NCBI GenBank assembly: GCA_000165425.1
Contig: CT868034.1
Location: 62,001-126,000 of the forward strand
Source: Paramecium tetraurelia
Taxonomy: Eukaryota
DNA length: 64,000 nucleotides
Direction: 5' to 3'
How positions within the stretch are numbered: the stretch's first letter is position 1; the number at the start of each line of letters is the position of its first letter. Below the pieces are notes generated by a model, which saw nothing but the letters and a program-made list of their open reading frames with translations, was not told where the DNA came from and made no database searches. Of this stretch, positions 1 to 64,000 are shown piece after piece. A program made the translations under genes and the position numbers.

Positions 1-1075
1 CATTTTGACACTATTAAGAATGTCTAGATTTGTAGATAGAATTGAGAATACAAATTTACTTAAAAGTCTATTGTTAAGCAGATAGTGATGAACATATCAA
101 ATTATTGACTTCAAACAAATTCAATTTCTAAAAGTTTGATGTTAATATCTAAAATTCCAAATAGTTATGTACAAACATTCCTATATAAAGTAATAACGGT
201 GATAACAATATCATGTATACCATGGGTTATTAAATCTGCGTGATTGCACTAATGGCAATTATAATCCCACAGGAATGGATTATTAGCAAAAATAATTTTT
301 GTAACTTGTTCGAGTATTATTAATAGATGTAGATGGAAATGAGTTCCAAGAAAGTTACGAGTAAATAGATGATTGATTGGCCATAGATTGCCACGGTTGG
401 AGAACTCAATACAAAAATATAGGGTTGGATCATTTGTAATAGGAATGTTACGTAGTCTTGGAAGTTTACTTATAACTTTTTGCTTATTCCTTACTTCACA
501 ATCAAAGTGCCTTCGAGGAGGACGAAATAAAATAGGGATACCAAATGGATCATCGTCACATACACGATATCATTGACCAGCCAAGCATAGTCCTATGTTT
601 GGCTTGATCTTTTTAAATTTTGTAGAGCAATTATCAATAAAGGTAATGAAAATGCTACTGAAATACAAATGAAGAAAAAAGTAATTAACTTCATTATGAT
701 GTTTTTAAAATTTGATTTCCTAATGTTCTTTTCAATGGTATCTTTAGTGATGTGGTTAGCAATTAGAACTATACTGATTCCGAGGAACATTGCCAAATTA
801 AACACAAACTGTACGTAATTTTAAAATGAAGGATTAGACAATATCTAACTGATTGGATCTATTAGCAACTGCAATACAGAATAAAATCGATTTTCAACTA
901 CTTCGTAATTATATGTTTCAAACTCCCTGTTTATATCATATGAATAGGGATAAATAACTAATAATAATGAAAATAATCTTCCTAGAGCATAAAAACCTGG
1001 AAGCGATGTGATTTTAGATTGACAGTCAAAATATCCAAGTTGAATGCAAAACAATTCCAGAGCCAAGGCAAACAT
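1..1075 (-). CDS. 5' part of a large multi-pass membrane protein (resembles the N-terminus of ciliate TmcB/PAS-type proteins); runs off the window edge
   Basis: Continuous code-6 frame from ATG 1075 (MFALALELF...) joining track ORFs 845-1075 and 593-805 and open to base 1; many hydrophobic segments, ends ...RHSQQCQN. Confidence 0.6.
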
Positions 1076-1985
1076 TCTAAATTATTTATAAATATTATAC
1101 ATTCATACAATTTTTACAAACTGCTTTATCAATTACAGCGTATAATAAAATACTAAAGAATTTATTCTTGACTTTTAATCCATTCACAACCCTAGATACG
1201 ACATCTTCCTTTCTCAACTCGTGAATTGGCTGTGCATGATAAGAAGTATATTGATTAACCGATATTCTTGACATTTATAAAGTGCAATCAATATAAACAG
1301 ATATCAATAATATTCACAACTTAAAGAAGTAATTTATAAAGTGATATTTCACAAAAACTCAACATTAATAATTAATAAACAATTAAAATTATACTCAAAA
1401 CCTTCAAAAAAAACAAGAAATTATGGATATTATTAAATATTGTATTTGAGTTTGCGTATATAGTAATAGTAATTGAATTGAATTGAAAATATATTAAGGG
1501 GATCATTCTGTTGAAATTCGGCAAAAATCAAGAAACAACACAAAAAGGGAGTTTTAAAGGTTTTTCTGATACTGGCATAATTACCAAAATGGTAGACAAC
1601 TTAAATCAAATCTGTTGTATTGAAAGTAAACAATATTTCAAATTCAATTTTTTAAATTAAGTTTAATTAAGATCTAAATTTTTAATAAATAAATCTGTTA
1701 TTTTAGAATTGACATAATATTTTTTAATTAACAATTAATAAATTACTATTGCCAATTCTAAAAGAAGTAAAAATAAAGATTCCCTAAACCTTCCTCCTTA
1801 AATAGAACAATTACACAATAATACAAATAATTCAAAAGTTAGAAATATCTTTCCTCTTTGCAATAAATGATCAATTGAGAAGGACTAATAATGTTGGCGT
1901 CAATAATCACAAGGTGGATAGGTAAGTAAATACAAGAGTTTATTGCAAATTCATAATTACAAAAGAAAAAAAAATTAAATGAACA

Positions 1986-2789
1986 TCAAATTTCTTCTGT
2001 AAAAGGATCTTTGACTTATTCAAATGTGTATGGCATAAATTTATCTCCTCTAATTCTCAGGTACTCGTTTGCTACTCCTCCTATGAGACCCAAGAATCCC
2101 ACAATGGGCATGCACAACTTCTCTTCAAAAATCAATCTGCTTTCTAGTTTATTGAAATTTCTTATGTCCTAAAGGAATCACAAAGGAAGTATTACTTCGA
2201 TGTCCATGGCACTGAAGAACAATCCATAGATGAATCCGATGAGCGTACTAATAAAGAGTGCGTTGATGATTTGATTGGGTGTTTCTACTAGAGTTCGTTG
2301 CCAGGCTTGTTAGAAGAATCCAATCACAAAGTTAATGGTGTCGACAAACCCAAAAATGAGGGTAAAGTTGAGTGAGACACCCAAGACGACGTATAAGGGA
2401 ATTTTGGTGTAGTAGCCCATGGTTTTATTCCTGAGGGTTTGTAAGATAAATGTTACCAATCTCTTTCAAGACAAAAGCATATGATACCAGATGAGAGTAC
2501 CATGATGCCAAAATACTATAAGAACTTTTTGTTTTTCTGGAGTTGACTGTTTTCGGGTAAGTTGTTTACTCGCATGAGCAACAAGATTCCAATGATGATG
2601 AAGCAAATTCCGAAGTACTTGGAAAATATGAGAAATGAATACAGCTGAAAAAACGATATTGATACTGATTTCGACAAGTACTGCATTGCCAATAGCGGAT
2701 GCCATCAAACAGATGATTAGACCTATGACTCCGGAGGCGGTGAGTTAAATTAATTCAGTGCTCTTGAATTGCTTCAGATATCGATCCAT
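1986..2789 (-). CDS. Uncharacterised multi-pass membrane protein
   Basis: ATG 2789 MDRYLKQFKSTELIQLTASGVIGLIICLMASAIG..., several TM-like stretches, short intron(s), ends ...DPFTEEI-TGA. Confidence 0.7.
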
Positions 2790-2816
2790 AATAAATAAAT
2801 ATATTTATTAATAAAA

Positions 2817-3648
2817 ATGAAAAAAATAATAAGACCATTGGTTGGTTTGATTCAGAGATCCTTTTAATAGGCAGCATAACGTAAAGATGATTAATTGATT
2901 TCGCTTAGCTGTGCCATTCGTGGGAACACAACCATTCATCATTTCAAAGCACAGAAATATCATGGCATTATATGATTTGACTCCTGAAATAGGGAGTCAA
3001 CACTTCATTGCATCTACAGCCACAGTAATCGGTGACGTAGAATTGGCATCTCAATGCGTGGTTTGGTATGGTGCAGTCCTAAGAGGAGATCTCAATGGAA
3101 TCAGGTAAATGAGTCCAAATAGCCTAGAATCTTGAATCGAGTCATCATAGGCGAAAGATCAGTATTGCACACCGCAGCATCATTACCAAATGGCATGCCA
3201 GCTGTGTTAAGCATCGGAAATAATGTCATGGTCCAAAATGATTGCACTCTCTACTCCTGCACTATTGGCGATAATTGTTTCATTGGCTATAGATCCATCA
3301 TCCTTGAAGGAGCCAAACTAGAAGACGGAGCAGTCTTAGCACCAGGAACTGTTGTACCACCTGGAAGACTCATTCCCAGTAATTAATTGTGGGCAGGCAA
3401 TCCAGCTCAATATGTGAGAGATATAGAAGATGTAAACCGAATATATGATAACAATATAGAAAGACTTGAGTCAATTATCTTATGTGATCGGCAATCAATT
3501 TGCTATAGCCAGAGAACACGATTACGAATATTTACCTTACAATAGTGCATATTTGTAGAAAGAAAACTCTCCAGAAGACTCCAATCCAGAGTTGGTTGCT
3601 ACCCTAAGACAATTCGAAAACTGGGAAGAAGGATAGGTCAAATTATGA
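2817..3648 (+). CDS. Gamma carbonic anhydrase-like hexapeptide-repeat protein, probable mitochondrial complex I subunit
   Basis: FIASTATVIGDVEL..VWYGAVLRGDLN, LWAGNPAQY motifs; basic presequence MKKIIRPLVGLIQRSF; three tiny introns. Confidence 0.9.
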
Positions 3649-3695
3649 GACAAATCTATTAAATCATAAAGAAGTATAAAATAATTAATATCAAC

Positions 3696-5417
3696 TCATT
3701 TCCTTTTGGATCGCCTTGATTGATCAAGTTCTCTTAATTTCCAATAGGGGTTGCTTTCACTTGTCCTAGAACTACACTTGCTTTTGGGCTAGGACAATCT
3801 ATTGATGAAGTTCTTCTATAAGTCCTTTAATTGAGTTTAAGTGTTCTTGTCCTCAAGATGTGGTTTGATTTTAAAATCTTCAAACTAGAATCTCTATGAA
3901 CAATTGATATCTGAACTATTAAAAGTGTTTGAGATCATTTCACTTTTATTCTAAATGCTGAAATTCTGAATCTATTATTATTACTCATCCAAAATCATCA
4001 TGATCTTCTTATACTCCAATTTTGAATTATCAAACCACTCCTCCTCAGGGTGGGTGACTGTAGGTTTTGTCTTAAATGTTTTTGAATCATATTGATTTCT
4101 TCCATTCTTCGAAGACAAAGAAGATTGAGGGACATTCTAAACCAAACTCAAATTAGATCTAAATCCCAGATTCCCTTTTGAATTGATCATCTATAAAGGC
4201 AAAGACAGAGCATTTTGCGATTGTTAATGAAGTGATTTATGTTTCAAAGGTGCTTTGTTTGGCATTCCTGTTGCTTAAGTCTAGATAATCTTCTTCATTG
4301 GCTGAGTTAGATCTCTGCTTGTAGAATTGATTTTGCAATCCAATTTATGGAAATGATGTTGTGATTATTATTTGGACAGCAACCCATTCATAGTCACCTT
4401 TGGCACTTAGGTTCTCTTATACTCATATGGGTGAGCAGGCTTAGAATTCTAATAGACATCTTTAGAGTCATCGAATTCCAGACTGTTTTATGAATGCAAC
4501 ACCATTGGGATTAGAAAAGTAGATTCCAGACAGGATGGTCTTCTGGAACCTTGTTAATACTCCTCATTGTTTTATTCTATAAAATTGGATGTTGAGAGTT
4601 CAAATATCTTATCGTCCTTATTTAACCCTTGAAATTAAGCAGTTCCAGGGGTTTCTAACTATTTGGAATTCTTTTTGGTCAATGCTTGCCAATCACTTTC
4701 CAAAGATTCAAAAGTTATACTATTTGATATTTGTTGATCTATTCTTGATTGAGTTTAAGTGCAGTTCTGTAATATAAATTAAAGAGCTTCTTCTTCTTTA
4801 CTTTCCCTCCTGTTCAACTTTAATGGTTGACATCTATCTTCATTAGATATCAGTGTTCTAAATGATTCTTCAAATGTTTTTGATCTCCTTCTGTTATTGA
4901 ACTATAATGGTCTATCCTCCATTTAGGGTCTATAATATTGATCTACATCCATCATAGGTTTCTTTTTGTCATATTCTTGACATGACTGTTCTGTAGCCTT
5001 GACCTGACTACTTTGCATTGTTGAATCTTGATGTCTGACCATATTCTTTAGCAGATCCAGTAATTGAATATGGGATTCATCATTCTCCTAAACTATTTTA
5101 GTACTACTTCGCTTTCTATGTAATTTCTCCAAGGGATTTCTTACGACGGGTGTTTCTTAAAACATTTTCTAACTTAAATCACAAAACCATACTTATTATA
5201 TACCATTAAACTACTTTTCTGAAGATTTGGAACACAGTTTCATGTCCAAATTGATTTTCGATGTCGGTCTCAATTTATTACGACTCTCTGCACTCAACAA
5301 TTTAGGAGTGTTCTGATACTGATAAGGGATGTTTTCTTTGTTTTAATTGAGCATGTTTTGGTAATACTGTGTAATGTTGGTTTCAGACTCATTAGCCTCA
5401 AACTGCTGATTTCCCAT
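3696..5417 (-). CDS. Hypothetical low-complexity Q/S/N-rich protein (3' end approximate)
   Basis: Long code-6 frame from ATG 5417 MGNQQFEANESETN...; possible N-myristoylation (MG). Confidence 0.6.
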
Positions 5418-6114
5418 TAATTAACTAGCAGTTAAAAAATTATAATAAATTTATTATTTTCAGGTGTTAACAATAAATAATAGAATATTCAATTTCTAAA
5501 AGAGTTCCAGGGTTATAAGACTTTCTAAACAGACTGGAGATCAACATAAGGTGTTGATCTTTGATTCTTCTTATTAGTTATAATAGAAAAAGTGAGAGTA
5601 GGAATCATATATAGTCCAGTATTTAAAGAACATAATCAAGGGAAAGAAAGTGAGTATTACAATGAATTTACTTAAAGCAGAAAATGAGTGAATTTTTAAA
5701 GGAATACTTTCATAAAAAGCATCTATTATTAGTAAGTCAAATTGAATATCTTCTTCATTCAAATATTCATATTATTAATTAAAGTGTTGTTTTTTAATCA
5801 AAATGTTATCATTATAACCACAATATCCTAAATAATTTTAATGATACGCAATATTATAATATATGTGTGTCATGTTTATTTAATTCTTGCATCAAGAACC
5901 AACATAAAGGAATGGTTTAATAATAAAGAATCTACAGATTATATAATTAAATTATCCTAATTTAAGGATTAACAAATAGATTGAATTCATGAGAATTGGG
6001 AATCAAATTTGAGAACCCAGAAAAAGTTGATGAATGTATTTGCAACTAATCGAATAAAATTGGGATTAATAAGTTTGGATGAAGTAAATTAAAAACAGTA
6101 ATTATAATATATGC

Positions 6115-6888
6115 ATGAATACTCTAATTAAATCAATAGCAGGGAAATTCTCGACAGTTGCATTGCATGCTGCTGTACCTTTCACAGGGTACAAGTACGA
6201 TGACATCGATACCTCCAAAAGTTATAGATTGCGATCTTTACTCTCTGAAATTTGGGACAACAGAATTGACGAAGGATTTCACATGGCTTACGAGTACTTA
6301 TTGCTTTAAATAAATAGACAATTCATTCAAGCACTCAGTGAGAAGGATTACAAGTTCATCTCAACAATAGCTAATGCAAGTCTAGAAAGATCTTTGGAGA
6401 AATATAATTTTCAATTGTTAAATCTCTAGAATGGAACAAAAGATATTATCTATTCTGATTTAACGTATGGTCTCATAATAAAAATAGGTTGTCACTTGGT
6501 GATAAATCACAATAGTGTGTAAAGATGTCTCTTTTTGACTGTGTGAATTTAGACATATATGGTAATGATCATGAACGATCTGAAATTGAAAAGTACATCC
6601 ATACAATATTTAGTGTCACCTTTCGAATTGAGTGCTACATACTGTCCTAGTTAATGTTGTATCCAACTCCTGAAGCCCATTTTGAATCAATTTATCACAG
6701 AGTATTTAAACACTCTTAACCTTTAGGTGATGTTTGAATTGAAACTGACATAAGCAGCCAAGACCACTCCAGATTTAATTAAAGTATTGCTCCTGAGTTC
6801 AAAAAAAAGAATGAAATATCTCCGAAATCATTTTATAGGCAAATAATATGAATGGCGAATTATGGAAATAGATAATTTAAACTTGTGA
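6115..6888 (+). CDS. Probable mitochondrial protein, possibly Tim44-like domain
   Basis: Presequence-like MNTLIKSIAGKFST; C-terminal HRVMFELKL...EWRIMEIDN resembles the Tim44/MRPL45-type fold end; three tiny introns. Confidence 0.55.
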
Positions 6889-6921
6889 TGAATTATCTAT
6901 TTAATTATATATAATATATAA

Positions 6922-8978
6922 TCACAACACTTCATTATCTAAAACTTATGAATTCTCCTTCTATTCATCATCGTCCTATTTATTCCTTCCCTAATTGACT
7001 TACTATTCCCCCTCAGCAACATCGTTCTCCACCTTCGTATCTCTGATGGTTTATTGTTCCTCCCCATTCTTGCTTTAATTCTCCTGATTTCTCTTTTTAC
7101 TCGATTATCTAATCTTAACTACTTAGATTGGTCGTTTGAAAAGAGAACGAACATCTCCATTCTTCTACGCCTAATTAGTACTGGTCTTAGCTGTTTGTCT
7201 CTCAGTCATCGGTTCCAAATAAGTCGAATTATTCTCTGTTATCAGCTTCCCTTGATAACCTTTGATCTACACTTCTGAATAGTTCCTTTGCATTTTCTTG
7301 GCTTTCGTTGTTTCCAGCAACTCTTAAAATAAACTCTCTAATCTTGTCTTCGAATCCAATAAGGTTTGGTTTTCAAAGTCCAACCTCTTCGATTTCTCTT
7401 TAAAATAGCCTGCTGATTCCATCGTAGATTTCAACGAACTCTACGCTGCCTTGTGAGATTACTTTAATAACACCAATTCGGTCTACTATTCTTGGACTTG
7501 CTTTTTCAATAACTCGATTTCACTCAACTTACCTTTTTTATTCTATTAAGCAATCAAGAAATCTAACTACTACTTTAATTCAGATTTATCTCTTTATAAC
7601 ATCCTCACTTACTCCTTCGCTTTACTGAGATCCCCCTCCAGTATTATTATTTATTCCCTTTAAGATTTACTCAATTTCATCAAGGCTTTTACCTATAGAA
7701 AAGAGCACTCTATACTTCTTAATCTAGTTTTCTCATCTTATCAAATTATTCTATTAATTTCTTGTCCTTCTCAAGCTATTTGCTCGTACTTTCCTTCTGA
7801 ATGATCTGCAATTCCCTTTGCTTCATTAACAACTCCCTATTCTGATCATTAACTAATTGCAATTATTCTAAAATGGTAGCATTTTCACTATTAGATGATA
7901 ATAACAATTGTGATACATCTCCAATTACGATATCCTGTTCTCGTAATCCCTCTTTGCATTCTAGATTTGTGCATCCTTATCTTAGAGTCTCTTTTCATAA
8001 GTCAATCCTACATCCTTCAACTATGCTTGAAGTACTGAATTGCTAGATTGCATATGTATAAATTTAGCATTCTCAGCATTTATTTAATTTTATAACTCTT
8101 GTAACTATTTCTCTTTCTCAGAGACTTACTCTGAATAACAATTGAGTTGTTGGTTCAAGTATTGCATTTCCTGTAATTGTTTCTCATTCACCTTTTTGAG
8201 ACTATCATTTTCACATTACAATATATCCTTCTTTCTATTTGCTTGTTCAATTTCCTCCTTATTGCTTTAAGCCTTGCCTTCCATCTACTATTCCAATATA
8301 GTTAAATTCCTCAACTATTCCTCATGCATTTTCTCTCTCTCAAATATCTGACTTTGATAACTTAGCAATTGTTCTCTCAATGTTTATAATTCTTTATTGT
8401 GTTGTGCTCTCTAATCCTCTTAACTATCTTGCATCTATTTCTAGACTACCTCCAAGTCTTTTATCTGATTTGTTAGTTTCTCCTTCTCCAAGTTCAGTAA
8501 GTGCTCGGTATACACCAACTTCTCATTGATTGATTTCAAATCATTGCAATCCAACTAGAGATCTCTAATCGTTTACTCCATTCCAGATGTACTGCCATCT
8601 TTATGCTATTGATTGGACAACTATTGATTGGCTAATTCCAATTCTGCTTTGACAGTTGCAAGGTCATCCTGATGCAACTTGAGTAATTGCTTAATTTTAG
8701 ATGTAACTTATACTTTAAATTCTCTTTCCTTGGTTTTCCACTCCACAACATCACTCTAGTTTTTTTCTATAAGTTTTAAATTTTGGCTCTCAAGCATTTT
8801 GATCTTCTCCTGCAATTCTAAGACCTAGAATATAAAAATGTTGTTTTTCAAATACATCAGCATTCTAATTGATTCGAGTTTCTAGAGTAGCTACCTTTGT
8901 TTCTAGTTATAATACTTATGTTTGTCGACTTTCCAGTTCGAATTCAAGAGATTTGATTTTGATATCTTTATCAATCAT
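6922..8978 (-). CDS. Long coiled-coil protein
   Basis: ATG 8978 MIDKDIKIKSLEFELESRQ..., E/K/Q/L heptad composition throughout, TGA at 6922-6924. Confidence 0.75.
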
Positions 8979-8991
8979 TAAATTTATTAAT

Positions 8992-9637
8992 ATGGGAATA
9001 GACATTGTCAACTTCTATAGCAGTTATGGTAGTTATCACAGCAATTTAGTGTAAGTTTAGTTCGTAACAACGTAGGAACAAAGCCATTCACTTAGTTTGC
9101 ATTCCACTCATTTTGCTCTCTGCTGTCTAAATTTTGAACCATTACACATTCACCATCGACACAGGCTGTTGTAAGCTTAACATTGGTTTAATCATGCTCT
9201 TAGTCCTCGCTCTGGTGTATATGGCTGTCGACTTTTTGAGTGGAGTAAGATATTTGTTATATATGATACACTAAGATTCTTGCTTCTTCATTTTACATAT
9301 CAGTCACTCTTCTACTCAACCAACACTTTGCCAATGCAGATGAGGCTTAATGGAGTCATCACCTGTGTGTGGCCATTACTTTCCAAGTGACTTGCTGGAT
9401 TTTGTAATTTATTGGACATGGAGTGTTTGAAAGTAATTCTATGCAAAAATTCTTCTAATTTTCCTAGAGCGAGCACCTGCCCTGTTGGACAATATCCTGT
9501 AAATCTTTGTGGCTCCTGACTTTGTGTTCTTGGAAATATTGTTCTTTTTGGGTTACAAACCACAGATCCATAAGGCTTGTTAGATTTAGATTGAGAACAG
9601 TGTCAAACAGTTCAGAAATGATAAGAAACAAAAATGA
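8992..9637 (+). CDS. Mpo1-like / DUF962 ER membrane protein (2-hydroxy fatty acid dioxygenase family)
   Basis: YGSYHSNLVNKAIHLVCIP, QFIGHGVFEKRAPALLDN and APDFVFLE motifs after removing three tiny introns. Confidence 0.9.
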
Positions 9638-9662
9638 TATAATATTAAAATTAATATTATCA

Positions 9663-10062
9663 ATGATAGCCAAGGAACAAGTTGATGTCATAGATCAATA
9701 CGCTCAATCCATCGTTAGTTACGTAGACACCCAATAAAAGAGTATGTCTATACAGTATTAGCTATAGTGGTCTAATTGAAGACTGCAACCATTTAGAAAC
9801 TGAATGAGGTGACTATTGTGCATTACTAAAAGAACTTGGACAAGATCAACTAAATACGAGAAGAATTTGAGGAAACCAAAAGCATTTGTAAGTTATCCAA
9901 TCTTTTATCAAGACGGCAGAGAATAAATTGGATGAGAATATTCAGAAAATCAATCAAATACAGAATTCTATCGAAGGAATGGAATCATAAGTGGATCATC
10001 TGGATTTGATCTTGAAAAGGATTGATGTTAAATTGACAGAGTTAGAAAGGCTAAAGTAATGA
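9663..10062 (+). CDS. BLOC-1 subunit 2 (BLOS2)-like small coiled-coil protein
   Basis: EDCNHLETLNEVTIVHY...KINQIQNSIEGMESQVDHLDLILKRID follows the BLOS2 pattern; two tiny introns. Confidence 0.6.
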
Positions 10063-10110
10063 TATTTGATTCTGATTTTATATATATTTATATACATATA
10101 TATTTTAAAT

Positions 10111-11584
10111 ATGCAAAGTGATTTCTAAGAGGAAGTAGTTAAATCAGAATACGTTTAAGCAGAGGATCAATCGTTCAAGTTTGTCAATATGCCTAGTTAT
10201 AATCCAGAACAACTTGTAGAGGATCGTCTCAGAGAGTCTATTCGACAATCAGCTGCTCAAAGAACAGTCAATCATTAGGATGACCCAACTTCTGTGAAAT
10301 TTCATAGACATCAATCGTACAATCAATTACAAGCTTGGATGGAACAAGTGGGAATCGATATGTAGCAACACAGACAAATTATTAAGGATGTGTATCGTCT
10401 TTTAGATAAGCGAATTGCAATTTCAAACAGAAGCATTCAAAATCTCATTCATTTCATCAAGACATTTGTGTAACATGAAAAATAAAATGTAGAGTATTTG
10501 AGAACTAAGAATAATGATATCAATAAGCTGTTTCAAGACGGATAGACATTCTACTACCCTAAATTGGATGAAACCATCAAAGAAATTTGTAATTACGATC
10601 AAGGTAATGCTATCAAAATCTTGAATCTCCTCGATGGGATTGACAAATTCATAAAAGAGAAGCTGGACTTCAACATAGAGATGTTTGAAACTGGCATCTC
10701 AATTCATAGAGATCAATATCGGAAGGCCTTTAGTAATTTCGCCTCCAGTTCTTCCAAACTCACAAAATATCGCAGGAGACACTAAGGATTGTATCTTAGA
10801 CAGATGCAGGGAGAATCCAAAGGGAAGGATCTCTATCATACTGAACGCAAATTGATCAACTCCTTTCTTGAGATGGCTAAATTGTAGAAGAATATGGGAT
10901 AGGCAGTAACAAGACTATTTGATGAAGTCAAGAAACAAGAAGTCCACAGATATCAAATTGTCATCACTTCTCTTAGGATGTATCTTGATAAGCATGTCCA
11001 ATTAAGTCAGAGCAAATAACAATAGATCTCAGCCTAAGAAGAATTGATATATGGAGTATCATTTCCATTTTTATATAGTCTAGCTTATCAATTAATTGGA
11101 ATCTGAATAAGTAATAGAATCATTTGAAGTATTGAATTTCTTAGGCCCTGACATTGTGAGGATTGTATAGAAGATGCTTGGGAAACAACAATTGACCCTT
11201 CCACAATTGCAGGATTTCCTCTGCAATTACCCTGATGCCTATATAAAATTGAGTAGTGTTCAGGAGAATCATTCCTTGGTTAAATTAAGAATTAAAAGTG
11301 CATAAATTGATTGTGGTAATGTCCTGAAAACTTGGAAGCCTTGTCAAATTATTGCTACAATTGATAACAACATTCTTATCTACTTGAAGGAGAACAATGA
11401 GTTCAAAGGCAAATTCTATTGCGACTCTTCACATATTGTACAAAAGACCAGAGTGCCTTTGACTGCAGAAATCAAATGTACGAAAGCTGGGTTTATATTT
11501 GACTCTACCAAAACAGCTCTCTTGCAATTGGAAGCTCAGGATTTCGATTCTCTTCATGGTTTGTTATTCAAATAACCCAAATGA
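10111..11584 (+). CDS. BAR-like helical domain plus C-terminal PH-like domain protein
   Basis: Long helical N-terminal region (KRIAISNRSIQNLIHFIKTFVQHEKQ), C-terminal GNVLKTWKPCQIIATIDNNILIY typical of PH strands 1-3. Confidence 0.55.
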
Positions 11585-11703
11585 ATTAATTATCTACATA
11601 TTTGGTATCTATATTGAATAATCTTTGTGGAATTGAATTTTACATATATATATGACTATATTACTTTATAGAATAATAAAAACGAAAAAGCAATCATTGC
11701 AAT

Positions 11704-12809
11704 TCAGTTATGAACTATTGAGCTAACTTTTATTGTTATTGTTTCTGTTGTTGATTCTTTCTCAATTTTTTGAATGTGAAATAAACTAATAATGGTAGAA
11801 GGATCACTTGGAGTACAATAAATATTATTTCTAAAACTCCGATTGATTGTTGTTTATCCTGTATGCATAGACTGGTCTTGAGCTATTAGACAAACACGTA
11901 ATTTTCTTCAGTTTGAACATTGAAGATCTTATTTTTTAAGAATGGCAATCCCAATATGATAGCATCCTCATATCGTTCTTCTGTGTATATTTTCAATACT
12001 TCTTATTCATTTTCATAATTGATGACATAGTTGATGGGATCTACTATCAAGGGATTGGCTTGATTGGCATTATTATAAAATAACAGGGAATCCAAGTCGT
12101 CACTCCTGTCCTTGCGATCTCTAAAGTAGAATCCATTGGAGTCAAGGGTGAAACCTTTGGATTCAAAGTACTTTTTGGGGAAGATTTGTTTGGGTAGTGA
12201 AATGACATCTTCTGAAACAATATAGACTGGAAATGAAGCAATATCATAAACTTTGAAGGCAATTTCCATATTTTGAAGATGAAGACTATAGGCAATATAC
12301 TGCTCTTCCTTCAATCTGGTAGAGATGCCTTCAGTATTTGAAGGTTAATAGTTCTCAGATATTGAATTGAAATCTGTGATAATGTATCCTTCAGTGTCAG
12401 AGAGACACAAACTAAATCCGTTCTGATAAAAGGAGTTTTGGTGGCTCTGAAATGGAGCCAGAGCAAGGAAACTAATTGTATTCTTGACATCTTCCAATAA
12501 TTGTTGGTCAGAGTAAATGATGGTTTACTCGATCTTTTCATCTGATGTGATGTCGTAAAGGTAGAAGTTCTCCTTTTCGAGCTTGACTTTAGTGGTTTGT
12601 CCATTCTGTTATACTTCTTCGTAGCATTCGTGCAATTCAAAGTCTGGACATTTATCATTCTGGGAGTGTCTTTACAAGAATTCAGACAAAACTTCATCCA
12701 ATTTCAGTTGAACCTGGAAGTCGGAGTCCAAGGTCAAGTAGGGGCGTTCGTCTCTATAGGAAACTGGATACATGGAAGAGACAATATAGAATTAGAGAAA
12801 CAAAAACAT
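11704..12809 (-). CDS. Degenerate pepsin-like (A1 aspartic protease fold) type I membrane protein
   Basis: Signal-like N-terminus, FSLCL and IILGLPFL motifs, C-terminal TM plus basic tail; no DTG/DSG motif; intronless code-6 frame. Confidence 0.6.
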
Positions 12810-12835
12810 TTATAAATAAAATTAAAAAATTAGAA

Positions 12836-13666
12836 ATGGAAATCCCAACTATAAATTAATTAGATTTAAGTATTGATTAATAGCATATAAATTAAAGTCA
12901 ACCTTAGAGTAATAAAAATTTAAGAGTCAAGCACAAGAATGTAAGTATAGGTTCTATTTTATTTAAATAATTCAATATTTGCAGTGTCACATTCCCATTG
13001 TCGATTGTGCTTCTGCTCTACTTTTGGATTTTGTTTATTTACTAATAAGTCAATGAAGAACTATTTAGTTGTGTGCTCTACAACTGCGGCGCCAAATTTC
13101 GGCCAGACATTCAACACAGGAGTTAATTTTATCGGATGTTGATCTCCATCCCTCAATTCGGGGGAATCAGCCACATCATCATAGGGTTCGTCACCATATA
13201 GATGTACGGATACATTTCAGAGTACAAGTACGGCAGATTGAAGTACAGCCTCGTCCTGTTCCTGGCCGGCTACTCAAGCAACCTGATGAGCTCACTCGTA
13301 TACCCCTACAGTCTAACCGTGGGGAGTTACGGGATTGTATTTGGAGTGCTGACACTCTACGGGTTTATAATCATTTAATAGAAATAATTGGGATAATACA
13401 AGAAATTGATTATAGGCATATACTTTTTGGTATTCTGCATCAATTTTGTTCCCATCATCTCAATCAATCAAATCGATATCGCGTGCATCTTTGGCGCCAT
13501 CCTCTCCACTCTATTGATGGGAATCTTCTTTCAAAAATTTGATTTCCAAAGGGGATAACTCATCTCTTATGCTGCATTGGCACTCTAACTAATTTACTTG
13601 ATCATTGGCACAACCTTGCTATTCACAATAGAAGTGGAGGACATATAAATGAGTAGGTTTTGTTGA
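12836..13666 (+). CDS. Rhomboid-family membrane protein, predicted inactive
   Basis: LYNCGAKFRPDIQHRSQFYRML, SEYKYGRLKY, AGYSSNLMS, VGSYGIVFG, IDIACIFGA align with the rhomboid core; not in the ORF track because of TAA/TAG codons. Confidence 0.75.
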
Positions 13667-13709
13667 TTCCAATTATATATATTTATATTATTATATTATA
13701 TACTAAACA

Positions 13710-14297
13710 ATGGATGCGATTGTCCAATATGACAAATCCGAATTTCATGAGACCTCATCAGGCATCAAAATATCCAAGAAATCCATAATCAAAGGCACTG
13801 AGCAAATCAATGTGAGTGGCAGATGCATCTTTTTTAATGATGTCATTTTGAGAGGTGATCTAGCCAAAGTGTCCATTGGCAAATATTTGGTTGTCCATGA
13901 GAAGGTCACTCTAAAGCCCTCCTACACATATGGCTACACCAAGGAATCACCTACCAAAAAGATCATTAAATTCCTCCCCTTGATGATAAGCGATTACGTA
14001 GAAATCGAGTCAAGTTCAATTATACAAGCGACCAAGATCGGTACTTGCACGTCAATCGGAAAAAACTGTTACATTGTAATTCTGAACTTATATTATGCAT
14101 AGTCACATAGATGTATAATCGGAGAAAACTCTATAATTCTTGATGATTCCATATTGCCACCTGATACGGTTGTACCAGCGAATAGTGTATATGGAGGGAG
14201 ACCAGCAGTCTACATAGCAGAAACGCCAGAATCAACTGCTATCATTTAGAAGCAAAAATTGATCAATTTTTATAAAAACTTTGTGCCTAAGAGTTGA
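13710..14297 (+). CDS. DCTN5: Dynactin subunit 5 (p25)
   Basis: ETSSGIKISKKSIIKGTEQI, ILRGDLAKVSIG, ILPPDTVVP..VYGGRPA; one intron near 14077-14102. Confidence 0.92.
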
Positions 14298-14328
14298 TAT
14301 TATTATTCTATTCTTATTTATAAACTGC

Positions 14329-15090
14329 TCAACAACAGGTCTTTTTCTTCTGACTCTTCTATTATTGAGCCTCATCCAATTCCAAAGTGATTATATGTTT
14401 TGTAGGAGACAGGTTTGCCTCTCCAATCACAATCCCTTATAGCTAGAGGTGAGGGTTAATTTTAATTTTACATGCTTTCCCAAGACGATGGCTGCACTGT
14501 CTATTCGCCTTATGATTTCGAGGGACAAATCTCGGAAGAGTTGTTAAACGCCAACTCCATTGAGAGCAGAAACTTCAGCATAGAGGAAACCATGGTCAAC
14601 TGCATATTGTCTCCCTTGGACGGATGACACTTATCGACTAAAATTAATTGAAGGGGACCTGCATACTCTTGTAAATCAATTTTATTGCAGACGAGTGCAA
14701 TTACAACATCTTTAATTATTGAAGCTTCTACTCTCATTGCCATTGTCATTCACTTCTTGCACCCACTTTTCGACTCCATTAAATGATTGCGTGCTAGAAC
14801 AATCGTAACAAAGGAGCACCCCTATAGCAGATCGGTAGTATGCACGAATGAGAGATCGAAATGTCTCCTGTCCCGCAGTATCCCATATAGAGAGACGTAT
14901 AATCGAGCCAGAGAGATTGATGTCCTTAACACCAAATTCAATTCCCACTGTTGCTTCATGCTCTTGTCTAGGCCTCTCATGTAAAAACTACTAAACAAGA
15001 CATGATTTCCCAACATCTTAATCAAAATACTATTGTTTTACATGAATCCCCAATTATGATAAATTTGAATAAGTACTTGTATGTGGACAT
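14329..15090 (-). CDS. Rab GTPase, Rab2-like
   Basis: YKYLFKFIIIGDSYVGKSCL, TVGIEFG, WDTAGQETFRSL, NKID, EVSA, C-terminal CC prenylation motif; several tiny introns. Confidence 0.93.
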
Positions 15091-15549
15091 TCACTTTTTC
15101 CTATGATTAATTTAATTATTCGCTAAAACAACCAAATTCTCATCCAAAAAAGATTCACTCTTAGCCCCATACTGTGGGTGTATAAACATTAGCATATCTG
15201 AATCAACCAACAAATGATCTCAACTTAAGTCAAATCTAAGTAGAATAGCTCAAAATATAAAATTCATAGATTTTTAAAAATGATACAGAGACTAATATTT
15301 AATGATGAGATGTCTTATATAATATTTAAGAATAGTGAGAATATCATTAATATACAATTTCTTATTAAGTTTAATTGTTTGATCTATAAAAATCTAGATA
15401 GTAATGATTTATAGATGTAAAAATATCCATAATGTTTCTATGATTCTTCTTTTGAGTAGTTTTTATACCTATTTTAAGATTGATTCATATTCCTTGTTTC
15501 AAACCAGATAATTTTACTATGTTATTAATAAGTAATTTAACAAAAAAGT

Positions 15550-16102
15550 ATGTACCCTAGAAGTGTCACTCGTTAAGCTATGTTGAGGCAAATAGACTCA
15601 CTCAATTAGTAAATTGAACAAGGGAGATAGAACCACGAAAATGCAATCAAATAAATTAGAGCTGATTAATTAAAAGAGGTAAGTATGTTCACGTTTCATA
15701 GATGGAAGCCATTTAAGATGAAATTAAAAAGTATAAAGAGATCATGTCAAATGGGCAGTTTCAGTCGTACTTCAAGATGAAGAACGATAACACTAAACTA
15801 TTCTCAGAGAATGCAATGCTAAGAGAAATGCTTAAAGCTGGGTAAATCGCAAATTCTACTAAGGAAATAGAAGTATCGCGACTCAAATAGAAATTGCGTA
15901 AAATTGAAGGTAAATCATTGGAAGTTAGAAAGGAATCGAGCAATTAAGTATGTTATCAAAATATATTATTAAGTCTAGACAAAAGGAATACTCAATTTTA
16001 AGAAAATGCTTAAATTAGAGACACTCCACTTAACCATCATTAGATGAATCTAATATAGAACCACTACCTAAACTACTGTCTATAAAATTCAAACTTAATT
16101 GA
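15550..16102 (+). CDS. Hypothetical coiled-coil protein
   Basis: MYPRSVTRQAMLRQIDSLNQQ... open in code 6 after removing two GTA..AG introns; TGA 16100-16102. Confidence 0.6.
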
Positions 16103-16789
16103 TGATAAATAATTCATCTCTATGAAATCACTCACCTTTTTTAATTCTGTTTAATCATATGTTTTGAACCATTGATGTCACTAATTTATGATAAAAGAAT
16201 ACATTTCATTATTTGACACTTTAATCATTGTCAAATGTTGATGTGTTACCATTTAGCGTTTGTCTGGTATACAAATGAAATCTTAGAGAAATAAAATAAA
16301 TTAATAATTTCTCATAAAATATAATCTCTATTTGTGTAGAATTAACAATATTTAATCTTAATGATAAACCAGAAGCCAAATTCAATTTAACAGTAGCATT
16401 TCCATTTTGTTACCTGTCAGTTGAAACTAATAATTACTTAGTATTCTTTATTAATTAGTCAATCGTACTTAGTGGTACTGACAATCTTGTTCACCCCTCT
16501 ATTTCTAAAATAAAAGAGTATTCTACCATCTAAATTCTTGCAATTTTTAATTTTAATACAATTGTTTAAAAAGGATCGAAATTTGATTGCACAGGATCCA
16601 AAAATAAATCTCTAAATTTAGCACATCATCTAAAAGAACACCCTAGATATAATTGCTTTGAATAAATCTTCTTATTAGCAATTTGAACAAGTCTTCATAT
16701 TTTAGACTTTGCATTAAATATGTTTTATACATTAATTGAGGACATATAGTATTTCATGTTTTCATTATTTACTTTTTAATAAATTAGGA

Positions 16790-18786
16790 ATGAGTTCAGA
16801 TGAGGATATTCCTAAAATAATAAAATCAACATCTTCAAGACATGAGTAGATGATCTAATCATTGATAGATAATGAAGGAGGTCGATAAAATTTATAAGTT
16901 TTGAATGATCGGAAGGTGCTTTTGATATATGCATCCGGAGCTGCTGCTGCAGAGGGAGAAGTGAATGAATCTCATATGAAAGTAGTCAAAGGAAGATTAG
17001 AACAGAGATTGAAAAACATTTCATTTCTTTGTGACCTCGAATACACTTAAGTATTTACTAAATAATATTATAAAGTACCATAGTCAAGATGGATGTCTTG
17101 CTACTCCAATATCTGAATTTGGGAGAAGAATAATCTACAAAGTAATGGAATTGGAATAAATAACCAACTCTAGACAAACAGTAAGTTTATATCATTATGT
17201 AGTCTTATGCTGATATCAGACATATAGCAGAAGTTATTAAGGAGAATTATGAGAAATATAGTGCTTTTGTTATTTTGAGTGGAATTGCAACAATCACTTA
17301 TCTTGGAACAAACCTCTCCTTCATGTTAGAAAACTTATAAAAAACTGTAGTGATCACTGGATCATTGCTACCATTGTCATTTATGAGAAATGACGCATTT
17401 CAAAATATCTTGGATTCATTAATTTTAGCTGGGCATTTCTTGATTCCTGAGGTCTTAATCGCCATGGATCACAAAGCCTATAGAGCCAATAGATGCAGAC
17501 AATTAAAATGTGATTCCTTGGATTGCATAGAGAGTCCAAACTTTCCTCATTTGGTAGAATTCGGAATCAATGTTGAAATCAAGTGGCAACTGGTCTTAAG
17601 AAGAGGAGAATAAATGTTCACAAGTGATGAAAGCACCTTGGAATTGGCACCTCCATTTGTGACTGATGTCATAATAATAAAGATCACTCCTTACACGAGT
17701 GTTGAGCACATTAGACATATTCTGAACACTCCAAAGTTGAGATGTTGCATCTTAGAATGCTATCACTTTGGAGAAATGCCTCATAGTTAGGAATTGTACA
17801 ATGTATTGTAGCATGCTCAATAACAATTGGGGATTATATTGATTCAGATATCTCAATGCATCAAGGGTTAGCCAATTGCGAACTTCAAGAAAGTGGTCAA
17901 TGGCATTCTAGTCTAATATGATATCACTCCGGAAAGTGCTTAGGCCAAAATAGCCTATTTATTGGGCAAGGGATACAGCAATCATGAAATCTATGAAAAG
18001 TTTCCATAGAATTTGTAGGGTGAGACTGAGTCAGTCAGGTAGTTTGAGAAATTTGAAGTGCAAAAGTAGCATTTCATCCAAACAATATTGGAGACTCTGC
18101 AAAAGACTTCTGGGGATGAATAGATTAGTCAGAATATGGACATTATGAATAAATATATAATACCTAATTTGGGATGCTTTCTTGCTACGACTGGGCAGTT
18201 GGAATTGATCAAGGATTTGAGGAGGAATGAAGGAAATCTCAATATTCCTGATTTTGATGGTAGAACCATACTTCATTTGGCAGCTGCAAACAAACAGATT
18301 GAAATCATAAAATATTTAGTCGAAGAGGTTCATATTGAAATCAATCCGATCGATTATTTAGGATATTCTCCCATGTACGAAGTGTTGATTAGTAGAGATA
18401 AAGACTTGTTACTTTACTTTTATTAGAATGGAGGCACAATCTCAGCACCTCATCATATATTAGTGGATTTAATCTTGTCATCTGGTTTGAGTGGAGACTT
18501 GTAGATGTTAGAACTTATATTCCATGGGGGAATCAAGAATCTGAATCATTTTGTTAATGTTGATAATAGAAATATAGCTCATATGGCAGTTATGTCTATG
18601 AATTCCAAAATCATCAAATTCTTGAGATTCAAAGCTAAATTCGACTTTAGCAACAGAGACAGATGGGGAAACACTCCATTGGAAAATGCACTTGAAATCA
18701 AAACCAGGAAAATCAAAATTATACAAGTGAATGAAGTCGCCCTTGATGAAATCATTGAAATGTTGGTTACTATAGGAAATGATTGA
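16790..18786 (+). CDS. L-asparaginase type I / 60-kDa lysophospholipase-like protein with C-terminal ankyrin repeats; catalytic motifs degenerate
   Basis: NLSFMLENLQKTVVITGS, ESPNFP, DITPESAQAKIAYLLG; ankyrins DFDGRTILHLAA, DRWGNTPL. Confidence 0.88.
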
Positions 18787-18827
18787 TGTATCCATATTAT
18801 ATATATATATATTATAAACAAATTTGA

Positions 18828-20755
18828 TCACCAATTAGGAGGAGGCATTCCCTTGTTTTTTTTGATTCTCAACTCAGGAGTGAATGTTGCAATATATCGA
18901 TTGTAAGTGATCTCGTCCAAAATGACTTCATACTCAATTTCTGTAGGATTTCCTTTCTTTACAGGAGTGATGTGAATTTCATTTTTGATTCCTGAGATAT
19001 TTCCATTGTCAAAGAGCCACTTCAATCTCTACTAATGTTCATCGATGTTGTATCTCAACTTATATGGTCTTTTATTCATAATCAGATTTGATTTGTCCTC
19101 CATGATCTACAACAATTACTTAACATTGGTATTGAATAGAGCACTGATAGGCACAATAGGATAAGTCTCCTGTTGAATCTATTTGAAATCAATAGGGGTT
19201 CTCATCAAATCGATCTTGTTCCAAACTTCAATCTATTATTAAATTAGTATCATACCATCTTTTTACTATAAAACTCTTCATTGAACCCTAATTGCTACAA
19301 CACCTCAAGTACAACCTACTTCTACTGTTCCGAACAAGGATGAGAGATGTCTCTTATATGCAACACAATATCAGCATCAGCCACTTCCTCTAGAGTGCAT
19401 TTAAATGACTCCACCAAATCATGTGGAAGATCTGTGATAAATCCTATGGTATCTAACATTATAGCCTTCTGTCCTGATGCCAATCGGATTTGTTTGGATG
19501 TAGTACTCAAAGTCTGGAATAACAAATCCTTACTCTCAACAACCTCCTTTTGTAAAATACAATTTAATAGTTATGATTTCCCAGCATTAGTGTACCCAAT
19601 CAATGCAATCCTTGGGACTGTGTGTATTAATTTCTTCTACTTTAATTTACCTCTTTATAGACCCTCCTCCTCTATTTGTCTACGCACTTTTGCTATTCTC
19701 TCATCTATTTATCTCCTTTAAATTTAGATTTCACTCTCTCCTGAACCACTCATCTTCCCCAAAGCTCTTCTCTATTTCGCAGACACAACCTCCAAATAGA
19801 CTTCCTTTGCCATCATCAAATCCCCCAAGAATATCGAAGACAAAGATGCAAATGCACTGCCACTTCTCACAAGTTTAGTCTTGGCAAATTTCAGAAATGA
19901 TAACTCTATCTATTATCTTGCTACGCCTTGTGTAGATCTCTTTGCGAAGATTTGCAGAATCATAGTGAATCGATCAAACACCTTTACATAAGCGTCCTCA
20001 TACTCAATGTCTGTCTCTGCATCAGTTGCCATATCGCTATCATCAGGATTTTCACTTCTTCTAAAAGTGGCGATCTCTCCTTTAGCATATTGAGTCCACA
20101 CCTTCTCCAAATTCCTAGTTTATAGAGGAGTTAACTCATGATTAATAAAGACTGCATTTATTTTCTTATCATAAATATGTTCCCCCAACATGGCCACTTT
20201 GCCTTTTGTGAAAAAAGTGGATGAATGGATCCTTTTTACTTTAACTAAGGAAGATTTAGCAATTGAATTCCGTATAATTTTATTCTTCCATTCGTGACCT
20301 AAGTCATCATCACTCTCCGAGGATAAATCAACTAACATTTGACCATCGTCATATGTTCCATTTAAAAATGGAAGGTATATATATTCTCCATTCCTTAAAT
20401 GCGCTTTGCTAGAAAGCTCCCATCCCTCTTCTTTCAACTCATCTTCATTATTCTCCACCTTTACCTAGAGGGGGTTCCTTCCCTGACTAATACGTATTTT
20501 CTATGAGTATTCCTCCTTCCAAAAAGGCCCCTTCTCAAGTGTCCAATTTAAAGATTTCGACAATCCCACTGCTTCCTCTGCCAAGTACAATTCCAATTCA
20601 GGACCTTTATTAGGGTAAAAGATCGGATGAATCACCAAGCAGTTGACTTGGGTGAACCCGAAAGGTGCCTTCACTCTCTAAACTTGCTGAGGCTCTGCTG
20701 CTTCTTTGGAAAATCGATACTTTAGCAAAGCATTGCTTAATCTCCTTATAAGCAT
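18828..20755 (-). CDS. HflX-family GTPase (GTPBP6-like), probably mitochondrial
   Basis: VFDRFTMILQIFAKRS, GYTNAGKS, LFQTLSTT, DTIGFITDLPHDLVESF, WNKID; presequence MLIRRLSNALLKYRFS. Confidence 0.92.
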
Positions 20756-20776
20756 AAATATATATTTATAATTTAC

Positions 20777-21493
20777 ATGATCAAATTATCATTGCCTATG
20801 GATACCAAGGACAATGAGTTCTTCGAAGAGGATGCCATTTCGAAATCAACCATCTAGGCACTTAACAATTCCTTCGATAAGGAACAATTAGATGAACAGA
20901 TTGAAAGACCATTTACACCTCTGGATGCACAAGTTGAGTCGATACCCAAAGAATAGTGTAAATTTTGCAAACGCCAATTCTTTCAGGGCAAATTGGCTCT
21001 GCATCTGCGTAGTTGCACTGCTGATCGCCCTTTTCTCAAAAAATCTAATAAGCAAAAAACATAATTACCTCTTACATAACCAACCATCCAGCCTTGTCCC
21101 CATTGTCATAAGAAATTGAGGAATCCTCAAATCCATGCTCTCAAATGTCCTGCTAGACCAAAAGCCTTAGACAAATATAGAGTCATCGCATCTATAAATG
21201 AGGAAGAAGAAGCAGAAGAAACCCTACTCCAAGAACTATCCTCCAGCCAGCCCACTTTTTTACCCAAAATCAAACAACGCCCTGAAAACCTGCTCTCTCG
21301 CTCTGTACCCATTGTTAAGTGTCCTTCTTGTCAGAAGACATTTGAACAGAAGGCAGCTGAAAAGCATATTCAACTATGCTTTCGTATGAGCAGTGGCAAC
21401 AAATTTCAGAGAAGTGTATTCTGTACTAATTGTGGAAGCAGATTCGCTAATAACCATAAGTACTGTGGTTCTTGTGGAAAAAAAAGACTATGA
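20777..21493 (+). CDS. C2HC zinc-finger protein with C-terminal double zinc ribbon (ZC2HC1-like)
   Basis: CKFCKRQF..HLRSC, CPSCQKTF..HIQLC, FCTNCG..YCGSCG; alternative start at 20798. Confidence 0.8.
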
Positions 21494-22401
21494 CAAAATT
21501 ATATAATTGCAATTTTATTCTCATCCATTTTTATAATTACAATTAAATATTATCAATACAAGTGTTGGATTATATTGTTAGATTGTCATACTTATTTTTT
21601 GTATAAGGAATTAATCACTATCATTAAATTACTTCACAATACTTTTTGGAAATTCTTCAAAGTGTCAGAACATTAATACAATAAAATGATTCATTAATAT
21701 GTTTATTCTGTTGATACCAAGGAGTAAAATAAATTATTTATTAATATATTAATCGAAAAAAGATAAAAACAATATTCTCAAACTATGATTTGATTTAAAT
21801 TTACAAAAACACTTAAGGACATGTAATTCAATCCATTTTCCATTAAAAATATTCCTGATTTTTTTTTGTTTAAGATTACTTGAACTTTATTCTAAAAGTT
21901 TATAATCTAGTTGAAATTGTTTAAAACAAATTAATACGATAAGGATTACCACTATAAGAAGCTTAAATCACATCTTACTATGAGGTGACATTCTGAATAT
22001 ACTTTATTGCCCTTTAATTAGGTCATTGGCTATTTAAAAATCTGCACAATTTGAAGAAATGAATCAGCTGAATATCATTTCACTAAAGGATATATATAAA
22101 TCCTTTTTCCAATGTTTTTGCAATTTATCTTATTATTACACAAAAACTATTGCTAATTTGGCCTTTTTTGGAGAATTATTACATGCCTATTAATTAGACT
22201 TATAATTTTTATATTAAATTGAGTTTTTAATAGTTTTACTGATTTCGTATGAATTAAACATAATGCTGGAAGAGTTCCTGCTCTGTGAGGATGACAATTC
22301 AAGGATATTGGAAGAATTATTTAATTTAATATAGTTATATGTACTTGTTAAAAAATATTATTTTGCTTTTCAAAGTATTTATAATTTAATTTTATAATTT
22401 A

Positions 22402-24069
22402 ATGTAAGGTCTGAAGTTAAAGTAGTAGATTGGATTGATCTTAAGAAAAGACTTTGATGCTATGCCTTTAATCAAATAATTGATGGACGAATCCTTGAAT
22501 TAGCCTCTGTTACTTTTAAATGACGAAGAATAAATGTGGACTTAAATCTAGAGGGCAATCGAAACTCTCAATCAGAAGAGCCTGAAAAAGTTAAAGTAAA
22601 TAGAAGAGAGAGCAGCCAAAATAGCAGGTCAAGTCGTAGAGGAGTAGGAGGAGGATGTTTAGACTGAAGAACAGGAATAATAGTCCGAGAAGGACGAGGA
22701 TGCGGGAGAGGAAGACGAGCAATAAGAGGGTGAGGAAGAGGAAGTGAATGAGGAGGAAGAAGAACATCAAGAGATGGAGTAGGAATTTGATGAGGAGGGT
22801 GGAAACTTTAGATTTGAGAAAAAGTAAAAATAAAAGGATGATTTTGATGAGTTTGAAAAATACATGCAAGATTATGATGATGGCAAGATGGGTAAAATAG
22901 ATTTGGATGATGAATAAGAGGAGGAAGAAGAGGAAGATGAAGAATTTGAAGAAAATGAAGAAAATGAAGAAGGAAATGAGGAACCAGAGAACGAGGGGTA
23001 ATATATATAAAATACAATGATAGTGAGGACTCTGTATTTGATGATATGAGAGAGGAGGAGTTAGAATAAGATAACAATGTGGTTGAAGCAGAAGAAGGAG
23101 AAGTGGGAGAAGAGGATGACGAAATCAAGAATTTAGAAGAACAGAGGTTGAAGAAAAAGGATTGGCAATTTGTGGGTGAAGTGCACGCCAGATAAAGACC
23201 ATTGAATTCGTTGATTGAATAGGATTTGGATTTCGATGTGAATAGAAAGGTTTTAGAGGAAACAACTCCAGAGCAGTAAAATAAGTTGATAGAAATGATA
23301 AAGTAAATTAGTATATCAATTCAATTATAGAAAGAGAGTACAAGATGAATTGTTTGATGATAGACAGAAAGTGTAGATCAATTTGCATTCTCTTGAGAAA
23401 CCAGTGGATTAGGTGGACACAAATAAGTCACAGTTTGGATTAGCTGAATTATACGAAAGACAATTTAAGCAGGCTTTGGGATTGCCAACAAACACGAGCG
23501 AGTAGAAATTGAAACAAGAGTTGTTCGAATAGTTTAGAGACTTATGTTACAAATTGGATTCGTTGACTAATTTGAACTTCGAGCCAAGAGGATATGTGAA
23601 GCAAGCAGAAGTGCAGGTGTTGGATAACAACGTGGTTTAGAGAGAGGAGAAGGTGCCAATAACAGCTAGGGGCGAATAGATGGAGGATGTGGAGAAGATT
23701 AAGAAGGCTGGGTTTTTGTCTAAGGAAGAGGCCGATCATCAATTGAATAAGAAGGGTAGGAGAATGGCCAAATAGAGAAAGCGAAATAGGGAGCGAGAAA
23801 GGAAGAGAAGTGGGTTAGTTAAGAAATTGGAGAGTAGAGGTGAGACTAAGTTCATGTACAATCAACATCAACAAGGGAAGAAGCAGATGAGTTTCATTAA
23901 GCAACAAAAAAATAAGGAGAGTGTTAAATTTGATAAGACGAGCACTTTCTTTAAGAATTTGTAGGAGAGTGGAGTAAATAAGTAAGGGGGAGACGCTAAG
24001 AATAGGAAGGGTGGAGATAGGCCAAGTGGGGACATTAAAAGTAAGTCTAAATAAATAAAAAAGCAATGA
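22402..24069 (+). CDS. MPP10: U3 snoRNP protein Mpp10
   Basis: DEEQMWTQI, long acidic tract, KDWQFVGEVHARQRPLNSLIEQDLDFD, GLAELYE, LCYKLDSLTN. Confidence 0.9.
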
Positions 24070-24117
24070 ATATTTTTGTTTATAATTTATAATTTATATA
24101 TTATATTTTATAAATAA

Positions 24118-25611
24118 ATGTTTTAGAATGACGGCAATGGCTAGTCGCCCAATTGGTGTTCATATGAGAGACAAGCAGTGAAGGTAATTCGCAGTAATGC
24201 AAATCAATGTCCTGCTATTAAAAATCATACATCCATACATTACAAGAAACAGATATTTATATTTGGTGGGTATGACTCCAAAAAGAATCACAACGACATA
24301 CACATCTATAAGGATGGGAATTGGACGAAGTGTAAAGCAAATGGTAGAATTCCTGAGAGTAGAAATGGACACACAGCCACTGTGGTAGAGAATAAGATGT
24401 ATGTGATTGGTGGATGGTTGGGAAGTGGAACTTATGCCAGTCGAGATGTGTATGTATTAGATCTGGATTGTTTGTTTTGGACACTTGTCAATACTATGGG
24501 AGAAGTATGATTTCAAAATACAATTTAAGGTTCCAGGCCCATGCAATATGCACAGTGCTGATTTAATTGGTTAGTTGATATATATCTTCAGAGGAGGAGA
24601 TGGGAAGGACTATCTGAATGATCTGCATAGTTTCAATACCAAAACTAATATGTGGAAACTAGTATAGACAGCTGAGAATCAGAGACCTCCACCAAGAGCC
24701 AATCACAGTTCAGCTGTCTGGCAAAACAAGTTGTTTATCTTTGGAGGTTGGGATGGTTCAAAAAGACTAAATGATTTGCATTGCTATGATGTGACAACGA
24801 ACAGATGGAGCGAATTAAAACCGATTCAATCTCCCAGTGCCAGAGCGGGAATGTGCATGACTACTATAGACAATAAGATATACTTATTTGGTGGCAGTGG
24901 CCCTTAAACTACCTGTTTTGGAGATTTGTAATGTTATGATCCAGTGAAGAATGCCTGGAGCATCATCGAACTTCAGGATGATGAATAATTTGATAAGGCC
25001 AGAGCTGGTCATAGTATGACTGCAATTGGTAATCTTATTTACATTTTCGGGGGGTCTTGTGGATCACATTACTTTAAAGACTTCTTCATTATTGATACTG
25101 ATCCTCCTCCTAATATTTCTGTGACTGATTTCAACAATATCTCTATTAACCAGTATTTTAGAGGTTTTTTCAATTAGTCTAAATACAGTGATATCATTTT
25201 TGTTGTAGAGGACAAACAATTATATGCACACAAAATTATTTTATCTCGATACGAAATGTTCAATAAGATGTTTGAGTGGGAGTACAAAAATCAATAATAG
25301 AAAGTCTATATCAATGATTGTTCCTTCATTATATTTGAATAGTTGTTATACTTCATTTACTCAGGAGACGTAAGAAATGGTTTTTATTTTAGTTATAATG
25401 TGATCAAAATTAATAATCGGTAGAATTCTACAGACAATTGTTGTAAATGGCTGATTATTACCTGATACCAGATTTGAAGTCATTGTGTGAGAAATCACTA
25501 TCCCTCTTAATTGACAACACAACTCTGGCTAAAATTAAGCTTTATGCCGAATAAATGAACGCCAATCAATTGTTAAAATTTTGTGAATGGTATGAAAACC
25601 ATAATAACTGA
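24118..25611 (+). CDS. Kelch-repeat protein with C-terminal BTB domain (LZTR1-like architecture)
   Basis: Repeated IFGG..D..H..W kelch units; KYSDIIFVVEDKQLYAHKIILSR BTB motif. Confidence 0.9.
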
Positions 25612-25642
25612 TTATATATATATATTTCTTTAATATTAATAT

Positions 25643-27110
25643 TCATTCAACCATAGTTTTACTCCAAAATTAATCATGCCATTATTTAAATGTATTCTTG
25701 ATAGCTTATCTAGTTGATGTAAGAACTGCTGGTTCTTTAGCACTGGGAGCACCCAAATCTACACAATGAGCACAATCATCACAATCGATTAAGTAGGTGA
25801 TAACTTTGCTATTTGCTTTAGTGGCCTTAGTCAAGGAGGCTGTTTGCCAAGGATCTTCCCCACCATTGGTCATGATCAAGTGATCAACATTCAAGTTTAA
25901 TCCTCCAAAATAGGCTTCAGTTGCTCTTACATCTGGCCAAATTACTTCCCCTTGTGAGTAAGCATCATTGCACCATACTCTCCACCAATCTAATGTCAAT
26001 TCATAGGATCTTAAGGATTCTTTATTCTATCATACACATCAATTGGACATTACCTGTGGGGGTGTTTATAAATAGGCAAGTTCGGAGCAACATTAGAAAT
26101 ACCATTAACGGATTACGGAGTTCTAGTCGACGGTTTCGTCTCTTAAATAGTAAGCACCGTATTGTTTATAACTATCTCCTTGATCTAGAGCAATCTCTTT
26201 TATGTATTCAGCCATAGCCTCAATGGATGGCAAGGACTCTAGAGTTTGACAGAACCTGGTTCTCTATCCTGATTGGATCATTTAGACAATGGTATCAGCC
26301 CAGAACCATCTGAATTCGTTGTCTGTCATCTTTTCACAATTGTAGGATTCTTTGAATGCCTATTTGGTATTGAAGTTCTTTAGTTTCTTATCGACATAAC
26401 CATTCAGCAACTGTAAGTAGAGAGGACATCTAGTTGTTGTTAAGTTAGATATATGTACTATTCACCACTCTTGCTTGTACTCTTTCTAATTTGATCATCG
26501 AATTACCAATAGTCAAGGATTGTGTTGATGACTCCACTGCTAGCCAAATTACCGACAGTCAAATGAGGGTATTTGTATCTGAACCAAGCTGATAAAGCCC
26601 CTGGGTATGAGCCTCCGATTGCATACCTATGTAGGGATATATGATGTACCAAGGCAATGTAGAATCGATGTTATGAAGTTTAAGTCTCTTCATTTGCAAT
26701 ATAAAATAGGCGAGATCATCCAAGGCTTGATGGACATTTAAATAAGATAGGTTCTCCAAACTCCATGAATCTGCTCCGAAGGGTTGAGATTGTCCATAGA
26801 ATCTGTGTTCCAATGCTATAACAATTGCACCTAAATCCTTTGCCAATTAGAAGGATAATGAGTTGTCCCCTACACCTTAGCAATTCCATTCTCCACAAAT
26901 GTATAAGATAACTCCACCTTTAGTGGGATTAAAATATTGGGAATACACATGGTATCTCTATTGCCATGTCTGAGTATTGGCTGGGTCGCTGTGATCCAAG
27001 AGCTATGTGAATTGAAAAGTCTCTTTAGTTTCTGTAAATGGTCCTTACGTCAGCACATGAGGAGCGATTGCGTAAGAGCAAATTGTTAATGCTGACAAAA
27101 TCAAATACAT
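25643..27110 (-). CDS. Serine carboxypeptidase family S28 (secreted/lysosomal)
   Basis: Signal peptide, [35 protein letters not shown]. Confidence 0.93.
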
Positions 27111-27191
27111 AATTTATTAATTTATTACACAATATCAATCAAATATATATAATGTGGACACCACAGTCTTTATATGCAATTAAATTAAATA

Positions 27192-28066
27192 TCATTCAAA
27201 ATCAACCTTATTCACTTAGAGCTTTTTCTCGCAATTCTATATATACTAATGGACTTCTTTTTTGTTGTCCGTATTAGGAAATTAGATCAAAATAGCCTTA
27301 AACAATTAAAGAGCAGATTGGTAATCTTGCAATTCATAATTTGCTCTTCCTTTTATCAACAGAGCTACTTTACTTCAGATGCCCTACCTTTTTCGTTTTC
27401 ATTATCAAAGCTAAAAGCCTCGTCGCACATCTAATCTGCCATACCCCACTCCTTTAATTTAATGTAGCAAACTGCTCTGTTTGAGAAGGACTTGCTTATT
27501 TCCTTCAAAATCTTTTTCGAATGCTCTCCCACTTTTATCCTACCAATCAATTCGTAGATGGAGATTGCTGAACGATAATTGGATTGTTGAAATATCGATC
27601 CAGCATACTTCCTAACTTCCTCTATGTATTATTCTATTTATTGCTAGTTCAATGAATTGATTCCCAGATACTCAAAGGAATTCTCTATTTTTATTAGCCA
27701 ATATTGTCTCCTCTACATTTTCAAGGGTGTCAAATCTTCCATTAGGCAGTCGATCTCTTTCTAGGTGAGAGCGTACACTTCGCTAAGTTCGAAAAATGCT
27801 TATTCTCCTTTCAACATGGTTCTGAGAGCACTGGACAGGGCAAGTGGTATTGAGTTTGAATTCTCGAACAGCACCACTGTTCTCAAGGTGTCTGTTTATT
27901 GGGTTATTTGTTGGGCTTCTTGGTCGAATTCTGTGAAAGAGTAGCAAATGAAATGGGAATCAAAGTCGATTGGTTCTGAGCCCTGGATGAACAAATCAGG
28001 AGAGGAATATTTCCAAAGCATGTCCTCTATGATGGCGTGCTTGTGTGATTAGGATAATGATTGCAT
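27192..28066 (-). CDS. TPR-containing protein
   Basis: ATG 28066 MQSLSQSHKH...; C-terminal AGSIFQQSNYRSAISIY..SNRAVCYIKLKEW TPR pattern. Confidence 0.7.
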
Positions 28067-28107
28067 CTGGAAATATATATATTGATTTAAATTTTAAATT
28101 ATAATAT

Positions 28108-29205
<1,098 letters not shown>

Positions 29206-29263
29206 ACCATCATCTATTATAATAATTAAATTTAGTCATCTTTATTCACAATATATATTTTTA

Positions 29264-30159
29264 ATGATAAATTATATGCAAATGACATAAATTGATCTCA
29301 AAACCATAGAAGTGTTATCTGCTCTGCTTTTATTCAGTTGCTTCACATACCTATGGTTCACATTTATTTCACTTAAGTTCACAATCATTATTGCTCTTAC
29401 ATTTTGTTCCCTTTTGGTATTGTTGAAAATCAGATGGACTAGAATCAAGAGAACAGGATTCCTAAATAACATCTCCGATAAGCTCAGAAAAATTCTATTG
29501 GAGAGATCCTTATTTGACATCTTGTGCGACATATGGTATTTTGAGACAATAAAGAGACATGTACGAGTATTCCTAAGTCCATTCCTTATTAAAAAATCCC
29601 CAGAAGAGATCATAGAATCATTTGAAGATATCAATCCTTAATTGAAGGAAGCAATTCTGAGAAAGGGAACTATCAATTTGTTTCCAGAACCAATCAAAAG
29701 GGAATTGGTGGAGAACTATATACAAGAAGAGGATGAATTATAGATTAATCAGGACAAGCAAATGCATTAATAAATAATACAGCAACCAGTCAAGGTTGAA
29801 CATTGGGATAGATATGGAGATTATGAAGAATATACACAAAGAAAGAGGAAAAATAACTCACAAACCTTATTGCACGTCGTTTCGTTGTTGTTGCATAAAC
29901 CAATAGTGCATAAGGAAAGCCATAAAGTGAATCTAAGAAAGTATTATGATTTCAACTATTTTGTAGATTATCAAACAAAACTAAATCCTTATTGATTGGA
30001 TCAATCCTTTGCATTGGGATTCAGATGTATTTGTCGAAATCATCACGAAGAATCTATCAAAAGGCATTCACATACTTATCATCGATGTCTTTGTTGGCAC
30101 TAGCTTCCACTGCCTTGGGAGTGATTGCTTTAAGTAATAAAAAGTAAAAAACATTATGA
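29264..30159 (+). CDS. Hypothetical membrane protein
   Basis: Two N-terminal hydrophobic helices, soluble middle, hydrophobic C-terminus; code-6 frame ending TGA 30159. Confidence 0.65.
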
Positions 30160-30209
30160 TTTTATGAAATATTATATATAACAAATATATAAATTAAATA
30201 TCATAATAC

Positions 30210-31946
30210 ATGAAAGAAAATCTTAAAACTGACACAAGTGATACCATTTTTAAAAGAGAAGCCTCCCGTTCATTAAAATAAATTTGCAGCTCTCAATTCT
30301 ATTTCGATAACCGGATACCTCCAACCAAATTATCTCTTTATCACAAAACCAGTCAGAACCAAAGAGTCTCTCATTTCTAAACTCAAATCCTCTACAGAAA
30401 TGACACAATTATTTAAAATGAACACAACAATACCATCTTATGTGGAAAGACTTACTTCACAAAAGCAATGGAGTACTAGTACTTAAGAATTTCTTGCGAG
30501 AATTTAATGGCACCTTTTGGTTGTTAAGTTCATTGTTCCAGTGAATTCTAATTGATGATTTCATAAGTTCATCCCTTCCCCACTAATTAAAATTGTGAGT
30601 AAATGATTAATAACAGAGGATTTGTTGTTTCAGTAATCAAAGGTGAATTTATTTATATCTCAGCCATTACTCGAAAAGATTCAGAACTTTAATTCAATCT
30701 CTTAACTAATGAGCAATCTGAAGAAATTTAGAGAGTTAAAACTGTTTAAGATACACCACCATCGCTCTTATAAATGTTTAATTTTTCTCATTCCAAATCT
30801 TTTTAGTATATAGTCAATTCCAATAAAGAACAGGCAGGAATTAAAAAAAATAGATATTAAGATGAAATATCACGATCAGACAGATTCCTCAAAGTATTAT
30901 CAACAAGGAACTTTTAAAGACAATCTAACACACAAGCTAAAATCTAAAAGCAATATCAAATAAAGGCCAAGAAACTCTCTAATCAAGAAAAAATTCTAAC
31001 CAAAATTATAAATGACAAGAAAAGCCAAAAAGACATTTTTGAATAATAATGGGCCATCATTATTAATCTAATTAAAATGAGCTCAAAAATTTTTGATGCA
31101 TTTTCTCATAAAAAGGAAAGAATGAAGAAGAACCGATTAGTAGCTTTTCGAATCAAATCCTTGTTAAGATAAATGAAAAAAACAATGATGCGTACAAAAG
31201 GAGAATCCATGGATACACGAATTTTGGTTGACAGTTTTATGTCACTCAAGGCCAAAACAAAAACAATCAAGAATACTCTTAGAAATCATCAAGCTCTAAT
31301 AATATTACCAATTTTATAATAAAGATCTAAGATTTACTGTCTAAAAGTGCAAATGCTAAAATTAGGAAACAAGCTCCAAATTATCAAGAAGCATTTAATT
31401 TAGTTTGAAGAAAATTACACTAAATACAAAAATGATATGATTATCAAATGGGATAATTTGAATGAAAAGATAAAGGATGAAGAAATCAAATGGAAATAGG
31501 CTGCTTTGAGAAATAAAGGATTAGTTACTTGGTTTTAAGTGTTGAAAGATAAAGATTTGGCTTAATAAATGAGGAAATACTTTATATTTGAATTAATGAG
31601 GGATAGGATTAGATAGCATATGAAAGATCAGCAACAAATTAAGAAATATAGAATGGATCTGAAATATTACAAATAGAAATTGAGAGTTTGTAGAGATTTT
31701 ACAGAAGCTGATACCTTGAGGGGAGAAATCTTTAGATTAACAAATGATATTTATGCTATGCATATGAAGAACCAACTATTTATGCATGTTGATGTTGAGA
31801 AGTATTTTCATATGTTGGTAAGTAAATATGCAACTCTGATTGATGAATCTGAGAATTCAACTAATGACTCATAGGTTTAATAGAAATAGAAGTTTAGGCA
31901 CTCTAGACTTACGCTGAGGAGAGTAACAAAGAAGTCTTAAATTTGA
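30210..31946 (+). CDS. Hypothetical protein (low-complexity N-terminus, basic helical C-terminus)
   Basis: Long code-6 frame MKENLKTDTSD... containing track ORF 31680-31874. Confidence 0.65.
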
Positions 31947-32028
31947 TTAATTAGTCTCTTTATTATTATATATATTCTAAAACATACAATATTAATTAAA
32001 CACGTACTAAATCGTATATATATATATA

Positions 32029-32578
32029 TCATTATTATTAATCCTCTCTTTTTTTGCTTGCAAATGTTTTTTGTCTCTGCAAATCCTTTTTCTTTAATTT
32101 TGATAATTCATTTCTTTTTTATCTTCTTTCTTTGTTTCTCAGTTTCTTGGCTTTCAATCTCTATTGAGTCTTAGATTTTTGATTGGGTTGAGTTGCCAAT
32201 GGCACAGGTTTTTTCTAAATAGACATGGACTTACTTTAGTTTATTTCTATTGATCATGGCAATATAAGCGATATATGTTCGACAACGAATCTGCAAATTT
32301 ATTGATTTACTATTTATTTGAAGATGTGGAAATTGTTAATTTCTGGGTTTATGACCTAATGATGATTTCATTAACATCATTGGCAGTTTTGATTTCATTT
32401 AATAATTGCTACTTCTATTTTCTTCTCAATCTCTTTCGAAGTTGTGGATATTGTTCTTTCAAATCTAAAAATTATCGATAAGTTCCATACTTCTCTTAAT
32501 TGTTAATTTAACGATTTTCTCACCATTAAACAACTTAGACATTTAACTTAAAAAACTATCTGGTTTCTTCTTTCCCAT
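32029..32578 (-). CDS. Small Lys-rich hypothetical protein
   Basis: MGKKKPDSFQVKCLSCL..., one intron, K/E-rich tail, TGA 32029-32031. Confidence 0.6.
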
Positions 32579-33657
32579 TTATTTTTAATTATAATTATTA
32601 TATTGCAAATAATGTTCCAATAAATCAAATAGCAATTGACTTACTATTAAATATATTAGATTCAACAACATATTTTGTATTAAAATAATAATAGATTGAA
32701 TGCTTTGACACTATATTCTGAAATCATCATGCATATTTCAAAACAGATTTAATAAATCTAGGCTGAATCGATCCTTATTTTGAATCAATTTATTAGTTAA
32801 AAATCATAAAAAGAACTGAAGACATAAATTTCATTACTTTAAACTGTTAAAAATGATCTCTTTCTGTAAGTGTGTCTTAATATTATATATTAGTATATGT
32901 TTGTATATATTAATATATATGAGCATCAATTTCTAAAATAATTGATACTTATGTCCTATTAATAGTGATTCCACATAGATCTATTTGCTAATCAATGAGC
33001 ATTACTAATTTAAAAATTGGAAATTTTGCATTTAGTTAATATGTCTATTAATTATCATAAACACTTAGAAATCTTGATTTCAATCTTAATAGTTTTATGG
33101 TATCTTTTTGTTTAATTTTAAATAGAAATAATTTGATATAATAAAGCACCACCTACTCTAAAAATGTTACAATCATTCAAAGTATTAATTATGATGTCTA
33201 ATTAAAATCTCCATTATTCTTGCTATCTTGTAATTGTAGATAATTATTTATATTGATTTAGAATAATCATTGTATATTATTAATGTATGCATTTTGATTT
33301 TTTCAAATTATGTCTGTTTTACAAATGATCAAATATTAAAATAATCTCTTGACTAATGCTGTGTAATAGAGCAACTCGAAAATGAGAGTTGGAATAATTA
33401 ATAGTGATAATATTTCTTGCTATTATCATAGAAAATTGATGAGGTATGGAGCTAACGTGTTTTTTCAAAATATCCTTGCAATTTGATAATAAGGGAAAGA
33501 GTATATATAATACTCTCTTTCCTCTTAATTTTATTTGGCCATCTTGTTTTTGGAATGAATTATGACAGGCTCTGTTGAGGTTAATTGAATTTATAATAAA
33601 ATGATATTTCGAATTTTCCTTCTTAGAATTAATTAATTCATTGTTGTTGTATTATAA

Positions 33658-35199
33658 ATGTTGTAATCATTTGCCGGCAATGTGAGTTGTCCTAATCATA
33701 ATTAACCCATCAGTTACATTGACACCAAGAAGGACACACCCCTTAACAATAGGGCCAAGTGTTTGAATTGCACTCCTTTGAATGATGCAGTTCCTTTAAA
33801 GAATGCTTTAGAGAAATTCAAGAAATTGAAGGAAGATGAAAAATAATAGATTAGAACTTATAGAAAAAACAAGATTTATGACTTCTTGGAATTCAAGAAG
33901 GTTATTCATCAACTTTCAGAATCCATCTCGCAGTCTCTCAACGAAATTAGTAAATAGATCAATGAGAGAATTGAGAAGATTGTCGGAGTCATTCAACAAG
34001 CCCAATCAGTGCAATGGCAATTTGATATTAATGAGTATTTGACCATCAGTGGATTGCAGAATGTAGGATTACAATTAAGTTAGTAAGGGAATGAGTTTTC
34101 GCTAATTAAGGCTGGTTATTCTGTGGTTCAAATGAAGAAGGAGCAACAATTGCAGACTACTCTTTCCAACTATTAGAACAACATTAAGTCAATACAAAGT
34201 AATATGGAGACACTCAAAGAATCACTAACTACCAATCTTATTATCAATGAGGAAATCGTAGGGAAGGCTGCCCAGAAGGAAAAATGCTTAGCCACAGCCT
34301 TCAACAAAGACAATTCCATAATGATTAGCACGTCAGAGGAGCTAATTAAGGTATGGACTTTCGACAATGGGAAATTGGACTTGTTCCAAACTTTAAAGGG
34401 ACATGACAAAGAAGTCACCTGTCTCTGTTTCAGTCGCAAAAATAATTGGTTCATTTCTGGAAGTCGAGACAAGACCCTTAGATTATGGAAGGAGTTTAGT
34501 AACAGCGAATGGGGATGTATATAGATTTTGGAAGGCAATAGTTTTTGCATCAATTGTGTTATCTTGAACTAATATGAAGATCAGATCTTTTCTAGTAGAG
34601 ACGATAATAAAATCAAAGTGTGGATGTAGGAATCCTTACTGACATCATAATAGCCACAATGGAAATGCTATTAGACTCTACAGGATCACAAGAAGGATGT
34701 GTACTCTTTAAGTTTAAACTAGCCAGGCACCTTGTTAGTGTCTGGGTCTTATGATAAAACTATAATTATCTATGATTTGGATGAATAGCAGTAATGGAGA
34801 CTCAAGTAAGTGATATAAAATGATTATGAAAACTGGGTGCATTCCGTTTGTGTGATCAATGATAAGTTGATTGCAACTAAGTTATATAATGGAATCATTC
34901 TGCTTTATCAATATGTGGAATTAGCTGAATCATTCGAGTAGATTCAAGAGTTGGAACTAAGCAAATCGAAGATGAGTTACTTCGATTTCTTTCACATGTT
35001 CTACAATCAGTAATTGCAATCCATTTTCTGTCGCCATCTCGATTGCATCTACATACTATTCCAATAAACAACAGGGAGGTATGGAGTTCAATAGAAGATT
35101 GCAGACAATTACAGAGGTGGCAGTTTGACTGACAATGGAGAATACATAGCCTTGTGGAATAACAATACTAAACAATTAGAAATAAGATAACAAGAGTGA
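33658..35199 (+). CDS. WD40-repeat protein with N-terminal Cys/His motif and coiled coil (Paramecium expanded type)
   Basis: CPNH..CLNC N-terminus; GHDKEVTCL..ISGSRDKTLRLW, DHKKDVYSL..VSGSYDKTIIIY. Confidence 0.9.
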
Positions 35200-35289
35200 G
35201 TTGAAAATATATATATAATATGTATGATATTGAACAATATAAAAATATAACAGAAGAGAATGAGGTAAATACAAAAAATCACAAAAAAA

Positions 35290-36262
35290 TCAATCCACCA
35301 AGGATAATTTGGCTTCGTTTGAAAGTATTTGGTCATAGATGTCGATTAATTTCTAAGCCAAACGATATCCTCCTATTGCTAAATTCTCTTCGCAGAACTC
35401 TTATGCTTATTTGACATAGTCCTTGTTGTAGTTATTTGATCCAGCAATCATTGGGTATACAAACTGAATAGCTTATCTATATCCAACATATGTCCAAACT
35501 GATGGATTGCTATTTAAATATTAATGCGTATAATACGTCATGTCCAAATTAATATATTTCGTAAACTGATACTTTTTAATTACGTCTAAAGACCACTTAT
35601 TTAAATATTCCTGATCACTTTAACTCAGAGGTCTAACCAGAAAAGAGTTATTGGGACTGAAAGCAAATGCTCCTGCATCCCAAAATGAATGCAAATTCAC
35701 TAAGGTTCCATTCTCCAACTAAACTTATTTTTCAATTTTTTACCTGCACTTTCATGAAATTTCCACCTTAATCACCATTTGGATAACTTGAATTCCAAAA
35801 TGTAGTATCATGTAATGGTTGATGCAAGTCTCCGATGACATGGAGAAGCACCCTTAACATCTAGGCTTTGAACACCGTATGTCTATTCCTAGCAGTTTTT
35901 GAGTTAGTGAGCACTGAAACTGCTTGGTTAATTGCATAAATAGAATTTATGTTTCTGTTTTAATCTTCTATCTTAATCAGTAAGCCATCTGGATTTATGG
36001 GTCTGTCTGTATAATGCCAATCGTTCATAAATGAAGTTCCTGTTTCCTTGATGTCGTCCATCCACACAGCAGCCTCTGCAAATGTGTTAGACTTCCCATC
36101 AGTGAGTGAGTTCAAATCTTAGACCAACGAATCAGCCCAAGCCAAGGTGTCTGGACGATTGTCTTTTAGGTAATTCTTTGCTATCTGTGCAGTCATCATG
36201 TGGCCAACATCCCACCAACACTAGACTACATAGCTGATTGCAAGAAGAAGGAGAGCTTTCAT
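35290..36262 (-). CDS. S1/P1 nuclease (secreted zinc nuclease)
   Basis: Signal peptide then WWDVGHM, WMDDIK, WHY, HVIGDLHQPLH, NLHSFWD, GGYRLA. Confidence 0.95.
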
Positions 36263-36552
36263 ATAATTATTTTATTAATCTGAACTCTGTATTTGTGAAC
36301 TTAAATACTCCAATTTTTATAATTAAAATTTAAAAATCGCATAAATTACCACATTATTTGAATTTAGTTTTTGGCGGCTACTTGATACAAATGGTTCAGC
36401 AATGTAGACACCAAGGAGTGGAGAGTTTGTAGCTGCTTGTGTTTATTGGATATTTGATACAAAAAAATAGTATTATAGAGGGCTGCAACGTAATATAATT
36501 AAATTGAATTAAAAGTAATTTATAATTAGAATATAAGATAGTTTTATTGAAA

Positions 36553-37440
36553 TCATTTTCGTTTAAATTGTTGATCTGATTGATATTTTTTGAAAATCGG
36601 CTTAAGTCTCTTGTCCTACAGGTAGATTAAATGGAATACCTTCTCTTACATAATGGTTGAATATTGGAAGTGCCCTTGCAATTGCTCCACTCCCTAGATT
36701 CTACCATAGGTTATTTCACATATCTAAATTAATTCACATTTTACTTTGTCTGAGTTGAAGAGCTTCCACTTTTTTCCATGAAACTCTAGAAAGAATTTGG
36801 GGATGAATTTGGAATCCAAGAAATTGATGAAGGCATACCCAACATTACATTTGTTCTATGTTACATAGAAAATTTACAGTAAAATCTATGGGGAGATAAA
36901 AAAAGTCATAATTGTCTTTATGATTGATATCAAAGTTCTCCAACAACATGGGCTGAGTATATTTGTTTGGAATGTTCCTTATCATTAAGGTGGTTCTCTA
37001 ATCTCCAGGAATCTAGATAGGAGGGAAGTAAATACTTGGTCCAATTTAATTTGATATTGGGTGATTTGTGCTTAGGGTTCATATCTTCTCTTGTTTTTGA
37101 ACTGGAATTACTGAAAGGAGGTAGGCATGGTTTTGTAAAATATATCTTCTTTATTTTAATCTAACGCAGATTGGTTGAGTTCTTGGTTGTGGAAGGAGGT
37201 GGAGAGAGTCTCGGGCAATGTGGATGTGTTAGAACATATTGTTATTGACCTGTTTTTCATTATCAACTAATTGTTATTATTTGGATGAGATTGATCATCG
37301 CGTTACTTAGTAGGAATCGCGATACTTACTTTGGGTTCGTCATCTGAATCTTGTTTATCGGATTGTTTGCCTTGGGCATTCGATTTGGGTCGGACAAACA
37401 ATCCAAAGCAGGATGGGTTAATAGTAAAAGAAAGCTGCAT
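36553..37440 (-). CDS. Mei2-like RRM (RRM_2) RNA-binding protein
   Basis: [37 protein letters not shown]. Confidence 0.92.
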
Positions 37441-37471
37441 ATAAAATAATATATTTAATATAAAGATTTTA

Positions 37472-38118
37472 ATGAGCAAAGCTTATTTGGCTGTGAAGAA
37501 TTTTAAGTGGTCCGAGATGGTTAATTTGCTTGCTTATGGAGTGAAGCATCCTGACACTCTCTCATAGACTCAAAGAATTACCAGATTATACAGGTGCGTC
37601 TCACATTCTATTCTTAGGGCAACCATAAGGAGACATTACACTTCCCAATTGGAGAATTTCAAGGGCGATCAAATTAGATTCTATAACGAGATGCAAGTGG
37701 CCCAAAAAGATTTTAATAGATTATAGGAATTGAATAATAATTATGCAAGTACATTAACTCTGCAAAACTATTTAGATTTGAATCAAGAGTAGAAGGTTGA
37801 ATTTACATAATTGGAAAGCAAGTGGGTCAATTGGTTAGAGACCAATTATGATGCATTTTTATACATCGATGAGTGTCGACCATATTCAAGCACCTCGACC
37901 AGATATATTGTTTACACAGATAAATAATTGAATTTCGATCCCTTGGGCTTCTACAAATCAAGACCAGTTAATGATGGTAAATTTGATCCCCACCTGCCCT
38001 ATTTCAGAGATTACCCATACAACGAGTCATGGTGGAACATGAATGAATCATTCCCATCAGGTAAGACTTTTCACACATATCCTTAGATTTCGATGATACA
38101 CCATCAAAAAATCATTGA
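37472..38118 (+). CDS. LYR-motif complex I subunit, NDUFB9 (B22)-like
   Basis: LSQTQRITRLYRATIRR LYR motif; DECRPYSS..FDPLGFY; three tiny introns. Confidence 0.75.
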
Positions 38119-38254
38119 TTTATTGCATTCCAGATAATAAATAAAACAAAATACAAAATTCTATTTTATTCATCCCTTCTTATTTAATTTCTAAATACTT
38201 CCCATCCCGTTTACAAATCCATTCAAATCATAAATACAATATTCTCATCTAAAT

Positions 38255-39162
38255 ATGTTTTCTGAATTGGAACTCAATTTAAATATTAAAACATTAATAT
38301 AAATTATAATAAAGTAAAGTACATGTTTAATAAAAGGAAAATCTAAAAAAAGGAGGATGTATTGAATGGCATTTAAATCAATGAGCAAGAAACAAAAGAA
38401 CCTGAAGTTTAAAAGAAAATCAAAAATGAACAAACTGAGAAATAAATTATATTGCCTGTCTTAGAAGAAACCAAATTTAAGGCTGGCTTCGTACTATAAC
38501 ATTAGAATAACTTCGCAGTTGAAAAAATTGCACCTGAAGCAAAACCCTATCAAAATGAAATTGCTGAAACCCTTCAAAGATTAAAATCTATTCATTCAAT
38601 CGATGATGTCAAAAAAGGACAAGTCTTGCCTCCCAAGAAAAATACTTCGTTGAATGCTCCCATTGCCATGCCATCAAATGTTAAATTTTCTTGCACTTTT
38701 GATTTCAATCCAATGTTATGTAAAGATTATCATGACACAGGATATTGCACTTTTGGTGATTCTTGCATTTACATTCATGATAGAGGAGACTATAAATCAG
38801 GTTGGGAACAAGAAAAGGAGTATCAAGATTAATAAAAAACAAGAAGAATGGGTAAGTAAGAAAAAGAAGATCTTGAATTTAAATAGAAACTCGATGAATT
38901 TTATGTTCCTGAAACGTGTAGCGTTTGCTAATCATAGTTAAATAAACCTGTTCAAACTAAATGTCAACATTTCTTTTGTGAAAAATGCATAATTACTGCA
39001 AAAAAGTGTCCTGAATGTGGTAAAGCTACTGATGGACTTTTTCATTCAGCTATCAAAATTATCTAAGAATTACAAAATAAGAGAGATAAGTTCATAGCAG
39101 AATATAGACCATCAGAAAATAAAACATCGTAAAGATTAAGTGAATGTGATTGGATGATGTGA
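38255..39162 (+). CDS. CWC24: Splicing factor Cwc24/RNF113 (CCCH zinc finger plus RING)
   Basis: CKDYHDTGYCTFGDSCIYIHDRGDYKSGW; RING CSVC..CQHFFCEKC..CPEC. Confidence 0.93.
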
Positions 39163-40199
39163 ATATGTGATTATTATATTAAATTAGTATCTAATAAACC
39201 TCTATAATATTGAATTTTCATATATATTTCCTACAACCAATGAAAGCTAAAGAAATTGATTGTCAGCATCAGTCATAATTAATTAATTAATTTAGAAATA
39301 ATTATATAATATAAATAAAATATGGTTTAAGCTTATTTATTTATTACAATTAAAATGGATCATCAAAATTACACTCTAAACCTTTTTTTGGTTATTTGCA
39401 TATTTTAATTAATTTGAGAAATACTGATTTTTCTAAGTTTCATAATTTAAAAAAATCTAACCGGCACAATGTTTTTCTTCTTTACTTAGTTTTCTCATTT
39501 AATCTTTGATTACTTTGTCATTTTTGTTGAATTTATTATGAATTTTACATAGTTCTGCAATTTATGATTTCATTTGTCTATTTTTAGTAACAGAATTAAC
39601 TCAATTCACATTATTCAGTAATTTTTATTAAATGCAAAATTTTATATTGGAATATAAAAGTATATTTTTAAACATACAATTTATGTGTTAATCGTAGAAA
39701 CTATTCAACTTTTTATAAGATACATTACATGATATATATATATATAACAAAGTCATTTGTGTAACATTTAAAAGGTAAATTTTACAAATTCTGTTTTATA
39801 CTATTTACGTTTATCCGCAACAAGTAAAATTTAATATTAACCTTTGTATTGAAGAGATTGTTATAAATTGGTCTACAAAGTGGGTTATTTAGATATATTT
39901 GTTGAAATTACTTCAAGGAATTCTTGATTTTTAGTAATTGAGAAAATTCATAAAGGAAAATGAAATTTAAAAATCCACGTGCAAATAAGGCCATTTAAAA
40001 ATTCTCATATTCCTGGTCAGTTGTTACTCAATGAGAGATCATTAAATGCATCACGAGATACCAGCATTTTTATAGTTTTTGGATGAAGCATGTAATTTTA
40101 TTTGGAGAATGAAAAAGGGCATGGTGATTAAATTTAAGCCATTATAAGAAGTATGGAAGGGTGTAGTTGATAAAATTATAATAAAGAAAAAAGTGAAAA

Positions 40200-40556
40200 T
40201 CAATTTCTTGCAAGATTTAACTGCATAGTTCCCTCCAAATATGCAAGTTTTTCTTTTGCATTTTTGATGAAGAGTTCGAGGTTCCAAGCAACGCATTTAA
40301 GATCTGTTATTTCCTTGTTCTATCTACGATTTTCGGACTATCGATTAAATAAATCTTCCTCTTCCCATCCGTCACATTCATAAGAGGATTCCTCTGGTGA
40401 AATAAATTTATATATTTTTCTCTGTTTCTATTATCTACAATGGCATCCTTTCTCCTTCTTTTTTATTTTTTTAGCAACGCCCAATCCCTATTATTGTTTT
40501 TAAGTCGAATTATCATCATTGATGAGTAAGTTCTAAATTGAAGCTACCTGAGTCAT
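40200..40556 (-). CDS. Small hypothetical protein (118 aa)
   Basis: Intronless code-6 ORF MTQVASIQNLL...KKIKKKEKGCHCRQ...LNLARN-TGA. Confidence 0.6.
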
Positions 40557-40849
40557 TTAATAAAATATTTATATAAATATTATTAACTTAAAAACGACAA
40601 TTGGTTCATTATCTACCTTAATTTAGCTATCCGTTTTATAAATCTCCACACTGTCATAAGTATTATTGATCATCTAGGAGTTCTGGAGTCAGGAAAGAAT
40701 GGTCATAGCGTGTTCTGCATCCGAGAGATATCCAAATCTTATTTGAAAATGGTAATAGAAAACATTTCTGTTATTTTACTTTCTAATTAATATTTTATTT
40801 AATCTGCCTATCTTTAAATAATAACTTATATAATAATCAAATATAAAGT

Positions 40850-42229
40850 TCATAAGAATGGAAATCCTCTAAAATTTTCATTTCCCTTATTCTATCCAAA
40901 ATAATTCTAAAAGTTGTTCTAGAATTGTTGTCCCTATTGTTACTGTTACTGTGATTGTTGTTATTAAGATAAACTCATTAGTTCTACTTTATAGATAATA
41001 ACCTACATTAAATCAGGGCCTAACTGTTCTGTTGGACCATGAAATTAGAATCCATGTGTTATGGTTATCTCTAAAATTGATTATTGCATTGTTTCTTCAT
41101 AAAACCATTATCATATTAAGAAATGTCTTGCTTGACTAATCACTTAGAGGTTAGATTCATACTTGATTGCAATTGCTGTTCCTGTTGCTATTAGGTTTTC
41201 ATAATTTTTTCTAGAAATGAGTTATGCTCTTGGAGTTGCTTTTGATCCTTCTACTATCCAGGTTCTAAATTGGTTATTAAATATCATACTGTTTTGGTTT
41301 AATTGTTAAAGATTTAAGAGATTATTAAATTGTTAATCAATATGATTATCTTTTTTTAAATTTAAATTATTACTTGGTTCTTGGGGGGGAATTGGAGTCT
41401 AGGGAGGCACCTACACTCCCACTAGTTATTGGACTGTTTATTGGTTTTGTGATTGGTTCATGTTGGTGATCAAGGTGGCTAAAAGGTATGACAAGGTATC
41501 TATTTTTCTTTCATCAGTTTCTCTGATTCTTTTGATTTCCTTTAGAAAATTATGGATTTAGAATAGATTACTTGCCATAATAATTTATTTTCATTGATCA
41601 GATGATCATTTTGGGTCATGATTAAAATCAATGCCTTCTGTAATTCGTGTTACTTTCCCTTAATGCCGAGCATTTCGTTAAGAAAAAATTAATAATCATT
41701 TTTTAGTTTGGACATATCTACTTCCATGGAATTATTGGCTATTATAAATGACATATAATGTTACAATTCTAACTTGAATTTTAATTTCTTTCGTCAAACT
41801 ACTCGACCTACTCTCCTTGCTTTCTCTTGATCTCACACAGCAAATGCCTTTTTGACATAGGAATTAATGATTACTTATTCCCTCTCTAAAAATATTTATG
41901 TCTAAATTCGTTATCTCCCCCTTCATTTTTCATTTTATGAAAATCATACATATTCAATTATCTTACAAAAGAAGCGTAATTATTGTGCTTAAAGTGATTA
42001 GGCAACACCTAAACTATTTATGCAATAGTACTTTCTCAGCTAATTCATTGACATTTTTTACAACGAATGCTGTGCCCTCCTCATTCCAAGATATGATTTC
42101 ATTGTAATCGGGATTCTAATTAATATGTAGACATAATTTGTTTACTTCCAAAATGTCGTAGGTTTTAATTAAAAAAGAAGGAGTCGAAGCCTTTTATTTA
42201 ATATTATGTTCTTCTTTTGCTCTATCCAT
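40850..42229 (-). CDS. Heat-shock factor (HSF) DNA-binding domain protein with Q-rich C-terminus
   Basis: PSFLIKTYDILE..IISWNEEGTAFVV..FKHNNYASFVRQLNMYDFHK..EFRHKYFQRG. Confidence 0.93.
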
Positions 42230-42443
42230 AAAAAATAATTAAATATGATTTTTAGAAATTTCGATAAATCAAGTGATTGTTAGAATTTCTAAGAATAATC
42301 TTAATCTAAACTATTACTTTATATGCGCAATTTGGAATGTGCATATTTCTGGTTTTCCTGAGATCAAAGGAAATGAAGAATTTATTTAAAACTTACATAT
42401 TGTAAATTATTCTTTGCACAAAAACATAAATTTAATTGTGTTT

Positions 42444-44070
42444 TCACATAAACATTCCGTAATTTCTAGCATAAGCCATGGGTGGTAACTTCGGATGTTC
42501 CTAAAAGATTTATAGACCATAGCAAATACCACAGCATCAAATTGAATGAACTTGGGTTTCATTTCGCCTCCCTTAAATATGATAAATGCCCCCTTATTCT
42601 TCATTTGATCACAATAATTAGGAGCTGAGAAAATGGTGATGACTCTGCCATCAGCCTCCACTTCATACCCTTGGTCCTTCATCTCATGGGATCTCACCAA
42701 CAGAGCTTTAATATAGCACTAAACCTACATAAGCCATTTTCATTTAAGAATTTATGAGCAACATCAGGTCCAAAGGATATTGAAATGCCCCTCTTACTTG
42801 GATGTCTTCCATTCTACTTGATGGGATCACTCCACAACATATCAGCCATGGGACCACCTTCAGGGATCTCTCTGAAACGATTTAATTTCTGTAATTCACT
42901 GATGGTGACACCATCATTGGAGAACAATCCCTAAAATGGTAAAAGAGATCATCTTACTCCGTGAACAACCATCACTTATTTGGATAGAGTGTAAGCCAAT
43001 GGTAAATAGTTGAAAACAGTTTAGAACAATTCATAAACCTTGTCATCGTACTTGTGTTTGACTTCCCCTTCAAATCCATATAGCTTGTTCATGTTTCTGC
43101 TTTCATGATTGCCTCTTGTCAAATGCATGATGTCTGGGTTGCATACTTTCCATGCAAACAGAGTCATCATGACTTCAACACTCCAAGACCCTCTGTCCAC
43201 AAAGTCCCCATTGAATAGGTAAGGTCTATTGACTGAGGGGTTGCCATTTATTTTAAAAATGTTTACGAGATCAAAGAATTGTCCATGTGTATCTCCACAA
43301 ACAGTAAACTCAAGATCTCTAGAAAATATATGAATAAATATTTACTTAGGAACATCGTATTCCACAACGTTCTGTTGAGATTTCAATATTTCTCCCACCT
43401 TTTGTAATATCATAACTGCGTATTTTTTGTGTAATTTCTTCTGATCTTTAAAATGATTCATCAATTTCTCACACCTTGTCATAATGTATTAAGTGTTACC
43501 ATTCTGGTGTAACTTCACTGATATCGTTGTCGATTCTGGGTCCATCGTACCCTTGTTCAACATTGATGTCCTGGATATCGATTGGCTCACTCGCTTCATC
43601 TGGTCTTTCAATGGATTTTGCAAATTCTCGTTCGTAGATTGCCTACTTGATTTATTTGAGTTTTGCCTAAATGTCGGCATCTTTTCCTTGGGTGAGAGTG
43701 TCAGCCTATGCAAAATTATTATGAATTGTTTACTCTTTTGAACTCTTTTCGAGCATCGTCGAACTTTCCCAATAGTAAATAAGCAGAACCTTTTCTGTAA
43801 TAAGCCTTAATGAATCCAGAATCCTCTTTTAAAATCTCGTCGGCATCTATAATAGCGAGTCCGTAGTTTTCCATTTTGATGTGTGCAAATGCTCTATTTG
43901 ACAGACAAACAAGTCTTTGATTGCCTAGAGATGAATTACAATTGATGATTACCATTGGCTTTATCAGCAGCAGCAGTGTAGAATTCGATTGCTCTTTGGA
44001 AGTTACTCGATTTAAATTGTTCATTTCCTAGTTCTTTAAGTTTTTCAGCTTCAGGTGAATTTGGAATCAT
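42444..44070 (-). CDS. Ser/Thr protein phosphatase 5 (TPR plus PPP domain)
   Basis: TPRs ([29 protein letters not shown]), [30 protein letters not shown]. Confidence 0.95.
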
Positions 44071-44364
44071 TAATTCTAATCTATACAATAAAGAGAAATA
44101 TTTAATTTATAATGAAACACTCTGTTACTAAATCAACTGCGAATATTTTAGATACTCCTTTATTAAATCAAGGACAGATGAGAAATTAAAGGGATCTAAT
44201 TTTGAATCTATAATTTAAATATTAAAATAAAAAGAAGTTGTTTGTTTATTATTTTGGTTGCATAAGTATTTGTAATTTTTTTTAAGAATCCAAACTGAAA
44301 CATAATTTGCAATATCTATTCAGCCGATTGTAAATTGGCAATTATTTAATAATAAATAATTGAA

Positions 44365-45394
44365 ATGAATATATATTCTTGCAGCCAATAGGATTAAATT
44401 CCATCGCCGGACAATTTGAGTTAAATCAGTTGGAGTAAGGTCCATTAGAGCAGCGAATAGATTTTGGAAAGGTAAACCAATTGTTAATATAGTATGAAAA
44501 GATCAAAAAAAATCCACAAAAGACAACCTCAGGATGTTTAGTAGAAATGGTTTTCGATTTAGAAGATATCAAGTTGCAAGCTGGATATTTCTGAAAATAA
44601 CGAAATCAATTTGAGAGATTAGACTATCTACGAATTCGATTATCTAAAATTAGATTAAGATTTGTTATCCAAAAAATGTCCCATCATTGTAAATATACCT
44701 ATAGATGTGTAGATTGAAGATATTAAGTCAAAAAAAAAATATCAAATTAAACCAATTTCAATTAAATCTGACATAATAGAAGTATTTATTTGGACTAAGT
44801 ATTATTTAGAAATTATATTCTTTAAACAACAAATTTATACTGACACCTGAAAAGGTTTACAACTATTAGGCACAGACTCAAAAGATTGACGATTTGGCTA
44901 AAGAAATAAGTATTTGTATTTGATTCAATAGAGAAATTGTCCACATTTCCTTCCAGTTAATATTGTATTAATATTGTCGAAAAACAATTCTCAATTTCCT
45001 AGATGAATTGACAAATAAGCAAATTAAAACTATATTCTTAGATCTGATTTAGGGGTTGATCTCTGCCCAAGAACACTAATTAGTCTTGAAATAGATCACC
45101 TTGGAGTCTATATTATACTTTGAAGATTCCAAATCATTTAAACTGAATGATTACACTGATGCTACCGTTGGAAATAATCGATCGAATTTTCAAGACTTAG
45201 GATTTTGTTTGGCCTAAATCTTATAGTTCAAAGCCAATCCATCCAATCCCAAGACACAACCATAAGTAATTAATTAAGTAGAATGGTTATAAACGTAAAC
45301 TGAGGATCCTTTCTCATCAGTAGCCTTGAACTTGATTTTGAACGAAAAACCAATCGAAGAAATCATGAATTTATTGTAATAGATTGAGTGCTGA
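44365..45394 (+). CDS. Hypothetical protein with degenerate kinase-like C-terminal region
   Basis: Code-6 frame with tiny introns; LIQGLISAQEHQLVLKQITLESILY..FKLNDY resembles kinase subdomains VIa-VII without HRD/DFG. Confidence 0.5.
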
Positions 45395-45439
45395 TCTTCA
45401 AAACATACAGAATATCTCATAATACATAAATCATTAATT

Positions 45440-47055
45440 ATGTTTATAATTACCTAATTTCTATTTGTTCTTTCTAACGAAATTACCTGGACTAATTATT
45501 CCTTTACTTTCCCATAATTTGTTCCATTGGTGGCTGAAAAGACTGTTTTCTCAAGATCGCTGGAGGAATTTGGCTAGATATTGTACTCACCATATTTTAA
45601 CATTTTTTAGGAACATCTCTATAGAATACGATGGGGACATGGAGGAATCCATCTGTAAATTCGATTATTAATCCATTACTTTGGACAGACAGCCTGAGAG
45701 TCTGATTGCTTTGGTAAGTGACATGCAGCAGATCGACATTGACACTATGAGTACAGAAGAAATCCAGTAAGGATTTTCACATGAATTGGTGTCATACGCA
45801 ATCTCTAATAGGAATTTGATCTTATTGGAAAAAAAAGGAACAATTCATCATATGTATTATAATATTGGTGCAAAGTTTACAAATTAATCTACTCATTAAT
45901 TAATAATTCTCCAAAATGGAAATGAAAATTAATAAATTTTTACCGATAATGAGAATTATTATTATGTTGATCATCAGCAATTGATAAGATTCACAATCAA
46001 GGATAAAATGTTAGAACAGACAAAAATCCAAAATTGGAAGAAGGTGAATGGACATTTCAAAATGTTTATAAATAGAGGATTTGTATATTTGATAAATGGG
46101 AGCAAAGGAATGCGTATTTTAGAATTGTAAAATAATTTCATAATTTAAGTGAATAAATTTGTGATTGAAGTATATTAAATTTAAAATTAGGACTTTCACT
46201 AAGATTTGAATTTAGTAGATTATGCAATTGAAGGAGATTGGTTGTATTTGTTAGATTTTGAAAACGGAGTCTTTCGCTTTAATCTCACATCATTGCAATT
46301 GGATAAGAGATTCTTTATTGCCCAAAAGGGATGCAGCATAATATCTGTGAGACACAATCAGATCATGTTAATCCAATAGTAGTTATTGCATTCAGAGGTA
46401 TATGAAGGCAGAATAGTGGATAATGGATGGGGGATGACCAGAATGAAGACAGTAGCAAAGTAAATCATCAGAAATATCCAATAATTCAATAACTTTGCCT
46501 TGCTCATTAGTAATCCGACCAACAACATGTATTAAAAACATCTGCTAGACAATTTTAGTGATCCCTATCTTTCTAAAGGGTAATTATGAAAGTTGAATTA
46601 ATTTAGTTCTAATTTGCATTAGATGGAGTTTTTGGGAATGGATAAATTGGATGAGGAGTATGTAGTGGGAATCTACAGATATGGTGCAGCAATTTATTTT
46701 GCATAGGAAAGAACAGCCAAAATTTCTTGTTAGGCTAGATTGAGTTAGCAAAATAGAGTCACAGTATATTTTCATATAAAATAATTGGCAGATTCATTTG
46801 AATAGTACCAATTGTCTCAATAAAAATTAATCTGATGCATTCAATTATTGCCAAAGCAGACTGGAATACGTATTTGATGTTCATAATGTCCTGATGTCTC
46901 AATAGGAGGAAGATCTTTACGTTTACTTATGTATTCTCGCTTTGTCAATAATTATGGGACTTTTCTTGGCTATAATCTTTGTGTTCAGAAGATATCAATT
47001 AAAAAAGGAGAAGATTGATTACTTAAGAAAAAGCAAAAAGGGTCTTTAAAGTTGA
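45440..47055 (+). CDS. Type I membrane protein with large beta-rich lumenal/extracellular domain
   Basis: Signal-like MFIITQFLFVLS, propeller-like repeats (FVYLINGSKGMRIL, WLYLLDFENGVFRF), C-terminal TM LCILALSIIMGLFLAIIFVF plus basic tail. Confidence 0.7.
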
Positions 47056-47128
47056 ATAGAGAGTCTGGATTCTTGAATTTATTTTATTTATTTTAGCTTA
47101 TAGAAGGTTTATTATTTTTTATTAAATA

Positions 47129-48857
47129 ATGCAGGGACAAAGTTCGTAAGATTGGAAGACAAAAAAAGTAGATAGTTTTGTAGTTGTGAATATGAAATTG
47201 GGAAAGGGACAATTCGGAACAGTATATCGTGGTCATTATAAGGATGATCAAACTAAGCAAGTAGCAATCAAGACTATCCCCATGCATGTAATCATCTATT
47301 CACTATATACTCTAGGTTGTGCAGAATAGTGAACAATTGCAGTAACATATCAAAAGAGAGATTGCTATTCTCACAAAAATAGATCATCCCAATATTGTGA
47401 AATTGATCCATGTTACAAAGACCTCCTCCAATTTGTATATGATCTTAGAATTCTGCAAGGATGGAGACTTGGCCGAATATCTAAACAAGAAGTAAGATAA
47501 GCGATTATCCGAATTGGAGGCCGTCATCTTCTTTAAACATGTCATTAAAGGATTCCAGATCCTGCACCAAGAGAAAGTAATCCATCGAGACATCAAACCT
47601 TCAAACATCCTTTTGAATGATGGGGTAGCCAAAATTGCTGATTTTGGATTCGCAAGAATTATTGAATCTGAAATTGATAAAATGAACCTCAGTCGAGTTG
47701 GCTCTCCCATATACATGGCTCCTTAAATTTTGGAAGGAACCTATTTCACTTCCAAATGTGATATATGGTCTATAGGAGTTATGTTTTATGAATTGCTTTA
47801 TGGAGTAACTCCTTGGATCGCCAATGGACAATGCGAATTATTAGAAAAAATTACAACTTAACCTCTTTAATTTCCAGAGATTCCTGTTAGAAGTTAGAAA
47901 GTCAAGAATCTATTAAAATGTATGTTGACTGTGAATGAGGCTGATCGCATCAACTGGGAAGACCTGTTTACGAATGAGATCATTGTCATCGATGAAAAAC
48001 AAATTCATTACAATATGCAATAGATGGAAAAAGAAAAGGATCGATTAATGAGATCGATAAGTCTCAATAAAATTTATATCAATCAAAACTTGATTCTTGG
48101 ATACATGAAGGATGTAAACAAAATTGAAGAAGAGCAATTTGATGCTAAGTAAGGCATTCAATAAGCGACCTATACTGACATCTTCTAACAATATAATGCC
48201 GAGTCTGAAGAGGCAAAAACCATCCAAAAATTAAACACCATTTGCAAATACGAAAGAAACTTGGCATTCTTTTACAGTTTCCTCATCCAAGGCTTGTTTT
48301 CTATGTTGTAACAAAAGGTTATGCCCATATCCATAGAGTTATGCTTCCAGCTTATTTTTTGTATCTCCAAAAATCAACTTATTAAAATGGAGGAACTCTA
48401 TAGAGAAATAAGCAAGTCTCGAAATCCAGAGTATGAAATCTATATGAGATCTTAAGAATTTAAATAGATGTGCAAACATCTCTCTATGGATATTGATCAA
48501 GCCATGAAATTTTTTGTTGAAATTTTAAGGAAATGTTTGAGCCTTCAAAATCAAGCCAAATAAATTGTCCTCAACGAACAAACTAAAGAATTCTATTAAT
48601 AATATTTAAGCATCTTAGATAACAATTTGAACTTGACTGATCAATTTTAATAAGTTTATTATGGAACAGTAAAATTGGTCTTGGACAAGCTGACTTCTGA
48701 AACAGTAGAATTAATGAAGCTAAAGTTCTATTTAAACATTTGTTTGAATCCCAAGATGATTTTTACAGATTACAATTATGACTTTAGTAAGTTTTATGAG
48801 GAAATTCAATATGCCACAGTTGATGATTGGAAAAAAGCCCTTAAAAAGTTCAATTGA
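47129..48857 (+). CDS. Ser/Thr protein kinase (ULK/Atg1-like N-terminal kinase plus helical tail)
   Basis: LGKGQFGTVY, VAIK, HRDIKPSN, DFGFAR, GSPIYMAPQ, DIWSIG. Confidence 0.92.
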
Positions 48858-49535
48858 AAATGATACAAATATATAATAAATATTAGATTTTCAGATAGTA
48901 TTATTGATTTAAATTTTTGATTAAATTGTTCCTTTAAGTTTTTTATATATATAATGTCTCCTATTAAAGATGGAAATATAAATATGCAAAAATCCAATAG
49001 TAATTATATACCTTACACTTTTCTGAGCATATAAATTATTAGATTTGCATTTTTAATTCTTAAATTTCCTTAAAATAATGACGAAATATTATAAAATCAA
49101 TTTAGAGTATATTAACCAAAAAATATAATTGACCTAAATTAATTCATCTTGTTTGGAAGGAATAGCATTTAATAAATAAAAATATAAGTCAGTTATCTTT
49201 CATAACTATCTTTGCTATTTAGATCGAGAAATAATGCCAACTTAGGTCTGCTTTCACCACAGGGATCAAAAAATGGATCTTATTTTAAGAGTGGATTTTT
49301 TTGATTGATTTGCACTTCTAATTGTAAATGTACCTTTATAAAATTATGTTACCCTAGTTAGATTTTTAATTGATCAATATATTTTGAAAGACAACCAGGA
49401 GATAAAGGAATTACTTAAATGAAAAACTAATGTTGATTGCTCTTATTTGAAAGATTTTAATTTTTAGAGGTATTTAATAATTCCACTCAAAATTTCTGTT
49501 TTCATTTATATCCAATTCTCGAAGTTATTTGAAAA

Positions 49536-49821
49536 GTGATTCAAATTTATAAAATATTTTGAAATTCAAGAAAATATAAATTTTGATAAAGACTTACCAA
49601 TCAATTAGATAGATAATCGCAATTTTAGAAGGTTATGGATTTCAATTACTGTCTTATTACGTTAACTAGATAAGGTTGTTTATTTAAAATTTAATCCTGA
49701 GAATGTGAGCAAAAAACCTTATATGATAATCAGTAATCATATTGAACTTTATTCTAAGTTCCTGGAGCATTAATATTAAATTAGCATTTTAGTGATTCAT
49801 TAATTAATTATGGTGATTCAT
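49536..49821. promoter_or_regulatory. Three GTGATTCA (TGA-N-TCA, AP-1-like) motifs upstream of arsM
   Basis: Exact copies at 49536-49543, 49792-49799 and 49813-49820. Confidence 0.45.
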
Positions 49822-49900
49822 GAATATAATTAATTGAATTTGAATTGCATATTTAAAAATAAATTTGAAAAATCAAATTATTATTATTAAATTGATTTAA

Positions 49901-50801
49901 ATGGATAGTTGTGTTAAATAAAATTCTAATTAAAATCAATTTTGCGAACAATAGAATAGTTAATTTAAAAGTAAAATATTAAATAACAATAGAGTCAGAA
50001 AACGAACTAGCCGAAGAATCAATCATCAATAATGTCAAACTACGATATGGAGAAATCTTGGAACAAAAAGTAAATTTAGGGTGTTGCAGTACATAAGGTT
50101 GTGGAACCATAGATTATGCTATTTTCGCTGAAAAATATTAAAATCTTCAAGGATATATTCCAGAAGCTGATTTAGGCTTAGGATGCGGGATTCCAACTGA
50201 ATTCGCAGAGCTTAAAAAAGGAGATGTTGTCCTTGATTTAGGTTCAGGAGCTGGAAATGATTGTTTCATAGCAAAAGCATAAGTTGGGGAAAGTGGAAGA
50301 GTTATTGGTGTTGATATGACACCTAGTATGATACGAAAAGCTTAATTGAATTCAGATAAATATAATATTAGAAATGTTGAATTCAGATAGGGTGATATTA
50401 CAGATATACCTGTTTTGGATAACTATGTTGATGTTGTCATTAGCAATTGTGTAATCAATTTGGTACCTGATAAAAGAAAAGTATTTTCAGAAATCCATAG
50501 AGTCTTGAAATAAAATGGTCACTTCTCTATAAGTGATGTTCTTTCTACTGGTGATTTGCCTTTAGCGATTAGAAAAGCTTAGGAATTGCATATAGGTGGA
50601 GTTTCAGGCGCTCTTAGAAAAGACATTTATTTAAAAACTCTAGAAGACCTAGGATTTATTGATATCTAAATTAAAAAAGAAAAGGTAATTGATTTCCCAG
50701 ATGAACTGATGTTAAAGTATGTTTCTTAGGAAGAGTTAAACGAATTCTAGAATAGTGGAACAAAAATTTTAAGCGCAACCATTTTTGCAAGAAAAAAATG
50801 A
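49901..50801 (+). CDS. arsM: Arsenite S-adenosylmethionine methyltransferase (ArsM/AS3MT family), bacterial type
   Basis: [60 protein letters not shown]; one 22-nt intron 49971-49992; 293 codons including stop. Confidence 0.93.
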
Positions 50802-52086
50802 TTAATATAGTAAAAATTATACATTAATGATTTTTGATATTTATGAGTAAGAAAGAATTCTAATACTTTTCCTGAATAATATTATTTGTGAGTGCCTAAA
50901 CATTAAAATTTAAAAAATCATAGTGAAGGTAAAAACTATTTTTCCTTTGTCTATTCCTAGTTAATTACATAAAGTTTTAGAGAAAAAAAATTATGCTAAT
51001 AATTTTATCAAATTATTTTATGAGATCAGATACTTGGTTAAACTAATTATTTATTACCTGATCACTAATATTTAAGCTATAAAATAAATTTTCAGGAATT
51101 CTAATAAGTCTTATAATAATAAATAAAAGAAACATAAAAATCTAAATTGCAAAAGAAGAAAGAATGCATTGTTTAAAATAAATAAAATTAAATTTATTGC
51201 AACCAATTGAAACAAGAAACAGCTAAAAATGACCAATTCTGATATCAAATTAATAAGATGTCTAAGATCATTGTCATTTTTAATGAAATATAAAACAACT
51301 TCTATATTGTTATTTCTTTCATAGAATGTATTTCAGAACTCATTTGAGCGCATTTTATTCTATTCTTGTTCTTTCTTTCAATGGAATGACTTTTACTCAT
51401 TATTTAAAAAAATTATTTAATCTATGTTATTTTTCAATTGTGGCTCTTAGAAAGTGATCAAGTTGCATGAATTTTCATATAAATCATTCATATATATCAC
51501 AAATCGAAAAAATAATACAACATCATTAGAATTTAGATTTTTTAATTTTAGGAATTTAGAATTATTATTTTAGAAAAAGACATAAAAACTAGTTAAAAGT
51601 TATGGCATCTCTTTTATTTTTAGCTTCTCTAATTACTAACCTCCTCATTTCAAATTCCTCTCATTCCCACTTTAATTCTCCATTTATTCTTTTCTAATTG
51701 TTTATTTTTCTGGTCATTAACTCATTAAATTTTCATCCTTCTAAATGAGTACTTATAGATTGAAGTATGTTGATGACTGATGATTTTTATGTATGAATAT
51801 AATAGTTTAAGTTATAATTTTGTTTAGTCAAAATATAGACATGGAGTATATAATGTTGGATTTTTACAAAAATTTCCTGAATTCACAAATTGCCAGTTGT
51901 TTAGGTAGGTAGACTAGTGTTTAGAATTTCGTAATGAACGTAGAAGTTAATAAAATCTTTATAAATAATGTGGAATAATTTATAGATAGTACGATTTAAC
52001 TTGATTAAAATGAATTATCAGAAATTCCATTATTTATAGTATAAAGCTTTTTAGGAATTTCATTTCTTCATAAAAAAATATAAATA

Positions 52087-55000
52087 ATGAAAACAGAAAA
52101 CTAATAAGAAAATTAGGTTTTGACAAATGGGAATGGAGCCAATAGTTAGCCTAAAGAAGAACCAATGGTTCCATATTTTGAGCTTCTCAGGTATGCGAGT
52201 CCAAAAGACAAACTATTGATGATCATAGGTGGGATTGCAGCTTTTCTCAATGGAGCTTCATTTCCAAGTTTTTCAATCATTTTTGGAGATATGACTGATT
52301 CTTTTTCGTAAACAGGCGACGAAATGGTTCGATAAGCAGGGTTAAATGCAATGTAATTATTATAAAAATATGTATAGTTATTTCATTATTGTTGCTGCTG
52401 GGACAATGCTGATGTCCTTTATAATGTTTGCAACATGGATGATAACTGGTGAAAATCAGAGTATAGAATTTAGAAAAAGATATTTTGCTGCAATTTTAAA
52501 ATAAGAGATTGGCTGGTTTGATACAATTAATCCAAATGAATTGAATAGCAAAGTGGCAAATGAGACCTTTGCCGTATAGGGAGCCATAGGAGAGAAAGTT
52601 CCCACATTTATTATGACTTTTTCTATGTCATTCTTTGGATTTTTAATTGGTTACATTTAGTAAATTTTTATAATAATATTTTAGTGGTTGGTAATTAGCC
52701 TTAGTTGTAACAGCCACTCTACCAGCAATTTCAATAGCCACAGCCATATTTGCTATTATTATCCAAACTTCTGAGAATGCAACCCAAAAGTCATATTCTG
52801 ATGCTGGAGCATTAGCAGAATAAGCAATCAATGCAATTAAGACAGTGAAGATGTTGGATGGTGAGGACTTCGAAGTTGAGAAATACAAAAAGCATCTACT
52901 TTAAGCAACTGCAACAACAATCAGCTATCAATTTGGTGTTGGTTTAGCTTTTGGATTTTTATGGGCAGCCATGCTTTGGGCTTATGCACTTGGTTTCTGG
53001 TATGGAGCTAAATTAATATCTGATTAAGTATTGAATATATTAATATCAAAAGACTCTTAATCACAACATGGGAGAAGTTTATACAGTAGGAGATGTGATG
53101 ATTATCTTTTTTGCCATTTTGACTGGTGGATTCTCATTAGGATAGGCAGGTCCTTGTGTATAGAATTTTGCTAAAGGTAGACAGGCAGCAGTTAAAATGT
53201 TCGCTGTTTTAGATAGACATCCAAGAATTGTCAACCCTGTTAACCCAAAAAAGTTAACATCTTTTAATGGAACAATTTTATTGAAAAATATTTAATTTTG
53301 CTATCCAAACAGACCAGACTAAAAAATATTGAAAGGATTGACCTTAAATATCCCAGCTGGTAAGAAGGTAGCTTTGGTAGGAGAGAGTGGTTGTGGTAAA
53401 TCTACTGTGATGTAATTGATTGAAAGATTCTATGATTGTGAAGAAGGAGAGGTGTTATTTGGCGGAACTGATGGAATCAATGTGAAAGACTTAGATCTGG
53501 TTGATTTGAGAAGTAGAATTGGTCTTGTCGGATAAGAGCCAGTGTTATTTGCTACCAGCATCAAAGAGAACTTATTGTATGGTAAAACTGATGCAACTGA
53601 ATCTGAGATGATTGATGCATTGAAGAAGGCTAATGCTTGGGACTTTGTATCAAAAATGGATAAGGGATTGGAGACTTATGTTGGAATTGGAGGAGGTCAA
53701 TTGAGTGGTGGATAGAAGTAGAGAATTGCAATTGCCAGAGCCATCTTGAAGAAACCATAGATATTGTTACTTGATGAAGCTACCAGTGCTTTGGACAGAA
53801 CCAATGAAAGATTGATTTAAGAAACTTTGGATGAAGTGTCAAAGGGTATTACTACCATTGTCATTGCTCACAGATTAAGCACAATCTAAAATGCTGACTT
53901 AATCTATGTGGTTGATAAAGGTGTAGTCATTGAAATGGGATCTCATTAAGAGTTAATGAACTTGCATGGAAAATATGAGATTTTGGCTAAGAATTAAATC
54001 CAAGCTTAGAAGCATGAAGATGAATCCAGTTCTTCAATTTCTAGTCCTTCAGAAAAGAATATCTAAGATTAAAAAGCTAGTTCTTAAAGATCCGTCTAAA
54101 TAAAGATGAATATGATTGATCAACAAAACATAGTTGTTGCTGTTAAATAGGAGATTGATAGATTTTAGGACTTGGGAGTACCTGAACTAGTAAAGAAGGT
54201 TTCTGGATAAGGTCATCATCATCATCATCACCATCATCATAAGAAAATTGATACTGACATAGAAGCCTAACCATTACCTAAGACTGAAGAAGTAGAAAAG
54301 AAAAAAGAAGTAGATGCACAAATGGGTAGATTGTTCACTTACAATTCTGATGAGAAGGCACAATTTTTTATTGGTATCATAGCAGCCTTAGCAAATGGAT
54401 GCACTTTCCCAGTTTTCTCTTTATTCTTAGCAGAAATGATCACTGTTTTAGTTGAATCTAACCCATCATTTGCTGATTAAAAATGCTCAACGACTTACGA
54501 TAATCCAACACCAGAAATGTGCTAACTTTTCAAAGATGATTTAAAGGATGAAGTAAGAACCAAAGCAGATAGACTTGCCCTTTGGTTCTTCTTAATTGGA
54601 GTGGCTGCTTAAATATTGTGGACATTCCAAATGTACTTCTTGGCTTATGTGGGAGAGAAACTCACCTGCAAATTAAGATTAGACACTTATAGAAAATTGT
54701 TAAGAATGCCCATTGCTTATTTTGACATCCCAAAAAATAATGCAGGTACTTTGACAAGCAGATTGTCAGTCGATTGTAAATTGATTAATGGACTCACTTC
54801 ATCAATTTTGGGTATCAATATAGCTAATGTTGGTGCCTTGATTTGTGGAATAGTTATCTCATTTATTGCCAGTTGGTAAATGACTTTGATTATGCTTGGA
54901 TTGGCTCCTATGTCATATATCGGAGGAATATTGCAAACTCAATTTTTGTAAGGGTTCTCAGATCTCACTGATGAAGCATATAAAGATTCAGGTAATTTGA

Positions 55001-56212
55001 TTATGGAGGCTGTCACCAATGTTAGAACTGTTGTATCTTTTGGAAATGAGGAAATTATTCTTGGAATTTATTCAAAAAAGGTCTAACTTCCATTGATGAA
55101 GGCTAAACAAAGAGGAGTCTATGCTGGTTTGGCTTTTGGATTTTCTTAAATGCAAATGTTCATCATAAATGCTATAGTCTTTTATGTTGGAGCCATTCTT
55201 TGCAGAGATGGAGTCCTCACAATTGAAGACATGTTCAAATCCATTCTTGCCATCACTTTCGCCACTATGAGTGCAGGGAATAACGCTGCCTTTGCAGGTG
55301 ATATTGGAGCAGCTAAGAATGCAAGCAAGAACATTTTTGAAATTCTTGACAGTGAAGATGAATTCTAGAGAGAACAAAGATTGAAAAAGTAGAAACTCAC
55401 TGTACCAGTTTAAGGAGATATCCATTTTAACAATCTTACATTCAAGTATTTTGGAAGAGAAAAGAATGTTTTTGAGAATTTGAGTTTGACTGTTAAACAA
55501 GGATAGAAGGTAGCCTTTGTTGGTCCTTCTGGTTGTGGCAAGTCTACTTTGATGTAAATGTTGATGAGATTTTATGAACCTGATCAAGGTGTTATCACTA
55601 TCAATGGCATCGACATAACAGATTATGATATCAGATATATTAGGAGACAATTTGGAATTGTTTCACAAGAACCAGTGTTATTCAATGGTACCATAAAAGA
55701 GAACATCCAATATAATCTACAAGCGATTACTATGGAGTAAATAGAAAACGCATCCAAGAAAGCCAATGCTTATGATTTCGTTACTAAAAATTAATTTGAA
55801 GAAACCTAAGCAGAACAAAAAGGAACTGAACAACAGAGGGGAACAGGATTCGATAGATAAGTAGGACCAAAAGGAGCCTAAATTTCAGGTGGTCAAAAAT
55901 AAAGAATTGCCATTGCCAGAGCCATCCTTAGAGATTCAAATCTCTTATTACTTGATGAAGCCACAAGTGCTCTAGATGCTGCAAGTGAATAATTAGTGCA
56001 AGACAGTCTAAATAAACTGATGGAAGGAAAGACCACTGTTGCCATTGCTCATAGAATCTCAACAATCAAAGTAATTCATTTTTAATATCCATTAGGACTC
56101 TGATGCCATCTATGTCTTCGAAGACGGTAAAATCGTTGAAGAAGGAAATTACTAAAAATTGGTTGGCCTTAAAGGCGCTTTCTATAGACTTGAATAAGGA
56201 ATTGCTAAATGA
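52087..56212 (+). CDS. Full-length ABCB (MDR/P-glycoprotein) transporter
   Basis: [63 protein letters not shown]; tiny introns. Confidence 0.97.
54214..54240 (+). repeat. (CAY)9 trinucleotide run encoding His9 in the ABCB linker
   Basis: cat x5, cac, cat x3 in frame between NBD1 and TMD2. Confidence 0.95.
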
Positions 56213-56296
56213 TTTTGTGTTATATATTGCTTTATATTTTTAAATTTTAATTTAAAATTGATTTCTTTAACTAGAATACAAAAAAGTAATTAAATT

Positions 56297-59200
56297 TCAT
56301 TTCATAAAAACCTCAACGACCATCTCTTCAGTCAACTCTTCAAATAGGTAATCTGCTATCTCCATCAGAACCTCAGAGTACTCCTGTGTCATCTGAGACC
56401 ACTTTCTTTCGCCCTCTTACAACTAATCACATCTATTTAGTATCATACTTCTATCTAAAGACAACTCTGTATCCTCTCCTCATTGATGTAGGCCAATGAA
56501 TCATTTCCTTGGCATTCCTGCATAATTATGAGTTACTCATAATTCAGTTGTCTAACCGATATCACAGGAATCTCATCAGATAACAATCCTAATCATTCTT
56601 AAATGCTCATTTCATACCACATAAAGTCTTCGACCAATCAAACACTTTCTATCTTGCCCTCTCTAAAATAATCGTTATGTCCTCTATTCCATAACAGACT
56701 CTCTGAGAAATATTGGTCTCAGTGCACCAAGGGTAGGGAATTCCTTCGTCTTGGTAGAAGGGTCTCAGAATATTCAAGGCTTCATTGAAAGCATCAAATA
56801 TGGCCTAGTTGTGAATTTTTTCATACTAATTTTGAGTTTCCATAACTTGTTCTATGATAGATTTCTTTTATAACTTATTTAGTAGAGTGGTTGAACTTCA
56901 TGATGATCTTCGAAATCATCCTAACCATGTAATTATCTCAATCTGCTTATGGGTTTCCTACCATAGGGAGTGTTCATTCTCTTCAGAAATTCCTCCTGAT
57001 TGCTTTCTATATCCTTAGATTTCAATTGTGTACCTAAAATAGCAAAGCACATCAAATTGATGAAGTTGTTTATAACTCCCAAGTTTGTAAGGATTCCAGC
57101 ATTGGTTTGATAAGCATACTACTGAATCAATTCTATTTTATTCAAACTGTTCGATGCTTCATTGACTAATTGCTCGATGATCTTTTCTGTCTCCTCCTCC
57201 ACTCTCAAAGCTGAATTCAAACCATAGATTTACACCTACGGTTCTCGATAATCTGTTATTACTTATTTGGATTCATTATTAGGTGATACCTATAAAGGTC
57301 TTGCAATTTAATTTCCAAAAAAGAGTTCTTCATTAAATGTTGAAATTTCAAAATCCTTTTTTTTTGTTTCTTACTAAAATGGTTTTGAAAATTAATTCTA
57401 CTTCTATTACGATATTGGTTATTATTAAGCTAATTTCATTTCATTTTTATCGTAAATCTAATTCAAAAATTTAGTATTTGGAGTTACTATTTTTGGAGAA
57501 TTGGGAATACTGAATTAGAGATCCGATTGATCCAAGAAACTCTCGTCTTTAATTTCAGATTAATCAAATGAAATTTATTCTAACTATTAAAGTGCCAATA
57601 CATACATAACTAAGACAAAACGAGCATCTAGTCTTTTTTCAAGTCCTTAACAATATTCACATCCTGTTCAGTCTTCTTCAACAAAGTATTCGATTGTTTT
57701 TACACTTTCTGCAATTCCGATTTGAATTTCTACAATTAATCGGCTTGCTTTGAGAACCAAGATTAAACCAATTGTTTATTGTGATGAAACGATCTCGGAG
57801 ATATTTTCTATTGCTGCAACAAGGTCTAAAATGCCTACATCTAACTATTAACTCTTAATTTTATGCTCTAATTGATATGATTCTTAAATACCTTCTCCCT
57901 TTGTTGACATATCTCCTCTATTTAAGAATTAGTCAAGAACTCTTTCTTAAAAATGAAACTGCTGTTTGACATCGGTGATGATGCATGTGATTTCTTAGGG
58001 AACTCCTCCAATGCCATCTTCAAATGAGTTTCTGTAATGTTATTCTTTTAATTTGATTGATTGTTTGCTTTTAAATTTTCCACAGCTTAATTCAAATCAG
58101 AAATTGAAGTCTATAATTCCTCATCCCTCCTTTCAACTCTAATCTGCTTTAATATTTGTTAAAATTATTGAATTTGATCCTCTGATAAATTCTTTAATTC
58201 ATGAAAGATATTCATCAACACACTGCTATCCTTTTCATCAGATCTTTAAATTGACAAAGTATTGAGTCTTACAGAACTTGGCTTTGAGTCATCCTTTGGC
58301 TGATCTTCAAGACTTTTAATTTAAGGTACCTAAGGATAAACACTATTGTAATACATCTAATTTGTAATTCTTTATTGGAATAGGAGATTCGGTAGTCCGT
58401 ATTTGCGTTCTTATTTTTTTGTCCTGCTTGTTTGATTTGTCTCTCAATAGATGCTTCAATCTTAAAGTGTGAATCTCTGACACCTTATTAGGACTAGGAT
58501 TAGTAATTTATTATTATTATTGTTGTTGTTGCAAATGTTTCTATTTGCTCCTTCCCTTCTTTTTACTCAGTGTTCTCACTTACCGAAGAAGACTGGGAGA
58601 GTACTCGATGTTCCCCATCTAAAATTTCTCTTGTGTTGGACTAAACTAAGATGTGATTTGCTCATTATAATGATGAATGGCTTGCTCTCTGGATCTAGAT
58701 TTGTGTTTCTTTTTAAAAGAAGTAGATTCTTTTTCAGGAGATTTCGATTTTGACTTAGATTTAGACTTGGATTTAGATACTGTTCTGCTTAAACTAGTCT
58801 TTGATGAAACAAACTTTTTCAAAATTTCATTAAGCAATGGTTTCTGTAGATTTTGTTACGGAGTTTGTTACTTATTCTGTTTTACTCTTTGTTTTTATGG
58901 GGAACGCGATGTATTTTTTGTCTTTTGTTAAGCAGCAGCAGGAATTAGGGCTTTCTTTTTCTCTGGATTCCTTTTCAGGGTTTTATCTTACGAGATATCA
59001 TCTTTTTTCTTAATATTTTACAATGATTAACTATTCATCTAATTGCTCAGATAATGATTTTTTTCTGCTTTTTTTGTTATCTTCAAAGTATTACTCTGTG
59101 TGTTTTTTTGCTTTGTTTTATTTGCCTATTTTATTTATTTCTATTCGTAAGGGATATACGATTATTTCAAAAAAATATTTTCAAAAACATCTGGTGATTG

Positions 59201-59509
59201 TTTGCCTTATTAAACCCCTTGACTTGCTTAAGGGACATCCAGACTATTGTATCGATTAAAATTAGCAAAAACTTGACTACTCTCGAATCTGTCGGTTGGT
59301 GATGCCAAATTATTGTCTGTAAATAAGCAAGATGATCTTAATGATTTCACTTCTGTCGGATTCTTCGTCATTGTTATTTTTTAAGCTGATGTAGAGTTTA
59401 TGATATTATTATTCAGAGCCTTTAGTCTGCCTTGAAGTTTTTGAATATTTTTCTCCAAAGCATTTGAGTAATTTTAACGCAATTATTTGAAATCGTTAAA
59501 TTCATTCAT
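56297..59509 (-). CDS. Large low-complexity/coiled-coil protein with C-terminal DUF4378-like domain (centrosomal type)
   Basis: ATG 59509 MNEFNDFKQLRQ...; C-terminal IHNQAIFDAFNEALNILRPFY..PYPW..EEDTELSLD; SKSKSK dipeptide tract near 58740-58780. Confidence 0.7.
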
Positions 59510-60494
59510 TTGATTTATTAATAAATGAATTCTCATTCTAAATATTGAAGAACACAACGTAGAATTTCATTCATTCTTATATTTCTACAAATTCATAGAA
59601 CTTAAGAACCAATTATTCAAAAGAAATTCGATAATAAGGCTCTGTAAGAAATCAATATATTGCATTATTATCTAGTCCTTATTGAACAAGACAGAATTCA
59701 AGGGTAATTGGAGGAAAATCATCTCAAAAATTGTATGCTATAAAGAATTGAATATTATTTTGATCTTTTTAATACCTGTTGTATTCTGAGGAGATCTAGA
59801 TATCAATGATTACTTGATATTATTGGAGAAATTAATATCAGGGAAGAATGATATTTATGATAACTTTCTTAAATTATGATGTTTTTAATTAATTTATCTT
59901 GCTTATAAAATATGCTAATCAATAAAAATATCATTAAGGGTATCTTTATAATAATTTATGAAATCCATTGATACTTCTATTTTCAAGGTATTACTTTCAA
60001 GACAACTTAAAGAATTTCATTAAGTTTAATTGCCAATATTTATTTAAAAATTATATTTATAATCATGTTTATCTATACATTTCAAAGATAATATTCATAT
60101 CTTCTGCACTTCTTGAATCTTTTATAGAAGTATACTATTTTAATTAGGATACATTTTTGTCAAACTTGACTTATGCAATTTTATAATCCTAAGGCTGTTC
60201 TGCTTAGACAAGAATAATATTTCATCTAGATTAATTCTAATTATAATTAAAATTTAAAAAATTCTATTTAATTCTTTAGTATTGTCCATTTCTTTAAGAT
60301 CTTAATAAGCAAACATAGAATTTTCAGAATTTATTAGAACTTGGTACAAACTTGATTTAAATCTTATAATTAATTAAAGAATTGTTAATAAATTATAATA
60401 ATTATTTATTCTTTCAATAAATAAATACTATTTTATATTCCTATATTGCACTTATAAGTAATATATCTAGAAGCAATTTATTAGATTTAATAAT

Positions 60495-60935
60495 TCATTT
60501 TTATTTTTTCTTCTTTTTGGGATCTTCATTGAATTCTAATGCTTGAATTTCAACGATTCCATTGCCAATTTTATTTTATTCTAATTTGCAATCCCGTAAT
60601 GATAATCTCCATCTTGTAATATCTTTGAGTCCAAAATTCTTCTCTTAATGAATGTTATAGCTGGTGCATTCAGCATCAAAAAGGTTGGACCTGGAATTTT
60701 TATGTTAATTTTAATTTTGCTTCAACTTATCTAAAGTGGCTTCCCAAACCTCCTACACAATTTATCCAATATTTTTCTCTTTCTCATATTATTATCTCTT
60801 GATTTCTTGCTCATCATTACAATCATCTTCTAAGCTTTTTTACTTGCAAAACTCCTACCAAGCATCTTCCAAAGCTTATGCCAATTATGTATGAGCCAAT
60901 ATCCAAGTTGAGATTTCCTATTTCTTTTAACTCAT
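60495..60935 (-). CDS. Divergent TFIIA gamma (small subunit)-like protein
   Basis: 146-aa intronless ORF: HTQLAQALEDAWQEF..IVQEVWEATLDKL..LFDAECTSYNI..WRLSLRDC..VEIQALE mirrors the TFIIA-gamma helix pair plus beta barrel; basic tail. Confidence 0.55.
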
Positions 60936-61114
60936 TTACAATTACTTTTTATAAATATTATTAATAACTAAAAACTTGTAATTGTAGCATTTTTTAATCC
61001 AATAATTGTAATCCTTTAAAACTAAAAATATCAGTTATAATATTAATTTTATAAAAGAGTTAAACATAATGAAATGTTCATAAGTATAGATTAAATTAAG
61101 ATTATCTATATCAA

Positions 61115-62344
61115 TCATAAATCTGTAAAATATTCATGTTGCAAAATATCCTCTGCAGTTATTCTAAATGCATGATCATAAACAAATATTTTATTTAGTA
61201 AGTCAATGGCTTAGGGTGTTACTAATTCTCTATTCTCATCATTTATAAATGTTTCTAATGGTATCTTCTCATGACCAATTAACTTACTATGGAGATCATC
61301 TGGAATTGAAATACTGTACTTATCACAAAACTTAAAGAAATCTTTAGATCCTAATACTTTAACCACTTTTAAGAGTTAATCATCATTATTCCTTCCATTA
61401 AAGAATGGATATTTCTTAAAAACAGCTGTTGCAAAAATAGAACCTAATGCCCAAACATCAACTGCGTAATCATAATATTTATAATGAATCAATTATTCTG
61501 GAGCTCGATAATGACGAGTGCCTACTCTTGTTCTATATTCTTTCATAGGAAAGTAGAAATCACTTACTCCCCAGTCAATCAATTAAATTTGATCATTATT
61601 TACTATGATATTTGCAGGTTTTATGTCTAAATGCATGATTCCTTTAGCGTGACTAGTTGCCAAAGCTTGAAATAACTTAAAGTATAGATTTTTGATATCT
61701 TCAGGGGTTAAGTCATGATAATAATTATAGATTCTGTAATCAAAAGTCGTGCAATTTTAAAGTTCTTAAAAGACTAGAACTGGACTGGAATCATTGAAGA
61801 ATGCATCAACCAATCTAACAATGTTTGGATTGCTTTCCTCATTCAGTGTGTTTAAAACTTAGGCTTCCATCTTTGCCCACCATGTATATTCTTTTTTAAT
61901 TTGCTTTAATACAACGGGCAATCCATCACTCATTCTAATTGCGCTTTAAACAAAAGCAAATGTACCATCTCCAAGGTACTTTTTTACAACATAATCACTC
62001 ATATTGCCTTGTTGGATATTGTAGGGCAAGACTTAATTTCTATTTACATCTGGATATATTCTAGAAACCCTTAAATCATTCAAATCTATTTCTTAATCAT
62101 AATCGTAAGGTTCTAAATACTCTATGAATTCTGGTGTCCCATCTTCATCAAATGTGGTAGAATCTTCAGGAAAATATTCGTTTTTCTCTTATCTGCTTGA
62201 TGCATGTACAACCACATTACCCACATAATAATGTTTCAATTGACCATTCAAGACTACATTTATTGACTATGAAAATACTGCATCATTAGGATCTTGACAA
62301 TCTATTGTAAATAGCAATCCCAAAAACCAAAAAATTTATTACAT
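61115..62344 (-). CDS. CK2-alpha-like protein kinase with N-terminal signal-peptide-like segment
   Basis: Intronless 409-aa ORF; SRIYPDVN, GIMHLDIKPANI, LIDWGVSDFYFPMKEYRTRVGTRHYRAPE, YDYAVDVWALG, PFFNGRNNDDQLLKVVKVLG. Confidence 0.9.
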
Positions 62345-62365
62345 TAAGAAATTAATTAAAAAAAA

Positions 62366-62438
62366 TGATCACGGCCAGTCTCGAACTGGCGGCCTCGTCC
62401 TTGTTAGGGACGCGTGATAACCCCTACACCACGCGATC
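62366..62438 (-). tRNA. tRNA-Val (anticodon AAC)
   Basis: 73 nt cloverleaf: acceptor GATCGCG/CGTGATC+A, anticodon arm CGTCC-CT-AAC-AA-GGACG, T arm GCCAG-TTCGAGA-CTGGC, followed by an oligo-T terminator. Confidence 0.96.
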
Positions 62439-62652
62439 AATTATGACTATAAGGGCAGATTTCTATAGATTAATATTCATAATAAATCAACAATATTCTT
62501 AATTTTACATTTTTCAATCTATTTGGTGAATTCGATTTCATTCCTTGTCAATGTTAAGATAAGATATTGATGAGAAATCATTAATACTCAAGTATCATAC
62601 ATTAGTAAAACATATATGTCTATAATAAGAATAATAAAATTTAAAGAAAGAT

Positions 62653-64000
62653 TCAAAATTGCTAACTAGCTTTTTGTTTAGCTACAAGAGTATTTAATTC
62701 TTTATTTATGTCTTGTATTTTATCTATTATTTGAAGCAAAAGTTGTCTTTTTTCTCTTTTGATTTTCAAATCAGTCAATTATGAAATCGCACTTTCAATT
62801 TCTTCATATTTTTAATTTAGAATCTTCAATTAATCATTCAGTTCTTAGATTCTAGGTTAAATTTGGAGATATTTCTCTTATTTATTTGCACTTAATTAAA
62901 TAGTTTGAATTTATTCATCGATAAGATTTCCAATATTATTCCTATCTTCACTCTTCTATTGAGTGAGAAAGTTCTCTTCTTGAGTCTTTACTATCAATCT
63001 GCTGAAAACACTGCTTTAAGAGTCATTTTATTGTATTTTATATGATTCTTACGGACTATTAAACATTGAATTGCAAGGTTATTCAAGTAATTGTTATTTG
63101 CTATCATTATTCTGCTATCTATAGTTCCTTAAATTTTATGTTTTTTTAACAATCTCTGCACTTTATTTGCATTTCTTAAATGTCTCTCTTGGACTTTAAG
63201 TATGCATTATGGAATTGGAAGACAAATTATTTAATTATTGCTTCAGTTAATCAATTTTGATATTAGACTCTGACAATTTCTAAACTCTCTTCAATTCTGA
63301 TTTCTCCAATTCTTGTGTTTTATGATCTAAACCAAATTGTAACTTTAAATTTAATTCCTTATACTATTCCACTTAACTAGTTAATTCGTGAATCTAATTT
63401 TTTTATTTCATAGTTTCTTCCTGCAATTCTATAATAGCACATGGATTATACTTTGAAATTTCTTCTCATCATATTACTTTGTATACCAATTCATATAAGT
63501 TCGTATCTCAAGGAATTGTTCTTTTAATTTACTCATTTCCTCTTACAATTGTTCATTCTTTTCAATTAAGAATTTGGTCTCCCTCTTTTCCTAATCCAAA
63601 ATAAATTCAAGGTTATTGTTGTTCTACAGATGTAGTCAATATAAATACTAATTTTTCTTATTGAATTGCTTGAGTTTACGAGTTAATTTTAATCCTGTAG
63701 TTTTAGTTGTTTTCTCCTTGCAATTCCAATTAATCCTATCTAACAAAAACAGTAAATAAATTAATTACAATTGTTGTATCTATTCCAATTATTCTCTATA
63801 TCTTTAATCAGATTATTGAGCTATGTTCATTAGATTGTCTTGCAATTATTATATTTTTTATTCGCTCTCTTCTATGATTTATTATTTTTCAACTTCCACC
63901 TAAGCCAGTTTTAATTCCACATCTCTTATTTACTGATTTTCATTGGGTTTTTAATGAGCGCTTACATGTCTTTGTTTAACCTCGAATGATTTAATTAATC
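62653..64000 (-). CDS. 3' part of a long coiled-coil protein (starts outside the window; stop position approximate)
   Basis: Code-6 frame rich in Q/E/K/L heptads across 62.7-64 kb. Confidence 0.6.

What the first reader, a model, noticed from the sequence alone, without database searches (positions are those of the whole stretch)
49901..50801. ArsM looks bacterial (Bacteroidota-like): probable domesticated horizontal transfer
Seen: a compact protein of about 290 aa with [36 protein letters not shown] and a C-terminal [40 protein letters not shown]. From my recollection of the family, this tail matches Bacteroidota ArsM rather than the longer animal AS3MT. It uses TAA/TAG-Gln codons and has one 22-nt intron confined to an N-terminal extension, so it is integrated ciliate DNA, not contamination. 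Origin by HGT is inference.
Basis: partly seen in the sequence, partly recalled or inferred. Interest (0 to 1): 0.7.

Follow-up and report, generated by a model that had tools for sequence, protein, structure and literature searches.

The report
Bacterial-origin arsenic methyltransferase gene in Paramecium
A Paramecium gene of the arsenic-methylating enzyme family was acquired long ago from bacteria, which is a known kind of event, and this particular copy has lost one of the cysteines the enzyme needs to hold arsenic.

Summary
Window 49901-50801 (+) holds a two-exon gene for a 292-aa short-type ArsM, with 14 TAA/TAG-Gln codons and a TGA stop. RNA data confirm the 22-nt intron (49971-49992). 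The product is identical to an annotated P. tetraurelia protein.

The horizontal-transfer reading holds. After Paramecium proteins, every hit that carries an organism name is Bacteroidota, mostly Pontibacter, at 54-59% identity. Solved algal and human ArsM/AS3MT reach only 85-95 bits. Paramecium forms one clade (100/100) inside a Bacteroidota/Ignavibacteriota clade (100/100). However, an AU test does not reject a position as sister to all sampled bacteria of that clade (p 0.43), so the exact donor is unresolved.

The gene is fully domesticated. It has the host's composition, a new Cys-bearing N-terminal exon and no bacterial C-terminal Cys tail, and it lies between ordinary eukaryotic genes. 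It predates the P. bursaria/aurelia split. Each of five aurelia species has two copies.

The change is shared with three sibling species. The copy is nevertheless conserved, spliced and expressed, so canonical arsenite methylation by it is doubtful.

ArsM transfer into eukaryotes is already published, so interest is moderate.

The parts
49901..49970 (+). Exon 1: ATG plus 23 codons and one base. It encodes an N-terminal extension (MDSCVKQNSNQNQFCEQQNSQFK) that has no counterpart in the bacterial relatives.
   Evidence: Translation. Same N-terminus in public protein P0312. RNA cover from about 49882. Bacterial relatives have a median of 10 residues before the VKxxYGEI motif, against 37 here.
49971..49992 (+). 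22-nt intron, GTA...TAG. Removing it joins the two reading frames.
   Evidence: Sequence. Left out of two transcript-like contigs. Five RNA reads ending at 49993 carry the exon-1 end as an overhang.
49993..50801 (+). Exon 2: the whole region homologous to bacterial ArsM (SAM-binding Rossmann domain plus C-terminal domain), ending in the TGA stop at 50799-50801.
   Evidence: P0002, 268 aa from 49995. (Methyltransf_31 4.4e-37; NF008823 309.5 bits). AlphaFold model pLDDT 90.6. The best 13 PDB fold matches are all ArsM/AS3MT.
50598..50600 (+). GGA codon, Gly226 of the 292-aa protein (Gly202 of P0002), at the position of the metalloid-binding Cys224 of CmArsM.
   Evidence: The alignment to 4fr0 puts G202 opposite C224. 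This column is Cys in 84 of 85 non-Paramecium rows. RNA reads and contigs show no other letters here.
49882..50836 (+). Approximate extent of the transcript: very short 5' leader and a 3' UTR of about 35 nt.
   Evidence: Depth table and contig pieces 49906-50836 and 49942-50827. The ends are approximate because bins are 47 nt wide.

Best explanation
This is a nuclear gene of a Paramecium aurelia-complex species. Its product is identical to P. tetraurelia GSPATT00034309001. It descends from a short bacterial ArsM (As(III) S-adenosylmethionine methyltransferase, NF008823 type).

Origin. The gene was taken up from a Bacteroidota-like (FCB-group) bacterium before P. bursaria and the aurelia complex diverged.

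Domestication. It took on the host's AT-rich codon usage, including TAA/TAG for Gln. It gained a new first exon that supplies the start codon and a Cys-bearing N-terminal extension, separated from the rest by a 22-nt intron. It lost the bacterial Cys-rich C-terminal tail.

Duplication. Each of the five aurelia species found here (P. tetraurelia, octaurelia, primaurelia, pentaurelia, sonneborni) has two copies. Copy A keeps all catalytic cysteines and a very Cys-rich N-terminus. Copy B, the one in this window, is transcribed, spliced and conserved, but has Gly in place of the metalloid-binding cysteine (CmArsM Cys224).

Shown here: gene structure, expression, bacterial affinity, paralogy and the Cys loss. 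Inferred: the direction and age of the transfer, and that copy B still binds SAM but cannot methylate arsenite by the canonical Cys174/Cys224 dithiol mechanism. If so, arsenic methylation in the cell would fall to copy A, and B would have a changed or reduced role.
For: Gene model and expression.

Family: NF008823 at 309.5 bits against cutoff 263, aligned 5-267 of 272. AlphaFold pLDDT 90.6. PDB fold matches ranked 1-13 are all ArsM/AS3MT, TMq 0.62-0.67.

Bacterial affinity:
- A profile built from 12 Paramecium proteins gives the same picture, with 28 of 28 named bacterial hits Bacteroidota.
- Solved eukaryotic ArsM/AS3MT score only 85-95 bits, while the 150 best cluster representatives all score at least 168 bits.

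Trees:
- Paramecium is one clade at 100/100, inside a 65-row clade at 100/100 that holds all 12 named Bacteroidota. That clade is separate from an archaeal/Chloroflexota/Latescibacterota clade.
- The result is the same with Runella, Adhaeribacter, Chitinophagaceae and Ignavibacteriota added.

Integration: the neighbours are a PPP5 phosphatase, a protein kinase and an ABCB transporter, all read in code 6. Exon 2 GC is 32.3% and the window is 31.5%.

Domestication: 108 of 114 bacterial hits have 2 or more Cys in the last 16 residues, against 0 of 12 Paramecium proteins. The N-terminal part is 37-134 aa in Paramecium against a median of 10 in bacteria.

Paralogy: each of five species has both copies.

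Cys loss. All four conserved cysteines are needed for As(III) methylation, and Cys174/Cys224 form the metalloid site (PMC6138428, passages read; PMC6950371, passages).

Constraint on copy B: the tet/oct/pri/pen orthologues are 91-98% identical, similar to copy A at 95-96%. Of 27 fixed B-versus-A differences, only the Cys-to-Gly change hits a family-conserved site.
Against: The donor is not pinned down. Holding all 26 sampled bacterial rows of the FCB clade together, with Paramecium outside, costs only 1.43 lnL (AU p 0.425). The nearest-sister branches are weak (89 SH-aLRT to P0082; 95/47 to a Bacteroidetes MAG). The bootstrap had not fully settled.

Most close relatives are metagenome proteins without organism names: 88 of 120.

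Other ciliates such as Tetrahymena were not specifically searched. Only top-120 lists were visible, so a more divergent ciliate orthologue cannot be excluded.

No codon-level dN/dS could be computed, because no DNA of the other species was available. No enzyme assay exists for either copy. A compensating thiol elsewhere (Cys54/55/60 near the N-terminus) cannot be excluded.

The A/B split has only moderate support (76/89).
Confidence: 0.8

Rival explanations
1. Copy B is still a working arsenite methyltransferase. Another thiol, such as Cys54/55/60 of the GCCSTQGCG motif or glutathione, stands in for the missing Cys224 equivalent.
For: The other family cysteines are all kept: the N-terminal pair and the Cys72 and Cys174 equivalents. 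The SAM motif and the fold are intact. The gene is expressed. P. sonneborni copy B has a Cys one residue earlier, which suggests some positional play at this site.
Against: This column is Cys in 84 of 85 non-Paramecium rows. The literature passages read say the Cys174/Cys224 pair is the metalloid site and is needed for both methylation steps. Even the reduced-cysteine Bacillus sp. CX-1 enzyme keeps this pair. There is no Cys anywhere after residue 176 in this protein.
Confidence: 0.2
2. Copy B is a duplicate on its way to being lost. It is transcribed but no longer selected for any function.
For: It lost the key Cys. Cysteines have also been progressively lost from the N-terminal extension: 6 in pri/pen, 3 in oct and 2 in the window, against 8-16 in copy A. 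The branch leading to copy B is longer than that of copy A.
Against: The reading frame is intact in five species. Identity among four species is 91-98%, as high as for copy A. Only 1 of 27 fixed differences hits a conserved site. The RNA is spliced and polyadenylated.
Confidence: 0.15
3. The gene was not transferred from bacteria. It is an old eukaryotic gene inherited vertically and lost almost everywhere else.
For: Other ciliate proteomes were not searched exhaustively here. The AU test leaves Paramecium free to sit outside the sampled FCB bacteria.
Against: Identity to Pontibacter is 57-59% over the full length, against about 32% to the algal and human enzymes. No other eukaryote appears in two top-120 lists. 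Paramecium sits inside a 100/100 clade whose named members are otherwise all bacterial. ArsM phylogeny is already known to be shaped by bacteria-to-eukaryote transfers (PMC5398495 and PMC5552862, passages and abstracts).
Confidence: 0.04
4. The sequence is bacterial contamination of the assembly.
For: None beyond the bacterial affinity of the protein.
Against: There are 14 in-frame TAA/TAG codons, a spliced 22-nt intron and oligo-dT RNA. GC3 is 20.5%. Eukaryotic genes lie on both sides within the same 64-kb window. Orthologues occur in six named Paramecium species.
Confidence: 0.01

Closest known systems
Short ArsM of Bacteroidota (NCBIfam NF008823 / PRK11873 type), for example Pontibacter spp.
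   Same: 54-59% identity over about 95% of the length. Same two-part architecture, including the C-terminal KEK-I-PDE...SIT/SAT segment. Same N-terminal CC...C motif, GCG cysteine and SNC cysteine.
   Different: The Paramecium proteins have a 37-134 aa N-terminal extension, which in this gene is encoded largely by a separate exon 1. They lack the Cys-rich C-terminal tail: 0 of 12 have it, against 108 of 114 bacterial hits. They use TAA/TAG for Gln. This copy has Gly in place of the fourth conserved Cys.
Paralogue A of the same species complex (P. tetraurelia GSPATT00016159001 = P0005, and its orthologues)
   Same: 80-84% identical within a species. Same origin and the same loss of the bacterial tail.
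   Different: Copy A keeps the Cys224 equivalent. It has 8-16 Cys, including 3-7 CC pairs, in its N-terminal extension, against 2 Cys and no CC pair in the window's copy B and at most 6 Cys and one CC pair in the other B copies. It also carries an extra ...FCGVGGC... insert.
Structurally solved eukaryotic enzymes: CmArsM (4fr0), CrArsM (5evj), human AS3MT (8xt7)
   Same: Same fold: TMq 0.62-0.67, rmsd 2.2-3.3 A over about 207-227 columns. Same SAM motif and the Cys72 and Cys174 equivalents.
   Different: Only about 32% identity and 85-95 bits. These proteins are longer and have a different C-terminal domain. All have the Cys224 (human Cys206) residue that this protein lacks.
Published bacteria-to-eukaryote ArsM/AS3MT transfers (Palmgren et al. 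2017, PMC5398495; Chen et al. 2017, PMC5552862; anaerobic ciliates, PMC13198582)
   Same: The same kind of event: a bacterial arsenic methyltransferase gene fixed in a eukaryotic lineage.
   Different: Paramecium, Tetrahymena and Pontibacter are not mentioned in the main text of either 2017 paper or in 12 of 13 Palmgren supplement files. The Chen supplement could not be read. The 2026 paper lists AS3MT among transfers into anaerobic ciliates, and its Paramecium mentions concern other genes.
Natural ArsMs with a reduced cysteine set (Bacillus sp. CX-1 ArsM, as described in the review PMC6950371)
   Same: They depart from the four-cysteine rule.
   Different: In that enzyme the N-terminal cysteines are the ones missing, and the Cys145/Cys195 pair (the Cys174/Cys224 equivalents) is kept and necessary. 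Here a member of that essential pair is the one lost.
TpyArsM of Tetrahymena pyriformis (Ye et al. 2014; known here only from a review passage, because the paper itself is not held)
   Same: An arsenite methyltransferase from an oligohymenophorean ciliate, shown to be active.

Membership tests
ArsM / AS3MT (As(III) SAM methyltransferase) | Whole-protein match to a curated family model above its cutoff | tested here: met
   NF008823 at 309.5 bits against cutoff 263, residues 8-267 on profile positions 5-267 of 272.
ArsM / AS3MT (As(III) SAM methyltransferase) | Class I SAM-binding Rossmann domain with the DLGSGxGxD motif | tested here: met
   Pfam Methyltransf_31 at 4.4e-37. [13 protein letters not shown] is invariant in the alignment.
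ArsM / AS3MT (As(III) SAM methyltransferase) | Fold like the solved ArsM structures | tested here: met
   Model pLDDT 90.6 and pTM 0.89. PDB matches ranked 1-13 are all CmArsM, CrArsM or hAS3MT, TMq 0.62-0.67.
ArsM / AS3MT (As(III) SAM methyltransferase) | Four conserved cysteines (CmArsM Cys44, Cys72, Cys174, Cys224), all required for As(III) methylation (PMC6138428) | tested here: not met
   The N-terminal Cys motif and the Cys72 and Cys174 equivalents are present. The Cys224 equivalent is Gly (G202 of P0002, G226 of the full protein). There is no Cys downstream of residue 176.
ArsM / AS3MT (As(III) SAM methyltransferase) | Catalyses SAM-dependent methylation of As(III) or MAs(III) | not testable with these tools
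Horizontally acquired bacterial gene fixed in a eukaryote | Physically part of the host nuclear genome and expressed by host rules | tested here: met
   Ciliate code, spliced 22-nt intron, oligo-dT RNA reads, eukaryotic neighbours and host-like GC.
Horizontally acquired bacterial gene fixed in a eukaryote | Nearest relatives are bacterial, and the recipient clade falls within bacterial diversity | tested here: met
   for hit lists. for trees: 100/100 for the enclosing clade, whose named members are otherwise all bacterial.
Horizontally acquired bacterial gene fixed in a eukaryote | Nested inside one donor phylum (Bacteroidota) with statistical support | tested here: inconclusive
   Nested in the ML trees. 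In one search, 0 of 200 bootstrap trees make Bacteroidota one side of a branch. But the AU test does not reject Paramecium lying outside all 26 sampled bacterial rows of the FCB clade (p 0.425).
Horizontally acquired bacterial gene fixed in a eukaryote | Absent from related eukaryotes (patchy distribution) | tested here: inconclusive
   No non-Paramecium eukaryote appears in either top-120 list. Only the best 120 of 8000 scored candidates are visible, no genome is held for the window, and no ciliate proteomes were available.

The most novel reading that the evidence does not exclude
After the duplication in the aurelia complex, one copy of a horizontally acquired arsenic-detoxification gene gave up the canonical dithiol arsenic site (Cys to Gly). 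It has since been kept under purifying selection in at least four species as an expressed SAM-dependent methyltransferase with a new substrate or a regulatory or binding role. That would be neofunctionalisation of a bacterial gene inside a ciliate.
Probability: 0.35. Interest if true: 0.55.

Novelty: new member of a known kind. Interest (0 to 1): 0.35.

Why it matters
It adds a well-documented ciliate case to the known pattern of arsenic methyltransferase genes moving from bacteria into eukaryotes. The case comes with RNA-confirmed gene structure, a minimum age (before the P. bursaria/aurelia split) and visible domestication steps: a new exon and intron, tail loss and recoding.

The more useful point for specialists is the natural experiment. 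There are two paralogues in each aurelia species, and one of them lacks the metalloid-binding cysteine yet is conserved and expressed. This makes it directly testable whether a Cys224-less ArsM can still act on arsenic or has taken up another role.

It also warns that the automatic database name 'Arsenite methyltransferase' given to this copy may overstate its function.

Tried and rejected
- Whole-genome search of the window's assembly: no genome is held.
- The search for related loci in genome contigs: it returned only 37 loci, nearly all Methanothrix-type archaea plus Chloroflexota, Latescibacterota and two unclassified records, at 40-51% identity. The short patterns came from the Paramecium sequence, so it missed Bacteroidota.
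The step was dropped.
- The look-up of sequencing runs: no RNA holder listed among the indexed runs. Raw RNA-seq runs added by species label were laid instead.
- The listing of cluster members: gave organism names for only 4 of the 20 clusters looked up, so many tree rows stay unlabelled.
- Composition screen for AT-rich, possibly eukaryotic representatives: the candidates P0258, P0238 and P0184 carried no organism names, so they could not be classified, and P0082 ends in a Cys-rich C-terminal tail like the bacterial hits.
- Pfam scan of the Cys-rich N-terminal extension of a copy-A protein: no family matched, so its origin is unexplained.
- The search of earlier findings: only bacterial ars operons came up, with nothing on ciliates or this genome.
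- Ye et al. 2014 (Tetrahymena ArsM) is not held. The Chen 2017 supplement is unreadable. One of the 13 Palmgren supplement files was not searched.
- AU test for nesting within the FCB bacteria: not significant.
- A second ArsM copy in the window: none found.

Full report
**What is there**

Under the ciliate code, one frame is open from 49896 to a TGA at 50799-50801. It has no ATG upstream of the methyltransferase core. The ATG at 49901 is in another frame and reads MDSCVKQNSNQNQFCEQQNSQFK. Removing the 22-nt stretch GTAAAATATTAAATAACAATAG (49971-49992) joins the two frames into a 292-aa product. Exon 1 has 4 TAA/TAG-Gln codons and exon 2 has 10.

**RNA evidence**

- Two oligo-dT RNA-seq runs, kept as raw reads, put 54 and 88 reads on 49882-50821 only. 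Every first mate lies on the minus strand, and depth is 0 in both flanks.
- Two other runs hold transcript-sized contigs (909 nt covering 49906-50836; 864 nt covering 49942-50827). Both match with 0 other letters and lack exactly the 22 nt at 49971.
- Five RNA reads ending at 49993 carry GTTAATTTAAAA, the last 12 nt of exon 1, as an overhang.
- The kind of the two contig runs (RNA) is the tool's guess. The raw-read runs are on record as RNA.

A public P. tetraurelia protein (P0312, 292 aa, named 'Arsenite methyltransferase' by UniRef) has the same N-terminus and is 100% identical over exon 2. The gene model is therefore already in the databases.

**Family**

- Pfam gives Methyltransf_31 at 4.4e-37.
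- NCBIfam NF008823 'arsenite methyltransferase' scores 309.5 bits against a cutoff of 263, aligned end to end.
- An AlphaFold model built from a 67-row alignment has pLDDT 90.6 and pTM 0.89.
- Its 13 best PDB fold matches are all CmArsM, CrArsM or human AS3MT, with TMq 0.62-0.67 and about 32% identity.
- By sequence, those solved eukaryotic enzymes reach only 85-95 bits.

**Relatives**

- One search listed the best 120 of 8000 scored candidates. Five are named Paramecium clusters (octaurelia 97%, primaurelia 92%, tetraurelia 78%, sonneborni 75%, bursaria 66%). One is an unnamed Paramecium-like Logan protein. Twenty-six are organism-named bacterial proteins, all Bacteroidota (23 Pontibacter, 2 'Bacteroidetes bacterium', 1 Hymenobacteraceae) at 54-59% identity.
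- A profile of 12 Paramecium proteins gave the same order. The 6 Paramecium clusters came first, followed by bacteria. All 28 named bacterial hits were Bacteroidota (25 Pontibacter, 3 Bacteroidetes MAGs). No other eukaryote appeared.
- The exhaustive search of 50%-identity representatives found 1018 clusters at E <= 1e-30.
- 108 of the 114 non-Paramecium hits end in a tail with 2 or more cysteines. None of 12 Paramecium proteins does.

**Trees: how the rows were chosen**

- Of 271 proteins with a domain hit, 164 covered the full domain and 107 were dropped as partial.
- The close hits were thinned to 33 at 80% identity.
- 45 representatives and 7 named archaeal or bacterial loci were added.
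- For the careful tree, 16 long-branch rows were removed and 8 named Bacteroidota were added, giving 84 rows.

**Trees: results**

- In the 84-row tree, the 7 Paramecium rows are one clade (100/100). They sit inside a 65-row clade (100/100) that contains all 12 named Bacteroidota. That clade is separate from the Methanothrix/Chloroflexota/Latescibacterota clade (100/100). Inside the 65-row clade the backbone is a polytomy, and the bootstrap had not fully settled.
- A search seeded with a basal row (P0136) added 7 named relatives: Runella, Adhaeribacter, two Chitinophagaceae, two Ignavibacteria and one Melioribacteraceae.
- A 45-row tree chosen for named rows and rooted on the far clade again nests Paramecium (12 rows, 100/100) in the Bacteroidota/Ignavibacteriota clade (100/100). 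The nearest named row is a Bacteroidetes MAG (95/47).
- In that tree, Bacteroidota formed one side of a branch in 0 of 200 bootstrap trees.
- However, forcing all 26 bacterial rows of that clade together, with Paramecium outside, lowers lnL by only 1.43 (AU p 0.425).

Bacterial (FCB-group, Bacteroidota-like) affinity is therefore solid. Strict nesting and the donor family are not resolved.

**Integration and domestication**

- The neighbours, read in code 6, are a PPP5-type phosphatase (minus strand, 42949-44316), a protein kinase (47196-48854) and a full-size ABCB transporter (about 52617-56100).
- Exon 2 has GC 32.3% and GC3 20.5%. The window has GC 31.5%.
- Homology to the bacterial proteins starts only a few residues after the exon 1/2 junction.
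- The part before the VKxxYGEI motif is 37-134 aa in the 11 full-length Paramecium proteins. Its median is 10 aa in the 102 of 114 bacterial hits where the motif was found.
- Pfam finds nothing in this extension.

**Two paralogues, and a missing cysteine**

Cluster look-ups show that P. tetraurelia, octaurelia, primaurelia, pentaurelia and sonneborni each have two copies.
- Copy A (P0005 and its orthologues) is 91-96% identical between species.
- Copy B (the window's) is 91-98% identical among tet/oct/pri/pen and about 75% to P. sonneborni.
- A and B are 80-84% identical within a species.
- B forms a clade at 76/89 or 95/91.

At the column of the fourth conserved cysteine, 84 of 85 non-Paramecium rows have Cys. 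So do copy A, P. bursaria and the Logan protein. B of tet (the window), oct, pri and pen has Gly, and B of P. sonneborni has the Cys shifted by one residue. The alignment to 4fr0 puts this Gly (G202 of P0002, G226 of the full protein, codon GGA at 50598-50600) opposite CmArsM Cys224. RNA reads and contigs show no other letter there.

Passages read in PMC6138428 and PMC6950371 state three things. All four cysteines are needed for As(III) methylation. Cys174/Cys224 bind the metalloid and are needed for the second methylation step as well. Even the reduced-cysteine Bacillus sp. CX-1 enzyme keeps this pair.

Of 27 positions fixed differently between B (four species) and A, only this one hits a site conserved in at least 80% of the family. 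Cysteines in the N-terminal extension also fall away, from 8-16 in A to 6, 3 and 2 in B.

**Interpretation**

Shown: a spliced, expressed Paramecium gene of bacterial ArsM ancestry, present before the bursaria/aurelia split, duplicated in the aurelia complex, with this copy lacking the metalloid-binding cysteine.

Inferred:
- Transfer ran from an FCB/Bacteroidota-like bacterium, possibly prey.
- The duplication corresponds to the aurelia whole-genome duplication. I recall this from Aury et al. 2006 and did not test it here.
- Copy B still binds SAM but does not methylate arsenite in the canonical way.
- The similar between-species conservation of A and B argues for continued constraint on B. 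Without codon alignments this is not a formal test.

**Prior knowledge**

Recurrent bacteria-to-eukaryote transfer of ArsM/AS3MT is published (PMC5398495 and PMC5552862; abstracts and passages read). A 2026 paper lists AS3MT among transfers into anaerobic ciliates (PMC13198582; passages). Searches combining Paramecium with arsenite methyltransferase, gene transfer or arsenic found no paper describing the Paramecium genes. The two 2017 papers do not mention Paramecium, Tetrahymena or Pontibacter in their main text, nor do 12 of 13 Palmgren supplement files. The Chen supplement could not be read and may list further taxa.

**Verdict**

The donor can be placed only in the Bacteroidota-like FCB group. 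The kind of event is known and the gene is already annotated. The conserved copy without the Cys224 equivalent is the one new and testable element.

Noticed in passing
window 51784-56100 (+): Directly downstream on the same strand lies a full-size ABCB (MDR/P-glycoprotein-type) transporter with two ABC_membrane and two ABC_tran regions. Adjacency to an arsenic-family gene is probably chance and was not examined in other species.
   Followed up: no
window 50628-50630 (Tyr236 of the 292-aa protein): At this column, copy B has Tyr (TAT), as do 79 of 85 bacterial rows. Copy A, P. bursaria and the Logan protein have Gln. In the ciliate code Tyr (TAY) and Gln (TAR) differ by one third-position change, so Tyr/Gln swaps may be unusually easy in these genomes.
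   Followed up: no
proteins P0005, P0313-P0316 (copy A, other Paramecium scaffolds): The N-terminal extensions of copy A are built of Cys-Cys/Gln-rich modules (for example CCEKQTCCQEEQ, repeated in P. sonneborni), with 8-16 Cys. They may functionally replace the lost bacterial Cys-rich C-terminal tail. No Pfam family matches them.
   Followed up: partly
proteins P0136, P0318-P0329, P0323 (Runella slithyformis): A subgroup of the bacterial relatives is a fusion of ArsM with a C-terminal GNAT acetyltransferase domain (PF00583/PF13508), about 420-450 aa. P0123 (545 aa) carries two ArsM domains in tandem.
   Followed up: no
protein P0241 (representative, far clade): This is the only non-Paramecium row of 85 without the fourth conserved Cys (Gly there). 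It sits on a long branch in the Chloroflexota/archaeal clade.
   Followed up: no
protein P0007 (P. bursaria, 392 aa): The annotated P. bursaria protein has a 134-aa N-terminal part rich in I, L, F and Q that does not align with the other species. This may be a mis-called gene start rather than a real extension.
   Followed up: no
window 42949-44316 (-) and 47196-48854 (+): There is a PPP5-type Ser/Thr phosphatase (Metallophos plus PPP5 TPR region) and a protein kinase upstream. Both are ordinary eukaryotic genes read in code 6.
   Followed up: partly
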